Sequence record: SRR31156797_6066
Reading direction: 5' to 3' (one strand)
DNA: 64,000 nt
In this document: positions 1 through 64,000 of the stretch, one piece after another
Numbering within the stretch: position 1 is the first letter of the stretch
Layout: every line of letters starts with the position of its first letter
Notes under the pieces: generated by a model
What the model was told of the DNA's origin: nothing
What the model saw: only the letters and a program-made list of their open reading frames with translations
Databases searched by the model: none
Made by a program: the position numbers and the translations under genes

Positions 1-30
1 AGCGAGATGAAATTTCATCTCGCTTTTTTT
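1..30 (+). terminator. Intrinsic terminator of a + strand gene lying left of the window
   Basis: AGCGAGATGAA/TTCATCTCGCT inverted repeat followed by a T-run. Confidence 0.75.
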
Positions 31-59
31 ATGATTAAAATTTAATACAATAAAGCAAT

Positions 60-88
60 AAAAAAGAGCTGTAAAGTATACAGCTCTT
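60..88 (-). terminator. Intrinsic terminator of the dcw/yqeY transcript
   Basis: AAGAGCTGTA-AAGTA-TACAGCTCTT hairpin preceded on + by an A-run (U-tail on -), ~25 nt after the yqeY stop. Confidence 0.75.
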
Positions 89-110
89 GAATCTATTTTT
101 TGATCAGGAA

Positions 111-557
111 TTAAGACAACAATGCCTTTACTTTATCAGCAACCAATTTCCCATCAGCTTTACCTGACAATTGTTTTGTAGCCATTCCCATAACTTTTCC
201 CATCTCTTTCATCGAGGTAGCTCCTGTATCAGCAATAATTTTCTGAACAGCTGCTGTCAACTCCTCATCGCTCATTTGAGCTGGAAGATACACTTCAAGA
301 AAACCCATTTCCATAATTTCCTTATCAGCTAAATCTTCACGTCCGCCAGTTTTATAAGTTTCGGCAGCATCTTTACGTTGCTTTACCAATTTCTGAATAA
401 TCTTAACACCTACAGCATCTTCTATTTCCGAAGCTCCGGTCTTAGTCATTTCCATTGTAAATGCACTTTTTACTGAACGTATCGCTTGAAGTTTGTCTTT
501 ATCCTTTGCTTTCATTGCAGATTTCATGTCTGCATTAATTTGTTCTAATAAACTCAT
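111..557 (-). CDS. yqeY: GatB/YqeY domain-containing protein
   Basis: DMKSAMKAKDK, KQRKDAAETY..GGREDLA, YLPAQMS, MGKVMG motifs; usual position after ftsZ in Bacteroidota. Confidence 0.92.
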   Translation of the reverse strand: MSLLEQINADMKSAMKAKDKDKLQAIRSVKSAFTMEMTKTGASEIEDAVGVKIIQKLVKQRKDAAETYKTGGREDLADKEIMEMGFLEVYLPAQMSDEELTAAVQKIIADTGATSMKEMGKVMGMATKQLSGKADGKLVADKVKALLS

Positions 558-611
558 GTTATTATAATTTTTGAGTGAATATCAATTTTAATACATCCAA
601 CCAGGTTGAAT

Positions 612-1847
612 CTATTCGTCATCCAATGTAAATTTAATTACATTTCCCGAACGATATTGCTTCTCTTTTAAATTCTTTTGCTTCCTCTTGTATGCAGGTA
701 TGCTTTCAATTTCATCAATTTCTGATTCTTTTAAATCAGTTAGAATCATTTTTTTCTCTTCAATTGGCTCTGGCTCTTCGTTCAACTTCATTTTTGTTTG
801 TTGAGCCGAATTTCCCGACCCGCGAGTAGCACGAAATGCATTTGATCTGTTTTTTTCAACTTCTTCGGTTATTCCACCATTTTCAAAACCTGTTGCGATA
901 ATAGTAACACATACCTTGTTTCCTAAAGCCTCATCCTGACCAGTACCCCAAATTATTGAAGCACTATCACCAACAGCTTCCTGTACGTAATCGGTAATTT
1001 CACCAACCTCGTCCATGGTAACCTCTTCGCCTCCCGAACTAATATTCAACAGAATATTTCTTGCACCTCTAACATCGTTACTATTCAATAACGGAGAGGT
1101 AAGCGCCTCACGAATTGCCATTACCGCTCTGTCTTCACCTTCGGCACTTGCCGATCCCATAACTGCGACACCACTATCGGTCATCACCGTCTTAACATCT
1201 TCAAAGTCGACGTTTATGTATCCGTGTAGAGTAATAATTTCAGCGATTCCTTTGGCTGCCGTTGCCAAAACATCATCAGCCTTCGAGAAAGCTGTTGACA
1301 GCTTTAAATCGCCGTAAATCTCACTCAATTTTTCATTATTGATTACCAATAAAGAGTCAACATTCTCTTTTAGCTTATTGATCCCTTCAAGCGCTTGATT
1401 CAATCGTACTCTACCCTCAAATCGGAATGGAATGGTAACAATACCTACAGTTAAAATTCCCGCTTCCTTAGCGGCTTTAGCAATAACAGGAGCAGCTCCT
1501 GTTCCAGTACCACCTCCCATTCCTGCTGTGATAAAAACCATTTTGGTATTATCAGAAAGTACTTCATTTACATCATCCAGGTTTTCAATAGCCGATTGAG
1601 CTCCTCTTTCGGGCTTGTTACCAGCTCCTCTACCTTCGGTTAGCGATTCGCCCAATTGAATTTTAACAGGTATCTGGCTATTTTCCAAAGCCTGAGCATC
1701 TGTATTGCAGATTACAAAATCCACATCCTTAATACCCTGATGATACATATAGTTTACGGCATTTCCACCACCACCTCCAACACCAATTACCTTTATAATT
1801 GATGATTCATTTTCGGCTAAGCTAAAATCCATTAAATCCTCTGTCAT
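612..1847 (-). CDS. ftsZ: Cell division protein FtsZ, downstream copy with canonical C-terminal peptide
   Basis: [27 protein letters not shown] tubulin signature, T7 loop GYINVDFEDV, C-terminal IESIPAYKRK. Confidence 0.97.
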   Translation of the reverse strand: MTEDLMDFSLAENESSIIKVIGVGGGGGNAVNYMYHQGIKDVDFVICNTDAQALENSQIPVKIQLGESLTEGRGAGNKPERGAQSAIENLDDVNEVLSDNTKMVFITAGMGGGTGTGAAPVIAKAAKEAGILTVGIVTIPFRFEGRVRLNQALEGINKLKENVDSLLVINNEKLSEIYGDLKLSTAFSKADDVLATAAKGIAEIITLHGYINVDFEDVKTVMTDSGVAVMGSASAEGEDRAVMAIREALTSPLLNSNDVRGARNILLNISSGGEEVTMDEVGEITDYVQEAVGDSASIIWGTGQDEALGNKVCVTIIATGFENGGITEEVEKNRSNAFRATRGSGNSAQQTKMKLNEEPEPIEEKKMILTDLKESEIDEIESIPAYKRKQKNLKEKQYRSGNVIKFTLDDE

Positions 1848-1873
1848 TATATATTCCTTAATTCGTTACTCCA

Positions 1874-3175
1874 CTACATTGGAGTATCTTTGTTATCAAA
1901 AATATTCGAGAAGCTCTTTTTAAACCAACCATCAATACTTCCATGATTTTCTTCCTCCTCTTCCATCTCCTCATTCTCAATTTCAGCTTCGGCAACTTTT
2001 TCTTGCACTTGTTGTGTTTGAGTATGACTCTGAACTTTTTGTTCTTCAGATCTTTTACGCATTAACTCTTCTCGGCGCTGCATTTCTTCTCTGCGTTTTG
2101 CCGCAGCTTTTTCCTCCTCAGCTGCTGGATTCTCAATGATTAATTCCAACTTCGACTCCTCTTCAGGTCTTGTGCGAGGCTGAATCATTAATTCAGGAAT
2201 CGGGTTCTCAGAAAAACCAGTAGCAATAATGGTAACGCTTAATTCTTCGCCCATTTTTTCGCTATAACCATTACCCCAAATCACACTAACATCATCACCC
2301 ACCACATCGTGAACGTAATCAGTAATCTGACTTACTTCCTGCATAGTAACCTCTTCGCTACCTGAAATGATGTTAAGAAGAATGTTACGCGCCCCTACAA
2401 TGTTATTACTATTTAAAAGTGGCGAATTTAGAGCTTCTTCGATAGCTCTAATCGAACGATCCTCACCAGTAGCCGATGCAGAACCCATTACCGCAACACC
2501 ACTATTTCTCATCACTGTTTCAACATCCGCGAAGTCGACGTTTACATAACCGGGAACTGTGATAATCTCGGCAATACTTTTCGCTGCAACTGATAAAACA
2601 GTATCGGCTTCGGCAAATGCATCAGACAATTTTAAGTCTCCATACATCATTCGAAGCTTCTCATTATTTATAATTAGAAGTGCATCAACATGTTTTTCCA
2701 GATTTTCTATTCCTTCTAATGCCTGTTGAATACGCTTTTTTCCTTCAAATCTAAAAGGAATGGTTACAATTCCAACCGTAAGAACATCTTGTTCCCTCGC
2801 TGCCTCGGCAATTACCGGTGCTGCACCAGTTCCGGTTCCACCACCCATTCCTGCAGTAACAAACACCATTTTGGTTTTCTGACTCAATACTTTATTGATA
2901 TCATCTAAACTTTCAATAGCTGATTCTCTTCCCCGCTCAGGTTTATTTCCAGCGCCACGACCTTCGGTTAAAGATCTTCCCAACTGTACTTTAATTGGCA
3001 CCGGGCTATTTTCGAGAGCTTGTGCATCAGTATTGCAAATTACAAAATCAACCCCCGTAATTCCTTCTTTTAACATGTGGTTTACAGCGTTTCCTCCGCC
3101 TCCACCAACACCAATTACTTTTATAATGGATTTTTCTTTTGGTTCAAAATCAACCGGTAATAATTCGTCAATCAT
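1874..3175 (-). CDS. ftsZ: Cell division protein FtsZ, upstream paralog ending in an FtsA-like amphipathic tail
   Basis: [28 protein letters not shown]7 loop [11 protein letters not shown]; no PAYxR peptide; ends [18 protein letters not shown]. Confidence 0.95.
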
Positions 3176-3209
3176 GATATCACAGTTTTAGGGTTACTAC
3201 ATCTCTTTT

Positions 3210-4472
3210 CTACATATCCACATCATGGGTATCAAACAATGAACCAAGAATAGTTCTCAATCCTCGTTTCTTTTTAGGTTTATCATTTTCTACTGCCCGT
3301 TCTACTTTCTTTTTAACTGGTTTTTCCAAACCTTTCAACAAGAGACCAATTGATGTAGAATACATCGGCTGATCCATATTTTCATCAAGTAAAATTTTAC
3401 TTGAATTTCCAGGAAAACCAAGTCTCACATCCAATCCAGTTCTTTCTCTAGCCAATTGATCCAAATTTTTCAACAATGCACCTCCTCCAGTTAATACAAT
3501 ACCAGCTCCAATTTTATCATGTAATCCGGTAATTTCGATCTGAAATTTCACACTATCGATAATCTCTTCCATACGGCACTGAATAATCTGCGCCAGAGTT
3601 TTAAAAGAAATCTCCTTAGGATCCCAACCACCTACACTCGGGATGGTAACAACTTTATCGTCGTCAGCCAAATCGGCAACCGCTTCACCAAACTGAATTT
3701 TTAAAGCTTCGGCTTGTTTCAAAAGCACAGAACATCCCTCTTTAATATCCCGCGTAACGATATCTCCACCAAATGGAATAACTGCCGTATGTCGAAGTAT
3801 ACCATCGAAATGAACTGTAATATCAGTAGTCCCTCCGCCTATGTCAACAAGAACAACTCCTGCTTCCTTTTCTTCTTCGGTTAAAACAGCAAGTGAAGAT
3901 GCAAGTGGTTCCAATACCAATTCTTCAATTTCAAGATCGACTTCCTTCACACACTTTTCAATATTGCGTGCTGATGCGGTACGCCCAATGATAATATTAA
4001 AATTACCATCCAATCGTCTACCCGCCATCCCTACCGGGTTACGAATACCAGCTTCCTTGTCGACCACAAAATCCTGAGGAATAACATGTAAAATTTGTTC
4101 TCCAACCTCAATCGGAAGACGAAAATTCTCATTTAAAATTTCGTCAACATCAGCTTTAGTGATCTCCTCGATTTCGTTCTGAATGTATTTAAATTGCCTG
4201 TGCTTAATACTACGAATGTGCTGTCCGGCAATTCCGACGTACACTCGGGAAATATCTTCATTCGAATTCTCTTTCAAACGCACAACAACTTCACTTATCG
4301 CCTCAATCGTGTCTTCGATACTGTGAATTACTCCCCGCTTTACTCCCTTCGATCCTGTTTTCTCCATCCCGAGAACTCTTAACTTCCCTTCTGGAGTAAG
4401 CTTTCCCATAATGGCAACAATTTTTGTTGTACCAATATCAATAGCAGCGATTATGTTGTTTCTACCTGTCAT
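3210..4472 (-). CDS. ftsA: Cell division protein FtsA
   Basis: AIDIGTTKI, LVDIGGGTTD, GIVLTGGGA actin-like ATPase motifs; between ftsQ and ftsZ. Confidence 0.97.
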   Translation of the reverse strand: MTGRNNIIAAIDIGTTKIVAIMGKLTPEGKLRVLGMEKTGSKGVKRGVIHSIEDTIEAISEVVVRLKENSNEDISRVYVGIAGQHIRSIKHRQFKYIQNEIEEITKADVDEILNENFRLPIEVGEQILHVIPQDFVVDKEAGIRNPVGMAGRRLDGNFNIIIGRTASARNIEKCVKEVDLEIEELVLEPLASSLAVLTEEEKEAGVVLVDIGGGTTDITVHFDGILRHTAVIPFGGDIVTRDIKEGCSVLLKQAEALKIQFGEAVADLADDDKVVTIPSVGGWDPKEISFKTLAQIIQCRMEEIIDSVKFQIEITGLHDKIGAGIVLTGGGALLKNLDQLARERTGLDVRLGFPGNSSKILLDENMDQPMYSTSIGLLLKGLEKPVKKKVERAVENDKPKKKRGLRTILGSLFDTHDVDM

Positions 4473-4473
4473 T

Positions 4474-5205
4474 CTAATTCTTTTTTGTACAAACCACCTG
4501 ATTTTCGTACTTCAGGCTGATTCTTTTGTATTTGTTCCAACCGGTTTTTGAAAAACCGCTGGTGTACAAAGCATAAAGCTTTTGAAACTTTTTCTGATAA
4601 TTCTCGACACTACCCAATTCTATTTTATGTGCACCAACTCGAGGAACTAAAATATACTCTTTTCCACTTGTTACATGTACTTGGGTTATTTGCGACTTCC
4701 AAAATTCATCATTTGTAATAAATTTTACCAGCTCCAAAAGCTCTTCTTTTATCAATATATCATTTACTGCCCCTGAAACGACTAAAACTCGTGACGTAAA
4801 TTTTGTTGACAAAGGCATTTTCTTTCCTTCCTCATCAATGTAATATCCTTTTCCCTTCAAAATTCGAACAATTGGTTTACGCTGATGAATTTCAACAACC
4901 AACTTTCCCGATAAGGAACTATATACTTCTGACTTTTTTACGTAAGGAACTTCATCAATCATATCTTCCAAAATCTCTTTATTCACTGAAGATATCGAAT
5001 TTCCTTCCCAATTAGGGTATTTCTTTTTTACTATTTTTTCAACATCACGATTGCTAACAAAACCACTTCTCACACTGTCTTGTACCTTAACTTTAATGGT
5101 ACTAAAAGTTAGTTCTTCTTTCTTATCACCTACGAAAGAGAAACTTACAATTAAATATCCCAATAAAGATACCCAAACCAATATGACAGTAATTTTTCTT
5201 AGCAT
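4474..5205 (-). CDS. ftsQ: Cell division protein FtsQ/DivIB
   Basis: N-terminal TM helix, POTRA-like region, Bacteroidota-type end GWNKYKRISLKYENQVVCTK; start moved to ATG 5205 just after the murC stop. Confidence 0.88.
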   Translation of the reverse strand: MLRKITVILVWVSLLGYLIVSFSFVGDKKEELTFSTIKVKVQDSVRSGFVSNRDVEKIVKKKYPNWEGNSISSVNKEILEDMIDEVPYVKKSEVYSSLSGKLVVEIHQRKPIVRILKGKGYYIDEEGKKMPLSTKFTSRVLVVSGAVNDILIKEELLELVKFITNDEFWKSQITQVHVTSGKEYILVPRVGAHKIELGSVENYQKKFQKLYALYTSGFSKTGWNKYKRISLKYENQVVCTKKN

Positions 5206-5206
5206 A

Positions 5207-6574
5207 TTATTGTTTTTCAATCAGCATTTCTTTAATCGGCTCAACCAATTTATCAATATCACCTGCACCAAGTGTCAAAAGCACTTCCAAATCTTTATTT
5301 TTCAAGATATTTACTAATTCTTCCTTAGCACACAATTGTGCAGGAATCTCAATTTTATCTAAAATTATATTCGAATTTACTCCTTCAATAGGCAATTCCC
5401 TTGCTGGATAAATATCCAATAAAATTACTTCATCGAGTAAATTCAAGCTGCTTGCAAAGCCATCTACAAAATCACGAGTACGTGTATACAAATGCGGCTG
5501 AAAAATCCCGGTTATTTTCTTTTGAGGATAAATTGCGCGAACTGAAGAAATACTCTCCTTCAATTCTTTAGGATGATGCGCATAATCGTCAATAAAAACA
5601 ATATTTTCTTGTCTGATTTGATAATCAAACCTACGTCGAACACCTTCAAATCCAGATAATGCTTTTCTTAATTCCTCCTCACTTACCCCACTTAACAAAG
5701 CTACACTACTTGCTGCTATGGCATTTTCAACATTTATCTTACCCGGATAAGAGAAACGCAATTGCTCAATTACACCTTCTGGATAAACCAAATCGAACTC
5801 ATAAAATCCTTCAATCAAGTTCAAATTCTTAGCGTAGAAATCAGCCTCTTCCTCCAAAGAATAAGAATATGTGCTGATTTCTTTGGCAGGAAGAGATAAT
5901 CCTTTTTTATGAACTAAAATTCCTCCTTTTTTTATTTGACCAGCAAATTCACGAAAACTTTTTTCCAGTTCCGATTTGTCTCCATAAATATCCAGATGAT
6001 CAGCATCCATTGATGTTATCAAAGCTATTTTAGGGTGTAATTGCAAAAATGATCGATCAAATTCGTCTGCCTCAAGAATTACCCAAGGGCTATCCTTGGA
6101 AAGCAATAGGTTTGATTGATAATTTCTTGATATCCCACCTAAAAAAGCATTGCATCCTAATACAGATGATTTAAAAATATGAGCTGTAATTGTCGAAACT
6201 GTCGTTTTTCCATGTGTTCCTGCAATTCCAACACCATTTAAATCATTGGAAAGTAATCCTAACACCTGAGAACGTTTCATGATATTGAAATTATTCAATC
6301 GGAAATAGGATAACTGCTGATGATCTTTTGGAATGGCAGGAGTGAATACTACCAAAGTGTTCTCTTTATTCGTAAACTCTGTTGGAATGGTATCCAAATC
6401 GTCCTCAAATGTGATTCTAAGTCCTTCTTGCTGCAATTCACTTGTAAGCTTTGTTGAAGTTCTATCGTATCCAAACACATTTTTCCCAATAGAATGGAAA
6501 TAACGCGCAATAGCACTCATTCCGATTCCACCGATTCCAACAAAATATATATTTTTAAAATCTTTAATTTGCAT
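5207..6574 (-). CDS. murC: UDP-N-acetylmuramate--L-alanine ligase
   Basis: GIGGIGMSAIA, AGTHGKTT, EADEFDRSF, DDYAHHP, FQPHLYTRT. Confidence 0.97.
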   Translation of the reverse strand: MQIKDFKNIYFVGIGGIGMSAIARYFHSIGKNVFGYDRTSTKLTSELQQEGLRITFEDDLDTIPTEFTNKENTLVVFTPAIPKDHQQLSYFRLNNFNIMKRSQVLGLLSNDLNGVGIAGTHGKTTVSTITAHIFKSSVLGCNAFLGGISRNYQSNLLLSKDSPWVILEADEFDRSFLQLHPKIALITSMDADHLDIYGDKSELEKSFREFAGQIKKGGILVHKKGLSLPAKEISTYSYSLEEEADFYAKNLNLIEGFYEFDLVYPEGVIEQLRFSYPGKINVENAIAASSVALLSGVSEEELRKALSGFEGVRRRFDYQIRQENIVFIDDYAHHPKELKESISSVRAIYPQKKITGIFQPHLYTRTRDFVDGFASSLNLLDEVILLDIYPARELPIEGVNSNIILDKIEIPAQLCAKEELVNILKNKDLEVLLTLGAGDIDKLVEPIKEMLIEKQ

Positions 6575-6577
6575 ATT

Positions 6578-7678
6578 CTATATCATTGCAAGAATTTGTT
6601 CTGCTATATCATCTGCCGCATCCGGTTTTGCCAACTCTTTACAATTTACCGATAAGCGATTCAATTTTTCTTCATCTGTAATTAAAGCTAATGCTTCAGG
6701 TATCATTTTTTGTTCTGCTTCGATATCTTTCACCATAACCGCAGCCTCTTTATTAACTAAAGCCATAGCATTTTTAGTTTGGTGATCTTCCGAAACATTA
6801 GGTGATGGTACCAAAATACTTGGTTTTGCCACCAAACAAAGTTCTGATATGGTTCCTGCTCCAGCTCTTGAGATAACAATATTTGCGGCAGCATAAGCCA
6901 AATCCATTCTGCTTAAAAAATCGGAAACCTTTAAATTAGGAAGATCCCAATTCTTCAATTCCTCTTGTACTTTCTCTATGTAAAATTTACCCGTTTGCCA
7001 GATAATTTGAATATCAGATTGTGAAACTGCATCTAATGATTTCAACACACTGTTATTAATGGTCCTGGCACCAAGGCTTCCTCCAACAATCAGAATTGTT
7101 TTTTTATTGGCATCCAATCCAAAATAATCAACCGCTTCTTCTTTTTTCGATTCAATTTCCATTAAATCTTTCCGAACAGGATTACCTGTTAATATGATTT
7201 TATCTTTAGGAAAAAAACGCTCCATACCTTCGTATGCAACACAAATCTTCTTTGCCTTTTTTGCCAAAAGTTTATTGGTAATTCCTGCATAAGAATTCTG
7301 TTCCTGTATTAAAGCTGGAACTCCCAACTTTGAAGCAACACGTAATAATGGTCCACTGGCATATCCACCAACACCAACAACTGCATCAGGCTGAAAGCCT
7401 TTTACAATTGCCTTTGCTTTCCAAATACTTTTCAGTAAACGAGAAAAAAACTTCAAATTTTCCTTTGAAAAACTTCTTTGTAAGCCTCGAATTGGTAATC
7501 CAATAATATCGTATCCGGCAGCAGGAACTTTTTCCATCTCCATTTTGCCTTCAGCTCCTACAAACAAAATCTCACAATTGGAGTGCTTTTGTTTTAAAGC
7601 ATTCGCAATTGAAATAGCTGGATAAATATGTCCGCCAGTTCCTCCTCCGCTGACTATTATTTTAATTTTCTGCTTCAT
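6578..7678 (-). CDS. murG: Lipid II GlcNAc transferase MurG
   Basis: GGGTGGHIYP, GGYAS, EQN, GNPVR, GGSLGA, RAGAGT, HQTKNA. Confidence 0.97.
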   Translation of the reverse strand: MKQKIKIIVSGGGTGGHIYPAISIANALKQKHSNCEILFVGAEGKMEMEKVPAAGYDIIGLPIRGLQRSFSKENLKFFSRLLKSIWKAKAIVKGFQPDAVVGVGGYASGPLLRVASKLGVPALIQEQNSYAGITNKLLAKKAKKICVAYEGMERFFPKDKIILTGNPVRKDLMEIESKKEEAVDYFGLDANKKTILIVGGSLGARTINNSVLKSLDAVSQSDIQIIWQTGKFYIEKVQEELKNWDLPNLKVSDFLSRMDLAYAAANIVISRAGAGTISELCLVAKPSILVPSPNVSEDHQTKNAMALVNKEAAVMVKDIEAEQKMIPEALALITDEEKLNRLSVNCKELAKPDAADDIAEQILAMI

Positions 7679-8831
7679 TTAATCTCTTTTCTTCTTCGTT
7701 AGCCCAGTTGCTAACACTCAAAATCATTCCGAATGCTGCACTGGTAAAAATCAATGAGGTTCCCCCCATACTTACCAATGGCAAAGGTTGCCCTGTTACA
7801 GGAATTAAATTTACCGATACCGCCATATTGGTTAATGCTTGAAAAACGATACTCAAGGTCAATCCTATCACTAAAAATGCTGGAAAAGTTCTGGTGCATT
7901 TCCTTACAATCAATCCTCCCCGATAAAGCAAAAACAGATAGAATGCCAGTATACTAAATCCTCCTGTCCATCCCATTTCTTCTAAAATTATTGCATATAT
8001 AAAATCGGAATAAGGGTGTGGTAAAAAATTGCGCTGCGTACTATTTCCCGGACCTTTTCCAATGATTCCACCAGAAACAACTGCAATTTTCGATTGCTCA
8101 ACCTGATAGTTCTGACTGTTGTTTATATTCTTCTCATCACCAAAAAAATTCTCGATACGAGAACGAACCGTTTGAATACGACCAACACTTGGCAATAATG
8201 GAGCTGCAGCAATCAATAGTACCAAGGCAATTAATACGGCGCCAACCGTTCCCAGCATGTATTTCTTCGCAACTCTACCAATAAACATCAGCAAGTAACA
8301 AATACCTCCCAATAAAACTGATGTAGAGAAGTCATCCAAGAAAATCAAGCCACAAACTACTCCAATAGGGATAATCAAGTGAAGAAATGCCTCATTTTTA
8401 CATCCGTCCTTTCCCTGATATCTGGATAAGGTTCTGGAAACATGCAATATCAGCGCAAGCTTAGCCAATTCAGATGGTTGAAAATTAAATCCAATTCCAG
8501 GAATGGTAATCCAACGCGAGGCATCATTTAGGTTGGTTCCTATTAATTTGGCAAGTATCAACAAGCCTATAGAAACTATGAGTGTAATATTTGCAAATCC
8601 TGAATAAAATCGATGTGGAATTCTATGCACCACATACATAATACAGAAGCATCCGCCCAATAGGAACAATTGTTTGATGAAAAAATAGGAAGTATTTCCC
8701 CCTTTTACCTTGTAAGCTAAAGTTCCTGTAGAACTATAAACAACGAGTAAGGAAATCATGGATAGAAGTAATATGATGATCCAAATTACTTTATCTCCAC
8801 GCAAACTTAAATTTTTCAACAAGCTTCCCAT
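7662..8831 (-). CDS. ftsW: SEDS family peptidoglycan polymerase FtsW
   Basis: Multi-TM; RWI, FQPSELAK, PHPYSDFIYA, PVTGQPLPLVSMGGTS; overlaps murG start. Confidence 0.95.
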   Translation of the reverse strand: MGSLLKNLSLRGDKVIWIIILLLSMISLLVVYSSTGTLAYKVKGGNTSYFFIKQLFLLGGCFCIMYVVHRIPHRFYSGFANITLIVSIGLLILAKLIGTNLNDASRWITIPGIGFNFQPSELAKLALILHVSRTLSRYQGKDGCKNEAFLHLIIPIGVVCGLIFLDDFSTSVLLGGICYLLMFIGRVAKKYMLGTVGAVLIALVLLIAAAPLLPSVGRIQTVRSRIENFFGDEKNINNSQNYQVEQSKIAVVSGGIIGKGPGNSTQRNFLPHPYSDFIYAIILEEMGWTGGFSILAFYLFLLYRGGLIVRKCTRTFPAFLVIGLTLSIVFQALTNMAVSVNLIPVTGQPLPLVSMGGTSLIFTSAAFGMILSVSNWANEEEKRLNEAEN

Positions 8832-8843
8832 TAATCAGAACAT

Positions 8844-10181
8844 TTACAAATTTCTTACTTCTTCTTTAAATTGTACTCCACGATCTTCGTATGATTTAAA
8901 TAAATCAAAACTCGCACAAGCTGGAGATAACAATACAATTTCATCTTTGTTAGCAATCTCGTATGATAACTTCACTGCCTGTTCCATTGAATTGGCATCA
9001 ACAATAATATCTACCTTGCCATCAAACGCATCGTGAATCTTTTTATTATCGATACCCAAGCAAACAATTCCTTTTACCTTTTCATCTACCAAATCAAAAA
9101 GGACAGAATAGTCGTTTCCTTTATCAACCCCGCCAACAATCCATACTACTGGTTCTTCCATACTTTCCAAAGCATACCAGGTTGAGTTGATATTTGTAGC
9201 TTTTGAATCATTGATAAACTGAATACCTCTAACTTTTACAACTTTCTCCAATCGGTGATCAACACCTTGAAAATCGCTCAAACTTTCGCGTATTGTTTCC
9301 TTTCTGATACGCAAAACACTTCCCGCAATTCCTGAAGCCAAAGAATTATATTCATTATGTATTCCAGGCAATGACAAGTCCTTTTTATCCATAGAAAAGT
9401 TGTATTCGTTACAGTCAATTTTTATAAGTTCATCCTCAATCCAGCCTCCTATTTTCAGTTTTTCTTTTACTGAAAAAGGAAACAATTGAGCTTTAGAGTT
9501 TAGATTCTTCATTTCATTGCTGATGATCTCATCATCGCTACAAAACACAAAAGCATCACATTTTGTAAGATTTTGTGTTATGCGAAATTTAGAAGCTACA
9601 TAGTTTTCCATTTTATAATCGTACCGATCTAAATGATCAGGCGTAATGTTCAATAATATTGCGATATCGGCTTTAAAATCGTACATTCCATCAAGCTGAA
9701 AACTGCTTAGTTCAACCACATAGTGATCGTAATTTTTCTCGGCAACCTGCCAGGCTAAACTTTCACCAACATTACCTGCCAAACCGACGTTTAATCCAGC
9801 CTTTTTCAACATGTGATGTAACATCAATGTTGTGGTTGTTTTTCCATTGCTTCCAGTAATACAAATCATTTTTGCATTGGAATATCTTCCTGCAAATTCG
9901 ATTTCAGATACTACAGGAATCTGTTTCTCCTTTAATTTTAGTATCAAAGGAGCTGTATCAGGAATTCCCGGACTTTTTACAACTTCACTTGCTGACAATA
10001 TCAAATCTTCGCTATGCTGTTCCTCTTCAAATTCAATCTGGTAACTGTTTAGTGCATTTCTATATTTCTCACTAATCTTTCCCAAATCGGAAACAAATAC
10101 TTCGAATCCTTTTGCTTTTGCCAAAACAGCTGCACCAACTCCACTTTCTCCTGCACCTAAAACAACAAGTCTTTTTGCCAT
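8844..10181 (-). CDS. murD: UDP-MurNAc-L-Ala--D-glutamate ligase
   Basis: ITGSNGKTTT, ELSSFQL, DHLDRY, NDSKATN, LLSPACASFD. Confidence 0.97.
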   Translation of the reverse strand: MAKRLVVLGAGESGVGAAVLAKAKGFEVFVSDLGKISEKYRNALNSYQIEFEEEQHSEDLILSASEVVKSPGIPDTAPLILKLKEKQIPVVSEIEFAGRYSNAKMICITGSNGKTTTTLMLHHMLKKAGLNVGLAGNVGESLAWQVAEKNYDHYVVELSSFQLDGMYDFKADIAILLNITPDHLDRYDYKMENYVASKFRITQNLTKCDAFVFCSDDEIISNEMKNLNSKAQLFPFSVKEKLKIGGWIEDELIKIDCNEYNFSMDKKDLSLPGIHNEYNSLASGIAGSVLRIRKETIRESLSDFQGVDHRLEKVVKVRGIQFINDSKATNINSTWYALESMEEPVVWIVGGVDKGNDYSVLFDLVDEKVKGIVCLGIDNKKIHDAFDGKVDIIVDANSMEQAVKLSYEIANKDEIVLLSPACASFDLFKSYEDRGVQFKEEVRNL

Positions 10182-10186
10182 ATGAC

Positions 10187-11440
10187 TTATCTAATTTTAA
10201 GTGTTACTATTGTTATCACGGCAAGAAAAATTCCAATAATCCAAAAACGAGTAACAATTTTTGGTTCTGGATATCCTTTCATTTGATAGTGATGATGTAA
10301 TGGTGCCATTTTAAATATTCTTCTGCCTTCTCCGTATTTCTTACGAGTATATTTAAACCACGAAACCTGCATCATAACCGAAATATTCTCTACCAGGAAG
10401 ATTCCGCACAAAATTGGAATCAATAATTCTTTGTGAATAATAATTGCAAAAACAGCAATTATTCCACCAAGTGATAAACTTCCCGTATCACCCATGAACA
10501 CTTGAGCTGGATAAGAGTTGTACCACATAAATCCAATGGTTGAACCAATAAATGCAGCAATAAACACTACCAACTCTCCAGAGTTTGGAATGTACATGAT
10601 ATTCAGATAATCAGCATAAACAACGTGACCTGATACGTAAGCCAATATTCCAAGAGTTGCACCAATAATTGCAGACGATCCTGTTGCTAAGCCATCTAAT
10701 CCATCAGTAATATTAGCTCCATTAGAAACCGCAGTAACAATAAAAATTGTAATAATAATGAACACCAACCAAGCCAACATAGGAGCATATTCTCCAGCAA
10801 AACTTACTAATGATTCATAATCAAATTCATTATTTTTAAAGAATGGAATGGTTGTTTTCGTTGACTTCACATCGGTAGTCAAACGAGTTGCACCTGGTTG
10901 CTCCGAAGAAAAACCTTCATCAACCAATTCTGTTTGAATCCCAATTTCATCAATCTCAGCTCTCTCTCTTACAACAACATCATCACTTAAGAAAAGAGTT
11001 AATCCAACAATTAGTCCTAAGCCTATTTGGCCGGCAACCTTAAATCTTCCTTTTAATCCTGCCTTATCTTTCTTAAAAACCTTAATATAATCATCAATAA
11101 ATCCAATTAATCCCAACCATACTGTTGTGATAATCATTAAAATGATATAGGTATTATCCAATTTTGCAAACAACAATACAGGAATTAAAATAGAAATGAT
11201 AATAATGAGTCCTCCCATAGTAGGAGTACCTTTTTTCTCAAGCTGACCTGCTAATCCTAAATCGCGAACAATTTCACCTATTTGTTGCTTCTGAAGAAGC
11301 TGAATAATTTTTTTACCAAAAACGGTAGCAATGAACAAAGACATCATTATTGCCAAAGCGGCACGAAATGAAATGTAATCGAACATTCCTGCTCCCGGAA
11401 AATCTAATTGATTTAAATACCTAAATAAATAATAAAACAT
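10187..11440 (-). CDS. mraY: Phospho-N-acetylmuramoyl-pentapeptide transferase
   Basis: [35 protein letters not shown]. Confidence 0.97.
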
Positions 11441-11442
11441 AG

Positions 11443-12900
11443 CTACAGCTTAAAAATTTCTCGTATTACTTCTTTATCATCAAAATGATGCTTAACTCCT
11501 TTTATCTCCTGATAATCTTCGTGACCTTTTCCGGCAACGAGAATGATATCATTTTTTTGTGCCAGCATACAGGCTGTTCGAATTGCCTCTTTGCGATCTG
11601 TAATCGCTAACACCTTCCTTTGGTTGCTCGCATCTACTCCCTCTTTCATATCCGAAATGATCTGATCCGGTTCTTCTGATCGTGGATTATCCGAAGTCAG
11701 AATTACTTTATCACTCAATTCTGCACTAATTTTTGCCATTAATGGTCGCTTTGTTTTGTCACGATCTCCACCAGCACCAACTACAGTAATTACCTGTTCA
11801 TTTCTTGTTCGTAAAACATCAATCGACTCCAAAACATTTTTCAAAGCATCCGGCGTATGAGCATAATCTACAATTGCCATAACTCCTTCCGGTGATATAA
11901 TGCTTTCGAATCTTCCGTCCACTGATTTTAACTCGCTAATGCCTGTTAAAACTTCTTCTTTCGATTGGTTCAACAAGCGGGCAGCACCATATACCGATAA
12001 CAAATTGTGAGCATTGAAATCCCCAATAAAATTGGTCCAAATTTCAACATCATCAATTTCTAACAACATACCTGTAAAATGCTTCTCAAGGATTCTACAG
12101 CGAAAATCCGCAAAAGACCTGGTTGAATACAAAAACTTATGAGCCTTCGTATTCTGTAGCATCAATTTACCATTCTTATCATCTGCATTGGTTAGAGCAA
12201 ATGATTTCTTACCCAATTGATCGAAGAAAGTCTTTTTTACTTTTAGGTAATTGTCAAATGTCTTGTGATAATCCAAATGATCGTGAGTGATATTGGTAAA
12301 TATTCCACCCTTAAAATCAAGCGCACCAATTCTCTTTTGATCTATAGCATGCGAACTAACTTCCATAAAGCAGTATTCACATCCTTCCTCAACCATTTGT
12401 GCCAACAATGCATTTAACTGCAATGGATCTGGTGTTGTGTGTGTCGATGGGATTTCAATATCATCTACATAATTACAAACCGTTGACAACAATCCTACTT
12501 TATATCCCAAGTTCTTAAATAACTTGTAAAGCAAAGTTGCAATTGTAGTTTTACCGTTGGTTCCGGTTACTCCTACCAATTGAATATTCTCAGTTGGCTT
12601 CCCATAATAATTGTGTGCCAATTGAGAAAGAGTTGCCAATGAATCTTCAACAACAATGTATGTAGTTTCCGCATTACTAACCTGTGGTAATTCTTCGCAA
12701 ACTATCACATTGGCACCCTGAGATTCTACAGCCTCAATATATTTGTGCCCATCGCTTACTGTACCACGACATGCCACAAACAAATCACCTTTCCGAACCT
12801 TTCTGGAATCAAAATGCAAGTTATTCACCTCCACATTTCTATTTCCTTTAAGGCTTTGTATTTTTATTGAATCAAAAAGTTCGTCTAAATTCATACTCAT
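11443..12900 (-). CDS. murE: UDP-MurNAc-dipeptide--meso-DAP ligase
   Basis: [31 protein letters not shown] (mDAP-type), AGKGHE; start could be the next Met at 12894. Confidence 0.97.
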
Positions 12901-12903
12901 CCT

Positions 12904-15021
12904 TTAAGATAAATCTATTGTTATTCTATCTCCCCTTCTAAAGTAAGATCCTGGTCTCAGCGATTGTTTCGAAACAGCTCCAACACCTTTCACATTTACT
13001 TTTAAACCTGCATTCTCCAAAATATACAATGCATCTTGCACTCCCATTCCTTTCACATTAGGAACCAATGCATTCTTCACTCTTCTGTATTTGTATTCAA
13101 TTACTGAATCTTTGCGGGAAGTCATCACCCACTCCGATTGTATATCTTTATTCGTTACTTCAATATCTAAACCTTCAAAAACCAAATCCAAATCTTCCTT
13201 ATTCCCGTTTAATGATACAGGAACCAATGGACCTTCGTCATCAACCTCTTTTTTTACCGGATGCATAGAATAACTCATTGCATAAACTTTATCGGCAATG
13301 GTTTTAAAAACCGGACCGGCAACCTGATTTCCATAAAATCCTTTAGTCTTATTAGGTCGATTTATTACCACAACACAAGAATACATTGGATCATCAGCTG
13401 GAAAATATCCAACAAAGGAAGCTTGATAAACTTTCTTTCCGTATCCTTTATTTTTATCCGCAATTTGAGCTGTACCAGTTTTTCCGGCAATAGAATAACT
13501 TGAGTTTCTAAGATTTCTGGCTGTTCCTCTTAAAACAACCCCTTTCAGCATGCTTTGCACAATATCCAAAGTTTCGCCAGAACAAATTTTCGATTTTAAT
13601 ACCTCATCATCAAACTTTTTAATTACCTCTCCATGATACATGATCTCTTCCACAAATTTTGGCTTCATCATTCTACCATTATTTGCGATAGCATTATAAA
13701 ACGTTAAGGTTTGAAGCGGCGTTTGTTCCACTGCATATCCTATCGACATCCACGGAAGTGAAATTCCTGACCATGTTGGGTCGTCCGGATATTTGATTTT
13801 TGGAGTTCCTTCTCCCCTGATATTTAAACCCAATGGCTCATTCAATCTAAATTCATACAAACGGTCAATAAATAATTGTGGCTTATTCTTGTAATGCTCA
13901 TCAACTAATCTTGAAATTCCCACATTCGAAGATTTCTCAAAAGCTTCCTGCACGGTTATTTTACCATATCCTCCATGATGAGAATCTCTCATTTTAGCAT
14001 TGTAAAATCTATAAACTCCATTACCCGTATCTATGGAATCCATTGGTCCGATATAACCATCCTCTAACAAAGCCATCATCGATGCCAATTTAAAAGTTGA
14101 TCCAGGTTCTGTAGCTTCACCAATCGCATAATTGTACCTTTCGCGATAAGCTTGTTTTTCTGGATCGTATCCTAAATTAGCAATTGCTTTTATTGCACCT
14201 GTTTTAACTTCCATTAATATAGCAGAACCATGATCAGCATTGTATTTAATCAATTGCTGATGCAAGGCAGATTCGGCAACATCCTGATAATTGACATCTA
14301 TCGTGGTAATCAAATCATTTCCATCTTTTGGTTCAACCATATTTACCGGTAACCAACGCCCAGACATTTTTTGCATCACACTAATCCCATCAACACCTTT
14401 TAGTTCACTTTCAAAAGCGCCTTCCATTCCAACCTTACCAATTCGCTTATTATTAGCTTCTTTATTAAGATATCCAATAGTTCTTGTTGCTAAATTTTTA
14501 TGCGGTTGGATTCTTTTATTTTCCTGTTCACAAATCAATCCACCCTTATTTTTCCCCAATCGAAACAGAGGAAAAGTTTTAAGCACTTTAAGTTCATTGT
14601 AATTAACTTTTCGTCGGTTAATTAAAATATAACGGTTCGATTTGGTCTTGTATTTAGCCTTCCATAATTTTCTTCGGTACTCACTTGCCGATTTATCCTT
14701 AAAAAATCGAGACAAACACAATGCAAGAGAGTCAACTTTAGATTTAAATACCTTATCGGTTAATCCTGAAGCCCTAAAATCCATTCTGATTTGAAAATAA
14801 GGCAAAGAACTGGCAAGTAAGCGTCCATCGTCGGCACAAATATCTCCACGATTTGCATGCACTATCACATCTCGTTGCGAAATCGTCTGGGCTTTACTAC
14901 GCCACTTGTCTCCTTCGAACAATTGCAAGTACACAACTCTACCAACTACCAATGCTGCAACCAGCATTACTGTTGTGTAGATTAGACCAACTCGCCATAT
15001 GATATCTTTTTTTATCGGCAC
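12904..15021 (-). CDS. ftsI: Penicillin-binding protein 3 (class B PBP with C-terminal PASTA domain)
   Basis: EPGSTFK (SxxK), SSNVG (SxN), KTGT; C-terminal VPNVKGM PASTA; dcw position. Confidence 0.95.
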   Translation of the reverse strand: MPIKKDIIWRVGLIYTTVMLVAALVVGRVVYLQLFEGDKWRSKAQTISQRDVIVHANRGDICADDGRLLASSLPYFQIRMDFRASGLTDKVFKSKVDSLALCLSRFFKDKSASEYRRKLWKAKYKTKSNRYILINRRKVNYNELKVLKTFPLFRLGKNKGGLICEQENKRIQPHKNLATRTIGYLNKEANNKRIGKVGMEGAFESELKGVDGISVMQKMSGRWLPVNMVEPKDGNDLITTIDVNYQDVAESALHQQLIKYNADHGSAILMEVKTGAIKAIANLGYDPEKQAYRERYNYAIGEATEPGSTFKLASMMALLEDGYIGPMDSIDTGNGVYRFYNAKMRDSHHGGYGKITVQEAFEKSSNVGISRLVDEHYKNKPQLFIDRLYEFRLNEPLGLNIRGEGTPKIKYPDDPTWSGISLPWMSIGYAVEQTPLQTLTFYNAIANNGRMMKPKFVEEIMYHGEVIKKFDDEVLKSKICSGETLDIVQSMLKGVVLRGTARNLRNSSYSIAGKTGTAQIADKNKGYGKKVYQASFVGYFPADDPMYSCVVVINRPNKTKGFYGNQVAGPVFKTIADKVYAMSYSMHPVKKEVDDEGPLVPVSLNGNKEDLDLVFEGLDIEVTNKDIQSEWVMTSRKDSVIEYKYRRVKNALVPNVKGMGVQDALYILENAGLKVNVKGVGAVSKQSLRPGSYFRRGDRITIDLS

Positions 15022-15401
15022 TACTTCTCTAAATATATTTTTATTGGCGGCTCCGTTGATTCAACCAAGTTCAAGCCATCTCGTTTCACTCTTTTTACTA
15101 CCTCCGACTGTTTACTCATGTACATCAAATCAGAAGCTGTTGTAATAGATTCAAACCTTAGATCTTTCAACTCTTTTTCAAGCCTAATCATGTCTCGATA
15201 AACCTTTTCAGAATTGTATCTATTACTGATATAAAAAATTCCTAATCCAACAAGAAATAACATAAAAGGCAATTGTTGAACAACCGCCGTTTTTGTAAGA
15301 AAACTCCCATCGATAAAATCCTTAAACGAACTACTCGAAATTTCTTTCTGTTCCTGATTAGGAGTTACAAAATCGTTATATTTCTTTTTGAACCTAAACA
15401 T
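15021..15401 (-). CDS. ftsL: FtsL-like cell division protein
   Basis: Single TM helix followed by coiled coil, between rsmH and ftsI. Confidence 0.8.
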   Translation of the reverse strand: MFRFKKKYNDFVTPNQEQKEISSSSFKDFIDGSFLTKTAVVQQLPFMLFLVGLGIFYISNRYNSEKVYRDMIRLEKELKDLRFESITTASDLMYMSKQSEVVKRVKRDGLNLVESTEPPIKIYLEK

Positions 15402-15403
15402 TC

Positions 15404-16309
15404 TTATTTCAAATTAGGTTTAGCTATTCTTAATTTTGCACTACGTGCTCTTCCGTTCAATTCAATCTCTTCCTCATTTGGCAAAATCACTTTTCGATTC
15501 ACACTTAAAAGTGGAGTTTGAACATTTCCGAAGAAATCTTTATCAGCTCCTCCTTCAAATTTCCCATCTCGAATGTAATTTTTCACCAAACGATCTTCTA
15601 AAGAATGATATGTAATAACAACAAGGCGACCTTCAGGTTTTAAAACATCAGCACACTGCATTAACATCTCCTTCAGCACATCCATTTCTTTATTCACCTC
15701 AATTCTTAGAGCCTGAAACACCTGAGCCAAGTATTTATGTTCCTTAAATTTTGGAGTACAAGGAGCTATTACTTCTTTGAATTGCTGAATGGTCTTAAAT
15801 GAATTCTCTTTTCGATAACTTTCAATCAACCTCACCAATTTTCCTGGATTTTTAACCTCCCCATACATTTTGAAAATCTTAAACAGATCTTCTATTTCGT
15901 AATCGTTTAGGATATCTGCCGCCGTAAATTCTGAACTTTGATTCATTCTCATATCCAGATCACCATCAAATCGAAATGAAAAGCCACGTTCCGCAACATC
16001 AAACTCATGAGATGACACACCTAAATCTGCTAAAATCCCATCAATTTTATCATATCCAAGGTACTTTAGGAAATTTTTAAAATATCTGAAATTATGGCGT
16101 ACAAAAATAAATCGATCGTCATCCGGCACATTAGCTTCGGCATCCTCATCCTGGTCAAATCCAATTAATTTACCAGTAGTTAAATACTTTAAAATCTCGC
16201 GCGAGTGACCTCCACCGCCAAAGGTTAAATCTACATATACACCTTCAGGATTAATATTTAATCCCTCGATGCTTTCTCCTAACAAAACTGGTATATGATA
16301 TTCACTCAT
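15404..16309 (-). CDS. rsmH: 16S rRNA m4C1402 methyltransferase RsmH (MraW)
   Basis: HIPVLL, TFGGGGHS, DLGVSS, LDMRM, FQALRIEVN, YHSLEDR, RARSAKLR; start moved to ATG 16309. Confidence 0.97.
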   Translation of the reverse strand: MSEYHIPVLLGESIEGLNINPEGVYVDLTFGGGGHSREILKYLTTGKLIGFDQDEDAEANVPDDDRFIFVRHNFRYFKNFLKYLGYDKIDGILADLGVSSHEFDVAERGFSFRFDGDLDMRMNQSSEFTAADILNDYEIEDLFKIFKMYGEVKNPGKLVRLIESYRKENSFKTIQQFKEVIAPCTPKFKEHKYLAQVFQALRIEVNKEMDVLKEMLMQCADVLKPEGRLVVITYHSLEDRLVKNYIRDGKFEGGADKDFFGNVQTPLLSVNRKVILPNEEEIELNGRARSAKLRIAKPNLK

Positions 16310-16377
16310 TATAAATCTTTTAAATGCAATTGAATTAAGCCCGCAAAGGAACAATTCCCTACTAACAAAACCAACAA

Positions 16378-16839
16378 TTATTCAGGCTTTATATCTCCTC
16401 CTAAAATCTCATCAGCCAAATCACTAAACCCATCCTGACTCCAAGCAGACTCCTCATAGGTTTTAGAATCCCAAATTTCGATTTTTCCATCCTGTCCCGC
16501 CAATGTAATGTCCTTGTCAAAACAAGCAAAATCGAAAAATTTCTTTGGTAATAAAATTCTTCCATTCCCATCAATTTGAACTTCGGCAGTTCCCCTAAAA
16601 AATTCCCGCATAAACCCTGAATGCTTTTTATTGAATGGATTTAATTTGGCTCTCACCATCTCAGTTTGTCGCTCCCATTCTTGCAGAGGGTATAAATCGA
16701 GGCATTTTTCGTAAAGGTTTTTTCTAAGCACACAACGACTCTCGGAGTCTCCATTTAGGAGTTTCCGAAACGCAGAAGGCAATAAAACCCTACCTTTCGC
16801 GTCCAATTTACATTGATAATCGCCTATAAATGTTACCAT
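16378..16839 (-). CDS. mraZ: Transcriptional regulator MraZ
   Basis: Two AbrB-like DxxGR motifs (LDAKGRV, IDGNGRI), IEIWD; first gene of dcw. Confidence 0.95.
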   Translation of the reverse strand: MVTFIGDYQCKLDAKGRVLLPSAFRKLLNGDSESRCVLRKNLYEKCLDLYPLQEWERQTEMVRAKLNPFNKKHSGFMREFFRGTAEVQIDGNGRILLPKKFFDFACFDKDITLAGQDGKIEIWDSKTYEESAWSQDGFSDLADEILGGDIKPE

Positions 16840-16880
16840 TAAAAAAATCGATTTACATTTGTAAAATTAGAGAAAAAATT

Positions 16881-16910
16881 ACCCACTTTCAACCACTTCA
16901 CCCCACTTTT
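16881..16910 (-). promoter_or_regulatory. MraZ-binding direct repeats
   Basis: Minus strand AAAAGTGGGG TGAAGTGGTT GAAAGTGGGT: three AAGTGG units at exactly 10-bp period just upstream of mraZ, matching the known GTGG-N6 MraZ box pattern. Confidence 0.85.
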
Positions 16911-17046
16911 CTGTTATTGTTGATAACTTTTCTTCACACACACAAGTAATTATTCCTCAATAAGTTTGATTATGCCCTAAAATTTATAACAACAAACCAA
17001 GTTTTTTGCGATATTTGCTCTCCAAATAATATGACCATCGATTTTT

Positions 17047-17880
17047 ATGCAAAACGAAAATTCAAATAATTATCCTAAAATAGATATAGAAAAAGTATTT
17101 GCCAGTAAAAGTGAAAAAATGGCAAAACTACTTCCTGGCTTTATTATTCGATACCTGAAAAGAATTCTTCATCAAGATGAGATTAATGATTTCCTTTCAA
17201 GAAATTATCAAAAACAGGGAATTGAATTTGCTGATAGTGTTTTGGAAGAACTTGATATCACTTTCAAAATTGAAGGGCTTGAAAATTTAGATAAAAACGG
17301 CAGGTATTTATTCGCATCTAATCATCCCTTAGGAGGACCTGATGGAATCATTCTGATTAGTATTTTTGGAAAAGAATTCAGTAAAATTAAATTTTTAGTG
17401 AATGATATTTTAATGAATATCAAAAATTTATCTGAAATATTTATTCCAATCAACAAACATGGAGGACAAGCTAAAAAAGCAGCTATAATGCTTGAAGATG
17501 CATATCAATCTGATGCTACAATTCTGACCTTTCCTTCAGGACTTGTTTCAAGAAAACAAAAGGGAAAAATTGAAGATTTAGATTGGAAAAAAAGCTTTAT
17601 CGCAAAATCGAAAAAACACAAACGAAATATCGTACCCATTCATATAGATGGCAGAAATTCTAACTTTTTCTACAATTTAGCAAACCTGAGAAAATTCTTT
17701 GGTTTAAAATCTAATTTGGAAATGTTATATTTGCCAAACGAATTATTCAAGCAAAGAGGTAAAACCTTTACTGTTAGAATTGGAAAACCCATCTCTTACC
17801 AAACTTTTGATAAAAGCTTATCGTATGATAAATGGGCAGAGAAAATGAAAAGAGAAACCTATAAGTTAGCAAAGCAGTAA
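17047..17880 (+). CDS. glsA: PlsC-like O-acyltransferase, likely glycine-lipid acyltransferase GlsA
   Basis: NHPLGGPDG (HX4D) acyltransferase motif, FPSG; paired with the downstream GNAT and divergent from mraZ as recalled for Bacteroides glsAB. Confidence 0.7.
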   Translation: MQNENSNNYPKIDIEKVFASKSEKMAKLLPGFIIRYLKRILHQDEINDFLSRNYQKQGIEFADSVLEELDITFKIEGLENLDKNGRYLFASNHPLGGPDGIILISIFGKEFSKIKFLVNDILMNIKNLSEIFIPINKHGGQAKKAAIMLEDAYQSDATILTFPSGLVSRKQKGKIEDLDWKKSFIAKSKKHKRNIVPIHIDGRNSNFFYNLANLRKFFGLKSNLEMLYLPNELFKQRGKTFTVRIGKPISYQTFDKSLSYDKWAEKMKRETYKLAKQ

Positions 17881-18021
17881 ACTAATTATTATTTATTAAA
17901 AATATAATCATATTGCTGTTTTAATTAGCCATTTGTTTAGTATTTTCATTTAACAAATTAACCAAACTGAGAACCGAATAACATATCATCCTCTATTTTA
18001 AGAATTTAACACCATTTACTG

Positions 18022-19002
18022 ATGAAAGAAATCATACCCCCTGTACCGAGAGAGGAACTTGAGAAAGAGTTGACCGAAGAGAGATTTGTACGCAAGACCA
18101 ACAAGGGGTCTAATGAAATTTATTGTTTCACTCATCACGACTCTCCAAATCTAATGAAAGAGGTTGGTCGATTAAGAGAAATAACATTTCGTAAAGCTGG
18201 AGGAGGCACAGGTAAAGAAATTGATGTTGACAAATTTGATACTGACGAAAGACCATATCATCAACTAATTGTTTGGGATCCTAAGGCAAAAGAAATTTTA
18301 GGTGGATACCGATACATTTTATGTAACAATGCACCTGTTAATGAAAAAGGTGAAACTTATTTGGCAACCTCGAGATTATTTAATTTTTCGGATGATTTTA
18401 AGAAAAATTACCTGCCACATACAATTGAGCTTGGAAGATCATTTGTTCAGCCAGATTATCAATCGATTAAAAAAGGAAGAAAAAGCTTGTATGCTTTGGA
18501 TAACCTTTGGGATGGACTGGGTGCATTAATTATTGATTACCCCGAAATTAAATATTTCTTTGGAAAGGTTACTATGTATCCTGATTACAATAGAGATGCG
18601 CGCAATCACATTCTCTATTTCATGAACAAAATGTTCAACGATCCGGATAAGCTTGCCACACCAACAACTCCTCTTCATACAGATATGGATGAAGAGCAAT
18701 TGGCAAAAGATTTTTGTTACGAAACTTTTGATGAGAATTACAAAGTACTATCACAGAATGTACGCAGTAACGGAGAAAATATTCCTCCACTTATTAATGC
18801 GTACATGGGACTTTCGCCAACTATGAAATGTTTCGGAACTGCCGTTAATACTCATTTTGGCGATGTGGAAGAAACAGGAATAATGATTACAATTGGTGAT
18901 GTTTACGACAAGAAGATTGACAGGTACACTTCTTCTTATCTTTCATTCTTAAACATCAAATTACCGAAGAAACCAAATTTGAAAATTTTCAAAAAGAAAT
19001 AA
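18022..19002 (+). CDS. glsB: GNAT N-acyltransferase (OlsB/GlsB-like, often annotated hemolysin), likely glycine N-acyltransferase
   Basis: EVGRLREITFR, DKFD, IELGRSFV, IPPLINAY motifs of N-acyl amino acid synthases. Confidence 0.72.
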   Translation: MKEIIPPVPREELEKELTEERFVRKTNKGSNEIYCFTHHDSPNLMKEVGRLREITFRKAGGGTGKEIDVDKFDTDERPYHQLIVWDPKAKEILGGYRYILCNNAPVNEKGETYLATSRLFNFSDDFKKNYLPHTIELGRSFVQPDYQSIKKGRKSLYALDNLWDGLGALIIDYPEIKYFFGKVTMYPDYNRDARNHILYFMNKMFNDPDKLATPTTPLHTDMDEEQLAKDFCYETFDENYKVLSQNVRSNGENIPPLINAYMGLSPTMKCFGTAVNTHFGDVEETGIMITIGDVYDKKIDRYTSSYLSFLNIKLPKKPNLKIFKKK

Positions 19003-19008
19003 ACTCAT

Positions 19009-19040
19009 AAAAAACCACTTCAGATGAAGTGGTTTTTTTT
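19009..19040. terminator. Bidirectional terminator between convergent glsB and purF
   Basis: AAAAAACCACTTCA-GA-TGAAGTGGTTTTTTTT. Confidence 0.85.
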
Positions 19041-19059
19041 GTGTCTAATTACAAGCTAT

Positions 19060-20961
19060 TTAATAAGCTCTTTTGTCGTTTCCTTCTACATAGTTAATGA
19101 ACGATGTGTTCACAACCTTGTTACCTCCTGGAGTTGGATAATTACCCGTAAAATACCAGTCTCCATTATTCTTAGGACAAGCTTCATGCAAGTTTTCAAT
19201 TGATTGATAAACAATCTCAACTTCTGCCTCCATATTATCAGGAGTTAATAGCTCAGCAATTTTTCCAGAAATTTGCTCTGCGGTAAATGGTTTATAAATT
19301 TCCTTAACGTAATTCATCACCTCTTCTTTTGGCAGATTTTCCTGAGCTTTACATTTCTTGTAAGTCTCCTGAATTACATCTTCCATTCCCTGCTCTTTTA
19401 ACATTGCAATAGCTGCATTAAAAGCAATAAACTCTCCCATTCTTGTCATATCAATACCATAACAATCAGGATAACGAATTTGTGGTGCAGAAGAAACAAT
19501 TACAATTTTCTTAGGATGCAGACGATCTAAAATTCTTAGAATACTCTGCTTTAAAGTAGTTCCTCGAACAATTGAATCATCAATCACAACCAAATTGTCT
19601 TCCTGATTTTTCACGATACCATAAGTTACATCGTAAACATGACCAACTAAATCGTCACGCCCCTCATCATTAGTAATAAAGGTTCGCAATTTCACATCTT
19701 TAATTGCAATTTTCTCTACGCGAGGCTCAACAGAAATAATCTCTTTTAACTTTTCTTCTGTCCAACTGCCATTTAAATCATGAATTTTCTCCTTTTTCTC
19801 TTCCATTAATCTATGACGCACACCTTCCATCATTCCATAAAAAGCCGTTTCGGCAGTATTCGGAATAAATGAGAATACTGTGTTTTTAATGTCATGATCA
19901 ATAGATTTTAGAATTGCTGGAGTTAGCAATTGTCCAAGTCTTTTTCTTTCGTTATAGATATCTTTATCGCTACCACGCGAGAAATAAATTCTTTCAAAAG
20001 AACATGATCTTCTTTTTTGAGGAACTCGAACAGGAACTTCTTCAATTACTCCATCTTTCTTCACCACTACAGCATTACCAGGAGAAATTTCTTTAATGGT
20101 ATCTGCTTTTACATTAAATGCTGTTTGAATAACAGGACGCTCTGATGCTACAACCAACACCTCATCGTCTTGATAATAGAATGCAGGTCTAATTCCCCAA
20201 GGATCTCTCATCACAAAAGCATCACCATGTCCAAACATACCAGCTACTGCATAGCCGCCATCCCAGGTTCTACTAGCACTTGACAATACTTTCTGAATAT
20301 CTATATTTTTCTCAATTAGTGGAGAAATCTCTCTATTTGAATATCCATCATTTTTATACTGACGGAATAACAATTGATTTTCTTCGTCAAGATAATGACC
20401 AACCTTTTCTAATATAGTTACAGTATCAGTATAATCTTTAGGATGCTGTCCCAAATCCACTAATAAATCAAAAAGTTCATCAACATTTGTAAGGTTGAAA
20501 TTACCAGCTAAAACCAGATTTCTCGTTTTCCAGTTATTTTCCCGCATTACAGGATGAACAAAATCGATACTATTACGCCCAAAGGTTCCATATCTCAAGT
20601 GACCCATGTATAACTCACCTGCAAATGGCAAATTAGCTTTTGCCCAAACAGGATCATTAAAGCTCTCAGGATTTTTTTCTTCTCCCTCTTTTAGTCTACC
20701 ATAGACTTTATCGAATACATCTTTAATAGGTTGGTCGCCACAAGATCTCTCTCGGGAAATGTACTTCTCTCCCGGAGCCTGATCTAACTTTAAGCTAACT
20801 GCTCCCGCACCTTCTTGCCCTCTATTGTGTTGCTTTTCCATCAACAAATAAAGTTTTTGAATACCATATCTCCAGGTTCCGTATTTCTCCTGATAGTATT
20901 CGAGAGGTTTTAGCAATCTTATCATTGCTATTCCGCACTCATGCTTTAACTGATCACTCAT
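19060..20961 (-). CDS. purF: Amidophosphoribosyltransferase (long Bacteroidota type)
   Basis: Short propeptide then Ntn Cys (KHECG), QHNRGQ, GHLRYGT, CSFERIYF, VIDDSIVRGTT PRPP motif. Confidence 0.93.
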   Translation of the reverse strand: MSDQLKHECGIAMIRLLKPLEYYQEKYGTWRYGIQKLYLLMEKQHNRGQEGAGAVSLKLDQAPGEKYISRERSCGDQPIKDVFDKVYGRLKEGEEKNPESFNDPVWAKANLPFAGELYMGHLRYGTFGRNSIDFVHPVMRENNWKTRNLVLAGNFNLTNVDELFDLLVDLGQHPKDYTDTVTILEKVGHYLDEENQLLFRQYKNDGYSNREISPLIEKNIDIQKVLSSASRTWDGGYAVAGMFGHGDAFVMRDPWGIRPAFYYQDDEVLVVASERPVIQTAFNVKADTIKEISPGNAVVVKKDGVIEEVPVRVPQKRRSCSFERIYFSRGSDKDIYNERKRLGQLLTPAILKSIDHDIKNTVFSFIPNTAETAFYGMMEGVRHRLMEEKKEKIHDLNGSWTEEKLKEIISVEPRVEKIAIKDVKLRTFITNDEGRDDLVGHVYDVTYGIVKNQEDNLVVIDDSIVRGTTLKQSILRILDRLHPKKIVIVSSAPQIRYPDCYGIDMTRMGEFIAFNAAIAMLKEQGMEDVIQETYKKCKAQENLPKEEVMNYVKEIYKPFTAEQISGKIAELLTPDNMEAEVEIVYQSIENLHEACPKNNGDWYFTGNYPTPGGNKVVNTSFINYVEGNDKRAY

Positions 20962-20997
20962 TCTTAACTTCTTAAATGGTTATTTAGTATATTGTTG

Positions 20998-21486
20998 TTA
21001 TTCAACACCTTCTTCCACAATTAATTCTTCAACTTCCTCCTCCTTAACCGGCTCTAAATCCGAAAACATGATTTCGGTTTTTACCGGATAACAATTTGGA
21101 AAATATTCAGAACATGCTTTATAAAGTTCAATTGATTCTAATTTTGTTCTAAAGTTACCCACACGCACTCTAAAATCGGGAGCAGTGTAAACAACATAAG
21201 CTCTTTCCTCAGGAAACAACTCTTTAAACTCTTTTTTAATTTCGAATGCTCTTTCCTTATCCGTACTTCCTCCAAAAAATATTTGGACTCTATAACCAGA
21301 AAAGCTTCTCTTTTTCGAATTAAGTATACTATCTGTTTTCAACAGTTCTATCACTCTCTCATCTTGAATCACCTTTACTTCTCCAAGCGTATCAACAATT
21401 CCCTCTTTTTGTTCTACCTCTTGAGCATTCAGCGAGAATCCTACAAAAATTAAAACAAAAACTATTAAAAACTTATAATGCTGCAT
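20998..21486 (-). CDS. SPOR domain-containing periplasmic protein
   Basis: Signal peptide, GYRVQIF and FRVRVGNF SPOR motifs; start moved to ATG 21486. Confidence 0.8.
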   Translation of the reverse strand: MQHYKFLIVFVLIFVGFSLNAQEVEQKEGIVDTLGEVKVIQDERVIELLKTDSILNSKKRSFSGYRVQIFFGGSTDKERAFEIKKEFKELFPEERAYVVYTAPDFRVRVGNFRTKLESIELYKACSEYFPNCYPVKTEIMFSDLEPVKEEEVEELIVEEGVE

Positions 21487-21538
21487 GTCCTCTTCTATTT
21501 TATTTCTAACAACTTTCACTACCTATCAATAACCACTT

Positions 21539-22369
21539 TTAGTTTGGCACCGATAGAATTGGAATTTCAGATTTATTTACCATTTGCTGAGCGTAAGATC
21601 CAAAAAACATATTGAATGTCGTTTCAGCTTGCTCAGTCATTATTGCAATAATATCAGCTTCTATTTCTCTTGCATATTCCAGAGCTGTAAATGTGTTATT
21701 CTCACCTTGCCTAACTTCTTTAATTACATTTACACTCACTTCATTCAAGTATTCTTCAGCCTGTCGCATGTAATGCTCAATTTTACCAACAACAACTTCA
21801 TCCGCTGACTCATAAACACCCAACACGTGCACTTCCGCTCCACAATTCATAGCCAAATCAGCTACAACTGGAATTTTTTTACGAGTTTGATTACTCGCAT
21901 CAATTGGCATTACAATTCTTTTCACAGATTGAGTTTCTAACTCCTGATGCACAGTAACAACAGGACAAGAAGCATGACTTACTACCTTAAATGCATTACT
22001 TCCAATAAAAAACTCTTCAAAACCCGAGGCGCCATATGCTCCCATCACAATTAGATACGAATCTCCGTATTTTGCCTGATTCACAATCTCACGATAAACA
22101 CTTCCTTTTCTTATTTTAAAATCAAAAACTCCATTCTCTACGGCATAGGCAGGCGAATGAAGTTCTGTCAATTTTTCTAAATACTCTTGTACTGTATGAA
22201 TGATTTCATCTTTCAGCTCTTCAAAATGAAATGGAATTTCAAATTTCTCGGATTTTTTCACATGTATCATTCGAAGGTGCGCGCCGAGATTATTAGCCAA
22301 ATTAATGGCAAATTTCAAAGCCTTTATGGAATCTCCGGAAAAGTCTACGGGGACCAAAATACGTTTCAT
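21539..22369 (-). CDS. Universal stress protein (tandem Usp domains)
   Basis: MKRILVPVDFS, LIVMG..G...FFIGSNA..VV..A.CPV, second domain GSYA..IPILSV; start at ATG 22369. Confidence 0.9.
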   Translation of the reverse strand: MKRILVPVDFSGDSIKALKFAINLANNLGAHLRMIHVKKSEKFEIPFHFEELKDEIIHTVQEYLEKLTELHSPAYAVENGVFDFKIRKGSVYREIVNQAKYGDSYLIVMGAYGASGFEEFFIGSNAFKVVSHASCPVVTVHQELETQSVKRIVMPIDASNQTRKKIPVVADLAMNCGAEVHVLGVYESADEVVVGKIEHYMRQAEEYLNEVSVNVIKEVRQGENNTFTALEYAREIEADIIAIMTEQAETTFNMFFGSYAQQMVNKSEIPILSVPN

Positions 22370-22750
22370 GTTGTTTAGTTTTTCAGTTAATCTGTAATAC
22401 AAAAACAGTTCCTATTTTTGAATTTACATAAACAAAACAGGCAACTGAGAGAGATTTATTCCCAAACCCACTCAATATCAACACCTTTTCAAAAGCTTAA
22501 TTTGCGAGATAAAAATACACAAAATTCTTTAGCAACAAACACAATTTTTCATTCCTAAAAAATCAAAATACAAGCCTTTAATAAAATGGATAATAAAGTA
22601 CATCTCATACAATTAAATTTACAAATTAATACTTTAATTAACACACAAATAAATTTCTCCAAAAATCAAAAAATGTGTTCATTTCTTCATATTGTTTTTA
22701 TATCAATTCTAAATCACATCTCTACTTCTTGCCAATCTATTGAGATAATG

Positions 22751-22758
22751 TAACTTTG
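22751..22758 (+). promoter_or_regulatory. Bacteroidota primary-sigma -7 element for miaB
   Basis: TAACTTTG matches TAnnTTTG ~30 nt upstream of the start. Confidence 0.65.
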
Positions 22759-22788
22759 CACGGAATTTTTTAAACTGAGGATATCAGA

Positions 22789-24120
22789 ATGAGCGAAATC
22801 AACAAAAAATTGTTTTTGGAAACCTATGGTTGCCAGATGAATGTTGCAGATAGCGAAGTTGTTGCAGCTATTATGCAACACGATGGTTATGAAGTAACAA
22901 AAAACAGAGAAGATGCTGATGTTATTTTAGTAAATACTTGTTCGGTTCGAGAAAATGCAGAACAGAGAGTAAGAGGTAGAGTTCAAGGATTTAAAGAATT
23001 AAAAAAGAAAAATCCAAAACTCTTAGTTGGCGTAATTGGCTGTATGGCTGAACGTTTAGGCGAAAAACTATTTGAACAAGAGAAAAATGTAAACATTGTT
23101 GTTGGTCCTGATGCATATATGGATTTACCAATGCTGGTAAAAAAAGCTGAAAACGGCGAGAAAGCAATCAACATTGATCTTTCATTAACAGAAACATATA
23201 AAGATATTTGTCCTTCACGAATTGATGAAACTGCTATTTCCGGTTTTGTATCAATCATGAGAGGTTGTAATAACTTCTGTACTTATTGTATTGTTCCTTA
23301 TACACGAGGTAGAGAACGAAGTCGTAATCCTGAAAGCATATTAAAAGAGGTTAAAGATTTAGCTGAAAAAGGATACAAAGAAGTAACTCTATTGGGTCAA
23401 AATGTAAATTCCTTCCAATTTAAAAATTCGATTTCAGAAGTTAGCTTCCCAGAACTACTTGAAATGGTTGCTAAAGCTGCACCAAATATGAGAATTCGTT
23501 TCGCAACATCTCATCCTAAAGATATGAGTGACGATACGTTAAGAGTTATTGCTAAATATTCAAATATTTGCAGATACATTCACCTTCCGGTTCAATCAGG
23601 TAGCGATTCTGTTTTAAAAGACATGCGCAGAAAATACACTCGTGAATGGTATATGGATAGAATTACTGCCATACGTACAATTATTCCGGATTGTGGAATT
23701 TCATCTGATATTTTTTGTGGATTTCATAACGAAAGTGATGAAGATTTTCAGGCTACACTGGATTTGATGAAATGGGCAAAATTCGATTTATCGTATATGT
23801 TTAAGTACTCGGAACGTCCAGGAACTTTTGCATATAAAAATCTTGAAGATAATGTTCCTGAAGATATCAAGAGCAAGCGTTTAACTGAAATGATTGGTGT
23901 ACAAAGTCAATTATCTCATGAAAGTAACCTTCGTGATATCGATAAAGTTTTCGAAGTTTTAGTTGAAGGAGTTTCGAAAAAATCAGATCAGGAATTATAC
24001 GGAAGAACCTCTCAAAATAAAGTGATTGTTTTTCCTAGAAAAGATTACAAAGTCGGAGATTTAGTTCAAGTTAAAGCAACCAGCTGTACTACCGCAACAT
24101 TAATAGGTGTTTCGATATAA
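22789..24120 (+). CDS. miaB: tRNA methylthiotransferase MiaB
   Basis: ETYGCQMN, NTCSVRENAE, radical SAM CNNFCTYC, HLPVQSG, C-terminal TRAM domain. Confidence 0.96.
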   Translation: MSEINKKLFLETYGCQMNVADSEVVAAIMQHDGYEVTKNREDADVILVNTCSVRENAEQRVRGRVQGFKELKKKNPKLLVGVIGCMAERLGEKLFEQEKNVNIVVGPDAYMDLPMLVKKAENGEKAINIDLSLTETYKDICPSRIDETAISGFVSIMRGCNNFCTYCIVPYTRGRERSRNPESILKEVKDLAEKGYKEVTLLGQNVNSFQFKNSISEVSFPELLEMVAKAAPNMRIRFATSHPKDMSDDTLRVIAKYSNICRYIHLPVQSGSDSVLKDMRRKYTREWYMDRITAIRTIIPDCGISSDIFCGFHNESDEDFQATLDLMKWAKFDLSYMFKYSERPGTFAYKNLEDNVPEDIKSKRLTEMIGVQSQLSHESNLRDIDKVFEVLVEGVSKKSDQELYGRTSQNKVIVFPRKDYKVGDLVQVKATSCTTATLIGVSI

Positions 24121-24126
24121 TAACAT

Positions 24127-24158
24127 GAAGAGTCATGCAAATAGTATGACTCTTTTTT
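24127..24158 (+). terminator. Intrinsic terminator after miaB
   Basis: GAAGAGTCAT...ATGACTCTTTTTT. Confidence 0.75.
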
Positions 24159-24161
24159 ATT

Positions 24162-24169
24162 TATCTTTG
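24162..24169 (+). promoter_or_regulatory. -7 promoter element for the GNAT gene
   Basis: TATCTTTG ~25 nt upstream of ATG 24193. Confidence 0.55.
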
Positions 24170-24192
24170 CTATTAGACCAATAAGAAAAGCC

Positions 24193-24711
24193 ATGAAAAT
24201 TAATATTCGTCCTGAAAACAAAAATGATTATTCAGTAATCACCATGATTAATGATATGGCTTTTGGTCAGGAAGCTGAGGGAAAATTGGTTGAAAAATTA
24301 AGAAAAAACCGGAAATTTATTAAGGAATTATCTTTGGTTGCAAGTATGGGAAACGAAGTCGTCGGTCATATTTTATTCTTTCCAATCCTTATAAAATCAA
24401 ACGAAAAAGAATTTCAATCTTTAGCTCTGGCACCAATGTCAGTTATTCCTGAACTTCAATCTTTAGGAATTGGAAGTCAGCTGGTACAAAAAGGACTTGC
24501 TAAAGCAAAAAAATTAGGTCACCAATCAGTAATAGTATTGGGGCACGATAAATATTATCCAAAATTTGGTTTTAACCTTGCGAGTAAGTTTGACATTACT
24601 GCTCCATTCGACGTACCCGATCATGCATTTATGGCTATGGAACTTGAGAAGGATTCATTAAAATGTGTTCAGGGATGTGTTGAATACCCTAAAGAATTTA
24701 ATGATTTATAA
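24193..24711 (+). CDS. GNAT family N-acetyltransferase (YhbS-like)
   Basis: LALAPMSV.P..Q..GIGS.L, VLGH..YY.KFGF. Confidence 0.88.
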   Translation: MKINIRPENKNDYSVITMINDMAFGQEAEGKLVEKLRKNRKFIKELSLVASMGNEVVGHILFFPILIKSNEKEFQSLALAPMSVIPELQSLGIGSQLVQKGLAKAKKLGHQSVIVLGHDKYYPKFGFNLASKFDITAPFDVPDHAFMAMELEKDSLKCVQGCVEYPKEFNDL

Positions 24712-24726
24712 AAAGTAACAATTCTG

Positions 24727-25038
24727 TTAATTTTTCCCCAATACGAATGATTCGTTCATTCCAACAAGATCCACTAATTCCAAAACATCCTCAGAGGCAT
24801 TAGCTAGTGAAAACATTCGTTCATTAGCTTTAGCCAACTCTGCAATGGCTTTAAGAGCCGAAAATCCCTGACTGTCAATAAAACTGACTCCATTAAGATC
24901 AAGCACAACTTGTTTACCCGATTTTTCGATAAAATCAACGATTTCCTTCTTCACCATTTCCGAAATCTTACTATTTATTCTTCTGGTCCCTTCTAAAGAG
25001 GCAATTACAGATTGTTCTTGTATTCGAAAATTTAACAT
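24727..25038 (-). CDS. STAS domain protein (anti-sigma-factor antagonist type)
   Basis: VVLDLNGVSFIDSQG phospho-Ser motif, ~103 aa; start moved to ATG 25038. Confidence 0.82.
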   Translation of the reverse strand: MLNFRIQEQSVIASLEGTRRINSKISEMVKKEIVDFIEKSGKQVVLDLNGVSFIDSQGFSALKAIAELAKANERMFSLANASEDVLELVDLVGMNESFVLGKN

Positions 25039-25331
25039 ACTTTTCTGATTGATTTTAAGCAACATGTATACTGTGTAAAGAAAATAGATTTTCATTAAAA
25101 AGCAATTCTAAAACGCTTATTTAAAGTTGATCCTATTTCAACTACCTAGTACGGAAACGAACATGATTTTGTTCACATTCGAACAAAAAAAATTAATCAC
25201 ACAAGCTCTTAACCTTTAAAACTCACAAGTAATCAGATAAATATCAATTATGGTATGAAATATGATAATTTGATCGAATTATTAAATTATTCATTAATTA
25301 AAAAGAATTTTTTAACCAAGTCCATTTCGTT

Positions 25332-28300
25332 ATGCTTAAAAAACTGTTTTTTATTACAACATTTTTAATTGCTCTTGCAGAAAGTTTACTAGCCTCGGAA
25401 ACTCCATTATGGTTACGTTATCCTTCAATCTCTCCCGACGGACAAACAATTGTTTTTGAATATGGTGGTGATCTTTTCACTATTTCCTCAGAAGGAGGAA
25501 CGGCGACACCATTAACTATGAATCAATCATACGATTACAAACCTGTTTGGTCGCCTGATAGCAAAACAATTGCTTTTGCATCAAATCGATTTGGTAATTT
25601 TGATATCTACACCATTCCGGCAAGTGGTGGAGTTCCAGAACGATTAACTTATCACTCTGGAAATGAATCTCCGTCTTCTTTTACTCCTGATGGTCAAAAC
25701 ATCCTATTTTCATCATCAATTAGTGATGACTCCAAAAACGTAATGTTTCCTTCTGGTGTGCTACCAGAATTATATAGTGTTCCTGTCGAAGGAGGAAAAA
25801 TTTCTCAAATTCTTACCACTCCGGCATTAGATGCTCAATACAGTAAGAATATGGAATTCATTCTTTATCGCGATAGCAAAGGATATGAAGATCATTGGAG
25901 AAAACATCATACTTCAGCCGTAACAAGAGATATTTGGCTTTACGATACTAAAAACAAAAAACACAGCATGTTTTCAACCTTTAAAGGTGAAGATTTGTAT
26001 CCTGTTTTTAGCTCAGACAATAAGGAAGTTTATTACCTATCAGAAAAGTCAGGTTCTTTTAACATTTGGAAAGCACCTGTCGATAATAAGTCAGACTTAA
26101 GTCAACTTAGTTCATTCAAAAATCATCCTGTACGATTCCTAAGCATTTCAGAAAACGACAAATTGTGTTATTTCTGGAATGGAGAAATATACACTCAGGA
26201 GAAAGGAAAAGATCATGTAAAATTGAATGTAAAACTTGCTGTTGACAACAAGGAAAATTCGGTTAGTTACGAAAAATTAAGAAGTGGTGCGCAAGAAATG
26301 AGCGTTGCTCCTAATGGAAAAGAAGTTGCTTTTATAGTACGTGGTGAAGTATTCGTAACATCAGTTGAATATGGAACAACAAAAAGAATTACCAATACTC
26401 CTGAACAGGAACGTTCGGTAAGTTTCAGTCCTGATGGTAAAGCTCTACTTTATGCTTCGGAAAGAAATGGAAGTTGGAATTTATATCAAACCAAATTGGT
26501 ACGCGAAGGCGAAACTCAGTTTTCTAATGCAACAACATTAAATGAAGAAGTGGTTTTAGAAACAGAAGCTGAAACTTATCAACCAAAATATTCACCAGAT
26601 GGAAAAGAGGTTGCATTCCTTGAAGAACGTGTAATTCTTAAAGTGATTAACCTTAAATCGAAAAAGGTAAGAGAAATTCTTGGAAAAGAATACAACTACT
26701 CTTATTCAGATGGTGATCAGCATTACGATTGGTCGAACGATGGCAAATGGTTTTTAGTTGATTTTTATCCTCATACTATTTTTATGCCAGATGTAGCATT
26801 AGTGGATGCACAAGGCAATAAGAAAATTGTGAATATTACTGAAAGTGGATATAGCGATTCAAATGCCAAATGGTCGTTAAAAGGAAATGCTATGATTTGG
26901 CATACCGATCGTCGTGGTTATCGTTCTCATGGTAGCTGGGGTTCACAAGGTGACGTATATGTTCAGTTTTTCAACCAAAAGACTCTTGATGAATTTAAAC
27001 TTTCTAAAGAGGAGAAAGAGCTAATAAAAGAAGAAGAGAAAGCTAAGAAAGAGAGCAAAAAAGAAGAGGATACTGATAAAAAAGATAAGAAAAGCAAAAA
27101 AGACAAGAAGGATAAAAAAGAAGACGAAGAAAAAGACAAAGATCTTGACATAGAATTATCAGGATTAGAAGATCGTCAGATTTGTCTAACCATAAATCCA
27201 TCTAATCTTTCCGATGCAATTTTAACCCCTGATGGTAAAAAATTATTCTACTTAAGTAGATTTGAAGAAGGTTACGATCTTTGGGTGAATGATCTGGAAA
27301 AGAAGGAAACAAAAAAGATATTGGATTTAAAAGGTGGCGGTGGCGCTATGCAGTTCGATAAAGATGCTAAGAACTTATTCTTAATGTCGGGCAATAGTAT
27401 TATTAAAGTGGATGTTGCCTCGAATAAGCGCAAAAACATTAGTTATACTGCAGAAATGTATCTTGACAAAGCCAAGGAAAGAGAATATCTTTTTGAGCAC
27501 GTTTGGCGGACTATGTTGCGTAAATTCTACGATCCTGAAATGCATCAATTGGATTGGGATTTCTACAAATCTGAATATTCTCGCTTCTTACCACATATCA
27601 ATAATAATTTTGATTTTGCTGAAATGTTAAGCGAACTTTTAGGTGAATTAAATGCTTCACATACTGGTTCTGGATACAGATACAGATCATCAAACGGAGA
27701 TCGTACGGCGAAACTTGGAGCTTTTTACGATTGGAAATATGAAGGTGATGGTTTAAGAATTGCTGAGATTCTTGAAAAAGGTCCTTTGAACCAAGCGGAT
27801 TCTAAAATTAAACCAGGTGTTGTTATCGAAAAAATTGATGGTATGACCATCACAAAAGATAAGAGTCACTATCCATTATTAAATCACAAAGCTGGTAAAA
27901 AAGTTCTTTTAAGCTTATACAGCCCATACACAAAAGAACGATGGGAAGAAACGGTTAAGCCTGTTTCAAGTATAAACAACCTACTTTACGAACGTTGGGT
28001 AAAAAGTCGTCAGGAAGAAGTAAAACGCTTATCGGATGGCAAAATTGGATACGTTCATGTTAGAGGTATGAACTCGCCAAGTTACCGTAAAATTTATTCT
28101 GAAATGCTTGGTAAATATGGTACTTGCGAAGCAATTGTGGTAGATACCCGCTTTAATGGCGGTGGCTGGCTACACGACGATTTGGTGACATTACTTAGTG
28201 GTGAAGTTTACTCAACTCTATCTCCTCGAGGACAGGACTTTGGAACCGAGCCAATGAATAAATGGAAGAAACCATCAGCTGTTTTAATTAGCGAAAGTAA

Positions 28301-28598
28301 CTATTCAGATGCTTGTGCTTTCCCTTATGCTTACCAAACCTTAAAAATTGGAAAATTGATTGGTATGCCTGTTCCTGGTACTATGACCGCAGTTTGGTGG
28401 GAAACTTTACAAGATAGAAGTCTATATTTTGGTATGCCAATGGTTGGTGTTAAAGATATGAAAGGAGATTATATCGAAAACCAGCAAATTGAACCAGATA
28501 TCAGAGTAACCAACGATTACGAAAAGGTAATTGAAGGTAAAGATCAGCAGCTTGAAAAAGCAGTTGAGCACTTATTAAACGAAATTAAAAAGAATTAG
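25332..28598 (+). CDS. Tricorn-like S41 family protease
   Basis: Signal peptide, PD40/WD40-like propeller repeats (SPDG), GELNASH, PDZ region, DTRFNGGG, YSD catalytic Ser region. Confidence 0.92.
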   Translation: MLKKLFFITTFLIALAESLLASETPLWLRYPSISPDGQTIVFEYGGDLFTISSEGGTATPLTMNQSYDYKPVWSPDSKTIAFASNRFGNFDIYTIPASGGVPERLTYHSGNESPSSFTPDGQNILFSSSISDDSKNVMFPSGVLPELYSVPVEGGKISQILTTPALDAQYSKNMEFILYRDSKGYEDHWRKHHTSAVTRDIWLYDTKNKKHSMFSTFKGEDLYPVFSSDNKEVYYLSEKSGSFNIWKAPVDNKSDLSQLSSFKNHPVRFLSISENDKLCYFWNGEIYTQEKGKDHVKLNVKLAVDNKENSVSYEKLRSGAQEMSVAPNGKEVAFIVRGEVFVTSVEYGTTKRITNTPEQERSVSFSPDGKALLYASERNGSWNLYQTKLVREGETQFSNATTLNEEVVLETEAETYQPKYSPDGKEVAFLEERVILKVINLKSKKVREILGKEYNYSYSDGDQHYDWSNDGKWFLVDFYPHTIFMPDVALVDAQGNKKIVNITESGYSDSNAKWSLKGNAMIWHTDRRGYRSHGSWGSQGDVYVQFFNQKTLDEFKLSKEEKELIKEEEKAKKESKKEEDTDKKDKKSKKDKKDKKEDEEKDKDLDIELSGLEDRQICLTINPSNLSDAILTPDGKKLFYLSRFEEGYDLWVNDLEKKETKKILDLKGGGGAMQFDKDAKNLFLMSGNSIIKVDVASNKRKNISYTAEMYLDKAKEREYLFEHVWRTMLRKFYDPEMHQLDWDFYKSEYSRFLPHINNNFDFAEMLSELLGELNASHTGSGYRYRSSNGDRTAKLGAFYDWKYEGDGLRIAEILEKGPLNQADSKIKPGVVIEKIDGMTITKDKSHYPLLNHKAGKKVLLSLYSPYTKERWEETVKPVSSINNLLYERWVKSRQEEVKRLSDGKIGYVHVRGMNSPSYRKIYSEMLGKYGTCEAIVVDTRFNGGGWLHDDLVTLLSGEVYSTLSPRGQDFGTEPMNKWKKPSAVLISESNYSDACAFPYAYQTLKIGKLIGMPVPGTMTAVWWETLQDRSLYFGMPMVGVKDMKGDYIENQQIEPDIRVTNDYEKVIEGKDQQLEKAVEHLLNEIKKN

Positions 28599-28611
28599 TC
28601 TGTGTAAATAA

Positions 28612-28881
28612 GATATCCTGTAAGGTACTATTCCTAAACCGAAAGTACCTGCAGGAAATCCCAATTACATGAAAGATATTTTGAGGCAGAGCTCAATATT
28701 CCTCATTTCACCTCAAATGATTTGGGCTTTGTCCTCTTTTTAAACAACAACAACAAATACCCCATTCCAATGAATTTTATTGGAAGTATTGTTTGTCTCT
28801 CCTTCCTTTTATCTCTTTGAGGCAAACAAAATATACCGAAGATCACATGTCAATTGGACATTGAGATTTTCGGTTTTTTTT
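28612..28881 (+). ncRNA. Candidate structured RNA (five consecutive hairpins, two with U-tails)
   Basis: Five stem-loops, each containing at least one pair that is G-U on the + strand; U-runs at 28737-28741 and 28874-28881; no family recognised. Confidence 0.45.
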
Positions 28882-29109
28882 CACATATTATATGCTATAT
28901 AACCAATAATAAGACCTTTAACAGTAAAGGCTAAAAAAGCACATATAATATCTATCCAAGCTTCTCGAATGTCCATCAATAATAATCGCCGAATAATTTT
29001 TAATTCTTTTTTACATACTTATTTTTATAAAAGGGTTACTTTTAAATAATTGGTATTCTTAATTGTACCGTAGTACCAATTTCTTCCAAAAAAAACAGAA
29101 AGTTAAGTC

Positions 29110-30375
29110 ATGAATTTAAACAAAGAACTTCCTAAACTGGTTAAAGAAGGAGTTATTTCGCAAGAAGTATCTGATTCCATTTTTAATTATTACCAAAAAG
29201 AAAAAACTCCTGATCAAAGTAGACTAATGCTTGTTTTTGGAGTAATTGGTGCCATTCTGGTTGGACTTGGAATTATTCTGATTATCGCACACAATTGGGA
29301 TGATTTTTTAAGACCCCTAAAAACAGGATTTGCTTTACTTCCACTAATAATTGGACAACTAGCTTGTGGATATACAATTTTAAGAAAAAAAGAATCACCT
29401 ACATGGCGAGAAGCAAGTACTAGTTTTCTCTTTTTCGCTATTGGTTCCTGTATTTCTCTTATCAGTCAGATTTATAATATTCCAGGTGAAATGGGATCCT
29501 TCCTATTTTTATGGATGATCTTGTTTCTGCCCATACCATTTGTTATGAAATCTTCAGTAGGTTCATTACTATTCCTTATTGGTAGTTCTTTTTATGCCCT
29601 TAACGTAGGATATTGGGAATTCCCAGATACTCCACCCTATTGGTATCTATTTTTTATTGCCGTAACATTAATATTCTACCTGCAACTAAAAAAACAAAAA
29701 CCAGAAAGCAATGCCCTTGTATTTCACAATTGGTTAATTCCATTATCATTAACCATTTGTCTTGGAAGCTTTTCTATTCATCATGAAGAGATACTATTTT
29801 TGGCTTACATGAGTATGTTTGCTATTTTCACTCAAATTGGAAATACAGAATCACTAATAAATCAACCTGCCAGAAACAATGCTTTTCGAATAATTGGCTG
29901 GCTAGGTAGTGTTACAATTTTACTAATTCTTAGTTTCGATGCAGTTTGGGAAGACATTAGAAGAGAAATATATCAAAACTCCGAACTAATTACAGCACCC
30001 GAAGTTTACACTACCCTCTTAGTTTCAATTGCAGCAATTTTTCTTGCTTACCGGGCTTTTGCAAAGAACAAACTACGAATAAATGAAATCTTATTTTTCG
30101 TTTTACTATTGATATACATTCTAAGTTCACATTCTTCTTTTGCTTTTGTTCTGGTTAATCTACTCTTATTCACTTTTGGTCTGTTAACGATTATCTCTGG
30201 TACCAATCAACGAAGTTTAATGCTTATGAACTCTGGCTTACTAATAATAACAGCATTAATTATTTGTCGTTTTTTCGATACAGATTTAAGCTTTGTGATA
30301 AGAGGTGTTCTTTTCCTATCCATCGGATTTGGCTTCTTTATTGCCAATTATCAACTACTAAAAAAGAAGAAATAA
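29110..30375 (+). CDS. DUF2157-type multi-pass membrane protein
   Basis: N-terminal EGVIS, G..L.GLG....IA.NW, ISQIYNI; many TM helices. Confidence 0.75.
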   Translation: MNLNKELPKLVKEGVISQEVSDSIFNYYQKEKTPDQSRLMLVFGVIGAILVGLGIILIIAHNWDDFLRPLKTGFALLPLIIGQLACGYTILRKKESPTWREASTSFLFFAIGSCISLISQIYNIPGEMGSFLFLWMILFLPIPFVMKSSVGSLLFLIGSSFYALNVGYWEFPDTPPYWYLFFIAVTLIFYLQLKKQKPESNALVFHNWLIPLSLTICLGSFSIHHEEILFLAYMSMFAIFTQIGNTESLINQPARNNAFRIIGWLGSVTILLILSFDAVWEDIRREIYQNSELITAPEVYTTLLVSIAAIFLAYRAFAKNKLRINEILFFVLLLIYILSSHSSFAFVLVNLLLFTFGLLTIISGTNQRSLMLMNSGLLIITALIICRFFDTDLSFVIRGVLFLSIGFGFFIANYQLLKKKK

Positions 30376-30376
30376 C

Positions 30377-30970
30377 ATGTATAAAAAATACGTATTCCCC
30401 ATATTTATACTCATTGCTTTTATTCAATTGGCTATTCCTGTTAAAAGCATTTACGATCAGGAGCAAATTCTTGCTCATGGTAAGGAATTTAAGTTTCGAA
30501 CTGCTCCGGTAGATCCCAACGATCCTTTTCGAGGAAAATACGTCGCTCTCCGCTTTAAAGAGAATACCATAAATGTAGCACTCTACGAAAAATGGAAACA
30601 AGGTGATAAAATATATGCTCACATCGATGAAGATAAAAGCGGATTTGCTCAGCTTACATATGCCTCAGAAACAGAACCAACTAGACACAAACATTATATT
30701 GTAGCTAAAATTCAAAGAGTAAAAACTTCTATGGATAAAAAAAACAATATCACCAATATTGAGATTTCCATTCAATATCCTTTTGATCGCTTTTACATGG
30801 AAGAATCGAAAGCAAAAGCCGCCGAAGATCTTTATAGGAAATCAACCGCTGACCAAAAGAAAATCACTTATGCATTGGTGAATGTGAAAAAGGGAAAAGC
30901 CACTCTTAAAGATGTAATGATTGATGGAGTTTCTATTCAAAAGTTAGTTGAGATGACAAATCAAAACTAA
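30377..30970 (+). CDS. GDYXXLXY domain-containing protein
   Basis: N-terminal TM, APVDPNDPFRGKYVALRF, RFYMEE; usual partner of DUF2157. Confidence 0.8.
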   Translation: MYKKYVFPIFILIAFIQLAIPVKSIYDQEQILAHGKEFKFRTAPVDPNDPFRGKYVALRFKENTINVALYEKWKQGDKIYAHIDEDKSGFAQLTYASETEPTRHKHYIVAKIQRVKTSMDKKNNITNIEISIQYPFDRFYMEESKAKAAEDLYRKSTADQKKITYALVNVKKGKATLKDVMIDGVSIQKLVEMTNQN

Positions 30971-31171
30971 TACTTACACCTGAATTTTCAATTAATTTTT
31001 GAATAGCACTAAGTCACTATTTATAATACCTAACGACACCTAACAGTCTCTTTATTTAGATTTTAATTGATATTTTCATTCATAATATTTGGTTGTCTTA
31101 TTTTTTATTTGTTAACTTTAATAGTGATTATAGACTGTAATCATTTTATTTACTTATAAAAAAATCATCCT

Positions 31172-31648
31172 ATGAGTATTGAAAATAAAGTTAAGATCGT
31201 ATTAACCGACGAACAAAAAGCTACCATCGATGCAGCTTTAAAATCTTTAAAAGACACATTAGGTCCTGTACTAATTAGTTTAACTCCCGACGAGAAAAAG
31301 TCCATGCTTATTCTGGGTGATAAAACACTAAGTTTTGTCAATAAAAACTTAATGTATTCAATTCAGAACCCAGAGTTTATTCCGAGTTACTTAAATCAAA
31401 ATGATTGGAGTGTTGATATGCAAGCCTGGAACGATTTGGCTCCTATTAATTCTCAATTAAAAGAACTGAACAGCTTACTTAACGATACTATTGCACTTTG
31501 CGGAAACGAGGCTTATCGTCAAGCGCTCACTTATTACAACAACGTGAAGCAAGCGGCTAAAGATAACGTTCCAAGTGCCAAACCAATTTACGAGGAACTA
31601 AAACAACAGTACCCAAACCACAAAAAGAATAAAGAAATTGTTGAATAG
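31172..31648 (+). CDS. Conserved hypothetical all-helical protein (158 aa)
   Basis: Clean ORF with A-rich leader; LTPDEKK..L.LGDK..FV, NPEF.P, DT....G.EAY..AL.YY pattern resembles a widespread uncharacterised family. Confidence 0.8.
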   Translation: MSIENKVKIVLTDEQKATIDAALKSLKDTLGPVLISLTPDEKKSMLILGDKTLSFVNKNLMYSIQNPEFIPSYLNQNDWSVDMQAWNDLAPINSQLKELNSLLNDTIALCGNEAYRQALTYYNNVKQAAKDNVPSAKPIYEELKQQYPNHKKNKEIVE

Positions 31649-31670
31649 GTATTCATATCTATTGTTTTAG

Positions 31671-31712
31671 TCCCCCTAAAAGTACTAGTCACACTTTTTA
31701 GGGGGATTTTTT
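31671..31712 (+). terminator. Intrinsic terminator after the 158-aa gene
   Basis: TCCCCCTAAAAGT...ACTTTTTAGGGGGA followed by TTTTTT. Confidence 0.75.
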
Positions 31713-31774
31713 CCCTTTAGGATATATTCATCCCCAAGAGGTATTTTTTTAACCCCAACTAGTACCTATAAAAG

Positions 31775-32005
31775 ATTTTCGAGGATGTTTTTTACATCCT
31801 CAAGGATCTATTTTTGATCCTTTAAGATATTTTGGATATCCTCGAAGATGTAATTTTGGTCTTTCAAGATGTATTCCACATCCTCGAGGATCTCTTTTAA
31901 CTCCTTGAAGAAATAGTTTTGGTCCTTCAGGATGTAACCTAACTACTTAGAGATCTTAAGTTGGTGCTAGTAGATCAAATTTTTATACTTAAGGATATTT
32001 CCCTG
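31775..32005. repeat. Array of 11 degenerate 21-bp tandem units with palindromic core ATCCTnnAGGAT
   Basis: Units start at 31775, 31796, 31817, 31838, 31859, 31880, 31901, 31922, 31943, 31964, 31985; cores include ATCCTCAAGGAT, ATCCTCGAAGAT, ATCCTCGAGGAT, GTCCTTCAGGAT, ATACTTAAGGAT. Confidence 0.85.
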
Positions 32006-32302
32006 TAATTTCAGAGTAACATGGAAGGAGGTTTCATTACCAAGACTCTCCCCATTTAAGAAAAATAACTATTTCGAAATAAAGATCATTTAGTAATGCT
32101 TGCCATATTTTTCTCAATATATTTTTTATAATTACTGTTCTTACGTATATTTATTATATTAATCTTTAAAATCCCTATAAATCAAGAAGAAAATGACATT
32201 TACCGCCAATATTATCTTTCATTATGGATAATTTACCTTAACAATTAGACTGATTTTTAACCAAACAAATACACTATTATTTAACCTTTAATAAATACCC
32301 CT

Positions 32303-32899
32303 ATGCACAAAGATTATTTAAGCCTGATAAATGGCAAATCGAATCTATGGAAAAGGTTAATGTTAGATTATCCAGCCAAACTTGAAAAAGAATTAACAGA
32401 GGAAGATAAAGAATTACAAGTTTTTCTTTTCTATGGAGTAATGGCTTTGGATACTTGCTTTGATCCAGCGGGAGAAGAAAAACTTTTCGATCTGGATATC
32501 TATCAATTAGATTCTATATATGTAATTCTAGCATACAACAATATGGTTGAATCCTTACTATGTTTTTATTTTTTAGACCATGGTTATCATCCCAATCTGG
32601 TAAAGAGGTTTTGTGAAATAAGAAGCAATTTATTTCAAGAAAGTGGCATCGAAGAATCCATTCATGATTTATATAAAGAAGCTTCAAGCATGGCAACCAT
32701 AACCAGAGAGTGTTTCTTAAGTTTTGTCAGCTATTTCAACATACCTGAAACAAAGGAAAACGCTTTACAATTGTATTGTATTCTTCAAACTTTTTACAAG
32801 CAAATTAAATTGGGACTTAGAAAAGATGACAAGAGTTCAACCCAAGATCTCTCTCTGCTAAAGCAAGGATATGAACTGGATAACAAATCATCTTGCTAA
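32303..32899 (+). CDS. Hypothetical protein (198 aa)
   Basis: Long ORF in an AT-rich gap with an A-rich leader; no motif recognised. Confidence 0.65.
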   Translation: MHKDYLSLINGKSNLWKRLMLDYPAKLEKELTEEDKELQVFLFYGVMALDTCFDPAGEEKLFDLDIYQLDSIYVILAYNNMVESLLCFYFLDHGYHPNLVKRFCEIRSNLFQESGIEESIHDLYKEASSMATITRECFLSFVSYFNIPETKENALQLYCILQTFYKQIKLGLRKDDKSSTQDLSLLKQGYELDNKSSC

Positions 32900-32910
32900 A
32901 ATAAGAATCT

Positions 32911-32949
32911 AAAAAAAGACCTACCCGAAATTAATCGAGCAGGTCTTTT
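32911..32949 (-). terminator. Terminator of the bcd-etfBA / lysine fermentation transcript (possibly bidirectional)
   Basis: Minus strand AAAAGACCTGCTCGA-TTAATT-TCGGGTAGGTCTTTTTTT. Confidence 0.8.
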
Positions 32950-32976
32950 CATCTATAAATAGTGGTTAACCCTATG

Positions 32977-33969
32977 CTATTTGTTCAATTGCTCGGTAAG
33001 CTTTTTAATGATTTGCTTTGCATCACCTACGATACCCAAATCAGCCACCTGGAAAATTGGTGCAGCTTTGTCTTTATTAACTGCAATAATTAAATCAGAA
33101 TCTTCCATACCTGCAACGTGCTGAATGGCTCCTGAGATACCGAATGCGAAATACAAGTCGGGACGAACTGTTTTACCTGTCTGACCCACCTGACGATCGT
33201 GACCAATGTAACCTGCATCAACCATAGCACGAGAAGCAGAAACCTCTGCGTCTAATGTTTCAGCCAATCCGTCCATTGCTTCAAAACCTTCTTTGTTTCC
33301 AATACCACGACCACCAGAAACCAAAATTCTCGCTTCCGTAATATCGATCAAATCTGTTTCTTCTTTTACAGTTTCGATCAACTTTACTTTAAATTTAGCA
33401 GAGTTGAATTTCACTTCGTAGTTTACAATGTCTCCAGTACGATTTTCATCAGCGTCCATTGCAAACAATACACCCGGACGAACAGTACCCATTTGAGGAC
33501 GGTGGTTCTTACAAACGATAGTAGCCATTAGGTTACCACCGAAAGCAGGACGAGTCATTAACATTTCGCCTTTTTCACCAATCTCAATCTTAGTACAGTC
33601 AGCAGTTAAACCAGTAGCTGCACGAGCCGATACTCTAGGTCCTAAATCACGACCTAAAGTAGTAGCACCAATCAACATCGATTCTGGTTTTCTCTCTTCA
33701 ATAATCTGGCAAATTGCCTGTGTATACGGTTCTGTAGTGTACTCTTTCAATTCAGGAGCATCAACAACAATTACCTCATCAGCACCACGAGCAATTAGGC
33801 TCTGAGCCTGATCAGCAATTCCGTGTCCCAATAACATTGCATACACTTTGTCGTTCAACTCATCAGCTAATTTTCTAGCCTGTCCTAACAACTCTAAAGC
33901 TACATTTTGAATAACACCTTCACGTTGTTCAATGAAAACGTATATACCTTTGTAATCTTCTAAATTCAT
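32977..33969 (-). CDS. etfA: Electron transfer flavoprotein alpha subunit
   Basis: TGLTADCT, RPAFGGN, SGGRG, QVGQTGK, GISGAIQH. Confidence 0.96.
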   Translation of the reverse strand: MNLEDYKGIYVFIEQREGVIQNVALELLGQARKLADELNDKVYAMLLGHGIADQAQSLIARGADEVIVVDAPELKEYTTEPYTQAICQIIEERKPESMLIGATTLGRDLGPRVSARAATGLTADCTKIEIGEKGEMLMTRPAFGGNLMATIVCKNHRPQMGTVRPGVLFAMDADENRTGDIVNYEVKFNSAKFKVKLIETVKEETDLIDITEARILVSGGRGIGNKEGFEAMDGLAETLDAEVSASRAMVDAGYIGHDRQVGQTGKTVRPDLYFAFGISGAIQHVAGMEDSDLIIAVNKDKAAPIFQVADLGIVGDAKQIIKKLTEQLNK

Positions 33970-33978
33970 GGCTATATA

Positions 33979-34764
33979 TTAGTTTAGAATGAATTTCTCT
34001 TTTAACTTCTTGATGATGATTCCTACTGCCTCATCAGTCTCTACCTCATAAAGTTCTCCTGCTGGTTTTAAACCACGAGCAAATGCTTTGTGTACACTTG
34101 TTGGCGATCCTTTTAAACCAAGATCTTTCTCATCAACTTCAATTTCGTTGAATCCCCAAACCTCAACTTCTTTCTGGTAAGCATCAACAATACCACCAAC
34201 GTTCATGTAACGTGGGTTATTAGCCGATGAAAGAACAGTTACCACACAAGGTGCTTCCACCTCTAGCATTTGGTATCCTTCTTCGATATGACGTCTCATA
34301 GTGAAAGTCTTATCTCCGTCGAATTTCAAATCTTCAAGGTAAGATACCTGTGGTAAATCAAGGTGCTCAGCAATCTGAGGACCTACCTGAGCAGTATCAC
34401 CATCAATTGCCTGACGACCAGTGATCAAAAGATCAAAATCGATCTTTCTTAATGCACCAGCCAAAGCGTGTGAAGTTGCCAAAGTATCTGCTCCGGCAAA
34501 TTTTCTATCTGTTAAATGGATTGCACGATCAACTCCCATTGCAAACGCCTCACGAAGAATTAAATCAGCCTGAGGAGGTCCCATGGTAATTACTGTAACG
34601 TGTGCTCCTTTTTCATCTTTTAATTGAAGTGCCATTTCCAAACCACTTTTATCATCAGGGTTCATGATACTTGGCACACCATCACGGATTAAAGTACCCG
34701 TTTTTGGATCTATCTTAATTTCGGTTGTATCCGGTACCTGCTTAATACAGACAACTATTTTCAT
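33979..34764 (-). CDS. etfB: Electron transfer flavoprotein beta subunit
   Basis: MKIVVCIKQVPDT, GADTLAT, QAIDGDTAQVG, GSPT; start ATG 34764. Confidence 0.96.
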   Translation of the reverse strand: MKIVVCIKQVPDTTEIKIDPKTGTLIRDGVPSIMNPDDKSGLEMALQLKDEKGAHVTVITMGPPQADLILREAFAMGVDRAIHLTDRKFAGADTLATSHALAGALRKIDFDLLITGRQAIDGDTAQVGPQIAEHLDLPQVSYLEDLKFDGDKTFTMRRHIEEGYQMLEVEAPCVVTVLSSANNPRYMNVGGIVDAYQKEVEVWGFNEIEVDEKDLGLKGSPTSVHKAFARGLKPAGELYEVETDEAVGIIIKKLKEKFILN

Positions 34765-34786
34765 TTCTTTTGATTTTATTGAAACA

Positions 34787-34814
34787 GTACGGACACGACA
34801 TGTCATGTCCCTAC
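34787..34814. repeat. REP-like palindrome, copy 1
   Basis: GTACGGACACGACATGTCATGTCCCTAC; near-identical to the copy at 37319; GTAG/CTAC-type ends. Confidence 0.75.
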
Positions 34815-34827
34815 ACATATTAAATCC

Positions 34828-35967
34828 TTACTTCAACATGTTAGCTGAAATCACCATTTTCTGAACTTCAGAAGTTCCTTCATAGATCTCAGTGATCTTT
34901 GCATCACGCATCATACGCTCAACAGGATATTCTCTTGTATATCCGTATCCACCATGAAGCTGAACTGCTTTATTGGTAACTTCCATTGCTGTTTCAGCAG
35001 CATAAAGTTTACACATTGCTGCATCAACCGAATAAGGTACTTTCTTATCCTTCTTGTTAGCAGCTTTGCGAACCAACATACGAGAAGCTTCAGTCTTGGT
35101 ATTCATATCAGCCAACTGGAATTGGGTGTTCTGGAAACCAGAAATCGGACGACCGAACTGCTTTCTTTCTTTCACATATTTCACAGTTTCGTTAATAGCT
35201 CCCTGAGCAATACCCAAAGCCTGAGCAGCGATACCAATACGACCACCATCTAAAGTTTTCATAGCGATACCAAAACCTTTGTTCAATTTTCCTAACATGT
35301 TCTCTTTTGGAAGAACTACGTTTTCGAAAATCAACTCACAAGTTGCCGATCCACGGATACCCATTTTCTTCTCTTTTTTACCGATAGAGAAACCTGGAGT
35401 TCCTTTTTCAATAATAAAAGCAGTAATACCACGAGTACCTTTCGACTTGTCAGTCATTGCTAAAATCACATAAACGTGAGCAAATTCTGCATTGGTAATA
35501 AAAATCTTACTACCATTAATGATATAATTATCACCGTCTTCAACCGCAGTTGTCTGCTGACCTGCAGCATCGGTTCCGGCGTTAGGTTCAGTTAAACCAA
35601 AAGCACCAATCCACTCACCTGAAGCCAATTTAGGAAGGTATTTCTGCTTTTGAGCTTCGGTACCATTCTCCATAATTGGAGCAGCACACAATGAAGTATG
35701 AGCAGATACGATAACTCCTGTAGTTGCACAAACAGCTGATAATTCTTCAACAGCCATTGAGTACATTACGTTGTTACCACCAGCACCACCATATTGCTTA
35801 GGAATTGGAATCCCCATAATTCCAATCTTAGCCATTTTCTCTACTGTTTCGATAGGAAAACGCTCCTGCTCATCAACCTCAGCAGCCAAAGGCTTCACTT
35901 CTCTTTCAGCAAAATCTTTAATCATTTGCTGAAATAACACTTGTTCTTTTGTTAAGCTAAAATCCAT
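34828..35967 (-). CDS. bcd: Butyryl-CoA (acyl-CoA) dehydrogenase
   Basis: FGLTEPNAGTD, GSKIFITN, LDGGRIGIA, RKQFG, ITEIYEGTSEV; followed by etfBA. Confidence 0.93.
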   Translation of the reverse strand: MDFSLTKEQVLFQQMIKDFAEREVKPLAAEVDEQERFPIETVEKMAKIGIMGIPIPKQYGGAGGNNVMYSMAVEELSAVCATTGVIVSAHTSLCAAPIMENGTEAQKQKYLPKLASGEWIGAFGLTEPNAGTDAAGQQTTAVEDGDNYIINGSKIFITNAEFAHVYVILAMTDKSKGTRGITAFIIEKGTPGFSIGKKEKKMGIRGSATCELIFENVVLPKENMLGKLNKGFGIAMKTLDGGRIGIAAQALGIAQGAINETVKYVKERKQFGRPISGFQNTQFQLADMNTKTEASRMLVRKAANKKDKKVPYSVDAAMCKLYAAETAMEVTNKAVQLHGGYGYTREYPVERMMRDAKITEIYEGTSEVQKMVISANMLK

Positions 35968-36020
35968 ATTTTTTATTAGATGTTAGTTGACAAAACACAG
36001 TACACCTCTAAACTCATTAC

Positions 36021-36045
36021 AAAAAGCCCCTAAAACCGAGGCTTT
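36021..36045 (-). terminator. Terminator-like hairpin between thiolase and bcd
   Basis: Minus strand AAAGCCTC-GGTTTTA-GGGGCTTTTT. Confidence 0.5.
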
Positions 36046-36090
36046 GAAATAAGACATTAAAGCTACTGCGTTCTACCTACTCAGTACTAA

Positions 36091-37296
36091 TTACACGTTT
36101 TTCAAAATAATTGCAGTACCCATACCACCACCGATACAAAGTGAAGCCAAACCATACTCTTTACCAGTACGCTTCATTTCGTGAATCAAACTTACAGCGA
36201 TACGAGTTCCTGAAGCACCAATTGGATGACCCAAAGCAATAGCTCCACCGTTTACATTGCATCTCTCTTTAAAGAAATCAGCATCTACAGCGTGATCTTC
36301 GCACAATTGCTTCACAACTCCTAATGATTGAGCAGCAAAAGCTTCGTTCAATTCAAGCACTTCCATCTGCTCTAATTTCATATCAGCTTTCTTCAATACA
36401 CTAGCAACAGCAGGAACTGGTCCCATACCCATGATTGCAGGATCAACACCACCTTGACCGGTAGCTACGATTTCTGCCAATGGAGTTAAACCATGCTCTT
36501 TAACTGCCTCTTCAGATGCAACCAAAACAAAAGCTGCACCATCGTTAATACCCGATGCATTACCAGCAGTTACCGTTCCGTCTTTCTTAAAAGCAGGACG
36601 TAAACCTCCTAGTTTTTCTTCGCTGGTTCTTTTATTGATGAATTCATCTGCGTCAAAAACAATTGTTTCTCTGCGAGATTTGATCTCAACAGGAACAATT
36701 TCATTTTTAAAGTTTCCATTCTCTTGAGCCGCTGCAGCTTTTTGCTGAGAACCAAATGCAAATGCATCCTGCTCTTCGCGAGTCAAGCTATATTTATCAG
36801 CAATATTTTCTGCTGTAATACCCATGTGATATCCTTCGAAAGCATCAGTTAAACCATCAAAAACCATATGGTCAACAGCTTTCAAATCCATCATTTTGTG
36901 TCCGCCACGAACTGCTCCTGGCATAACGAAACCAGAGTTCGACATGTTTTCTGTACCTCCGGCAAGAATCATGTTTGCTTCTCCAGACTTGATGTTTGCA
37001 TAAGCAAGGTTGATCGTCTTCATACCTGAACCACAAATCATGTTGATTCCATAAGCAGGAACTTCCTGAGGAATACCCGCTTTGATAGAAGCCTGACGAG
37101 CAACACCCTGACCTTGACCAGCCGAAAGAATATTACCTACAACAACCTCATCTAATTTAGCTGCATCAATACCAGTTTCTGCAACGATGTTATTCATTAC
37201 TGTTGCCGCCAAATCTGCAGCTTTAACAGGAGTTAATGTTCCCAAAAATTTTCCGATTGCAGTACGTTTCGCTGCAACAATATATACTTTGCTCAT
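36091..37296 (-). CDS. thlA: Acetyl-CoA C-acetyltransferase (thiolase)
   Basis: NMICGSG, NEAFA, GHPIG, CIGGG thiolase motifs. Confidence 0.95.
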   Translation of the reverse strand: MSKVYIVAAKRTAIGKFLGTLTPVKAADLAATVMNNIVAETGIDAAKLDEVVVGNILSAGQGQGVARQASIKAGIPQEVPAYGINMICGSGMKTINLAYANIKSGEANMILAGGTENMSNSGFVMPGAVRGGHKMMDLKAVDHMVFDGLTDAFEGYHMGITAENIADKYSLTREEQDAFAFGSQQKAAAAQENGNFKNEIVPVEIKSRRETIVFDADEFINKRTSEEKLGGLRPAFKKDGTVTAGNASGINDGAAFVLVASEEAVKEHGLTPLAEIVATGQGGVDPAIMGMGPVPAVASVLKKADMKLEQMEVLELNEAFAAQSLGVVKQLCEDHAVDADFFKERCNVNGGAIALGHPIGASGTRIAVSLIHEMKRTGKEYGLASLCIGGGMGTAIILKNV

Positions 37297-37318
37297 TTTT
37301 GTTTATTTTATGATTTTG

Positions 37319-37346
37319 GCAGGGACACGACATGTCGTGTCCTTAC
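37319..37346. repeat. REP-like palindrome, copy 2 (overlaps the atoA stop codon)
   Basis: GCAGGGACACGACATGTCGTGTCCTTAC with perfect inner palindrome GGACACGACATGTCGTGTCC. Confidence 0.75.
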
Positions 37347-38002
37347 TTACGCATTTCAATTAAATCCTCGGCAATAATCAGTTTGGCATCGGTAGCTTCC
37401 TGAATTTGTTCCAAAGTAAACATTGGATTGAATTCTTTCAACAAGATACCTTCAGGAACGATCTCCATTACACCCATTTCTGTGATAATCATATCCACCT
37501 GACCTGCGGCTGTTAAAGGAAGATTACAATCGGTCATAATCTTGTGGTTACCACGAGCAGTATGTTCCATTGCTAGAATCACACGCTTAGCACCAACAAT
37601 CAAATCCATTGCTCCACCCATTCCAGGAGTCTTTTTTCCAGGAATAATCCAGTTGGCAAGGTTTCCTTTTTCATCAACCTGCAATGCACCAAGGAAAGTA
37701 ACATCTACATGACCTCCTCTAATGATTCCAAAAGAAACAGAACTATCAAAACTGCTTGCACCTTCTTTGCAGGTAATGTATCCACCACCAGCATTAATAA
37801 AATCAGGATCTTCTTCTCCTTCAGCAGGAGCAGCACCCATACCAAGCATTCCGTTTTCTGATTGTAGAATCACATTTACATCAGCTGATACATAGTTAGG
37901 GATAATTGTAGGCAAACCAATTCCTAGATTCACCACATCTCCGTTGTTTAATTCGAGAGCAGATCTTTTAGCAATCACCTCTCTGATTTCTTTTTTATCC
38001 AT
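37343..38002 (-). CDS. atoA: Butyrate-acetoacetate CoA-transferase beta subunit
   Basis: VNLGIGLP, QSENG catalytic Glu, GMGGAMDL; start ATG 38002. Confidence 0.9.
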   Translation of the reverse strand: MDKKEIREVIAKRSALELNNGDVVNLGIGLPTIIPNYVSADVNVILQSENGMLGMGAAPAEGEEDPDFINAGGGYITCKEGASSFDSSVSFGIIRGGHVDVTFLGALQVDEKGNLANWIIPGKKTPGMGGAMDLIVGAKRVILAMEHTARGNHKIMTDCNLPLTAAGQVDMIITEMGVMEIVPEGILLKEFNPMFTLEQIQEATDAKLIIAEDLIEMRK

Positions 38003-38059
38003 TTGAGATTTATTTAGATGTGAGATATGAGTTTTTACTCTCATATCTCAATGCTTTAT

Positions 38060-38848
38060 TTATGCATTTAATCTTCTGCTTAATTCCTGAGCAGCATATG
38101 ATGCTACATCATCAGCATATTTGTTCATACCAAAACCTGCATCGTAACCAAGTTCCTTAGCAAGTTCGTGAGAGATACGTGGACCACCACAAATCAAGAT
38201 TACCTTATCACGTAATCCTTCAGCTTCCATCAACTCAACCAATTCAGTTAAGTTTTTAATGTGAACATCTTTTTGAGTTACCGTTTGTGATACCAAAAGA
38301 ACATCAGCTTCAAACTCGATAGCTTTAGCGATAAATTCTTCATTTGGTACCTGGCTACCCATGTTCAAGGCTTCCATCATTTCATATCTTTCCAAGCCAT
38401 AATGACCTGCAAAACCTTTCATATTCATAATTGCATCGATACCTACTGTATGTGCATCGGTACCAGTACTAGCACCCAAAACACGAATAGGACGACCAAT
38501 GTTTTCTTTTACGAAATCATCAGTTTCATGCATATCCATAGTAGTTGATTCTACCTTTGGAACATCAATTACCGTGTAATCAACAGTGTGAGTACAGTTT
38601 CCATAGCAATTGAAAAAAGTAAATCCTTCCATCAATTCCTGAACCATAACAACCTGAGGGTTTTCAAAACCCATTTTGCGCATCATCTGCTTGGCTGCTT
38701 CAATAGCTTCTTCGCCTTTGGCAACAGGAAGAGTAAAACTAACCTGCGTTTTACCATCATTCATGGTATCACCGTAAGGTTTGATCTTGGTAAGATCTAA
38801 CGTTTTATCAAAATCGTTGGAATCAGTTGAATAAAGACCTCCACTCAT
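38060..38848 (-). CDS. kamE: Lysine 5,6-aminomutase beta subunit (B12-binding)
   Basis: KPYGDTMNDG, DAHTVG cobalamin motif, NMKG PLP lysine, GGPRI. Confidence 0.95.
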   Translation of the reverse strand: MSGGLYSTDSNDFDKTLDLTKIKPYGDTMNDGKTQVSFTLPVAKGEEAIEAAKQMMRKMGFENPQVVMVQELMEGFTFFNCYGNCTHTVDYTVIDVPKVESTTMDMHETDDFVKENIGRPIRVLGASTGTDAHTVGIDAIMNMKGFAGHYGLERYEMMEALNMGSQVPNEEFIAKAIEFEADVLLVSQTVTQKDVHIKNLTELVELMEAEGLRDKVILICGGPRISHELAKELGYDAGFGMNKYADDVASYAAQELSRRLNA

Positions 38849-38905
38849 TTTATTGTCTCCTTCTATATTTAGTCCCGTAGTTATCGGGATGAAATGTCAA
38901 TTAAT

Positions 38906-40474
38906 TTATTTCTTATGCAATATTTCGATGAAAGGATTGAAGTAGTTGCTTCCTTTTTCCACAACACCATCTAAACCTTTACCACCATCCATAGGACGCT
39001 TGATATCAGCGAAAATTCCTTTTTCAAGGGCAGTAAACAATCCTTCTTTCTCGATTTTTTCAACCAATTCAGTTGCATCATCAAGAACCTTAGCAGCTCT
39101 CTTACGAATAATACCACCTTCTTTGAATTCCATTTCGTCGCCAATACTCTTCATGTTGTTAAAGATGTACTTGGCATTCTCAATAGAAAGATATCTGTCT
39201 GACATGAAAGGAGTATGAATAGCTTCGGTTAACATACCAAGCAATTGAATTCCTTGTCCTGTCCAGATTGAAATTTGATTGAATAATGCATCCTGAACAT
39301 TTCCTTTGAAAATGTTACCTGTCATAAATTTTGTTGGAGGCATATATTTTAATGGAGCCTTAGGGAAAATCTCTCTAATCATTTGAGCTTGACCAAGCTC
39401 GAAAAGGAAACCATTTTCCAAGTCAGGAGTCATCTCAAAAGCGTGACCTAATCCCATTTGTTCTTCAGGTAAACCTGCTACCACAGCTAACTGCTCGTTA
39501 ATAAAATCAGAAGCCAATACAGTATGAGCCTCATCAAAAGCATCAGCAGTCGTTAGGTAGTTATCTTCTCCGGTGTTAATAATTACACCAGCAAATCCAT
39601 TTAATAATCTTGAGAAGTACTGGTCAACAATAGTACGTTGCATGTTAATATCACGGAAAAGAATTCCATACAATGCATCGTTCAACATTACATCCAATCC
39701 TTCAATTGCTCCCATAGCAGCAATTTCTGGCATACATAGACCCGAACAGTAATTGCACAAACGGATGTATTTGCCTTCTTCTTCACCAACCTTATCCAAA
39801 GCAGTACGCATAATGCGGAAGTTTTCCTGAGTAGCAACGGTTCCACCAAAACCTTCAGTAGTTGCTCCGTAAGGAACATAGTCAAGCAAACTCTGACCAG
39901 TAGTACGAATTACAGCAATAATATCAGCACCCTGACGAGCTGCAGCTTCAGCCTGAACAACATCTTCGTAGATGTTACCAGTTGCTACAATCACGTATAA
40001 ATAAGGCTTTGGACCTTCACCAATCGTATCAATATAATTGTCTCTTTTGGCTTTGCGATCTCTGATCACCTGAATGCTCTTCTCAACAAAAGGTTGCATT
40101 GCGTTCTGAATTTCTTCAGCAGTATGAACAGGAAGTGTAGTAATATCCAATTCACCAGCAGCAATCTTTTCAGCAATTTGCTGTGGGTTTAATCCTGTTT
40201 CCAAAACAGCATTTCCCAAAAAGAACATTACACCTTCACTCAATACTCCTTTGTCCTTTAATTCATCAACCACAACATTCGGAAGTGGCACTTCGTTGTT
40301 ATCAACTCCGTCGATTCCTAAAAGACGACACAAAGTACGCTCAACAGCAACGGTTGAGTAGTTGTCTACGAATTTCTGAACATCGTCTGCAATTCGCTTC
40401 GACACCTCTTTGGCGTGTCCAACTTTCTCAAAGTCAAGACCTAGTTTACTCCTTTGCATATTCAATTTATCCAT
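38906..40474 (-). CDS. kamD: Lysine 5,6-aminomutase alpha subunit
   Basis: VIVATGNIYED, GQSLLDYVP, NYCSGLCMPE, INTGEDNY; start could be Met at 40459. Confidence 0.95.
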   Translation of the reverse strand: MDKLNMQRSKLGLDFEKVGHAKEVSKRIADDVQKFVDNYSTVAVERTLCRLLGIDGVDNNEVPLPNVVVDELKDKGVLSEGVMFFLGNAVLETGLNPQQIAEKIAAGELDITTLPVHTAEEIQNAMQPFVEKSIQVIRDRKAKRDNYIDTIGEGPKPYLYVIVATGNIYEDVVQAEAAARQGADIIAVIRTTGQSLLDYVPYGATTEGFGGTVATQENFRIMRTALDKVGEEEGKYIRLCNYCSGLCMPEIAAMGAIEGLDVMLNDALYGILFRDINMQRTIVDQYFSRLLNGFAGVIINTGEDNYLTTADAFDEAHTVLASDFINEQLAVVAGLPEEQMGLGHAFEMTPDLENGFLFELGQAQMIREIFPKAPLKYMPPTKFMTGNIFKGNVQDALFNQISIWTGQGIQLLGMLTEAIHTPFMSDRYLSIENAKYIFNNMKSIGDEMEFKEGGIIRKRAAKVLDDATELVEKIEKEGLFTALEKGIFADIKRPMDGGKGLDGVVEKGSNYFNPFIEILHKK

Positions 40475-40476
40475 TA

Positions 40477-41886
40477 TTAAATTTCTTCCTTACTAGCTTT
40501 TTTATTCAATTGGTTTTGTGCTCCTTCTACAATCTCCTTATTGATTCCTAATAAAGATGCAATTCGAAGTGCTTCGTGAGGAACTTCCCCTGTGTTGTCC
40601 TCAACCAACGAATAATCCATATAACTGTTTATATTCTTTTGGGTAATGATTTTATCACCCAAATCCTTATCCAGACCTTTCACCCGTAGTTTTCTGAAAT
40701 AAGAATTTAATCCACTGTAATGAGTGGTAATTACACTTCTGATATTGTTTTGATAGAAAATATCTGCAACAGCATTCACTATTGCCAATCCTTCTACCGG
40801 ATTTGTTGTTCTTGCCAACTCATCAACCAAAATCAACACATTGCTATGTTCTTTCGATTCTTCAACCATCTTGCTCACATTCATCATTTCTGATGCGAAA
40901 GATGATAAACCATTCAATTCTGATTGCTCATCGCCCACTGAAAGCATGATTTGATCGACCAAAGAAATTTGAGCCGATGTAGCTGGAACATAAAATCCAA
41001 ATTGACACAGATACTGACAAAGAGCCAAAGTTTTTAAAACTACGGTTTTGCCTGCCATATTTGCACCTGTAATCAAGCAAACAGATTTTTGAAGCTCGAT
41101 ATCAATTGCTTGATATTGCTTCTTCTGTTTCTCCAATTCATTTTTAATAAAAGGGTTGAACATCCCTTTGTAATTTGTATCAAGCTTTGTTAACTGTGGC
41201 TGAACTAAATTCAATTGAACTGCCTGCATTGCCTTTGCAATCAACAAATCCAAATGTGCAAGTTTCTTTATTGCAACAGCCAAATCGCTTGCAAAGCTTC
41301 GGATCTTGGTACAGATCTCTTCACGAACTTTCGACTCAATTTCCTGAGCTTTGCAGAACAAGTCTTCTAACTTCTCTTCTGAATCCCCGTTCGTTGATTT
41401 GGCAATTTTCAGATTCTTTCTTGCTTCAGCCAATTCCGATGAATAATCATCGTAAATGTAAAAAGAAGGAATTCCGGTATTTTGAGGGTCAAGAATTTCT
41501 ATCAAAGAACTCAAATTTGGTAATTGAATTACTACCTGCTTTAATTCCTTTTGCAAATTTAAAATTCCCTGACAATTCATTGCGAAAGATTTGATCTCGA
41601 ACAATTCCACATCATCCAAAACCAAGCTAGCTTTTAAATTGTCAACACTGCCACGAATTTCTTTCAAATGAGAAAGTTTGTTCTGAATATCTGAAGTTGT
41701 CTTTTCATTGGTTTTAACAGACTGAATGAGCTGCGCCAACAAACCATACTCAATATTCAATTCCGTTTCGGAGTAAAACATCTCAGTATCCAACAGGAAT
41801 CTTTTTCCCATTGGAGATTTCAAATCCAACTCTTCAGCCAAATATTGCAATCCTTTTATTTCTGATATTGCTTTACGAAACTGCAT
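40477..41886 (-). CDS. kamC: MutS-like ATPase KamC (reactivating factor of lysine 5,6-aminomutase)
   Basis: ITGANMAGKT Walker A, LSSFASEM, LVDELARTT, TTHY; lacks mismatch-binding domains; between kamB and kamD; start ATG 41886. Confidence 0.82.
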   Translation of the reverse strand: MQFRKAISEIKGLQYLAEELDLKSPMGKRFLLDTEMFYSETELNIEYGLLAQLIQSVKTNEKTTSDIQNKLSHLKEIRGSVDNLKASLVLDDVELFEIKSFAMNCQGILNLQKELKQVVIQLPNLSSLIEILDPQNTGIPSFYIYDDYSSELAEARKNLKIAKSTNGDSEEKLEDLFCKAQEIESKVREEICTKIRSFASDLAVAIKKLAHLDLLIAKAMQAVQLNLVQPQLTKLDTNYKGMFNPFIKNELEKQKKQYQAIDIELQKSVCLITGANMAGKTVVLKTLALCQYLCQFGFYVPATSAQISLVDQIMLSVGDEQSELNGLSSFASEMMNVSKMVEESKEHSNVLILVDELARTTNPVEGLAIVNAVADIFYQNNIRSVITTHYSGLNSYFRKLRVKGLDKDLGDKIITQKNINSYMDYSLVEDNTGEVPHEALRIASLLGINKEIVEGAQNQLNKKASKEEI

Positions 41887-42895
41887 TCTCAATTTTTTTC
41901 ACATCGTAAACCGGCACTTGTAATTTTGTTTCCAAAGCCAGTTTTAATTCATCTGAATTTAATCTGTAACCGTCTGGCGAAACCGGATTAATGGTAATCG
42001 CCAACAAATTGGTTTTATCTAATACCAAAATTATACCACCTCTTTTTATAAAGGCATAATAGGTTTCAGGATTTGCAAAGACTCTTGTGAAGTCTCTGAT
42101 GATTAATCTTATTTTATTAACCTGTTTCTGATTTTTCAGAAAATCTAAAAACTGATCGGTTATTGCTCCACTCACAAAAAAATCGGTTCCAAACTGAAAG
42201 AGTTGATCCTTTTTATTTTTGATCATCAATACAGAAGCAATACCTGTATCTTTAATTTCTCCTGACTCATCAATAGCCCAAATACCTTTTTCAATTCCTC
42301 TAAGCTTGGCTTTCAAATCCAGATCAATTTCTGGTAATTGAATCAAATTATACACATACTGTGTTTTGAACACCAATTGAGAAATATTTGCTGATAAGGC
42401 TGCTCCAGTTGCCAAAATCATGGCTTCGGTTACAGCTGGTGATCCCAAACTCTTGCGCGACAATGCTCCGTCAACAATTGTAAGATCAACACCTTTTGTT
42501 TTTAAATCAGCAATTAACCTGATAATTTCACTGTTGTTAGCTGGTCCTGATAACATCACTTTTCCTGAATGAATTGTTTTTGCTGTTACCAATCGTCCTA
42601 AGCTAGTCGATTGAGAAGAAACATCAATTACTTCTGAAAACAATCTGCGTTTCGCATAATGAATTTCCGAAGTCACGAACATCATTCCTTCACTCAATTC
42701 AATTTCAGGTTTGTGTGTTTGTGTGACTTGATCACGGTTTTCACCGTCGATACCAATAGAAGTCAAAGCAATTTGTTTATGGCTGTCCCTTAATCGGGAC
42801 AGCACATAATTCAAACACTCGGTTTTCCCGGTATTCTTTTCAAGTCCTACAATAGAAAGACTTCTATATTTTTCTATGTCCTTAAGAAAGGGCAT
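41873..42895 (-). CDS. kamB: KamB, P-loop accessory protein of lysine 5,6-aminomutase
   Basis: GLEKNTGKT P-loop, IVDGALSR; directly after kamA; start ATG 42895 overlapping the kamA end. Confidence 0.78.
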   Translation of the reverse strand: MPFLKDIEKYRSLSIVGLEKNTGKTECLNYVLSRLRDSHKQIALTSIGIDGENRDQVTQTHKPEIELSEGMMFVTSEIHYAKRRLFSEVIDVSSQSTSLGRLVTAKTIHSGKVMLSGPANNSEIIRLIADLKTKGVDLTIVDGALSRKSLGSPAVTEAMILATGAALSANISQLVFKTQYVYNLIQLPEIDLDLKAKLRGIEKGIWAIDESGEIKDTGIASVLMIKNKKDQLFQFGTDFFVSGAITDQFLDFLKNQKQVNKIRLIIRDFTRVFANPETYYAFIKRGGIILVLDKTNLLAITINPVSPDGYRLNSDELKLALETKLQVPVYDVKKIENAVS

Positions 42896-44144
42896 CAGTC
42901 TTTTTATTTCTTTCTTTTCTTGCCAAGTGATCAGGCTCGATAGATAATTTCTCACCATTCAACAATGAAGCAACACCTTCGTGTTTTTCATTCATTGTAC
43001 AATCAGGACAAGTACAGTTATCATCGTAATGCTTAGGCTCAGTATAAGTTGTAATTACACCTTCGAAGTTTCTCAAGACTACTTTACCTGGACTTTGTGA
43101 AACAACATACTGAGGCATAACCGGAGTTTTACCTCCTCCACCTGGAGCATCAACTACGAAAGTTGGAACTGCAAAACCAGAAGTATGACCACGTAAGTTC
43201 TCAATGATCTCGATACCTTTTGAAACTGGAGTTCTAAAATGCTCAAGACCCATAGAAAGATCACACTGATAAATATAGTAAGGACGAACACGGTTCAATA
43301 CCAAGTTGTGCATCAACTTTTTCATGATGTGAACACAGTCGTTAACACCTTTCAACAATACTGATTGATTACCCAATGGTACACCTGCATTAGCCAAACG
43401 TGCCAAAGCAACTTTTGCTTCTTCAGTAATCTCGTCAGAGTGATTGAAGTGAGTATTCAACCAAACTGGGTGATATTTCTTCAACATATTCACCAAGTTA
43501 TCAGTGATACGCTGAGGCAATACAACCGGAGTACGGCTACCAATACGAATAATCTCAACGTGAGGAATATCTCTCAATCGGCTAATGATATATTCTAATT
43601 TATCATCACTAATCAATAAAGCATCACCACCAGAAAGAACAACGTCACGAACCTGAGGTGTGTTAGCAATGTACTCAATAGCTTTCTCGATATTATCCTG
43701 TGGAGTTGAAGCATCAGACTGTCCGGCAAAACGACGGCGAGTACAGTGACGACAATACATAGAACACATATCAGTAATCAAGAACAATACACGATCCGGA
43801 TAACGGTGAGTTAATCCAGGAACAGGAGAATCCTCATCCTCGTGCAATGGATCCAACAAGTCAGCATCTGCTTTGTGTACCTCTGCTGCTGTAGGAATCG
43901 CCTGCTTACGAACAGGACAATTTGCATTTTCAGGATCGATCAATGTCAAATAGTATGGTGTAATTGCCATACGCAAAGTTGCCAATGATTTCTTAACTCC
44001 TTCTTCCTCTTCCGCTGTTAGGTGAATGTATTTTTTTAACTGATCAATAGTCTCAATACGGTTTCTCACCTGCCATTTCCAATCGTTCCACTGAATATCA
44101 GTTACCTCTGGAAATAATTCTTTTCTTCTGTTGTTAGTAACCAT
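42882..44144 (-). CDS. kamA: L-lysine 2,3-aminomutase
   Basis: HRYPDR, CSMYCRHC radical SAM motif, PGGGGK PLP lysine, C-terminal CTCPDC Zn site. Confidence 0.97.
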   Translation of the reverse strand: MVTNNRRKELFPEVTDIQWNDWKWQVRNRIETIDQLKKYIHLTAEEEEGVKKSLATLRMAITPYYLTLIDPENANCPVRKQAIPTAAEVHKADADLLDPLHEDEDSPVPGLTHRYPDRVLFLITDMCSMYCRHCTRRRFAGQSDASTPQDNIEKAIEYIANTPQVRDVVLSGGDALLISDDKLEYIISRLRDIPHVEIIRIGSRTPVVLPQRITDNLVNMLKKYHPVWLNTHFNHSDEITEEAKVALARLANAGVPLGNQSVLLKGVNDCVHIMKKLMHNLVLNRVRPYYIYQCDLSMGLEHFRTPVSKGIEIIENLRGHTSGFAVPTFVVDAPGGGGKTPVMPQYVVSQSPGKVVLRNFEGVITTYTEPKHYDDNCTCPDCTMNEKHEGVASLLNGEKLSIEPDHLARKERNKKTDALS

Positions 44145-45178
44145 TACACGTATAGTTTTTCGAACAATTCTCTAATTCCTTCTGATTTTCTAATAATATC
44201 TAAAGTTAGGTCGGCATGTCCAATTGCATATCCGTTACCTACAATCATGTCAACATCTTTACCAACACCTTCAGCTCCTAATGCTGCTTTAGTAAATGAA
44301 GTTGCCATAGAGAAGAAATAAACGCATCCTCTATCTTTTGTTATCAAAATTGATGACATTTCAGTAGAAGCTACATTTACGTTATTGATTACAACATCGC
44401 ATCCGTCTTCACCAGTAATTTCCGTTACTCTATTGTAAACATCCATTACATCAGTAGCATCACCAATTAGTACTTCGTGAGCCAAACCAAGATCCAAAAT
44501 ACGCTTCGCATTCTCTTCAGAGTATTCTACAACAATTACTTTTCCTTTTGGTCCAACTTTTTCCATTGCCTGGTAGCAGCACAGAACACCTGATTTACCA
44601 CCTCCACCGATGATACAAACAGTGTCGCCTTCTTTTACCAATCGATCAACCTGAGCAGGAGCACCAGCAACATCTAAAGCTGCCAAAGCCAATTTTTCAG
44701 GAATATCAGTAGGAAGAACTGCATATAAACCACTTTCAAATAAGATTGCTTCTGCATCAACATCAACCTGATCGTTTGAAGTATTGATGTTTTTAATCTT
44801 TTTAATTTTCAAAGGAGTTAATGATAAAGAAACCAAAGTTGCAATCTTATCACCAACCTTTAAATCTTGATTTGGGAAATTTGGACCAACTTCTTTGATG
44901 GTACCAATCAACATTCCACCAGAACCAGTAACAGGATTTTGCATTTTACCTCTTTCGCCAACAATTGAAAGAATCATTTCTTCCATTTTAGCAGTATCAG
45001 CATCGCAAGCACCTTTAATCTGAGTAAAACTTGCTGAATCGATATTCAAAGTTTGAACATCAATCAACAATTCGTTGTCGTAAATCGACATTGTGTTATC
45101 CAACTTTTGAGCTGGCTGTGGAAGAGTCCCTTTTGGTTCAAGTACTCTATGAGTTCCGTATTTATTTCCTTTATTCAT
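44144..45178 (-). CDS. kdd: L-erythro-3,5-diaminohexanoate dehydrogenase
   Basis: YGTHRV, NPVTGSGGM, LDVAGAP, GGGGKSG, FFSMATSF; operon context. Confidence 0.92.
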   Translation of the reverse strand: MNKGNKYGTHRVLEPKGTLPQPAQKLDNTMSIYDNELLIDVQTLNIDSASFTQIKGACDADTAKMEEMILSIVGERGKMQNPVTGSGGMLIGTIKEVGPNFPNQDLKVGDKIATLVSLSLTPLKIKKIKNINTSNDQVDVDAEAILFESGLYAVLPTDIPEKLALAALDVAGAPAQVDRLVKEGDTVCIIGGGGKSGVLCCYQAMEKVGPKGKVIVVEYSEENAKRILDLGLAHEVLIGDATDVMDVYNRVTEITGEDGCDVVINNVNVASTEMSSILITKDRGCVYFFSMATSFTKAALGAEGVGKDVDMIVGNGYAIGHADLTLDIIRKSEGIRELFEKLYV

Positions 45179-45187
45179 TTTCTATAT

Positions 45188-45220
45188 AGATATGAGATAA
45201 TAGATTTGAGATGTAAGATC
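45188..45220. repeat. Heptamer tandem repeats (AGATnnn x5)
   Basis: AGAT at 45188, 45195, 45202, 45209, 45216, exact 7-bp period, in the kce-kdd spacer. Confidence 0.65.
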
Positions 45221-45238
45221 TCTTTTCCTTATCTGATC

Positions 45239-46063
45239 TTATTTTTGTTTTAATCCTAAAATTTCTCTTGCCTCAGCAGGATTAGCAATCTCGCGACCCA
45301 ATTCTTTAGCCAAACGAACTACTTTCTCTACCAACTGACCATTTGATTCTGCTACAACACCTCTTGCTATCATAGTATTATCTTCGAATCCAACACGAAC
45401 GTGACCACCATCGATAATAGCAGCGACTGCCAATGGGAATTCGAAACGACCAATACCTGCAACAGTATAAGTTGCATCAGCAGGAATACTCTCTCTCAAG
45501 AATACAAAGTCGCGAAGAGTACCAGAAATACCTCCGTTAACACCCATTACAAAATCAAAATGCATAGGAGATTTAATGAATCCTTTTTTGTGCAAACGAA
45601 GAGCCATGTCAATCATCGATTTATCAAACACTTCTAATTCAGGTTTGATATCTCTTTCGATCATCTTTTCACCAAAGTATTTAATGGTATTTTCGGTATT
45701 TTCGAAAATCTCATCTCCACCAAAATTCAAGGTTCCGCAATCTAAAGTTGCCATTTCAGGATTCAACTCTGTTGGCTGTAATCTTTCATCATTGGTCATT
45801 CCAACAGCACCACCAGTTGATGGTTGAATAATTACATCAGGATATTTAGCATGGATTGCATCCATTACTGCCTTAAAACGATCTTTATCTTGAGTTGGTG
45901 TTCCATCATCTTCACGAACATGAAGGTGAATGATACTTGCACCAGCTTCGTAAGCTAAACCAGCTTCACGAACACATTCTTCAATAGTATAAGGAACATT
46001 TGGATTATGCTCTTTGGTAACTTCGGCGCCGCTAATAGCAGCTGTGATGATCAATTTTTCCAT
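45239..46063 (-). CDS. kce: 3-keto-5-aminohexanoate cleavage enzyme (DUF849/BKACE)
   Basis: LIITAAISGAE, IHLHVR, STGG, GGHVRVGFED. Confidence 0.94.
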   Translation of the reverse strand: MEKLIITAAISGAEVTKEHNPNVPYTIEECVREAGLAYEAGASIIHLHVREDDGTPTQDKDRFKAVMDAIHAKYPDVIIQPSTGGAVGMTNDERLQPTELNPEMATLDCGTLNFGGDEIFENTENTIKYFGEKMIERDIKPELEVFDKSMIDMALRLHKKGFIKSPMHFDFVMGVNGGISGTLRDFVFLRESIPADATYTVAGIGRFEFPLAVAAIIDGGHVRVGFEDNTMIARGVVAESNGQLVEKVVRLAKELGREIANPAEAREILGLKQK

Positions 46064-46071
46064 GCTTCTAT

Positions 46072-46455
46072 TTATTTACGTTGACTAGCTTTAGGTGTAA
46101 CACATGTTCCTGTTGCTCTACAAACAACAACTGGTTCTTCAAGAAAATCAGCAGCTGACTCTGAAATATCAGTTCTAGGAATAATCACTTTACGAGCTTC
46201 GAAAGTCATTTTTCGGCTTGAGTTTCCTTCTTTTACAATTTCCCCAACTGCTTCGATGTAATCACCTGCAAATACTGGAGCCAAGAATTCAACATTTTCG
46301 TATCCAGCGAATAACCCTTCATCACCATCGCGACGAATCAACAACTCAGTTGCTACATCACCAAATAACTGAAGCATTTTAGCACCATCAACAAGATTGC
46401 CACCATAATGAGCGTCATGAGAACTCATACGCATTCTAATCATTGCCTTTTCCAT
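46072..46455 (-). CDS. kal: 3-aminobutyryl-CoA ammonia-lyase (hotdog fold)
   Basis: [27 protein letters not shown]; operon context. Confidence 0.92.
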
Positions 46456-46467
46456 TTGTATATTAGT

Positions 46468-47115
46468 TTAGTTGTTTACAATAAAATCTACGAAAATTGA
46501 AGGAGTTTTAATTTCTTCAGGACGAAGAACTCCAGCCTCAACCATTTCCTGAGCCTCAACAATTACAAGATCTGCAGCTGCAGCCATTAAAGGATTAAAG
46601 TTTTGAGTAGTTCCTTTATAAATAAGGTTCCCCATAGCATCACTTTTACTAGCTCCAATTAAAGCTACATCAGCGCGTAATGGCTTCTCCAACAAAAATT
46701 CTTTACCGTCAACAGTAATAATTTCTTTTCCTTCAGCAACCATTGTTCCCAAACCTGTTGGAGTTAATACTCCACCCAAGCCATATCCACCCGAACGTAC
46801 TCGTTCAGCCAAGGTTCCTTGTGGGCTAAATTCCACTTGAATTTCACCATTATTCATTTGTTCTATAGTAGCAGAATTAGTTCCGATATGAGATGTAATC
46901 ACCTTATCTACTTGCTTATTCGCGATCAGCTTACCAAGACCTTTATCTGCAAAAGCAGTGTCGTTACAAATGATAGTTAAATTTTTAACACCGGATTCAA
47001 CCACCCGATCAACAATATTATTTGCAGTTCCAACCGAAAGAAATCCTCCGATCATGATGGTCATTCCATCTTTAACTTTTGCTACTGCCTCTTCTATTGA
47101 GATTATCTTGTCCAT
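46468..47115 (-). CDS. atoD: Butyrate-acetoacetate CoA-transferase alpha subunit
   Basis: DGMTIMIGGF, PQGTLAER, NFNPLMA. Confidence 0.9.
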   Translation of the reverse strand: MDKIISIEEAVAKVKDGMTIMIGGFLSVGTANNIVDRVVESGVKNLTIICNDTAFADKGLGKLIANKQVDKVITSHIGTNSATIEQMNNGEIQVEFSPQGTLAERVRSGGYGLGGVLTPTGLGTMVAEGKEIITVDGKEFLLEKPLRADVALIGASKSDAMGNLIYKGTTQNFNPLMAAAADLVIVEAQEMVEAGVLRPEEIKTPSIFVDFIVNN

Positions 47116-47192
47116 TGAAAAAATTTTTACTGTTTTACTCCAACACCTCTGATTTAGATAAAATTAGAAGCTTTGTAATTTATTTTCAAAAA

Positions 47193-47200
47193 CAAAGATA
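47193..47200 (-). promoter_or_regulatory. -7 promoter element of the lysine fermentation operon
   Basis: Minus strand TATCTTTG ~80 nt upstream of atoD. Confidence 0.6.
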
Positions 47201-47217
47201 ACTGAATAATCGATTGA

Positions 47218-47231
47218 TGAAAACGATTGCA
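47218..47231. promoter_or_regulatory. LacI/CcpA(cre)-like operator palindrome
   Basis: TGAAAACGATTGCA, imperfect palindrome with central CG, at the expected -33 position of the operon promoter. Confidence 0.4.
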
Positions 47232-47691
47232 AATATGTGTATTAAGACTGAATCTAAACATGACATCACTAAATTCTAACTTGCATAAAACAATTCTAAA
47301 TAGTCGTAAAAACGATCAATTTTGAGTTAAAAATGAACAATTGTGTGTGAATTTTTAAACATTTAGATTCATTTTTATACTTTCTACGCAATTCACACGA
47401 AACATGAATCTGCTGCAAAACATACAATACAGAATCATTTTATATACATGTTATAAAACAGAAATATGCATACATGGTTTACTTGAATAGATTTCACAAT
47501 TCTCAACTGATATTAAAAAAAATTGAATGTGCTTAATATTTCAATTACATAAATTCATTTTTTCAAAAGATATTTGAAGCATTATCAAATTGTTATTCAA
47601 CATATTTTAAGAACACATAAGCTCTCCTAATTTCATTATTTTTAATGCTTATTAAATCAACCTTAACACAAAACAACCTAACAACACGCTT

Positions 47692-49299
47692 ATGTATCGA
47701 ATCTTCTTACTGGCTTTTATTGCCATCCAATTACTTTCAATTCATAATTCTTTGGGGCAAACCGATCCAATTGTTAAGAAAATAATTGAACTTGGGAAAA
47801 CTGATAATCGAAGCATGCACCATCTTGACATTCTTAGCAATCGCTTCGGTGGCAGGTTAATTGGCTCAAACGCATATGACAACTCCGCAGAATGGGTCGC
47901 AAGTAAATTTACAGAATGGGGAATGGAAGTTATTATGGATGAAGCAGGAAGTATTCCTGTAGGATTTAACCGCGGACCTTGGTTTGGAAGAATGTTAGGT
48001 GGTAATAACATGCATCTTCATTTTGCAACCCCATCCTATACATCTGGAACAAAAGGAATACAAAAGGGACATGTAGTTTTAGAACCGAAAACTCAACGTC
48101 AGTTTGACCGCATGAAAGGTAAATTAAAAGGTGCCTGGGTTCTTATTGGTGGTGAAAACAAAGGATGGCCTATTGATTATTCTGAAGATGCCGAAGAAAA
48201 TAGAGCAAAAATTCGAATTGAAAATGCCGCAATTGAGAAGAAAAATGACAGCATTAGGAGAATTAACTGGAAAAATAGACATGGCAAACAAGAAGAACTT
48301 ATTCCACTAAATGAGAAACCTGCATTATTCTACAAACAAATGGTAAATGCAGGCATTTTAGGCATTATTCAATCTGCTAAACTTCCTATTGTCGCAATGT
48401 ACGATCGCAAAAATCTAATGCAGATGACATTCGAAACTTTATCAGAAATTCCTGATATTAAACTCGATGAACATCAATTCAAAATTATAGCTCAAATGGC
48501 AAAAGAGAGACAACGATTTGAGCTTGAATTTGATATTCGCAACCACTTTAGAATGGGACCAGTTAAATATCACAATGTAATTGGAGTAATACCTGGAAGC
48601 AAATATCCTGATGAGTATGTAATAATGGGCGGACACTTGGATGCATTCGATATTGCAACAGGTGGTGTTGATAATGGTTCGGGTGTTAGCCCTGCAATGG
48701 AAGCTGCCCGTTTGATAATGAAAGCTGGAGGAAAACCGAAGCGAACTATTCTTGTTTGTCTTTGGGCTGGAGAAGAATTTGGCTTACTTGGCTCAAAAAG
48801 TTGGATAAAAAGGAATGAAGATAAACTTGACAAAATAGCCAACATGTTCAATCGCGACAGTGGTCCTACGGCAACAACAAGCCTAAGTGTAACAGAAGCA
48901 ATGTGGAGCGACATGCAGAAAATATGCAAACCACTTGAAACAATTAATCCTGATATCCCATTTACACTTAAAAAACGCAAATCAATAAAACAACCTAAAA
49001 AAGCATGGGGTACTGATAGCGGACCATTTGCTGTAGCAGGTGTACCTACAATGGAATTTGGTAAAACAGATCATTTTGGATATGATTTTAGCTATCGAGA
49101 AATTTGGCATACCGAAAGAGATCTTTACAATATGAGTATTGCTGAATATCAAGAACACTCATCAATAGTAACCGCAGTAGTAATATATGGAATAGCAAAC
49201 CTTAATCACCTCCTTTCCCGCGAAGGATATTACACAAAGGAAGAAACAGATGAAAAATTAACTGATAAATCTCCCAAGAAGAATTCTCTAAAAAGATAA
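47692..49299 (+). CDS. M28 family metallopeptidase (secreted)
   Basis: Signal peptide, GGHLD, DNGSG, GEEFGLLGS, TD, WHT zinc-ligand motifs. Confidence 0.88.
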   Translation: MYRIFLLAFIAIQLLSIHNSLGQTDPIVKKIIELGKTDNRSMHHLDILSNRFGGRLIGSNAYDNSAEWVASKFTEWGMEVIMDEAGSIPVGFNRGPWFGRMLGGNNMHLHFATPSYTSGTKGIQKGHVVLEPKTQRQFDRMKGKLKGAWVLIGGENKGWPIDYSEDAEENRAKIRIENAAIEKKNDSIRRINWKNRHGKQEELIPLNEKPALFYKQMVNAGILGIIQSAKLPIVAMYDRKNLMQMTFETLSEIPDIKLDEHQFKIIAQMAKERQRFELEFDIRNHFRMGPVKYHNVIGVIPGSKYPDEYVIMGGHLDAFDIATGGVDNGSGVSPAMEAARLIMKAGGKPKRTILVCLWAGEEFGLLGSKSWIKRNEDKLDKIANMFNRDSGPTATTSLSVTEAMWSDMQKICKPLETINPDIPFTLKKRKSIKQPKKAWGTDSGPFAVAGVPTMEFGKTDHFGYDFSYREIWHTERDLYNMSIAEYQEHSSIVTAVVIYGIANLNHLLSREGYYTKEETDEKLTDKSPKKNSLKR

Positions 49300-49318
49300 A
49301 ATATTTAAATCCGTAAAT

Positions 49319-49363
49319 AAAAAACACCACAGCTTGAAACAATGTTTCAGCTATGGTGTTTTT
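49319..49363. terminator. Bidirectional terminator between convergent genes
   Basis: AAAAAACACCACAGC-TTGAAAC-AAT-GTTTCA-GCTATGGTGTTTTT. Confidence 0.75.
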
Positions 49364-49378
49364 ACTTCATATATTTCT

Positions 49379-49813
49379 CTAAGAATTGTAAATCTTAACT
49401 TGCCTTAATCCTAGTACGAATAAACAGATTAGTTTAACAAACTCCATCACAACATACATTATATGAACTGAACTTTTTTCAGGTTGCATTCCTTGCATGA
49501 TCAATTGTGCATGTTCATTCAATTCCGGCAATAAATAACCCGATTGCGCTACAATAAAAGTAAAAATGGTTAAAGCACTTACCACAACAGCTCTGTCTGT
49601 GTAATGAATAAATACATAAACAAGCATAATTACTGTAAAAATACGTTCAACAAAATTTAGCGCTCCAAACACATGCATTCCTACATCCAATCCTGTCGGA
49701 ACGTCTAATGATTCAGCACGAAACTTAATCCATGCTTCCATAAAACTAATGGCAAGTATAAATCCTACCCAGATAAACGTGATAACAAATCCGTGTTTTA
49801 TAAATCTACTCAT
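49379..49813 (-). CDS. Four-TM hypothetical membrane protein (DUF4149-like)
   Basis: ISFMEAWIKFRA, G..VF..LN, H..YV motifs with four hydrophobic segments; start ATG 49813. Confidence 0.7.
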   Translation of the reverse strand: MSRFIKHGFVITFIWVGFILAISFMEAWIKFRAESLDVPTGLDVGMHVFGALNFVERIFTVIMLVYVFIHYTDRAVVVSALTIFTFIVAQSGYLLPELNEHAQLIMQGMQPEKSSVHIMYVVMEFVKLICLFVLGLRQVKIYNS

Positions 49814-49928
49814 ATTACTCTTTTTATTTTGAATCATTAAAAATAGGAAAAGATAAATTAGCTCACTACTCTTTTTCCTCTAATCTTAAAAAATTCAAGC
49901 TGACTTGACATTAATTGACCGATAAGAT

Positions 49929-49936
49929 TAAATTTG
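49929..49936 (+). promoter_or_regulatory. -7 promoter element for the glycosyltransferase pair
   Basis: TAAATTTG 20 nt upstream of ATG 49956. Confidence 0.55.
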
Positions 49937-49955
49937 CACCAAAGAGTTCTTACAC

Positions 49956-51692
49956 ATGACAATCAATAAACTATTTTCAAAGATCACTCTAAAAAGTGAT
50001 ATACTCCATATTCTAATACTTGCAATTGCTTTTGCATTTGTATACAGCACAATATTCGATAGTAAAATTGATACCAATGGAGACAATGCCGGATATTACA
50101 TTTTAGCAAAATCTTTGGCAACAGGACAAGGATATACCAACATACATCGCCCTGAATATCAAGCTGCAAATCATCTACCTCCGGGATATCCTGCTATTAT
50201 AAGTACCGTTTTTCTCACAATTGGATCTGATATTAACACCATAAAAATTGTAAATGGTGTTCTTTTCTTTTTAAGTCTGCTAACACTATTTTCCTTATTT
50301 AAAATACTTTCAGGTAATCGACAACTCTCTTTTGTGGTTACACTAACAACCTTGCTAAATCCATATTTACTTCGGTTTTCCACTTTAATAATGAGCGAGA
50401 TTCCTTTTCTATTATTTTCATCGCTCACCTTACTGGTATTTATAAAACTGGATAAACAAAAAACTGCCTACAAAAACAAAAACTTTTACCTTTTCATAGT
50501 TCTTTTAGCAAGTTCATTTTATATCAGAACGGCAGGAATTGCTTTAGTATCAGGAGTTGTTTTTGCATTATTATTAGAGAAAAATTACAAACTTATTATT
50601 GCGAGTATTTCCGGTTTCTTTATTCTGATTTTACCTTGGCAGATAAGAGGATTTCTATTGGGTGGGAATTCCTACATAAATCAACTATTCCAAAAAAATC
50701 CATATCGTCCCGAAATGGGAAGAATGGATATCACCGATTGGTTTGAAAGATTTTTCCTTAACCTAAAGCGATACATTGTTAACGAAATTCCTAACGGTAC
50801 ATTTCCAAGAAATATAATTGACTACCAAAGTGAAATACAAGCCACAGATTGGATAATTGGATTAACACTAGTCTCAATAATGATTTTTGGAATAATGAAA
50901 ATCAAAAGACACAAAGTTTTAATGATTGGTTATTTACTAGGTAATTTTGGTATACTATTGCTTTGGCCAGAAGTATGGTATGGAGTAAGATTTCTATTGC
51001 CTCTTATACCATTTCTAATTCTTTTTACAGGAATAGCAATGATCAAAATTCTTGAAAATGTGAAATGGAGCAATAAAAGAATAACAAGTTTTTCGCCCTA
51101 TATATTTTTTCTTATCATTGGATTCATTATATATCCACAACTAAGAATTACTAAAATAATGGCTGACTTGCCCTATCCAATGAATTACAACAACTATTTA
51201 TTCATTGCAAAATGGGCAAAAACCAATATACCTGAAGATGCAGTAATATGCTGTCGAAAAGATCAGTTATTTTATCTTTTTTCGAACCGAAAGACAGTGC
51301 GATATAAAAATACATTGGACAAAGAGGAATTAATTAAAAATCTAAGCACTAAAAAAGTGAGTCATGTTGTTTTAGACCAATTGGGATTTCTATCAACACC
51401 CAGATATTTGTATCCTGCCATTCAACGTCATCAAGAAAAATTCATCACCATAAATCACCAAACAAAACCCGACACCTATCTATTTGAATTTAAAAATGAA
51501 ATGGGATATACTGGTGAATGGAAAAATGACATGAAAAATGGAAATGGTACCTTTGTTTATGACAATGGAGAAAGTTTCTCTGGTGAATGGCAAAATAACA
51601 AACGAAACGGTAAAGGAATCTACTTTTTATTGAACGGAGATAGTATCCAAGGAATATGGAGAGATGATTCTTTAATTCAGGAAATCAAATAA
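49956..51692 (+). CDS. GT-C fold (ArnT/PMT-like) membrane glycosyltransferase with C-terminal MORN repeats
   Basis: GDNAGYY loop, PPGYP, MSE, RFLLP, many TM helices; tail YTGEWKNDMKNGNG..FSGEWQNNKRNGKG..QGIWRDD. Confidence 0.75.
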   Translation: MTINKLFSKITLKSDILHILILAIAFAFVYSTIFDSKIDTNGDNAGYYILAKSLATGQGYTNIHRPEYQAANHLPPGYPAIISTVFLTIGSDINTIKIVNGVLFFLSLLTLFSLFKILSGNRQLSFVVTLTTLLNPYLLRFSTLIMSEIPFLLFSSLTLLVFIKLDKQKTAYKNKNFYLFIVLLASSFYIRTAGIALVSGVVFALLLEKNYKLIIASISGFFILILPWQIRGFLLGGNSYINQLFQKNPYRPEMGRMDITDWFERFFLNLKRYIVNEIPNGTFPRNIIDYQSEIQATDWIIGLTLVSIMIFGIMKIKRHKVLMIGYLLGNFGILLLWPEVWYGVRFLLPLIPFLILFTGIAMIKILENVKWSNKRITSFSPYIFFLIIGFIIYPQLRITKIMADLPYPMNYNNYLFIAKWAKTNIPEDAVICCRKDQLFYLFSNRKTVRYKNTLDKEELIKNLSTKKVSHVVLDQLGFLSTPRYLYPAIQRHQEKFITINHQTKPDTYLFEFKNEMGYTGEWKNDMKNGNGTFVYDNGESFSGEWQNNKRNGKGIYFLLNGDSIQGIWRDDSLIQEIK

Positions 51693-51695
51693 AAT

Positions 51696-52421
51696 ATGAC
51701 TCTAAAAAAATTAAGCATACTTATTCCAGCCTATAATGAAGCCGATCAGGTTTATGAAATTCTAAGCAGAATAAATGCCGTTTCATTAATCAATTCCATT
51801 ACAAAAGAAGTCATTTTTATTGATGACAAATCAACTGATAATACCATTCAGGTAGTCAATACTTTTGCAAAAAATCATCCCGAAATAGAAATTACACTTT
51901 ATCAACAAAATGTTAATAAAGGTAAGGGAGCAGCAATAAAAAAAGGGATTGAACTAGCTACCGGAGAATATTTAATAATACAAGATGCAGATCTAGAGTA
52001 TGATCCAGAAGAATACAACGATTTACTTAAACCGGTATTTAAAGCCGATGCTGATGTAGTTTATGGCTCAAGATTTATGGGTGGAAATCCGCATAGAATT
52101 TTATTCTTTTGGCATTCGATAGGAAATAAATTCTTAACCATACTATCGAACTTGTTCACAGATTTCAACCTAACAGATATGGAAACCTGTTACAAATTGT
52201 TTCGATCTGACATTATAAAGAAAATACCTCTCAGAGAAAACCGATTTGGTTTCGAACCTGAAATAACAGCGAAAATATCAAAAATTAACAACCTTAAATT
52301 ATACGAAGTCGGCATTTCATATTACGGACGAACTTACGATGACGGCAAAAAAATTAGTTGGAAAGATGGAGTTCGAGCCATTTATTGTATTCTTAAATAT
52401 GGTATGCTAAAAATAAAATAA
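51696..52421 (+). CDS. GT2 family glycosyltransferase (DPM1-like polyprenol-phosphate sugar synthase)
   Basis: IPAYNE, DDKSTD, GKGAA, QDADLEY, GSRF, TDMETCYK, FEPE. Confidence 0.88.
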   Translation: MTLKKLSILIPAYNEADQVYEILSRINAVSLINSITKEVIFIDDKSTDNTIQVVNTFAKNHPEIEITLYQQNVNKGKGAAIKKGIELATGEYLIIQDADLEYDPEEYNDLLKPVFKADADVVYGSRFMGGNPHRILFFWHSIGNKFLTILSNLFTDFNLTDMETCYKLFRSDIIKKIPLRENRFGFEPEITAKISKINNLKLYEVGISYYGRTYDDGKKISWKDGVRAIYCILKYGMLKIK

Positions 52422-52464
52422 GCTTCCCTTAAAGAGAAGCCCATTGCAAATGTTTCTTTATTTA

Positions 52465-53145
52465 TTAGTCTCGTCTACCCATATACATCATCACATAATA
52501 AAGTAATGTGGCTAAAGATGATAACGCAGCTACTATATATGTGTAGGCTGCCCATCTTAATGCATCGTCTGCATTTTTCTGAGTTTCGTAAGTAGTAATT
52601 CCTGTTATCTTTAACCATTTCAATGCTCTGTTACTAGCATCTATTTCAACCGGTAATGTAACAATACTAAAAAGAGTAGTTGCTGCAAACATTACAATAC
52701 CTGCTAACAACAACTGTGGAAAAGAATTCACCATTACAATTCCAGCTAGCAATATCCACTGAACCCATTTAGAACTAAAACTTACCACAGGAACCAATGC
52801 CGATCTCATTTGCAACCACGAATATGCTTGTGCATGCTGAATTGCATGACCTGTTTCGTGAGCAGCCACAGCTGCCGCGGCAACATTTCTTCCATGATAT
52901 ACTTCCTGACTTAAATTAATGGTTTTTTCCGAAGGATTGTAATGATCCGAAAGTTGCCCACCAACTGATCCAATTCTAACTCCCGTAATTCCATGATCTC
53001 TCAACATCTTTTCAGCTACATCCTTTCCTGTTTCCCCACCCGAAGTTGGAATCTGGGAATATTTTTTAAATCTTGATTTTAATTGGCTACTTACCAACCA
53101 ACTTAATGCAGTAAAACCTATAAATATGATCCAAATACTCATCAT
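52465..53145 (-). CDS. Membrane zinc metallopeptidase (YugP-like)
   Basis: DHYNP, AAHETGHAIQ (HExxH), TLPVEIDAS.RA, AAYTY. Confidence 0.9.
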   Translation of the reverse strand: MMSIWIIFIGFTALSWLVSSQLKSRFKKYSQIPTSGGETGKDVAEKMLRDHGITGVRIGSVGGQLSDHYNPSEKTINLSQEVYHGRNVAAAAVAAHETGHAIQHAQAYSWLQMRSALVPVVSFSSKWVQWILLAGIVMVNSFPQLLLAGIVMFAATTLFSIVTLPVEIDASNRALKWLKITGITTYETQKNADDALRWAAYTYIVAALSSLATLLYYVMMYMGRRD

Positions 53146-53400
53146 TTCTAACTTTTAATTAATATTCAAGCCTTTTCAACAACATTGCAATGAGATTCTC
53201 AAAATCTTTGCCAACCTAGATATTTGTTTATTTAGGTGTCGATTTGTCAGTTAAATTGATTGCAAGTAACTCCTATCGCAATAAGTATCACACCTCTAAA
53301 GAAAGCATCGACAAATCCAAATATTTGAATTTCAGACAGATTAGCCTAAGTCAAAATCAAAAAGTAAAGCCATTTTCTTAGACTTTCCATATAATTTGCT

Positions 53401-53408
53401 TATTTTTG
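53401..53408 (+). promoter_or_regulatory. -7 promoter element for the acyltransferase
   Basis: TATTTTTG ~30 nt upstream of ATG 53439. Confidence 0.5.
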
Positions 53409-53438
53409 CCACTCCTTAAAAACTAATTCAACCAAATA

Positions 53439-54605
53439 ATGATCACCGAATCAGATTTTAATGACATACGACCATACAACGATTCTGAAGTAGTTGAAGT
53501 TATTGGTCGCTTGTTAAAAGAAGACTCATTTATTCGCTTTGCACAACAATTATTCCCTGATTTTACTAGGGAAATGATTGAAGTTGCTTTAAGCAAAGTG
53601 AATAGCATTAAAGAATTTCAAAGTAACTTTATTGTTCGCTTGGCAAAGCATATTATTGCTAATACTACCAAGGGAATTACCATAGAAGGTCTAGAGAATC
53701 TTGATCCTAAACAAAGCTATCTTTTTATATCTGACCATCGTGATATTATTTTAGACTCTGCATTGCTTAATGTAATGCTGCATGATAATGGATTTGAAAC
53801 CACAGAGATTGCAATTGGAAGTAATTTATTGATTCAACCTTGGATTGCCGATTTGGTAAAACTGAACAAAAGTTTCGTTGTAAACAGAAGTGTTACCGTT
53901 CGTCAAATGTTAGCAAGCTCTAAGCAACTCTCTTCTTATATTAACTTTGCATTGAATGAAAAAAAATCATCGATTTGGATCGCTCAACGCGAAGGAAGAA
54001 CAAAAGATGGTGATGACAGAACTCAACAAAGTTTGCTAAAGATGTTGCAAATGGGTGGAGGAAAAGATTTTGCAAACCATTTTAAAAATCTAAGAATTGT
54101 ACCTGTTGCCATATCGTATGAGTACGAACCTTGCGATGCCATGAAAACTTTGGAAGTTCATTTAAAAGAAACTGAAGATGGTTATCAGAAAACAGCAAAG
54201 GATGATTTAAGAAGTATGATTAGAGGAATGATTAATGAAAAAGGTCGTGTTCATTTCCGAATTGGAAAACCAATTGACAGCATGCTTGATATTATTGAAG
54301 AAATGGACGAAAGTCGAGATAAATACAAGGCTTTAGCAGATTTAATCGACTATAGAATTCATAAAAATTATAAACTTTGGCCTGATAATTATATTGCTTA
54401 CGATATTGTAAACAATAGCAAAGAATTTTTAGACAAATACACTATGGAAGAAAAAGAGCTCTTCCTTAAGCACATGGAAAAAAAGATTGCCACTGTTGAA
54501 GATAGAGGTGATAAAGAAAGGTTAAATCAGATCTTTTTTGAAATTTATGCCAATCCAGTTAAAAACAGATTGGAATTAACAAAACCGGATTTTATTCAAG
54601 AATAA
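53439..54605 (+). CDS. Glycerolipid acyltransferase family protein (PlsB/PlsC-like)
   Basis: HRDIILD motif, IAIGSNL, AQREGRTKDG, ISYEYEP. Confidence 0.85.
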   Translation: MITESDFNDIRPYNDSEVVEVIGRLLKEDSFIRFAQQLFPDFTREMIEVALSKVNSIKEFQSNFIVRLAKHIIANTTKGITIEGLENLDPKQSYLFISDHRDIILDSALLNVMLHDNGFETTEIAIGSNLLIQPWIADLVKLNKSFVVNRSVTVRQMLASSKQLSSYINFALNEKKSSIWIAQREGRTKDGDDRTQQSLLKMLQMGGGKDFANHFKNLRIVPVAISYEYEPCDAMKTLEVHLKETEDGYQKTAKDDLRSMIRGMINEKGRVHFRIGKPIDSMLDIIEEMDESRDKYKALADLIDYRIHKNYKLWPDNYIAYDIVNNSKEFLDKYTMEEKELFLKHMEKKIATVEDRGDKERLNQIFFEIYANPVKNRLELTKPDFIQE

Positions 54606-54612
54606 TATATTC

Positions 54613-54641
54613 AAGGGCTTTCTTTTACGAAAGCCTTTTTT
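54613..54641 (+). terminator. Intrinsic terminator
   Basis: AAGGGCTTTC...GAAAGCCTTTTTT. Confidence 0.7.
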
Positions 54642-54713
54642 ATTGAAATAAGAGTGAAATTTTTGATTGATCCGATTTTTTAATAATTTCAATCAACGAA
54701 AAAAACAAGAATC

Positions 54714-54929
54714 ATGAAACTAATAAAGTTCCTTTTGGTCATGTCCACTTTTCTAATAATGGTGGCAGCTATTTTTAATCTTTTAAATTCCAATGGTGAA
54801 ACTCCGGACAGAACTGGAATTTACATTGAACTTGTTGTAATGTTTATTCTTACATTATCAATGGTTCTGCTAAATAACGTAGAAAAGAAGATGAAAGAAT
54901 TAGAAAAGAATCAAGATCAGGAGCTATAA
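54714..54929 (+). CDS. Small two-TM hypothetical protein
   Basis: 71-aa ORF with two hydrophobic segments, followed by hairpin AGGAGCT..AGCTCCTTTTTT. Confidence 0.65.
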   Translation: MKLIKFLLVMSTFLIMVAAIFNLLNSNGETPDRTGIYIELVVMFILTLSMVLLNNVEKKMKELEKNQDQEL

Positions 54930-55096
54930 CAGCTCCTTTTTTTATGCATTTAATCCAGTGGAAGGTTTAAGAAAAACTAAAACTTTCAAGATGTGTATTT
55001 CGTAAATAATGTTAAGGCTTGTTAATTTTCTAAGCATTAATGAAAGATTTTGGTAGATTCGTATCACAAGCTCTAAAATAAATAAAATAAAAACTC

Positions 55097-55291
55097 ATGC
55101 TTGAACAAACAAAAATCGTCTTGTCTAACGTCAGTTTTGACTTAGGTCTTTTTAGAAAAGAACTCGTGAAAGCTATCAAGTGGTTGCAACCATCAGAAAT
55201 TATTTCTCTAAAAAATTGGTGTAGCGAAAATTTCTCAGGGAAATATGACGAAATTGTGACAGAGGTAATCAAACCTCAATTATCATTTTAA
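55097..55291 (+). CDS. Small conserved hypothetical protein
   Basis: K.VL..VSFD..LF.KEL.KA..WL pattern recalled from Bacteroidota small proteins; A-rich leader; terminator at 55312-55341. Confidence 0.7.
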   Translation: MLEQTKIVLSNVSFDLGLFRKELVKAIKWLQPSEIISLKNWCSENFSGKYDEIVTEVIKPQLSF

Positions 55292-55420
55292 ACTATAATT
55301 AAATTTTAAATAGAGAGGACTTGTTATGGTCCTCTTTTTTTGTGCATTTAAAATCGAAATCACGACTTTATTCAATTTCAAAAAATTAACTTACCTTCGC
55401 AGCTGAAAAAATTACAGAAA

Positions 55421-55699
55421 ATGATAAAGTTTAAGCGTCATATTAAGGTTGATGAACAGGTATTCGAAACCTGGTTCGGAATGGAAATTAAGAAAAAAGG
55501 TAACAGACCTAGCATTAGCATATTTTACTATACTGATGATCCAAACGAAGAACTAAGCGTGCATCAATTGATAAAAGGAAACTTTGGCAGCAAAGATGAA
55601 GCCGTACGATTTGGAACTAAGTATATGAGAATCATGTACAAAGACATGATTAAGCGAGAAGCTTCAATTCCAAAAGAAGAAAACGACGATACAAAATAG
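55421..55699 (+). CDS. Hypothetical protein (92 aa)
   Basis: ORF with upstream TACCTTCG -7-like element and downstream terminator. Confidence 0.65.
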   Translation: MIKFKRHIKVDEQVFETWFGMEIKKKGNRPSISIFYYTDDPNEELSVHQLIKGNFGSKDEAVRFGTKYMRIMYKDMIKREASIPKEENDDTK

Positions 55700-55714
55700 G
55701 AAACTTCCATAAAC

Positions 55715-55743
55715 AAAAAACCCGATCGATGGATCGGGTTTTT
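55715..55743. terminator. Bidirectional terminator at the aspS end
   Basis: AAAAAACCCGATC-GATG-GATCGGGTTTTT. Confidence 0.82.
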
Positions 55744-55760
55744 CTATATAAGTTATTTTC

Positions 55761-57518
55761 TTATTTTTCTTCTTTTCTGTAATCAAGTCCTAACTCAACC
55801 ATTTGTTCATCAGCAATAGTCGAAGGTGAGTCAATCATCACATCACGTCCTGAATTGTTTTTCGGGAACGCAATTACATCACGAATTGATTCAATACCTG
55901 CGAAAAGTGAAGCTAAACGATCGAAACCGAAAGCAATTCCACCGTGTGGAGGCGCACCGTACTGGAATGCATCCATTAAGAAACCAAACTGAGCTTGAGC
56001 TTCTTCATCGGTAAATCCAAGATGCTTGAACATTTGAGCTTGTAATTCTGTATCATGGATACGAATTGATCCACCACCAATTTCAACACCATTAATAACC
56101 AAATCGTAAGCATTCGCACGAACTTTTCCAGGAGTAGTTTCCAACATGTGGAAATCTTCAGCTTTAGGAGAAGTAAACGGGTGGTGCATTGCATGGAAAC
56201 GTTCTGAATCCTCATCCCACTCCAATAGTGGGAAGTCAACTACCCACATTGGCGAAAACTTATTATTATCACGTAAACCTAACTGAGAACCCATTTCCAA
56301 ACGCAATTCACTAAGCTGAGGTAAAGTTTTAGCTTTTTCCCCTACCAACACTAAAATCAAATCGCCTGGTTTTGCATTACAAGCTTCAGCCCATTTCTGC
56401 AATTGCTCCGCACCGTAAAATTTATCAACTGATGATTTAAATGAACCATCCTCGTTATATTTAACGTAAACTAAACCTTTAGCACCAATTTGTGGCTTCT
56501 TTACAAAGTTAGTAAGAGCATCTAATTGTTTACGAGTATATGTCGCACATCCTTCAGCGCAAATTGCACCAATGTATTCAGCTTCATCAAAAACTTTAAA
56601 ATCATTTCCTTTAGCTACTACGCTAAGATCAACAAATTTCATATCGAAACGGATATCAGGCTTATCGTTACCATAGAACTCCATCGCATCAGCATAATCC
56701 ATTCTTGGAAACTTATAATCGATATCAACATTTTTCAATTTCTTGAACAAATGCTTAGTCAATCCCTCAAAAGTATCCAGAATATCATCTTGCTCTACAA
56801 ATGACATTTCGCAATCAATCTGAGTAAACTCAGGCTGACGATCGGCACGTAAATCTTCATCACGAAAACATTTTACAATTTGGTAATAACGGTCGAAACC
56901 AGAAATCATCAACAATTGTTTAAAAACCTGAGGAGACTGAGGCAAAGCATAAAACTCACCTGCATTCATTCTTGATGGCACGATAAAGTCACGAGCTCCT
57001 TCAGGAGTAGATTTAATCAATACTGGAGTTTCAGTCTCGATAAAATCAAGTTGATCCAAATAGTTACGAACTTCGATCCCCATTTTATGACGCATCACCA
57101 AATTTTCACGAACGCAAGAACGACGTAAATCAAGGTAACGATACTTCATTCTCAACTCATCACCACCATCTGTATTATCTTCAATGGTAAAAGGAGGCAA
57201 AGCCGATTGGCTTAGGATCTCTAGTTTTTCAGCAATAATCTCTACATCACCAGTAGGTATTTTACTGTTTTTACTTTGTCTTTCAGCAACCTTACCCGTA
57301 ATAGCAACCACAAACTCGCGACCTAACTTTCTAGCTTTTTCGCAAAGTTCTGCATTGTTTTCCATATCGAAAACAAATTGAGTAATTCCGTAACGATCTC
57401 GAAGATCGACGAAAGTCATTCCACCCAAATCGCGTGCTTTTTGCACCCAACCGCTCAGTGTTACTGTATTGTTTACATTCTCAATTCTTAATTCTCCACA
57501 AGTATGAGTTCTGTACAT
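55761..57518 (-). CDS. aspS: Aspartate--tRNA ligase
   Basis: [44 protein letters not shown]. Confidence 0.98.
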
Positions 57519-57714
57519 CTTTTACCAAATTAATGATTTAACAAGCCAATGGCTTTTAAAATATCCTCTTCTTCCAGTAGCTAGTTTGTTACAGATTACA
57601 AAGCTGAACCTGAATTATTAGCTCTTATTACTGGTTTTCTTAACTTTGCGAAAATACTAACAATTTGTGAAACAGAATAACGTTTCTTTAACAGATTTAT
57701 AAAAAAGATATTAC

Positions 57715-58176
57715 ATGAATCAAGAGTCTCCAATATCACCTTTTTCTGATGAATATTTTATGAAACAAGCCATACAGGAAGCTCACAAAGCTTTCGAGGC
57801 AGATGAAATACCTGTAGGTGCTATAATTGTTAGCAACAATAGAATTATTGCCCGAGCGCACAACCTAACAGAACGATTAAACGATGTTACAGCTCATGCC
57901 GAAATGCAGGCAATAACCGCAGCTGCAAATTATCTTGGTGGAAAATATCTGAAAGATTGCACTTTATATGTGACACTTGAACCATGCAACATGTGTGCCG
58001 GTGCATTAGCCTGGTCGCAGATTACAAAAATTGTTTATGGTGCAAGCGACGACAAAAGAGGATTCAGCCGATTTACGCCAAGTCCGCTTCATCCGAGAAC
58101 TGAATTGATTTCTGGAATTATGAAGGAAGAAAGTGCGGATTTAATTCAAAGTTTTTTTGCAAAAAAAAGAAAATAA
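57715..58176 (+). CDS. tadA: tRNA adenosine deaminase TadA-like nucleoside deaminase
   Basis: EIPVGA, TAHAE, TLEPC..C zinc motifs, FF..KR end. Confidence 0.85.
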   Translation: MNQESPISPFSDEYFMKQAIQEAHKAFEADEIPVGAIIVSNNRIIARAHNLTERLNDVTAHAEMQAITAAANYLGGKYLKDCTLYVTLEPCNMCAGALAWSQITKIVYGASDDKRGFSRFTPSPLHPRTELISGIMKEESADLIQSFFAKKRK

Positions 58177-58258
58177 ACAAGAGGAAAACACTACAGCATA
58201 ACTATTATCAACAATTAAAAAAATATACTTTTAAAGTTATTGATTTAGAAAAAATTAT

Positions 58259-58266
58259 TACTTTTG
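58259..58266 (+). promoter_or_regulatory. -7 promoter element ~200 nt upstream of deoD
   Basis: TACTTTTG followed by a hairpin-rich leader. Confidence 0.5.
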
Positions 58267-58463
58267 CCGACGATCAGAAGGAATATTGGCTTTTTTGTCA
58301 AACTAGTTTCATCTGATTAACAGGTAAATATAAGAACTACCATCCAACCAATTTTATAATCCATTCTCTTTTTTGGAAACATGTAATGCGTAATGCATTT
58401 TCTGCGATTTAGTTCGACAGAATTACATTATCTTTATTAGTAAATTATAAAATTAAATATATC

Positions 58464-59180
58464 ATGAGCGCACATAACGAAGCCAAAATGGGCGACATCG
58501 CCGAAACTATTCTTTTACCAGGTGATCCTTTAAGAGCAAAATACATTGCTGACAACTTCTTAGAAGATGTAGTATGTTATAACAAAGTAAGAAACATGCT
58601 AGGTTTTACCGGTACCTATAAAGGGAAACGTATTTCGGTTCAAGGTACAGGAATGGGTGTTCCTTCAATTTCTATCTATGCTCATGAGTTAATCAACCAG
58701 TATGGTGTGAAAAACTTAATCAGAATCGGAACTTGTGGATCTTTTAATAAAGATGTTCATGTACGCGACGTTATTTTAGCAATGACTTCCAATACTGATT
58801 CTGCTATTAATAAGAATTTATTTAAAGGAATGGATTACGCTCCTTGTGCTGACTTTGGTTTACTAAGCGATGCACATAAAGCTGCTGTTGAAAAAGGTGT
58901 AAACGTAAAAGTTGGTGGTACTTTAACTTCTGACATTTTCTATCATGACCTTGAAAATAATCCAGAACCATTCAAGCTTTGGGCTGACTATGGCGTATTA
59001 GCTGTAGAAATGGAAGCTACTGCATTATATACATTAGCTGCTCGCCACAACGCAAAAGCACTAGCTATTATGACTGTAAGTGATCACATTCTTACAGGAG
59101 AAGAGACAAGTGCTGAAGAACGCCAAACCACTTTAAACACAATGATAGAGATTGGTTTGGAAACTGCAATTAGGCAATAA
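58464..59180 (+). CDS. deoD: Purine nucleoside phosphorylase (DeoD type)
   Basis: [31 protein letters not shown]. Confidence 0.96.
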
Positions 59181-59210
59181 TTTAGATCAGATACATTTAT
59201 GTATGGGATG

Positions 59211-59241
59211 GAGGAGCTTTCAGAGGTTCCTCTTTCTTTTT
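59211..59241 (+). terminator. Terminator after deoD
   Basis: GAGGAGCTTT-CAG-AGGTTCCTC followed by TTTCTTTTT. Confidence 0.65.
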
Positions 59242-59265
59242 ATCCATACATTGGCAAAGCTCCTT

Positions 59266-60009
59266 CTATTCGTATTGCTTTTTTTCAAGATAATACATCG
59301 CTTCTCCTTTATCTCCGTTTTCAAGATCTGTCATTACCACACGAAAAATATCATAAGGCTTTGAACTTTTATTCTTAGGTAGATTTACGTGCAACAAATA
59401 TCCATTACAAATCCCACTTGGAACAAATTCCTTAACCTTTTGTTTCATGTTCACTTTTGTAGGAACACCATTTATCTCCACTTCAATTTTAAGTTGATCG
59501 GGATCTGTACAAAGATCTGTATCACCAATAGATTTACCAGGGTTTGCATAGTATTTAGAAAGACTCATTGGTCTGCAATAGATAGTATAACCTGGAGTTG
59601 CCCCTTCTACTCTAAACACATTTAACCCATACACCTCTAATCTGTGATAATGAATGTTTATCTCCTGATCGACATCAGCAATAACATTCCATGCCCAAAA
59701 TTCTAATCGTTGATCTTCCGGTGCTAACTGAGTATTGGATTTTGGATACTCACACATTTTCATTGATGCCAAAGCAAGGTATTTACCTTTTTTCACCTTC
59801 AAAGAATATCTCCCACTTTTATCTGAATGTGTTTCGTATTTTGATTCTCTTCCAAAATTCTTTCCTTTCAATTCAACAAATGCGCTATCAGCAGGATTTC
59901 CCTCAAAGTCTGATACAATTCCTGAAATTACAATTGAATCATTCTGTGCATTCACATTCAAACTAAAAATACAGAGTAACAAGATCGGCAGTACTAAATT
60001 TCTTTTCAT
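59266..60009 (-). CDS. Secreted protein with carboxypeptidase-regulatory-like domain
   Basis: Signal peptide; ISGIVSD..G.P...A.V.L and SD..G.Y.L....G.Y beta-sandwich pattern. Confidence 0.65.
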   Translation of the reverse strand: MKRNLVLPILLLCIFSLNVNAQNDSIVISGIVSDFEGNPADSAFVELKGKNFGRESKYETHSDKSGRYSLKVKKGKYLALASMKMCEYPKSNTQLAPEDQRLEFWAWNVIADVDQEINIHYHRLEVYGLNVFRVEGATPGYTIYCRPMSLSKYYANPGKSIGDTDLCTDPDQLKIEVEINGVPTKVNMKQKVKEFVPSGICNGYLLHVNLPKNKSSKPYDIFRVVMTDLENGDKGEAMYYLEKKQYE

Positions 60010-60107
60010 ATTATTATTGTTTATAATTTTCTTATTAGACGCCTGCCCTTCAAATATAGTTACATAACAATTAAATTGATTACAATTTCATTTGAGGTTT
60101 TTACACG

Positions 60108-60137
60108 AAAAAAAACTCGTATCAACCTGATACGAGT
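60108..60137 (-). terminator. Terminator after aroA
   Basis: A-run then ACTCGTATCA-ACC-TGATACGAGT. Confidence 0.75.
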
Positions 60138-60162
60138 CCCTATACTGATGTTTCATTTATTC

Positions 60163-61389
60163 TTATTTCTCCTCTATCGAGAAACCTACTTCTTTCAATT
60201 GCTCCCAAAAGTTTGGATATGATTTCTTCACTACATCCGGTGAATCAATAACAATATTTGAACGAAGCAAAGCTATAGGTGCAAATGCCATTGCCATTCT
60301 ATGATCGTGATACGTTTCAATTACCACATTTTCTTCCTCCTCTTTACGTTCACCAGTCCAAGCTAACTCACCTTCGGCTGGTTCGATCAGCACATAGCCT
60401 AACTTTCCCAACTCTTTTATTAAGGCAAATATTCTATCAGTCTCTTTAATTTTTAAAGTCTCTAAGCCGGTAAAATGAAAAGGAATATTCTTAAAACAAG
60501 AACAAACTGCAAAGGTCTGTGCTAAATCAGGCATTCGATTGAAATCAAATGTTAGTTTTTTACAATCGCTTGCCACTTTCTCGATAAACATTCCACGTTT
60601 CGAAAACTGAGTTTTAACTCCTAACTTTTCAAAAACAGGCACCAAACCTGAATCTCCCTGAAAACTATTCTTTTTCAATCCATCTAAATACAATTTACCT
60701 TCACCAGCCAAAGCCATAAACGACCACCAGTACGAAGCTCCCGACCAATCTCCCTCCACAGTATATGGAATTCTTTTATAAGCTTGGTTTGGCACAAATA
60801 TTTCCTGTCCTTTAAATTCTGACTTAACACCAAATTCCTCCATAATATTAAGAGTCATTTCAATGTATGATCGGGAAACAATTTTTCCTTTAAGCTTAAT
60901 TCGCAAGCCATTCTCCAAAGTAGGTGCAATTAAAAGCAAAGCTGAAATATACTGAGAACTAGTATCACCTTGTAATTCTACTTCTTCTCCAGTAATATTC
61001 GATCCAAAGATTTTAAGTGGTGGATACCCTTCTTTTTCCAGATAAGAAATCTGTGCGCCTAATGAATTTAAGGCATCAACCAACACTCCAATCGGACGCT
61101 CTTTCATTCGATTCGATCCGGTTAAGGTCCATTCTCCAACAACCTTAGCAAGATATGCAGTTAAAAATCGCATTGTTGTTCCAGCATGACCAACATCAAA
61201 AGTGTTGGTGTTCGAAAATAAAATACTCTGCATTGCTTTCGAATCATCACAATCTGAAAGATTCTTAATAGGTTCAAAACTATAAGCAAGTGCATTTATT
61301 ATCTGTACTCTGTTCGATATACTTTTAGATGCTGGAAGAACTACTCTTCCTTCCAAAATTTTATTCGATTTTGAAACTGAATATTGCAT
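60163..61389 (-). CDS. aroA: 3-phosphoshikimate 1-carboxyvinyltransferase (EPSP synthase)
   Basis: PASKSISNR, AGTTMRF, SSQYISALL, KETDR, DHRMAMA, KSYP. Confidence 0.96.
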   Translation of the reverse strand: MQYSVSKSNKILEGRVVLPASKSISNRVQIINALAYSFEPIKNLSDCDDSKAMQSILFSNTNTFDVGHAGTTMRFLTAYLAKVVGEWTLTGSNRMKERPIGVLVDALNSLGAQISYLEKEGYPPLKIFGSNITGEEVELQGDTSSQYISALLLIAPTLENGLRIKLKGKIVSRSYIEMTLNIMEEFGVKSEFKGQEIFVPNQAYKRIPYTVEGDWSGASYWWSFMALAGEGKLYLDGLKKNSFQGDSGLVPVFEKLGVKTQFSKRGMFIEKVASDCKKLTFDFNRMPDLAQTFAVCSCFKNIPFHFTGLETLKIKETDRIFALIKELGKLGYVLIEPAEGELAWTGERKEEEENVVIETYHDHRMAMAFAPIALLRSNIVIDSPDVVKKSYPNFWEQLKEVGFSIEEK

Positions 61390-61411
61390 ATTGATAATCG
61401 TTTCCGGATAT

Positions 61412-61450
61412 AAAAAATCAGACCAACAATAAGATGAACTATTGTTGGTC
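61412..61450 (-). terminator. Terminator-like hairpin after apt
   Basis: GACCAACAATA...TATTGTTGGTC with an A-run on its left. Confidence 0.55.
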
Positions 61451-61475
61451 CTAAATATTGTAATTTAACGTCTAT

Positions 61476-62006
61476 CTAAAAATGAAAAAGAGAATCTATT
61501 TCGTAATTAGTAGCTAACTTCTCGCGACCATTTAAGAAATCAAGTTCAACTAAGAAGTTTAAATATACATTCTTTAAATTGAATCGATCTAATAATTTAA
61601 TAGATGCAGCTGCTGTTCCTCCTGTTGCCAACAAATCGTCGTGTAACAAAACAACATCCTCGCTATTTAAGGCATCCTGATGAATGAAAATCTCATCCTC
61701 ACCATACTCCAAGGCATATTTTTCAGAATAAGTTGGCGCAGGTAATTTTCCAGGTTTTCTAACAGGTACAAAACCTGCTCCTAATTTGTAAGCCAATACG
61801 GTTCCTAAAATGAAACCACGGCTCTCCAAACCAACAATTTTTGTAATTCCTCTGTCTTTATACTGTTCGTATAACGTTTCAACCAATGTATTCAGATGCT
61901 TATCGCTCATTAACATGGTTGTAATATCTTTAAAAACGATTCCTTCTTTAGGAAAATCGATTACATCTCTAATTGAATCTTTTGCTTCTTGAAGTCTTGC
62001 TTCCAT
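61476..62006 (-). CDS. apt: Adenine phosphoribosyltransferase
   Basis: DFPKEGIVFKDIT, ESRGF, RKPGKLP, LEYG, DDLLATGGT. Confidence 0.96.
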   Translation of the reverse strand: MEARLQEAKDSIRDVIDFPKEGIVFKDITTMLMSDKHLNTLVETLYEQYKDRGITKIVGLESRGFILGTVLAYKLGAGFVPVRKPGKLPAPTYSEKYALEYGEDEIFIHQDALNSEDVVLLHDDLLATGGTAAASIKLLDRFNLKNVYLNFLVELDFLNGREKLATNYEIDSLFHF

Positions 62007-62333
62007 CTTATTTTAATTTTTCGAGTGATATATTTTCACCCTCCGCTATTGCCTAAAAAACGCAACAAACCGGAAGAAGTGGAACACTCACCCCCTCGTC
62101 ACTTAATTATTCAAAAAATATTTACGGATAAAGTGTGGGATAATTCCGGGTAAAAATAGAAAAGTCCGAACAAATAACAATTATGAATTGGAAAAATATA
62201 TCTCTCTTTTTACTGATCACTCAATTCTTTATATAAAAAACACGAATAAAAACCTTATCCTGTATTGATATACAAGATTGGTTGGTCGAATCTGCATTAG
62301 TTTTTACCTTTGATCCAACAAACAATTCAAAAT

Positions 62334-62798
62334 ATGACAATCAACAATCAAAACAGATCAGCCTGGATCAAACTCTCATACTATTTGTTTATTTTCCTGT
62401 ACTTGGCAACTATGGTTCTACTACTTTATTTAAATGTAAATAAACCATACCTTATAATAGGAATAATGAGTGCAGTATTCTTATCTGTAATCATATTTGC
62501 GCTTTCCTTAAATTTCAATTTTATCATCTTTAAAGAGACAGATGAAAAATTAATTCTCAGATACTATCCATTACATCCTTTTCATGATAATTTTAAATCT
62601 ATTGAAATACAAAAACGAAGTTTGGCTTATTTTGAATTGAATAATAAAGTATTTGGATTAAAACCAGTAATCACACTGTATTTGCAAACCGAGAAAGGAA
62701 TAGCTAAATATCCTAGTGTTTGTCTTTCGGCACTTTCGAAAAACGATAGAGAAAAAATAATACTCTCTTTAAAGAAGTTTGGAAAACTAAAAAAATAA
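62334..62798 (+). CDS. Hypothetical two-TM membrane protein
   Basis: Two hydrophobic segments then a soluble domain; ATG 62334 preferred over the upstream TTG at 62310. Confidence 0.65.
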   Translation: MTINNQNRSAWIKLSYYLFIFLYLATMVLLLYLNVNKPYLIIGIMSAVFLSVIIFALSLNFNFIIFKETDEKLILRYYPLHPFHDNFKSIEIQKRSLAYFELNNKVFGLKPVITLYLQTEKGIAKYPSVCLSALSKNDREKIILSLKKFGKLKK

Positions 62799-62860
62799 TA
62801 CAACCTACACACTTTTCAATAGAAAGCTCTCGTTACCTCTTCGATTAAAAATAAAAAAAT

Positions 62861-63457
62861 ATGAATTTCAAAACAACCTCAATACTACTTCTATTTCTAA
62901 TAAGTTTATCGCCAAATTTATTTTCACAGAATAACGATCTAAGGTTAAATATTGGTATTCCATTGGGTAACTATGGAAAATTCGATCACAGTTTTGCTGG
63001 TGCAGATGCTACAAATCATCCTTCTGTAATCATACAATTAGAAAAAGCCTGGAAAGAAAATTTAAGCATAGGAGCATATATTGGCTATACCGGACAAAAA
63101 CATGAATACAATTTAGGATTCGAAGAAGTGAAATACAATTATTACAGATTCGGAACGTCTCTTACATATGAATTAAACGACTGGCTATTAGAAATGAATC
63201 TTTCTCCGGGAAACGATATTGAAATGTATACAAGCATAAAAACAGGTCTTTCACTTGAAAATAAGAAAACTGAATCATCAAAATTAGATGGCAGTTCAAA
63301 TCCTGTTTATTTCAGTAAGAGCTCAAATGATCTCCTTGTTGATTTAGGCATATTATTAGGCACCAGATATCATTTTTCAAATCAATTTGGAATTTTCTCT
63401 GAACTTGGATGGGGAAATACTGGATTTTTTACAATCGGCACAACGTTTACTTTATAA
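62861..63457 (+). CDS. Outer membrane beta-barrel protein
   Basis: Signal peptide, alternating beta strands, GTRYHF...GIFSELGWG and terminal hydrophobic strand. Confidence 0.75.
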   Translation: MNFKTTSILLLFLISLSPNLFSQNNDLRLNIGIPLGNYGKFDHSFAGADATNHPSVIIQLEKAWKENLSIGAYIGYTGQKHEYNLGFEEVKYNYYRFGTSLTYELNDWLLEMNLSPGNDIEMYTSIKTGLSLENKKTESSKLDGSSNPVYFSKSSNDLLVDLGILLGTRYHFSNQFGIFSELGWGNTGFFTIGTTFTL

Positions 63458-63497
63458 ATATTTTGTAAATTCCATACATTATAACAGCTTATAATGT

Positions 63498-64000
63498 ATG
63501 GAAGAAATTTATAAAGTTGCACTTAGTTTTATTAACGGATTTGGTCCTGTAAATATTAAAAAAGCCATAGCCTACACTGGTGGTATGGAGGGTTTCTTTA
63601 AGGAAAAGACACATCATCTTCAAAAAATTCCAGGAATTGGCGAAGTATTCACAAAAAAACTAAATCGAGAATCTGCCTTAAAATCTGCAGAAGAAGAATT
63701 GCATTTTATCTCCGATAACAACATTCATCTTACTTCCTATTTAGATCCTGATTATCCCCAACGATTGTTGAATTGTTCTGATTCTCCTTGTACCTTATAT
63801 TATAAGGGAAATATTGATTTCAATTCTGATCGCAGCATTAGCATAGTTGGAACCCGTAATGCAAGTGATAATGGTCGAGAAACCTGCAATAAATTAATTA
63901 CCGATCTTGCTGAAAAGAAAATTAAGACAACTATTATAAGCGGTTTAGCCTATGGAATTGATATTTGTGCTCACAAAGCTGCTTTGCGCAACAACTTGCC
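63498..64000 (+). CDS. dprA: DNA-processing protein DprA (runs off the window edge)
   Basis: Manual translation MEEIYKVALSFINGFGP...YPQRL...SIVGTRNAS...IISGLAYGIDICAHKAAL; absent from the ORF track because it has no stop in the window. Confidence 0.93.
   Translation, partial: MEEIYKVALSFINGFGPVNIKKAIAYTGGMEGFFKEKTHHLQKIPGIGEVFTKKLNRESALKSAEEELHFISDNNIHLTSYLDPDYPQRLLNCSDSPCTLYYKGNIDFNSDRSISIVGTRNASDNGRETCNKLITDLAEKKIKTTIISGLAYGIDICAHKAALRNNL

Follow-up and report, generated by a model that had tools for sequence, protein, structure and literature searches.

How the attachment of FtsZ filaments to the membrane organizes constriction is a long-running question, and most work on it has used engineered FtsZ-mts fusions, which form rings on liposomes. 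A C-terminal membrane-targeting sequence is established in the FtsA of E. coli. For the FtsA tails of Bacteroidota, their position and the analogy with FtsA of other phyla suggest that they act as membrane anchors as well.

FtsZ proteins that anchor themselves also occur in nature. The FtsZ of Mycoplasma genitalium, as described by Dutta et al. (bioRxiv 10.1101/2023.08.29.555414), has no canonical conserved C-terminal peptide (CTP) and carries a C-terminal amphipathic helix that binds liposomes, with membrane localization in E. coli. In the dual FtsZ system of Odinarchaeota, according to the available account (EMBO J 2025, PMC12583498), OdinFtsZ1 binds the membrane by its own amphipathic helix, and the other paralog is recruited by an adaptor via its C-terminal tail. 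Arabidopsis FtsZ1 is cited in both sources (10.1101/2023.08.29.555414, PMC12583498) as having a membrane-binding C-terminal motif, an amphiphilic beta-strand. As far as these sources describe them, then, natural self-anchoring FtsZ proteins are already known from Mycoplasma and Odinarchaeota, and what would be new in the locus described here is a version with an FtsA-type tail. Our literature search found no paper on an FtsZ with an FtsA-type tail beside a canonical FtsZ.

An earlier note on this DNA, made from the letters alone, had proposed a divisome with two FtsZ proteins, one of them a natural FtsZ-MTS. Tail conservation, the match to FtsA, selection and expression all came out in favor of that interpretation, while its impression that a natural FtsZ-MTS was undescribed is too strong in view of Mycoplasma FtsZ and OdinFtsZ1. 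We lean towards reading the pair as two functional paralogs, of which FtsZ1 would be self-tethered by an FtsA-type tail and FtsZ2 would be canonical, the arrangement having arisen at the junction of a tandem duplication.

Organization and expression of the locus

The window (the whole stretch of DNA that was analyzed, 64,000 nucleotides of sequence record SRR31156797_6066) holds a row of genes from a marine member of the Bacteroidota, all on the minus strand and in the order ftsA, ftsZ1, ftsZ2. The ftsA gene (3210-4472; 420 aa; PF14450 at 148.6 bits, SHS2_FTSA at 80.7 bits) is followed after a 34-nt spacer by ftsZ1, the tail-type paralog (1874-3175 including the stop codon at 1874-1876; 433 aa; PF00091 at 161.2 bits, PF12327 at 77 bits). 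Then, across a spacer of 26 nt (1848-1873), comes ftsZ2, which encodes the canonical FtsZ (612-1847; 411 aa; PF00091 at 160.7 bits, PF12327 at 84.5 bits). The row ends with a yqeY-like gene (111-557; PF09424 at 159.6 bits), after which a terminator-site scan placed a terminator-like hairpin (88-64, minus strand); the scan gave no minus-strand terminator-like site in the ftsZ1/ftsZ2 spacer. The tandem of two intact ftsZ genes after ftsA that the earlier note had described is present as open reading frames at these positions, and both products carry the GGGTGTG signature to which it had pointed, together with the T7 motif (NVDFADV in FtsZ1, NVDFEDV in FtsZ2).

Is the additional copy expressed? 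RNA-library contigs from two studies cover ftsA, ftsZ1 and ftsZ2, which speaks against a silent ftsZ1, although these are assembled contigs that may contain DNA and are without transcript ends. One such contig (run X3, record 3; 240 nt, 0 differences) spans 1788-2027, bridging from the ftsZ1 tail across the spacer into the start of ftsZ2. Gaps in the cover, for example at 999-1256 and 3579-3836, are uninformative on expression.

The FtsZ cores

The GTPase core of FtsZ1 comprises residues 1-325 (2201-3175). The AlphaFold2 model is confident in this part (pLDDT mainly 80-96), and the best FtsZ chain in the PDB matches residues 19-321 at 301 bits. FtsZ1 and FtsZ2 are 70% identical over 328 residues, free of gaps, and an alignment of 40 FtsZ proteins, both types included, shows no variation at the nucleotide-binding (G-box) and T7 residues. 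Of 325 core columns, 196 are invariant in both paralog groups and 34 show fixed differences between them.

Purifying selection is strong on both cores, with pN/pS of 0.084 for FtsZ1 (19 Marinifilaceae genes) and 0.060 for FtsZ2 (18 Marinifilaceae genes); the relaxed selection on FtsZ1 that would have counted against a working paralog was looked for, and the opposite was found. The two genes are best explained as long-kept functional FtsZ paralogs in a single ftsA-ftsZ1-ftsZ2 row. Judged by its sequence, FtsZ1 is an FtsZ by its core and non-canonical by its tail.

The FtsZ1 tail resembles that of FtsA

FtsZ2 ends in a CTP, IESIPAYKRK (681-710, the PAYKRK part at 681-698), as had been noted before. 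A CTP matrix built from 21 CTPs of other families gives it 38.8 bits, a score reached by none of 206 background tails, and the peptide has a pN/pS of 0.069. FtsZ1 lacks the CTP, again as previously claimed: it scores -6.5 bits on the same matrix, within the background, where 76 of the 206 tails score as high. To the eye the FtsZ1 tail has some resemblance to SIPAYKRK, and a degenerate CTP was therefore considered; it was rejected on the background-level score.

What FtsZ1 has instead, at its extreme C-terminus and following a low-confidence stretch that varies between species, is a putative FtsA-type membrane-targeting sequence of 21 residues (413-433; 1877-1939). The corresponding last 21 codons of ftsA (3213-3275) encode KKKRGLRTILGSLFDTHDVDM, the protein ending in ...GLRTILGSLFDTHDVDM, and the two tails have in common the pattern [LI]FDxxDxxM-stop. 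An HMM of 65 FtsA tails, taken from other families only and searched against a set of 320 tails, gives the FtsZ1 tail 22.8 bits (E 1.3e-6), far above chance, and the FtsA of the same operon 19.8 bits. At E<=0.01 the HMM recovers 17/33 tail-type FtsZ and 0/40 canonical FtsZ, and no background C-terminus (0/217) reaches even E<=1. A matrix anchored at the C-terminus, derived from the 39 distinct tails of 74 FtsA proteins, again all of other families, agrees, with +15.4 bits for the FtsZ1 tail and +16.2 bits for the operon's FtsA, against a background maximum of -3.6 (n=224 C-termini), and none of 10,000 shuffles reaches the FtsZ1 score. The pattern shared with FtsA, which had first been seen by inspection, is thus real, and by these scores the FtsZ1 tail is homologous to Bacteroidota FtsA C-terminal tails.

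It was also asked whether the FtsZ tails track the FtsA tail encoded in the same genome, a pattern that would also have fitted recent independent origins. This idea was dropped, since the summed score of 259 is matched by the permuted mean of 258.6 and was reached in 9,691 of 20,000 permutations.

Conservation and distribution

The tail-type copy is present in 19/19 Marinifilaceae loci, these being the loci that extend far enough to show ftsZ1. Among 17 Marinifilaceae sequences, seven tail positions never change (W417, K419, I425, F426, D427, D430, M433), and the stretch immediately ahead of the tail is variable. Tail pN/pS is 0.28 in FtsZ1 and 0.46 in FtsA. The survey of relatives proposed in the earlier note therefore speaks for a maintained tail.

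A word-based protein search with FtsZ1 residues 385-433 returned 15 proteins, all of 431-439 aa, and those with names were all from Marinifilum; the other genera were reached by profile search. Tail-type FtsZ was found in this way among proteins of Mariniphaga, Maribellus and Draconibacterium, and the pair of FtsZ proteins occurs in Prolixibacteraceae genera as well. Across the order, 11 of 201 sampled genomes have tandem ftsZ genes. In these 11 loci and in Mariniphaga the order is the same, ftsA being followed by one or two tail-type copies and then by the canonical copy; in the 19 Marinifilaceae loci, as in Mariniphaga, ftsZ follows directly after ftsA.

Does the tail bind membranes?

The tail would fold as a short amphipathic helix. 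AlphaFold2 places a helix at residues 415-426 (1898-1933 in the window), with pLDDT <50. The linker ahead of it (residues 326-412; 1940-2200) also has low pLDDT, with a helix predicted at 350-396. This helix overlaps a block (residues 342-378; 2042-2152) that is near-invariant in the 17 Marinifilaceae FtsZ1 compared and absent in the tail-type FtsZ from other families that were compared.

The hydrophobic residues of the tail do fall on one helical face, as had been claimed, and the 14-residue hydrophobic moment is 0.583, with 0.550 as the best value for the operon's FtsA tail; however, this is unexceptional, since the same moment is reached by 40/224 background C-termini and by 380/5,000 shuffles. 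As groups, tail-type FtsZ (median 0.533, n=33) lie close to FtsA (0.571, n=37), with canonical FtsZ tails at 0.342 (n=32). The interfacial free energy of the FtsZ1 tail is -1.65 kcal/mol, and 49/196 background tails are as low. Moment and interfacial energy are thus ordinary, which weakens the case for membrane binding.

Charge points the same way. In this species the 25 residues ahead of the FtsZ1 tail have a net charge of -10 and the tail itself has a net charge of 0, K419 and K420 being the only basic residues inside the helix; the corresponding values for FtsA are +3 and +2. An acidic flank next to a neutral tail should repel anionic lipids, and its presence here weakens direct membrane binding. 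The basic flank that is missing beside the helix in FtsZ1 of this window is present in its relatives: in tail-type FtsZ of other lineages the helix is preceded by a polybasic run, and the flank has a median charge of +5 (range 0 to +8, n=119 proteins). In addition, the acidic end xxDxxM is kept in both FtsA and FtsZ1 tails, and membrane insertion does not explain it. A complex prediction for FtsA with FtsZ1 residues 390-433 gave a score of 0.00, but it was run without controls and without use of our own alignments and counts for neither side.

Taken with its likeness to FtsA, the tail nevertheless suggests that FtsZ1 probably attaches itself to the membrane.

Origin of the tail-type copy

How could an FtsZ come to carry the tail of its neighbor? 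The most likely route, we infer, is a duplication in tandem whose two breakpoints fell within linkers, one in that of ftsA and one in that of ftsZ. At the junction, the core and linker of an FtsZ would be joined to an FtsA tail. This model places the copy with the FtsA tail upstream of the canonical one, which is the order seen.

Whether this took place once or repeatedly is a matter on which the trees are permissive. In a quick tree of the cores, tail-type copies fall into at least four groups on a backbone that the tree does not resolve, which is compatible with one origin as well as with several, and an AU test did not reject a single tail-type clade (lnL difference 25.3, p 0.121). The origin tree used 46 of 73 FtsZ rows, those left after near-duplicate thinning; 8 of 20 Marinifilaceae sources were kept, and L027 and L037 were among those dropped. 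The spacer DNA of ftsA, ftsZ1 and ftsZ2 holds no DNA trace of a duplication junction. The string AGTAAC, found in both spacers, was considered as such a trace and rejected, since strings as short as this carry no weight after so old a duplication.

A possible mechanism and its alternatives

If FtsZ1 is self-tethered, the two paralogs could divide the work of attachment between them. The FtsZ1 tail would form its helix (about residues 415-426) at the inner membrane, with the side chains of W417, F418, F422, I425 and F426 entering the bilayer. Single tails would bind weakly, and attachment should for that reason depend on the avidity of the polymer. Co-polymerization of FtsZ1 with FtsZ2 is plausible as well, and filaments containing FtsZ1, alone or mixed with FtsZ2, would be tethered directly. 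The CTP of FtsZ2, on the other hand, would dock on FtsA and on further CTP-binding proteins, so that FtsZ2 subunits would serve as handles for FtsA and regulators. More tentatively, FtsZ1 may be an FtsZ-MTS chimera, made by duplication fusion with the FtsA anchor and kept in several marine Bacteroidota families, whose rings would then be heteropolymers tethered in two ways. Were this so, the tightness of the coupling between ring and membrane would be set by the ratio of FtsZ1 to FtsZ2, FtsZ1 would hold the membrane in a polymerization-dependent manner, and three-copy lineages would be an extension of the scheme.

Other explanations need to be weighed against self-tethering. The shared ending ...[IL]FDxxDxxM could be a docking peptide, rather than an anchor or in addition to one, by which FtsA and FtsZ1 both bind one division protein specific to Bacteroidota, FtsZ1 having been re-addressed to that partner. 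FtsZ1 shares the conserved xxDxxM with FtsA tails from several families, although this end is not expected to help on anionic lipids; such conservation is what a docking peptide would predict, as are the unexceptional amphipathicity of the FtsZ1 tail and the strongly acidic flank in this species. Yet some FtsA proteins end right at ...LFD (L004; P0052, P0055, P0058), so that the acidic end is dispensable in FtsA. In other lineages this end varies among the tail-type FtsZ, and what is kept is the basic run and the aromatic-rich amphipathic stretch, the typical make-up of a membrane-targeting sequence. Moreover, FtsZ tails are as close to the FtsA tails of other genomes as to that of their own (259 versus 258.6), and there is thus no sign of a partner that the two track jointly. 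On balance we regard a docking peptide as unlikely.

An alternative that does without a major role for the tail is that FtsZ1 is chiefly a CTP-less modulator which, co-polymerized with FtsZ2, dilutes the handles for FtsA and regulators along the filament and tunes ring dynamics in the manner of chloroplast FtsZ1. The clear loss of the CTP would be expected of such a protein; cores that are 70% identical and have kept their assembly motifs make co-assembly plausible, and the 34 fixed differences between them suggest that the properties of their filaments have diverged. Mere loss of function, however, would not preserve a terminal motif of 21 residues, and the FtsZ1 tail, with its seven invariant positions, is at least as constrained as that of FtsA (pN/pS 0.28 versus 0.46). 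The same type of tail is also kept across families while the stretch ahead of it changes freely, all of which makes a predominantly modulating role decidedly improbable. That FtsZ1 is a recent or decaying duplicate with no role of its own, its likeness to FtsA being due to chance, has in its favor only that decay is a frequent fate of tandem duplicates in general. It is close to refuted by the presence of the pair in every Marinifilaceae locus that reaches ftsZ1 (19/19) and in Prolixibacteraceae genera, by the strong purifying selection on the FtsZ1 core, and by the HMM and the anchored matrix, which exclude chance for the tail.

Comparison with known systems

If self-tethering holds, these bacteria appear to have made the FtsZ-mts fusion naturally and to have kept it beside a normal FtsZ and FtsA. 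A short functional peptide would here clearly have passed from one cytoskeletal protein to its neighbor by way of a duplication junction. It would also offer a natural system, in a culturable walled species, for asking what direct tethering adds to tethering by adaptors and how two FtsZ proteins share a ring. The practical gain lies in sequence-defined constructs and target residues for localization and liposome tests.

FtsZ1 resembles M. genitalium FtsZ, as that protein is described, in lacking the CTP and in its predicted terminal amphipathic helix. The Mycoplasma protein, however, is the sole FtsZ of a wall-less cell, and its helix is not described there as related to FtsA. In Marinifilaceae, a walled Gram-negative lineage, a canonical FtsZ and a tailed FtsA are kept beside FtsZ1, whose tail is homologous to that of FtsA and whose membrane binding is a prediction. 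The match to Bacteroidota FtsA tails argues for an origin of the FtsZ1 tail that is independent of the Mycoplasma group.

With Odinarchaeota the locus would have in common two FtsZ paralogs that divide the modes of tethering, an arrangement which in the present case is deduced from sequence. According to the available account, the Odinarchaeota differ in that their paralogs are ancient and archaeal, the helix lies at the N-terminus, SepF and not FtsA acts as adaptor, and there is no tandem after ftsA. The chloroplast FtsZ1/FtsZ2 system is alike in having two FtsZ proteins of which one alone has the canonical CTP, the other modifying ring dynamics. It belongs, on the other hand, to a eukaryotic organelle that has no FtsA, and it arose by an independent duplication, with a motif unrelated to FtsA.

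The membrane-targeting sequence of FtsA itself likewise follows a variable linker at the very C-terminus, and the predicted amphipathic make-up of the FtsZ1 tail resembles it. In FtsZ1, however, the tail sits on a tubulin-type and not an actin-type protein, and here it is without the basic run that precedes it in FtsA. The same architecture, a core and linker with a membrane-targeting helix in place of the CTP, is found in the engineered FtsZ-mts fusions. Those are artificial and carry the helix of another division protein, whereas FtsZ1 is natural, bears an FtsA-type tail and exists beside the wild-type form.

Gene organization

On the minus strand, ftsA (3210-4472, 420 aa) is followed by ftsZ1 (1874-3175, 433 aa), ftsZ2 (612-1847, 411 aa) and, at the left end of the window, a yqeY-like gene (111-557). 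The ftsA/ftsZ1 and ftsZ1/ftsZ2 spacers are 34 and 26 nt long, and no terminator-like sites were found on the minus strand among these three genes; there is one 3' of the yqeY-like gene (88-64, minus strand). Both FtsZ1 and FtsZ2 match PF00091 and PF12327 well over threshold, have an intact glycine-rich signature and T7 motif, and are 70% identical over 328 ungapped residues. The top solved-structure relatives of FtsZ1 residues 19-321 are FtsZ chains (301 bits). Coordinates, families and signature motifs thus confirm that two intact ftsZ genes stand in tandem after ftsA. Judging from its sequence, the window is DNA of a Marinifilum (Marinilabiliales, Marinifilaceae in the NCBI taxonomy); a locus from an uncultured member of the genus is 99% identical to it.

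RNA-library contigs from two studies partially cover ftsA, ftsZ1 and ftsZ2, and one of 240 nt matches 1788-2027 with no differences, bridging the spacer from the tail codons of ftsZ1 to the beginning of ftsZ2. Since these contigs are assembled and may contain DNA, they lend weak support to expression and co-transcription.

Two kinds of C-terminus

FtsZ2 has the conserved C-terminal peptide (CTP; IESIPAYKRK, 681-710). On a 15-column matrix made from 21 distinct canonical FtsZ C-terminal peptides, with Marinifilaceae left out, it scores 38.8 bits, a value equalled by none of 206 background tails. FtsZ1 scores -6.5 bits, as do 76 of the 206 or better, and because this falls within background, FtsZ1 lacks a CTP, as the earlier note had it. 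The by-eye likeness of SIDGWFKK in FtsZ1 to a SIPAYKRK-like CTP is ruled out by the same matrix. In Marinifilaceae, FtsZ2 runs on past the CTP in a short extension (612-680 in the window) ending SGNVIKFTLDDE; the single-copy FtsZ proteins of this order (loci L030-L039; e.g., L030:4220-5692 and L035:4167-5648) are about 490-530 aa long and have 35-45 further residues beyond the CTP, with a conserved ...SR[YF][ST]L... and an end like NNSYLHDNVD.

The last 21 residues of FtsZ1 (413-433; window 1877-1939) were compared with FtsA ends from non-Marinifilaceae homologues (P0062-P0135, whose identity to the window FtsA does not exceed 64%). Many of these terminate like ...GDLFGNIKKTFAGIFDEKDVEM, and such ends are nearer to the FtsZ1 tail, counting from the C-terminus, than the window FtsA tail is. 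On a 21-column, C-terminus-anchored FtsA-tail matrix (39 distinct tails from 74 proteins), the window FtsA obtains +16.2 bits and the FtsZ1 tail +15.4, a value that none of 10,000 shuffles of this tail attains; canonical FtsZ ends lie between -4 and -27, and the top of 224 background C-termini reaches -3.6. Each of the 20 Marinifilaceae FtsZ1 rows obtains at least +4.2. The earlier note had proposed scoring the tail against an HMM of Bacteroidota FtsA C-termini. Such a model, which tolerates register shifts, was built from 65 distinct tails (P0062-P0135 plus the FtsA of single-copy loci L030-L040) and run over 320 tails; it gives the FtsZ1 tail 22.8 bits (E 1.3e-6), far over background, and the window FtsA 19.8. 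Tail-type FtsZ proteins, which end in an FtsA-like tail in place of the CTP, reach E<=0.01 in 17 of 33 cases and E<=1 in 25; the corresponding figures are 0 and 4 of 40 for canonical FtsZ, and none of 217 background tails reaches E<=1 (top score 2.7 bits). By sequence, then, FtsZ1 ends in an FtsA tail.

Most relatives' FtsA have an acidic xxDxxM end. Some Marinifilaceae FtsA (L004:3206-4447, P0052, P0055 and P0058) terminate at ...LFD or ...LFDN without it, so this end is not essential for FtsA.

Conservation and distribution

The order ftsA, tail-type ftsZ is found in 19 of 19 Marinifilaceae loci (Marinifilum, Ancylomarina, Labilibaculum); the canonical ftsZ is also visible in 18, the remaining locus stopping at a contig end. 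Among 17 aligned FtsZ1, W417, K419, I425, F426, D427, D430 and M433 are invariant and the residues just upstream of the tail are variable. Mariniphaga sediminis (Prolixibacteraceae) shows this gene row as well.

Nei-Gojobori counts over the Marinifilaceae genes (19 FtsZ1, 18 FtsZ2, 19 FtsA) gave pN/pS of 0.084 for the FtsZ1 core, 0.060 for the FtsZ2 core, 0.28 for the FtsZ1 tail, 0.34 for the FtsZ1 linker, 0.069 for the FtsZ2 CTP and 0.46 for the FtsA tail, rough ratios, as pS (0.5-0.8) is near saturation. The relaxed selection that would have spoken against the earlier reading is thus not seen in the FtsZ1 core, and a decaying duplicate is excluded by this purifying selection together with presence in all 19 loci. 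Of 325 core columns, 34 set the paralog groups apart by a fixed difference, as against 196 that are invariant in both, which fits two separately constrained roles. A linker block of FtsZ1 (window 2042-2152), which includes an arginine-rich mixed-charge stretch, is nearly invariant in Marinifilaceae and does not occur in tail-type FtsZ of other families; it overlaps a long helix predicted at residues 350-396.

A profile built on 12 non-Marinifilaceae tail-type FtsZ matched at least 120 proteins. Among the matches listed, 119 of 120 lack a CTP, tails are like ...S[IV]DNWF[YF]KNFGL..LF[DE]..DQ, the named sources are Mariniphaga, Maribellus and Draconibacterium, and the annotation is plain FtsZ throughout. 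P0194, a tail-type FtsZ filed among eukaryote proteins, shares 72% identity with the Mariniphaga one and is probably bacterial, having entered a protist data set.

Among 201 sampled genomes of the order, 12 have at least two FtsZ_C matches, and in 11 of these the genes are in tandem, always as ftsA, one or two tail-type copies and the canonical copy last; the extra copy of the twelfth (G141) is merely an unlinked short FtsZ-like gene. Two such short ORFs (L043:3335-4180 in G141 and L044:3274-4233 in G073; 281 and 319 aa) have neither linker nor tail and are remote from the division cluster. Three ftsZ genes in a row after ftsA occur at L022:2872-7374 and L028:4141-8264, with L027 nearly the same as L028; in L022 and L028 two tail-type copies with unlike tails precede the canonical one.

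Of 301 genomes sampled across the phylum, 15 have at least two matches, the centre genome counted in. The other 14 have copies on separate contigs or separated by over 1 Mb, with a PAY[LI]RR-type CTP on every copy in the four that were read, and within this scope no tail-type tandem was found beyond the order sample. Unlinked multiplicity, with two or three ftsZ genes, thus occurs in 14 of the 301. At L045-L053 (genomes G322, G345, G413 and G464) nearly all copies have a pair of CTP-like motifs, ...AYIRR... and ...PAYLRR..., with about 40 residues between them, a form of FtsZ multiplicity unlike the tandem.

Anchor, docking peptide or modulator

What might such a tail do? The earlier note saw in it an amphipathic membrane anchor. 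The hydrophobic moment of its best 14 residues (0.583) is indeed in the range of FtsA tails (window FtsA 0.550; FtsZ2 end 0.372), with medians of 0.533 for tail-type FtsZ (n=33), 0.571 for FtsA (n=37) and 0.342 for canonical FtsZ (n=32), but the value is not unusual: among 224 background C-termini, 40 attain it, and so do 380 of 5,000 shuffles. Likewise, the best 12-mer has an interfacial free energy of -1.65 kcal/mol (FtsA, -0.65), which 49 of 196 background tails equal or undercut. AlphaFold2, given an alignment of 40 FtsZ, models the core with confidence and places a helix at 415-426, there with low confidence (pLDDT <50). Charge is a caveat: the 25 residues ahead of the tail have a net charge of -10 in FtsZ1 and +3 in the window FtsA; in the 119 tail-type FtsZ from the profile search the median is +5 (range 0 to +8). 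Outside Marinifilum the predicted design is thus the classical one, a basic run and then an amphipathic helix; in Marinifilum the electrostatic part is absent, so that binding, if real, would be weak per subunit and reliant on polymer avidity. The FtsZ1 tail, then, partly resembles a membrane anchor.

Alternatively, the tails of FtsA and FtsZ1 would be a common docking peptide, which would account for the conserved acidic end. That end is missing from some FtsA, however, other lineages retain just the basic-plus-amphipathic design, and FtsZ tails do not covary with FtsA tails genome by genome. Were FtsZ1 purely a modulator lacking the CTP, the constraint on the tail would be left unexplained.

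Under the anchor reading, FtsZ1 would be a self-anchoring FtsZ and FtsZ2 an adaptor-bound one, and mixed filaments are plausible because the two are 70% identical and their assembly motifs are intact. What the first reading predicts at the level of sequence is confirmed; its functional core, the putative self-anchoring by FtsZ1, is what we infer.

Origin and known systems

Gene order suggests an origin at a duplication junction. A tandem duplication with breakpoints in the ftsA linker and the ftsZ linker would yield ftsA, a chimera in which the FtsA tail follows the core and linker of ftsZ, a spacer and a complete ftsZ. The FtsA-tailed copy would then always be expected upstream, and it is upstream in every locus read. 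This origin, too, we infer, the DNA trace being gone because the cores are too diverged. A core tree is compatible with one origin of the tail-type copies or with several, and a single clade is not rejected (p-AU 0.121).

The putative self-anchoring FtsZ1 is open to direct testing in culturable bacteria. A literature search, supplementary material being outside its scope, found no paper on FtsZ genes in tandem in Bacteroidota with an FtsA-like tail on one of them, and nothing pairing Marinifilum with FtsZ; in the parts consulted of an FtsZ-family survey (PMC9871819), Bacteroidota are mentioned just for tree placement. That a natural FtsZ can bind membranes unaided is already published. Mycoplasma genitalium-type FtsZ lacks a CTP and binds liposomes through a C-terminal helix (bioRxiv 10.1101/2023.08.29.555414), OdinFtsZ1 binds membranes via an N-terminal helix and OdinFtsZ2 via SepF (PMC12583498), and Arabidopsis FtsZ1 has a C-terminal membrane-binding motif (as cited in 10.1101/2023.08.29.555414 and PMC12583498).
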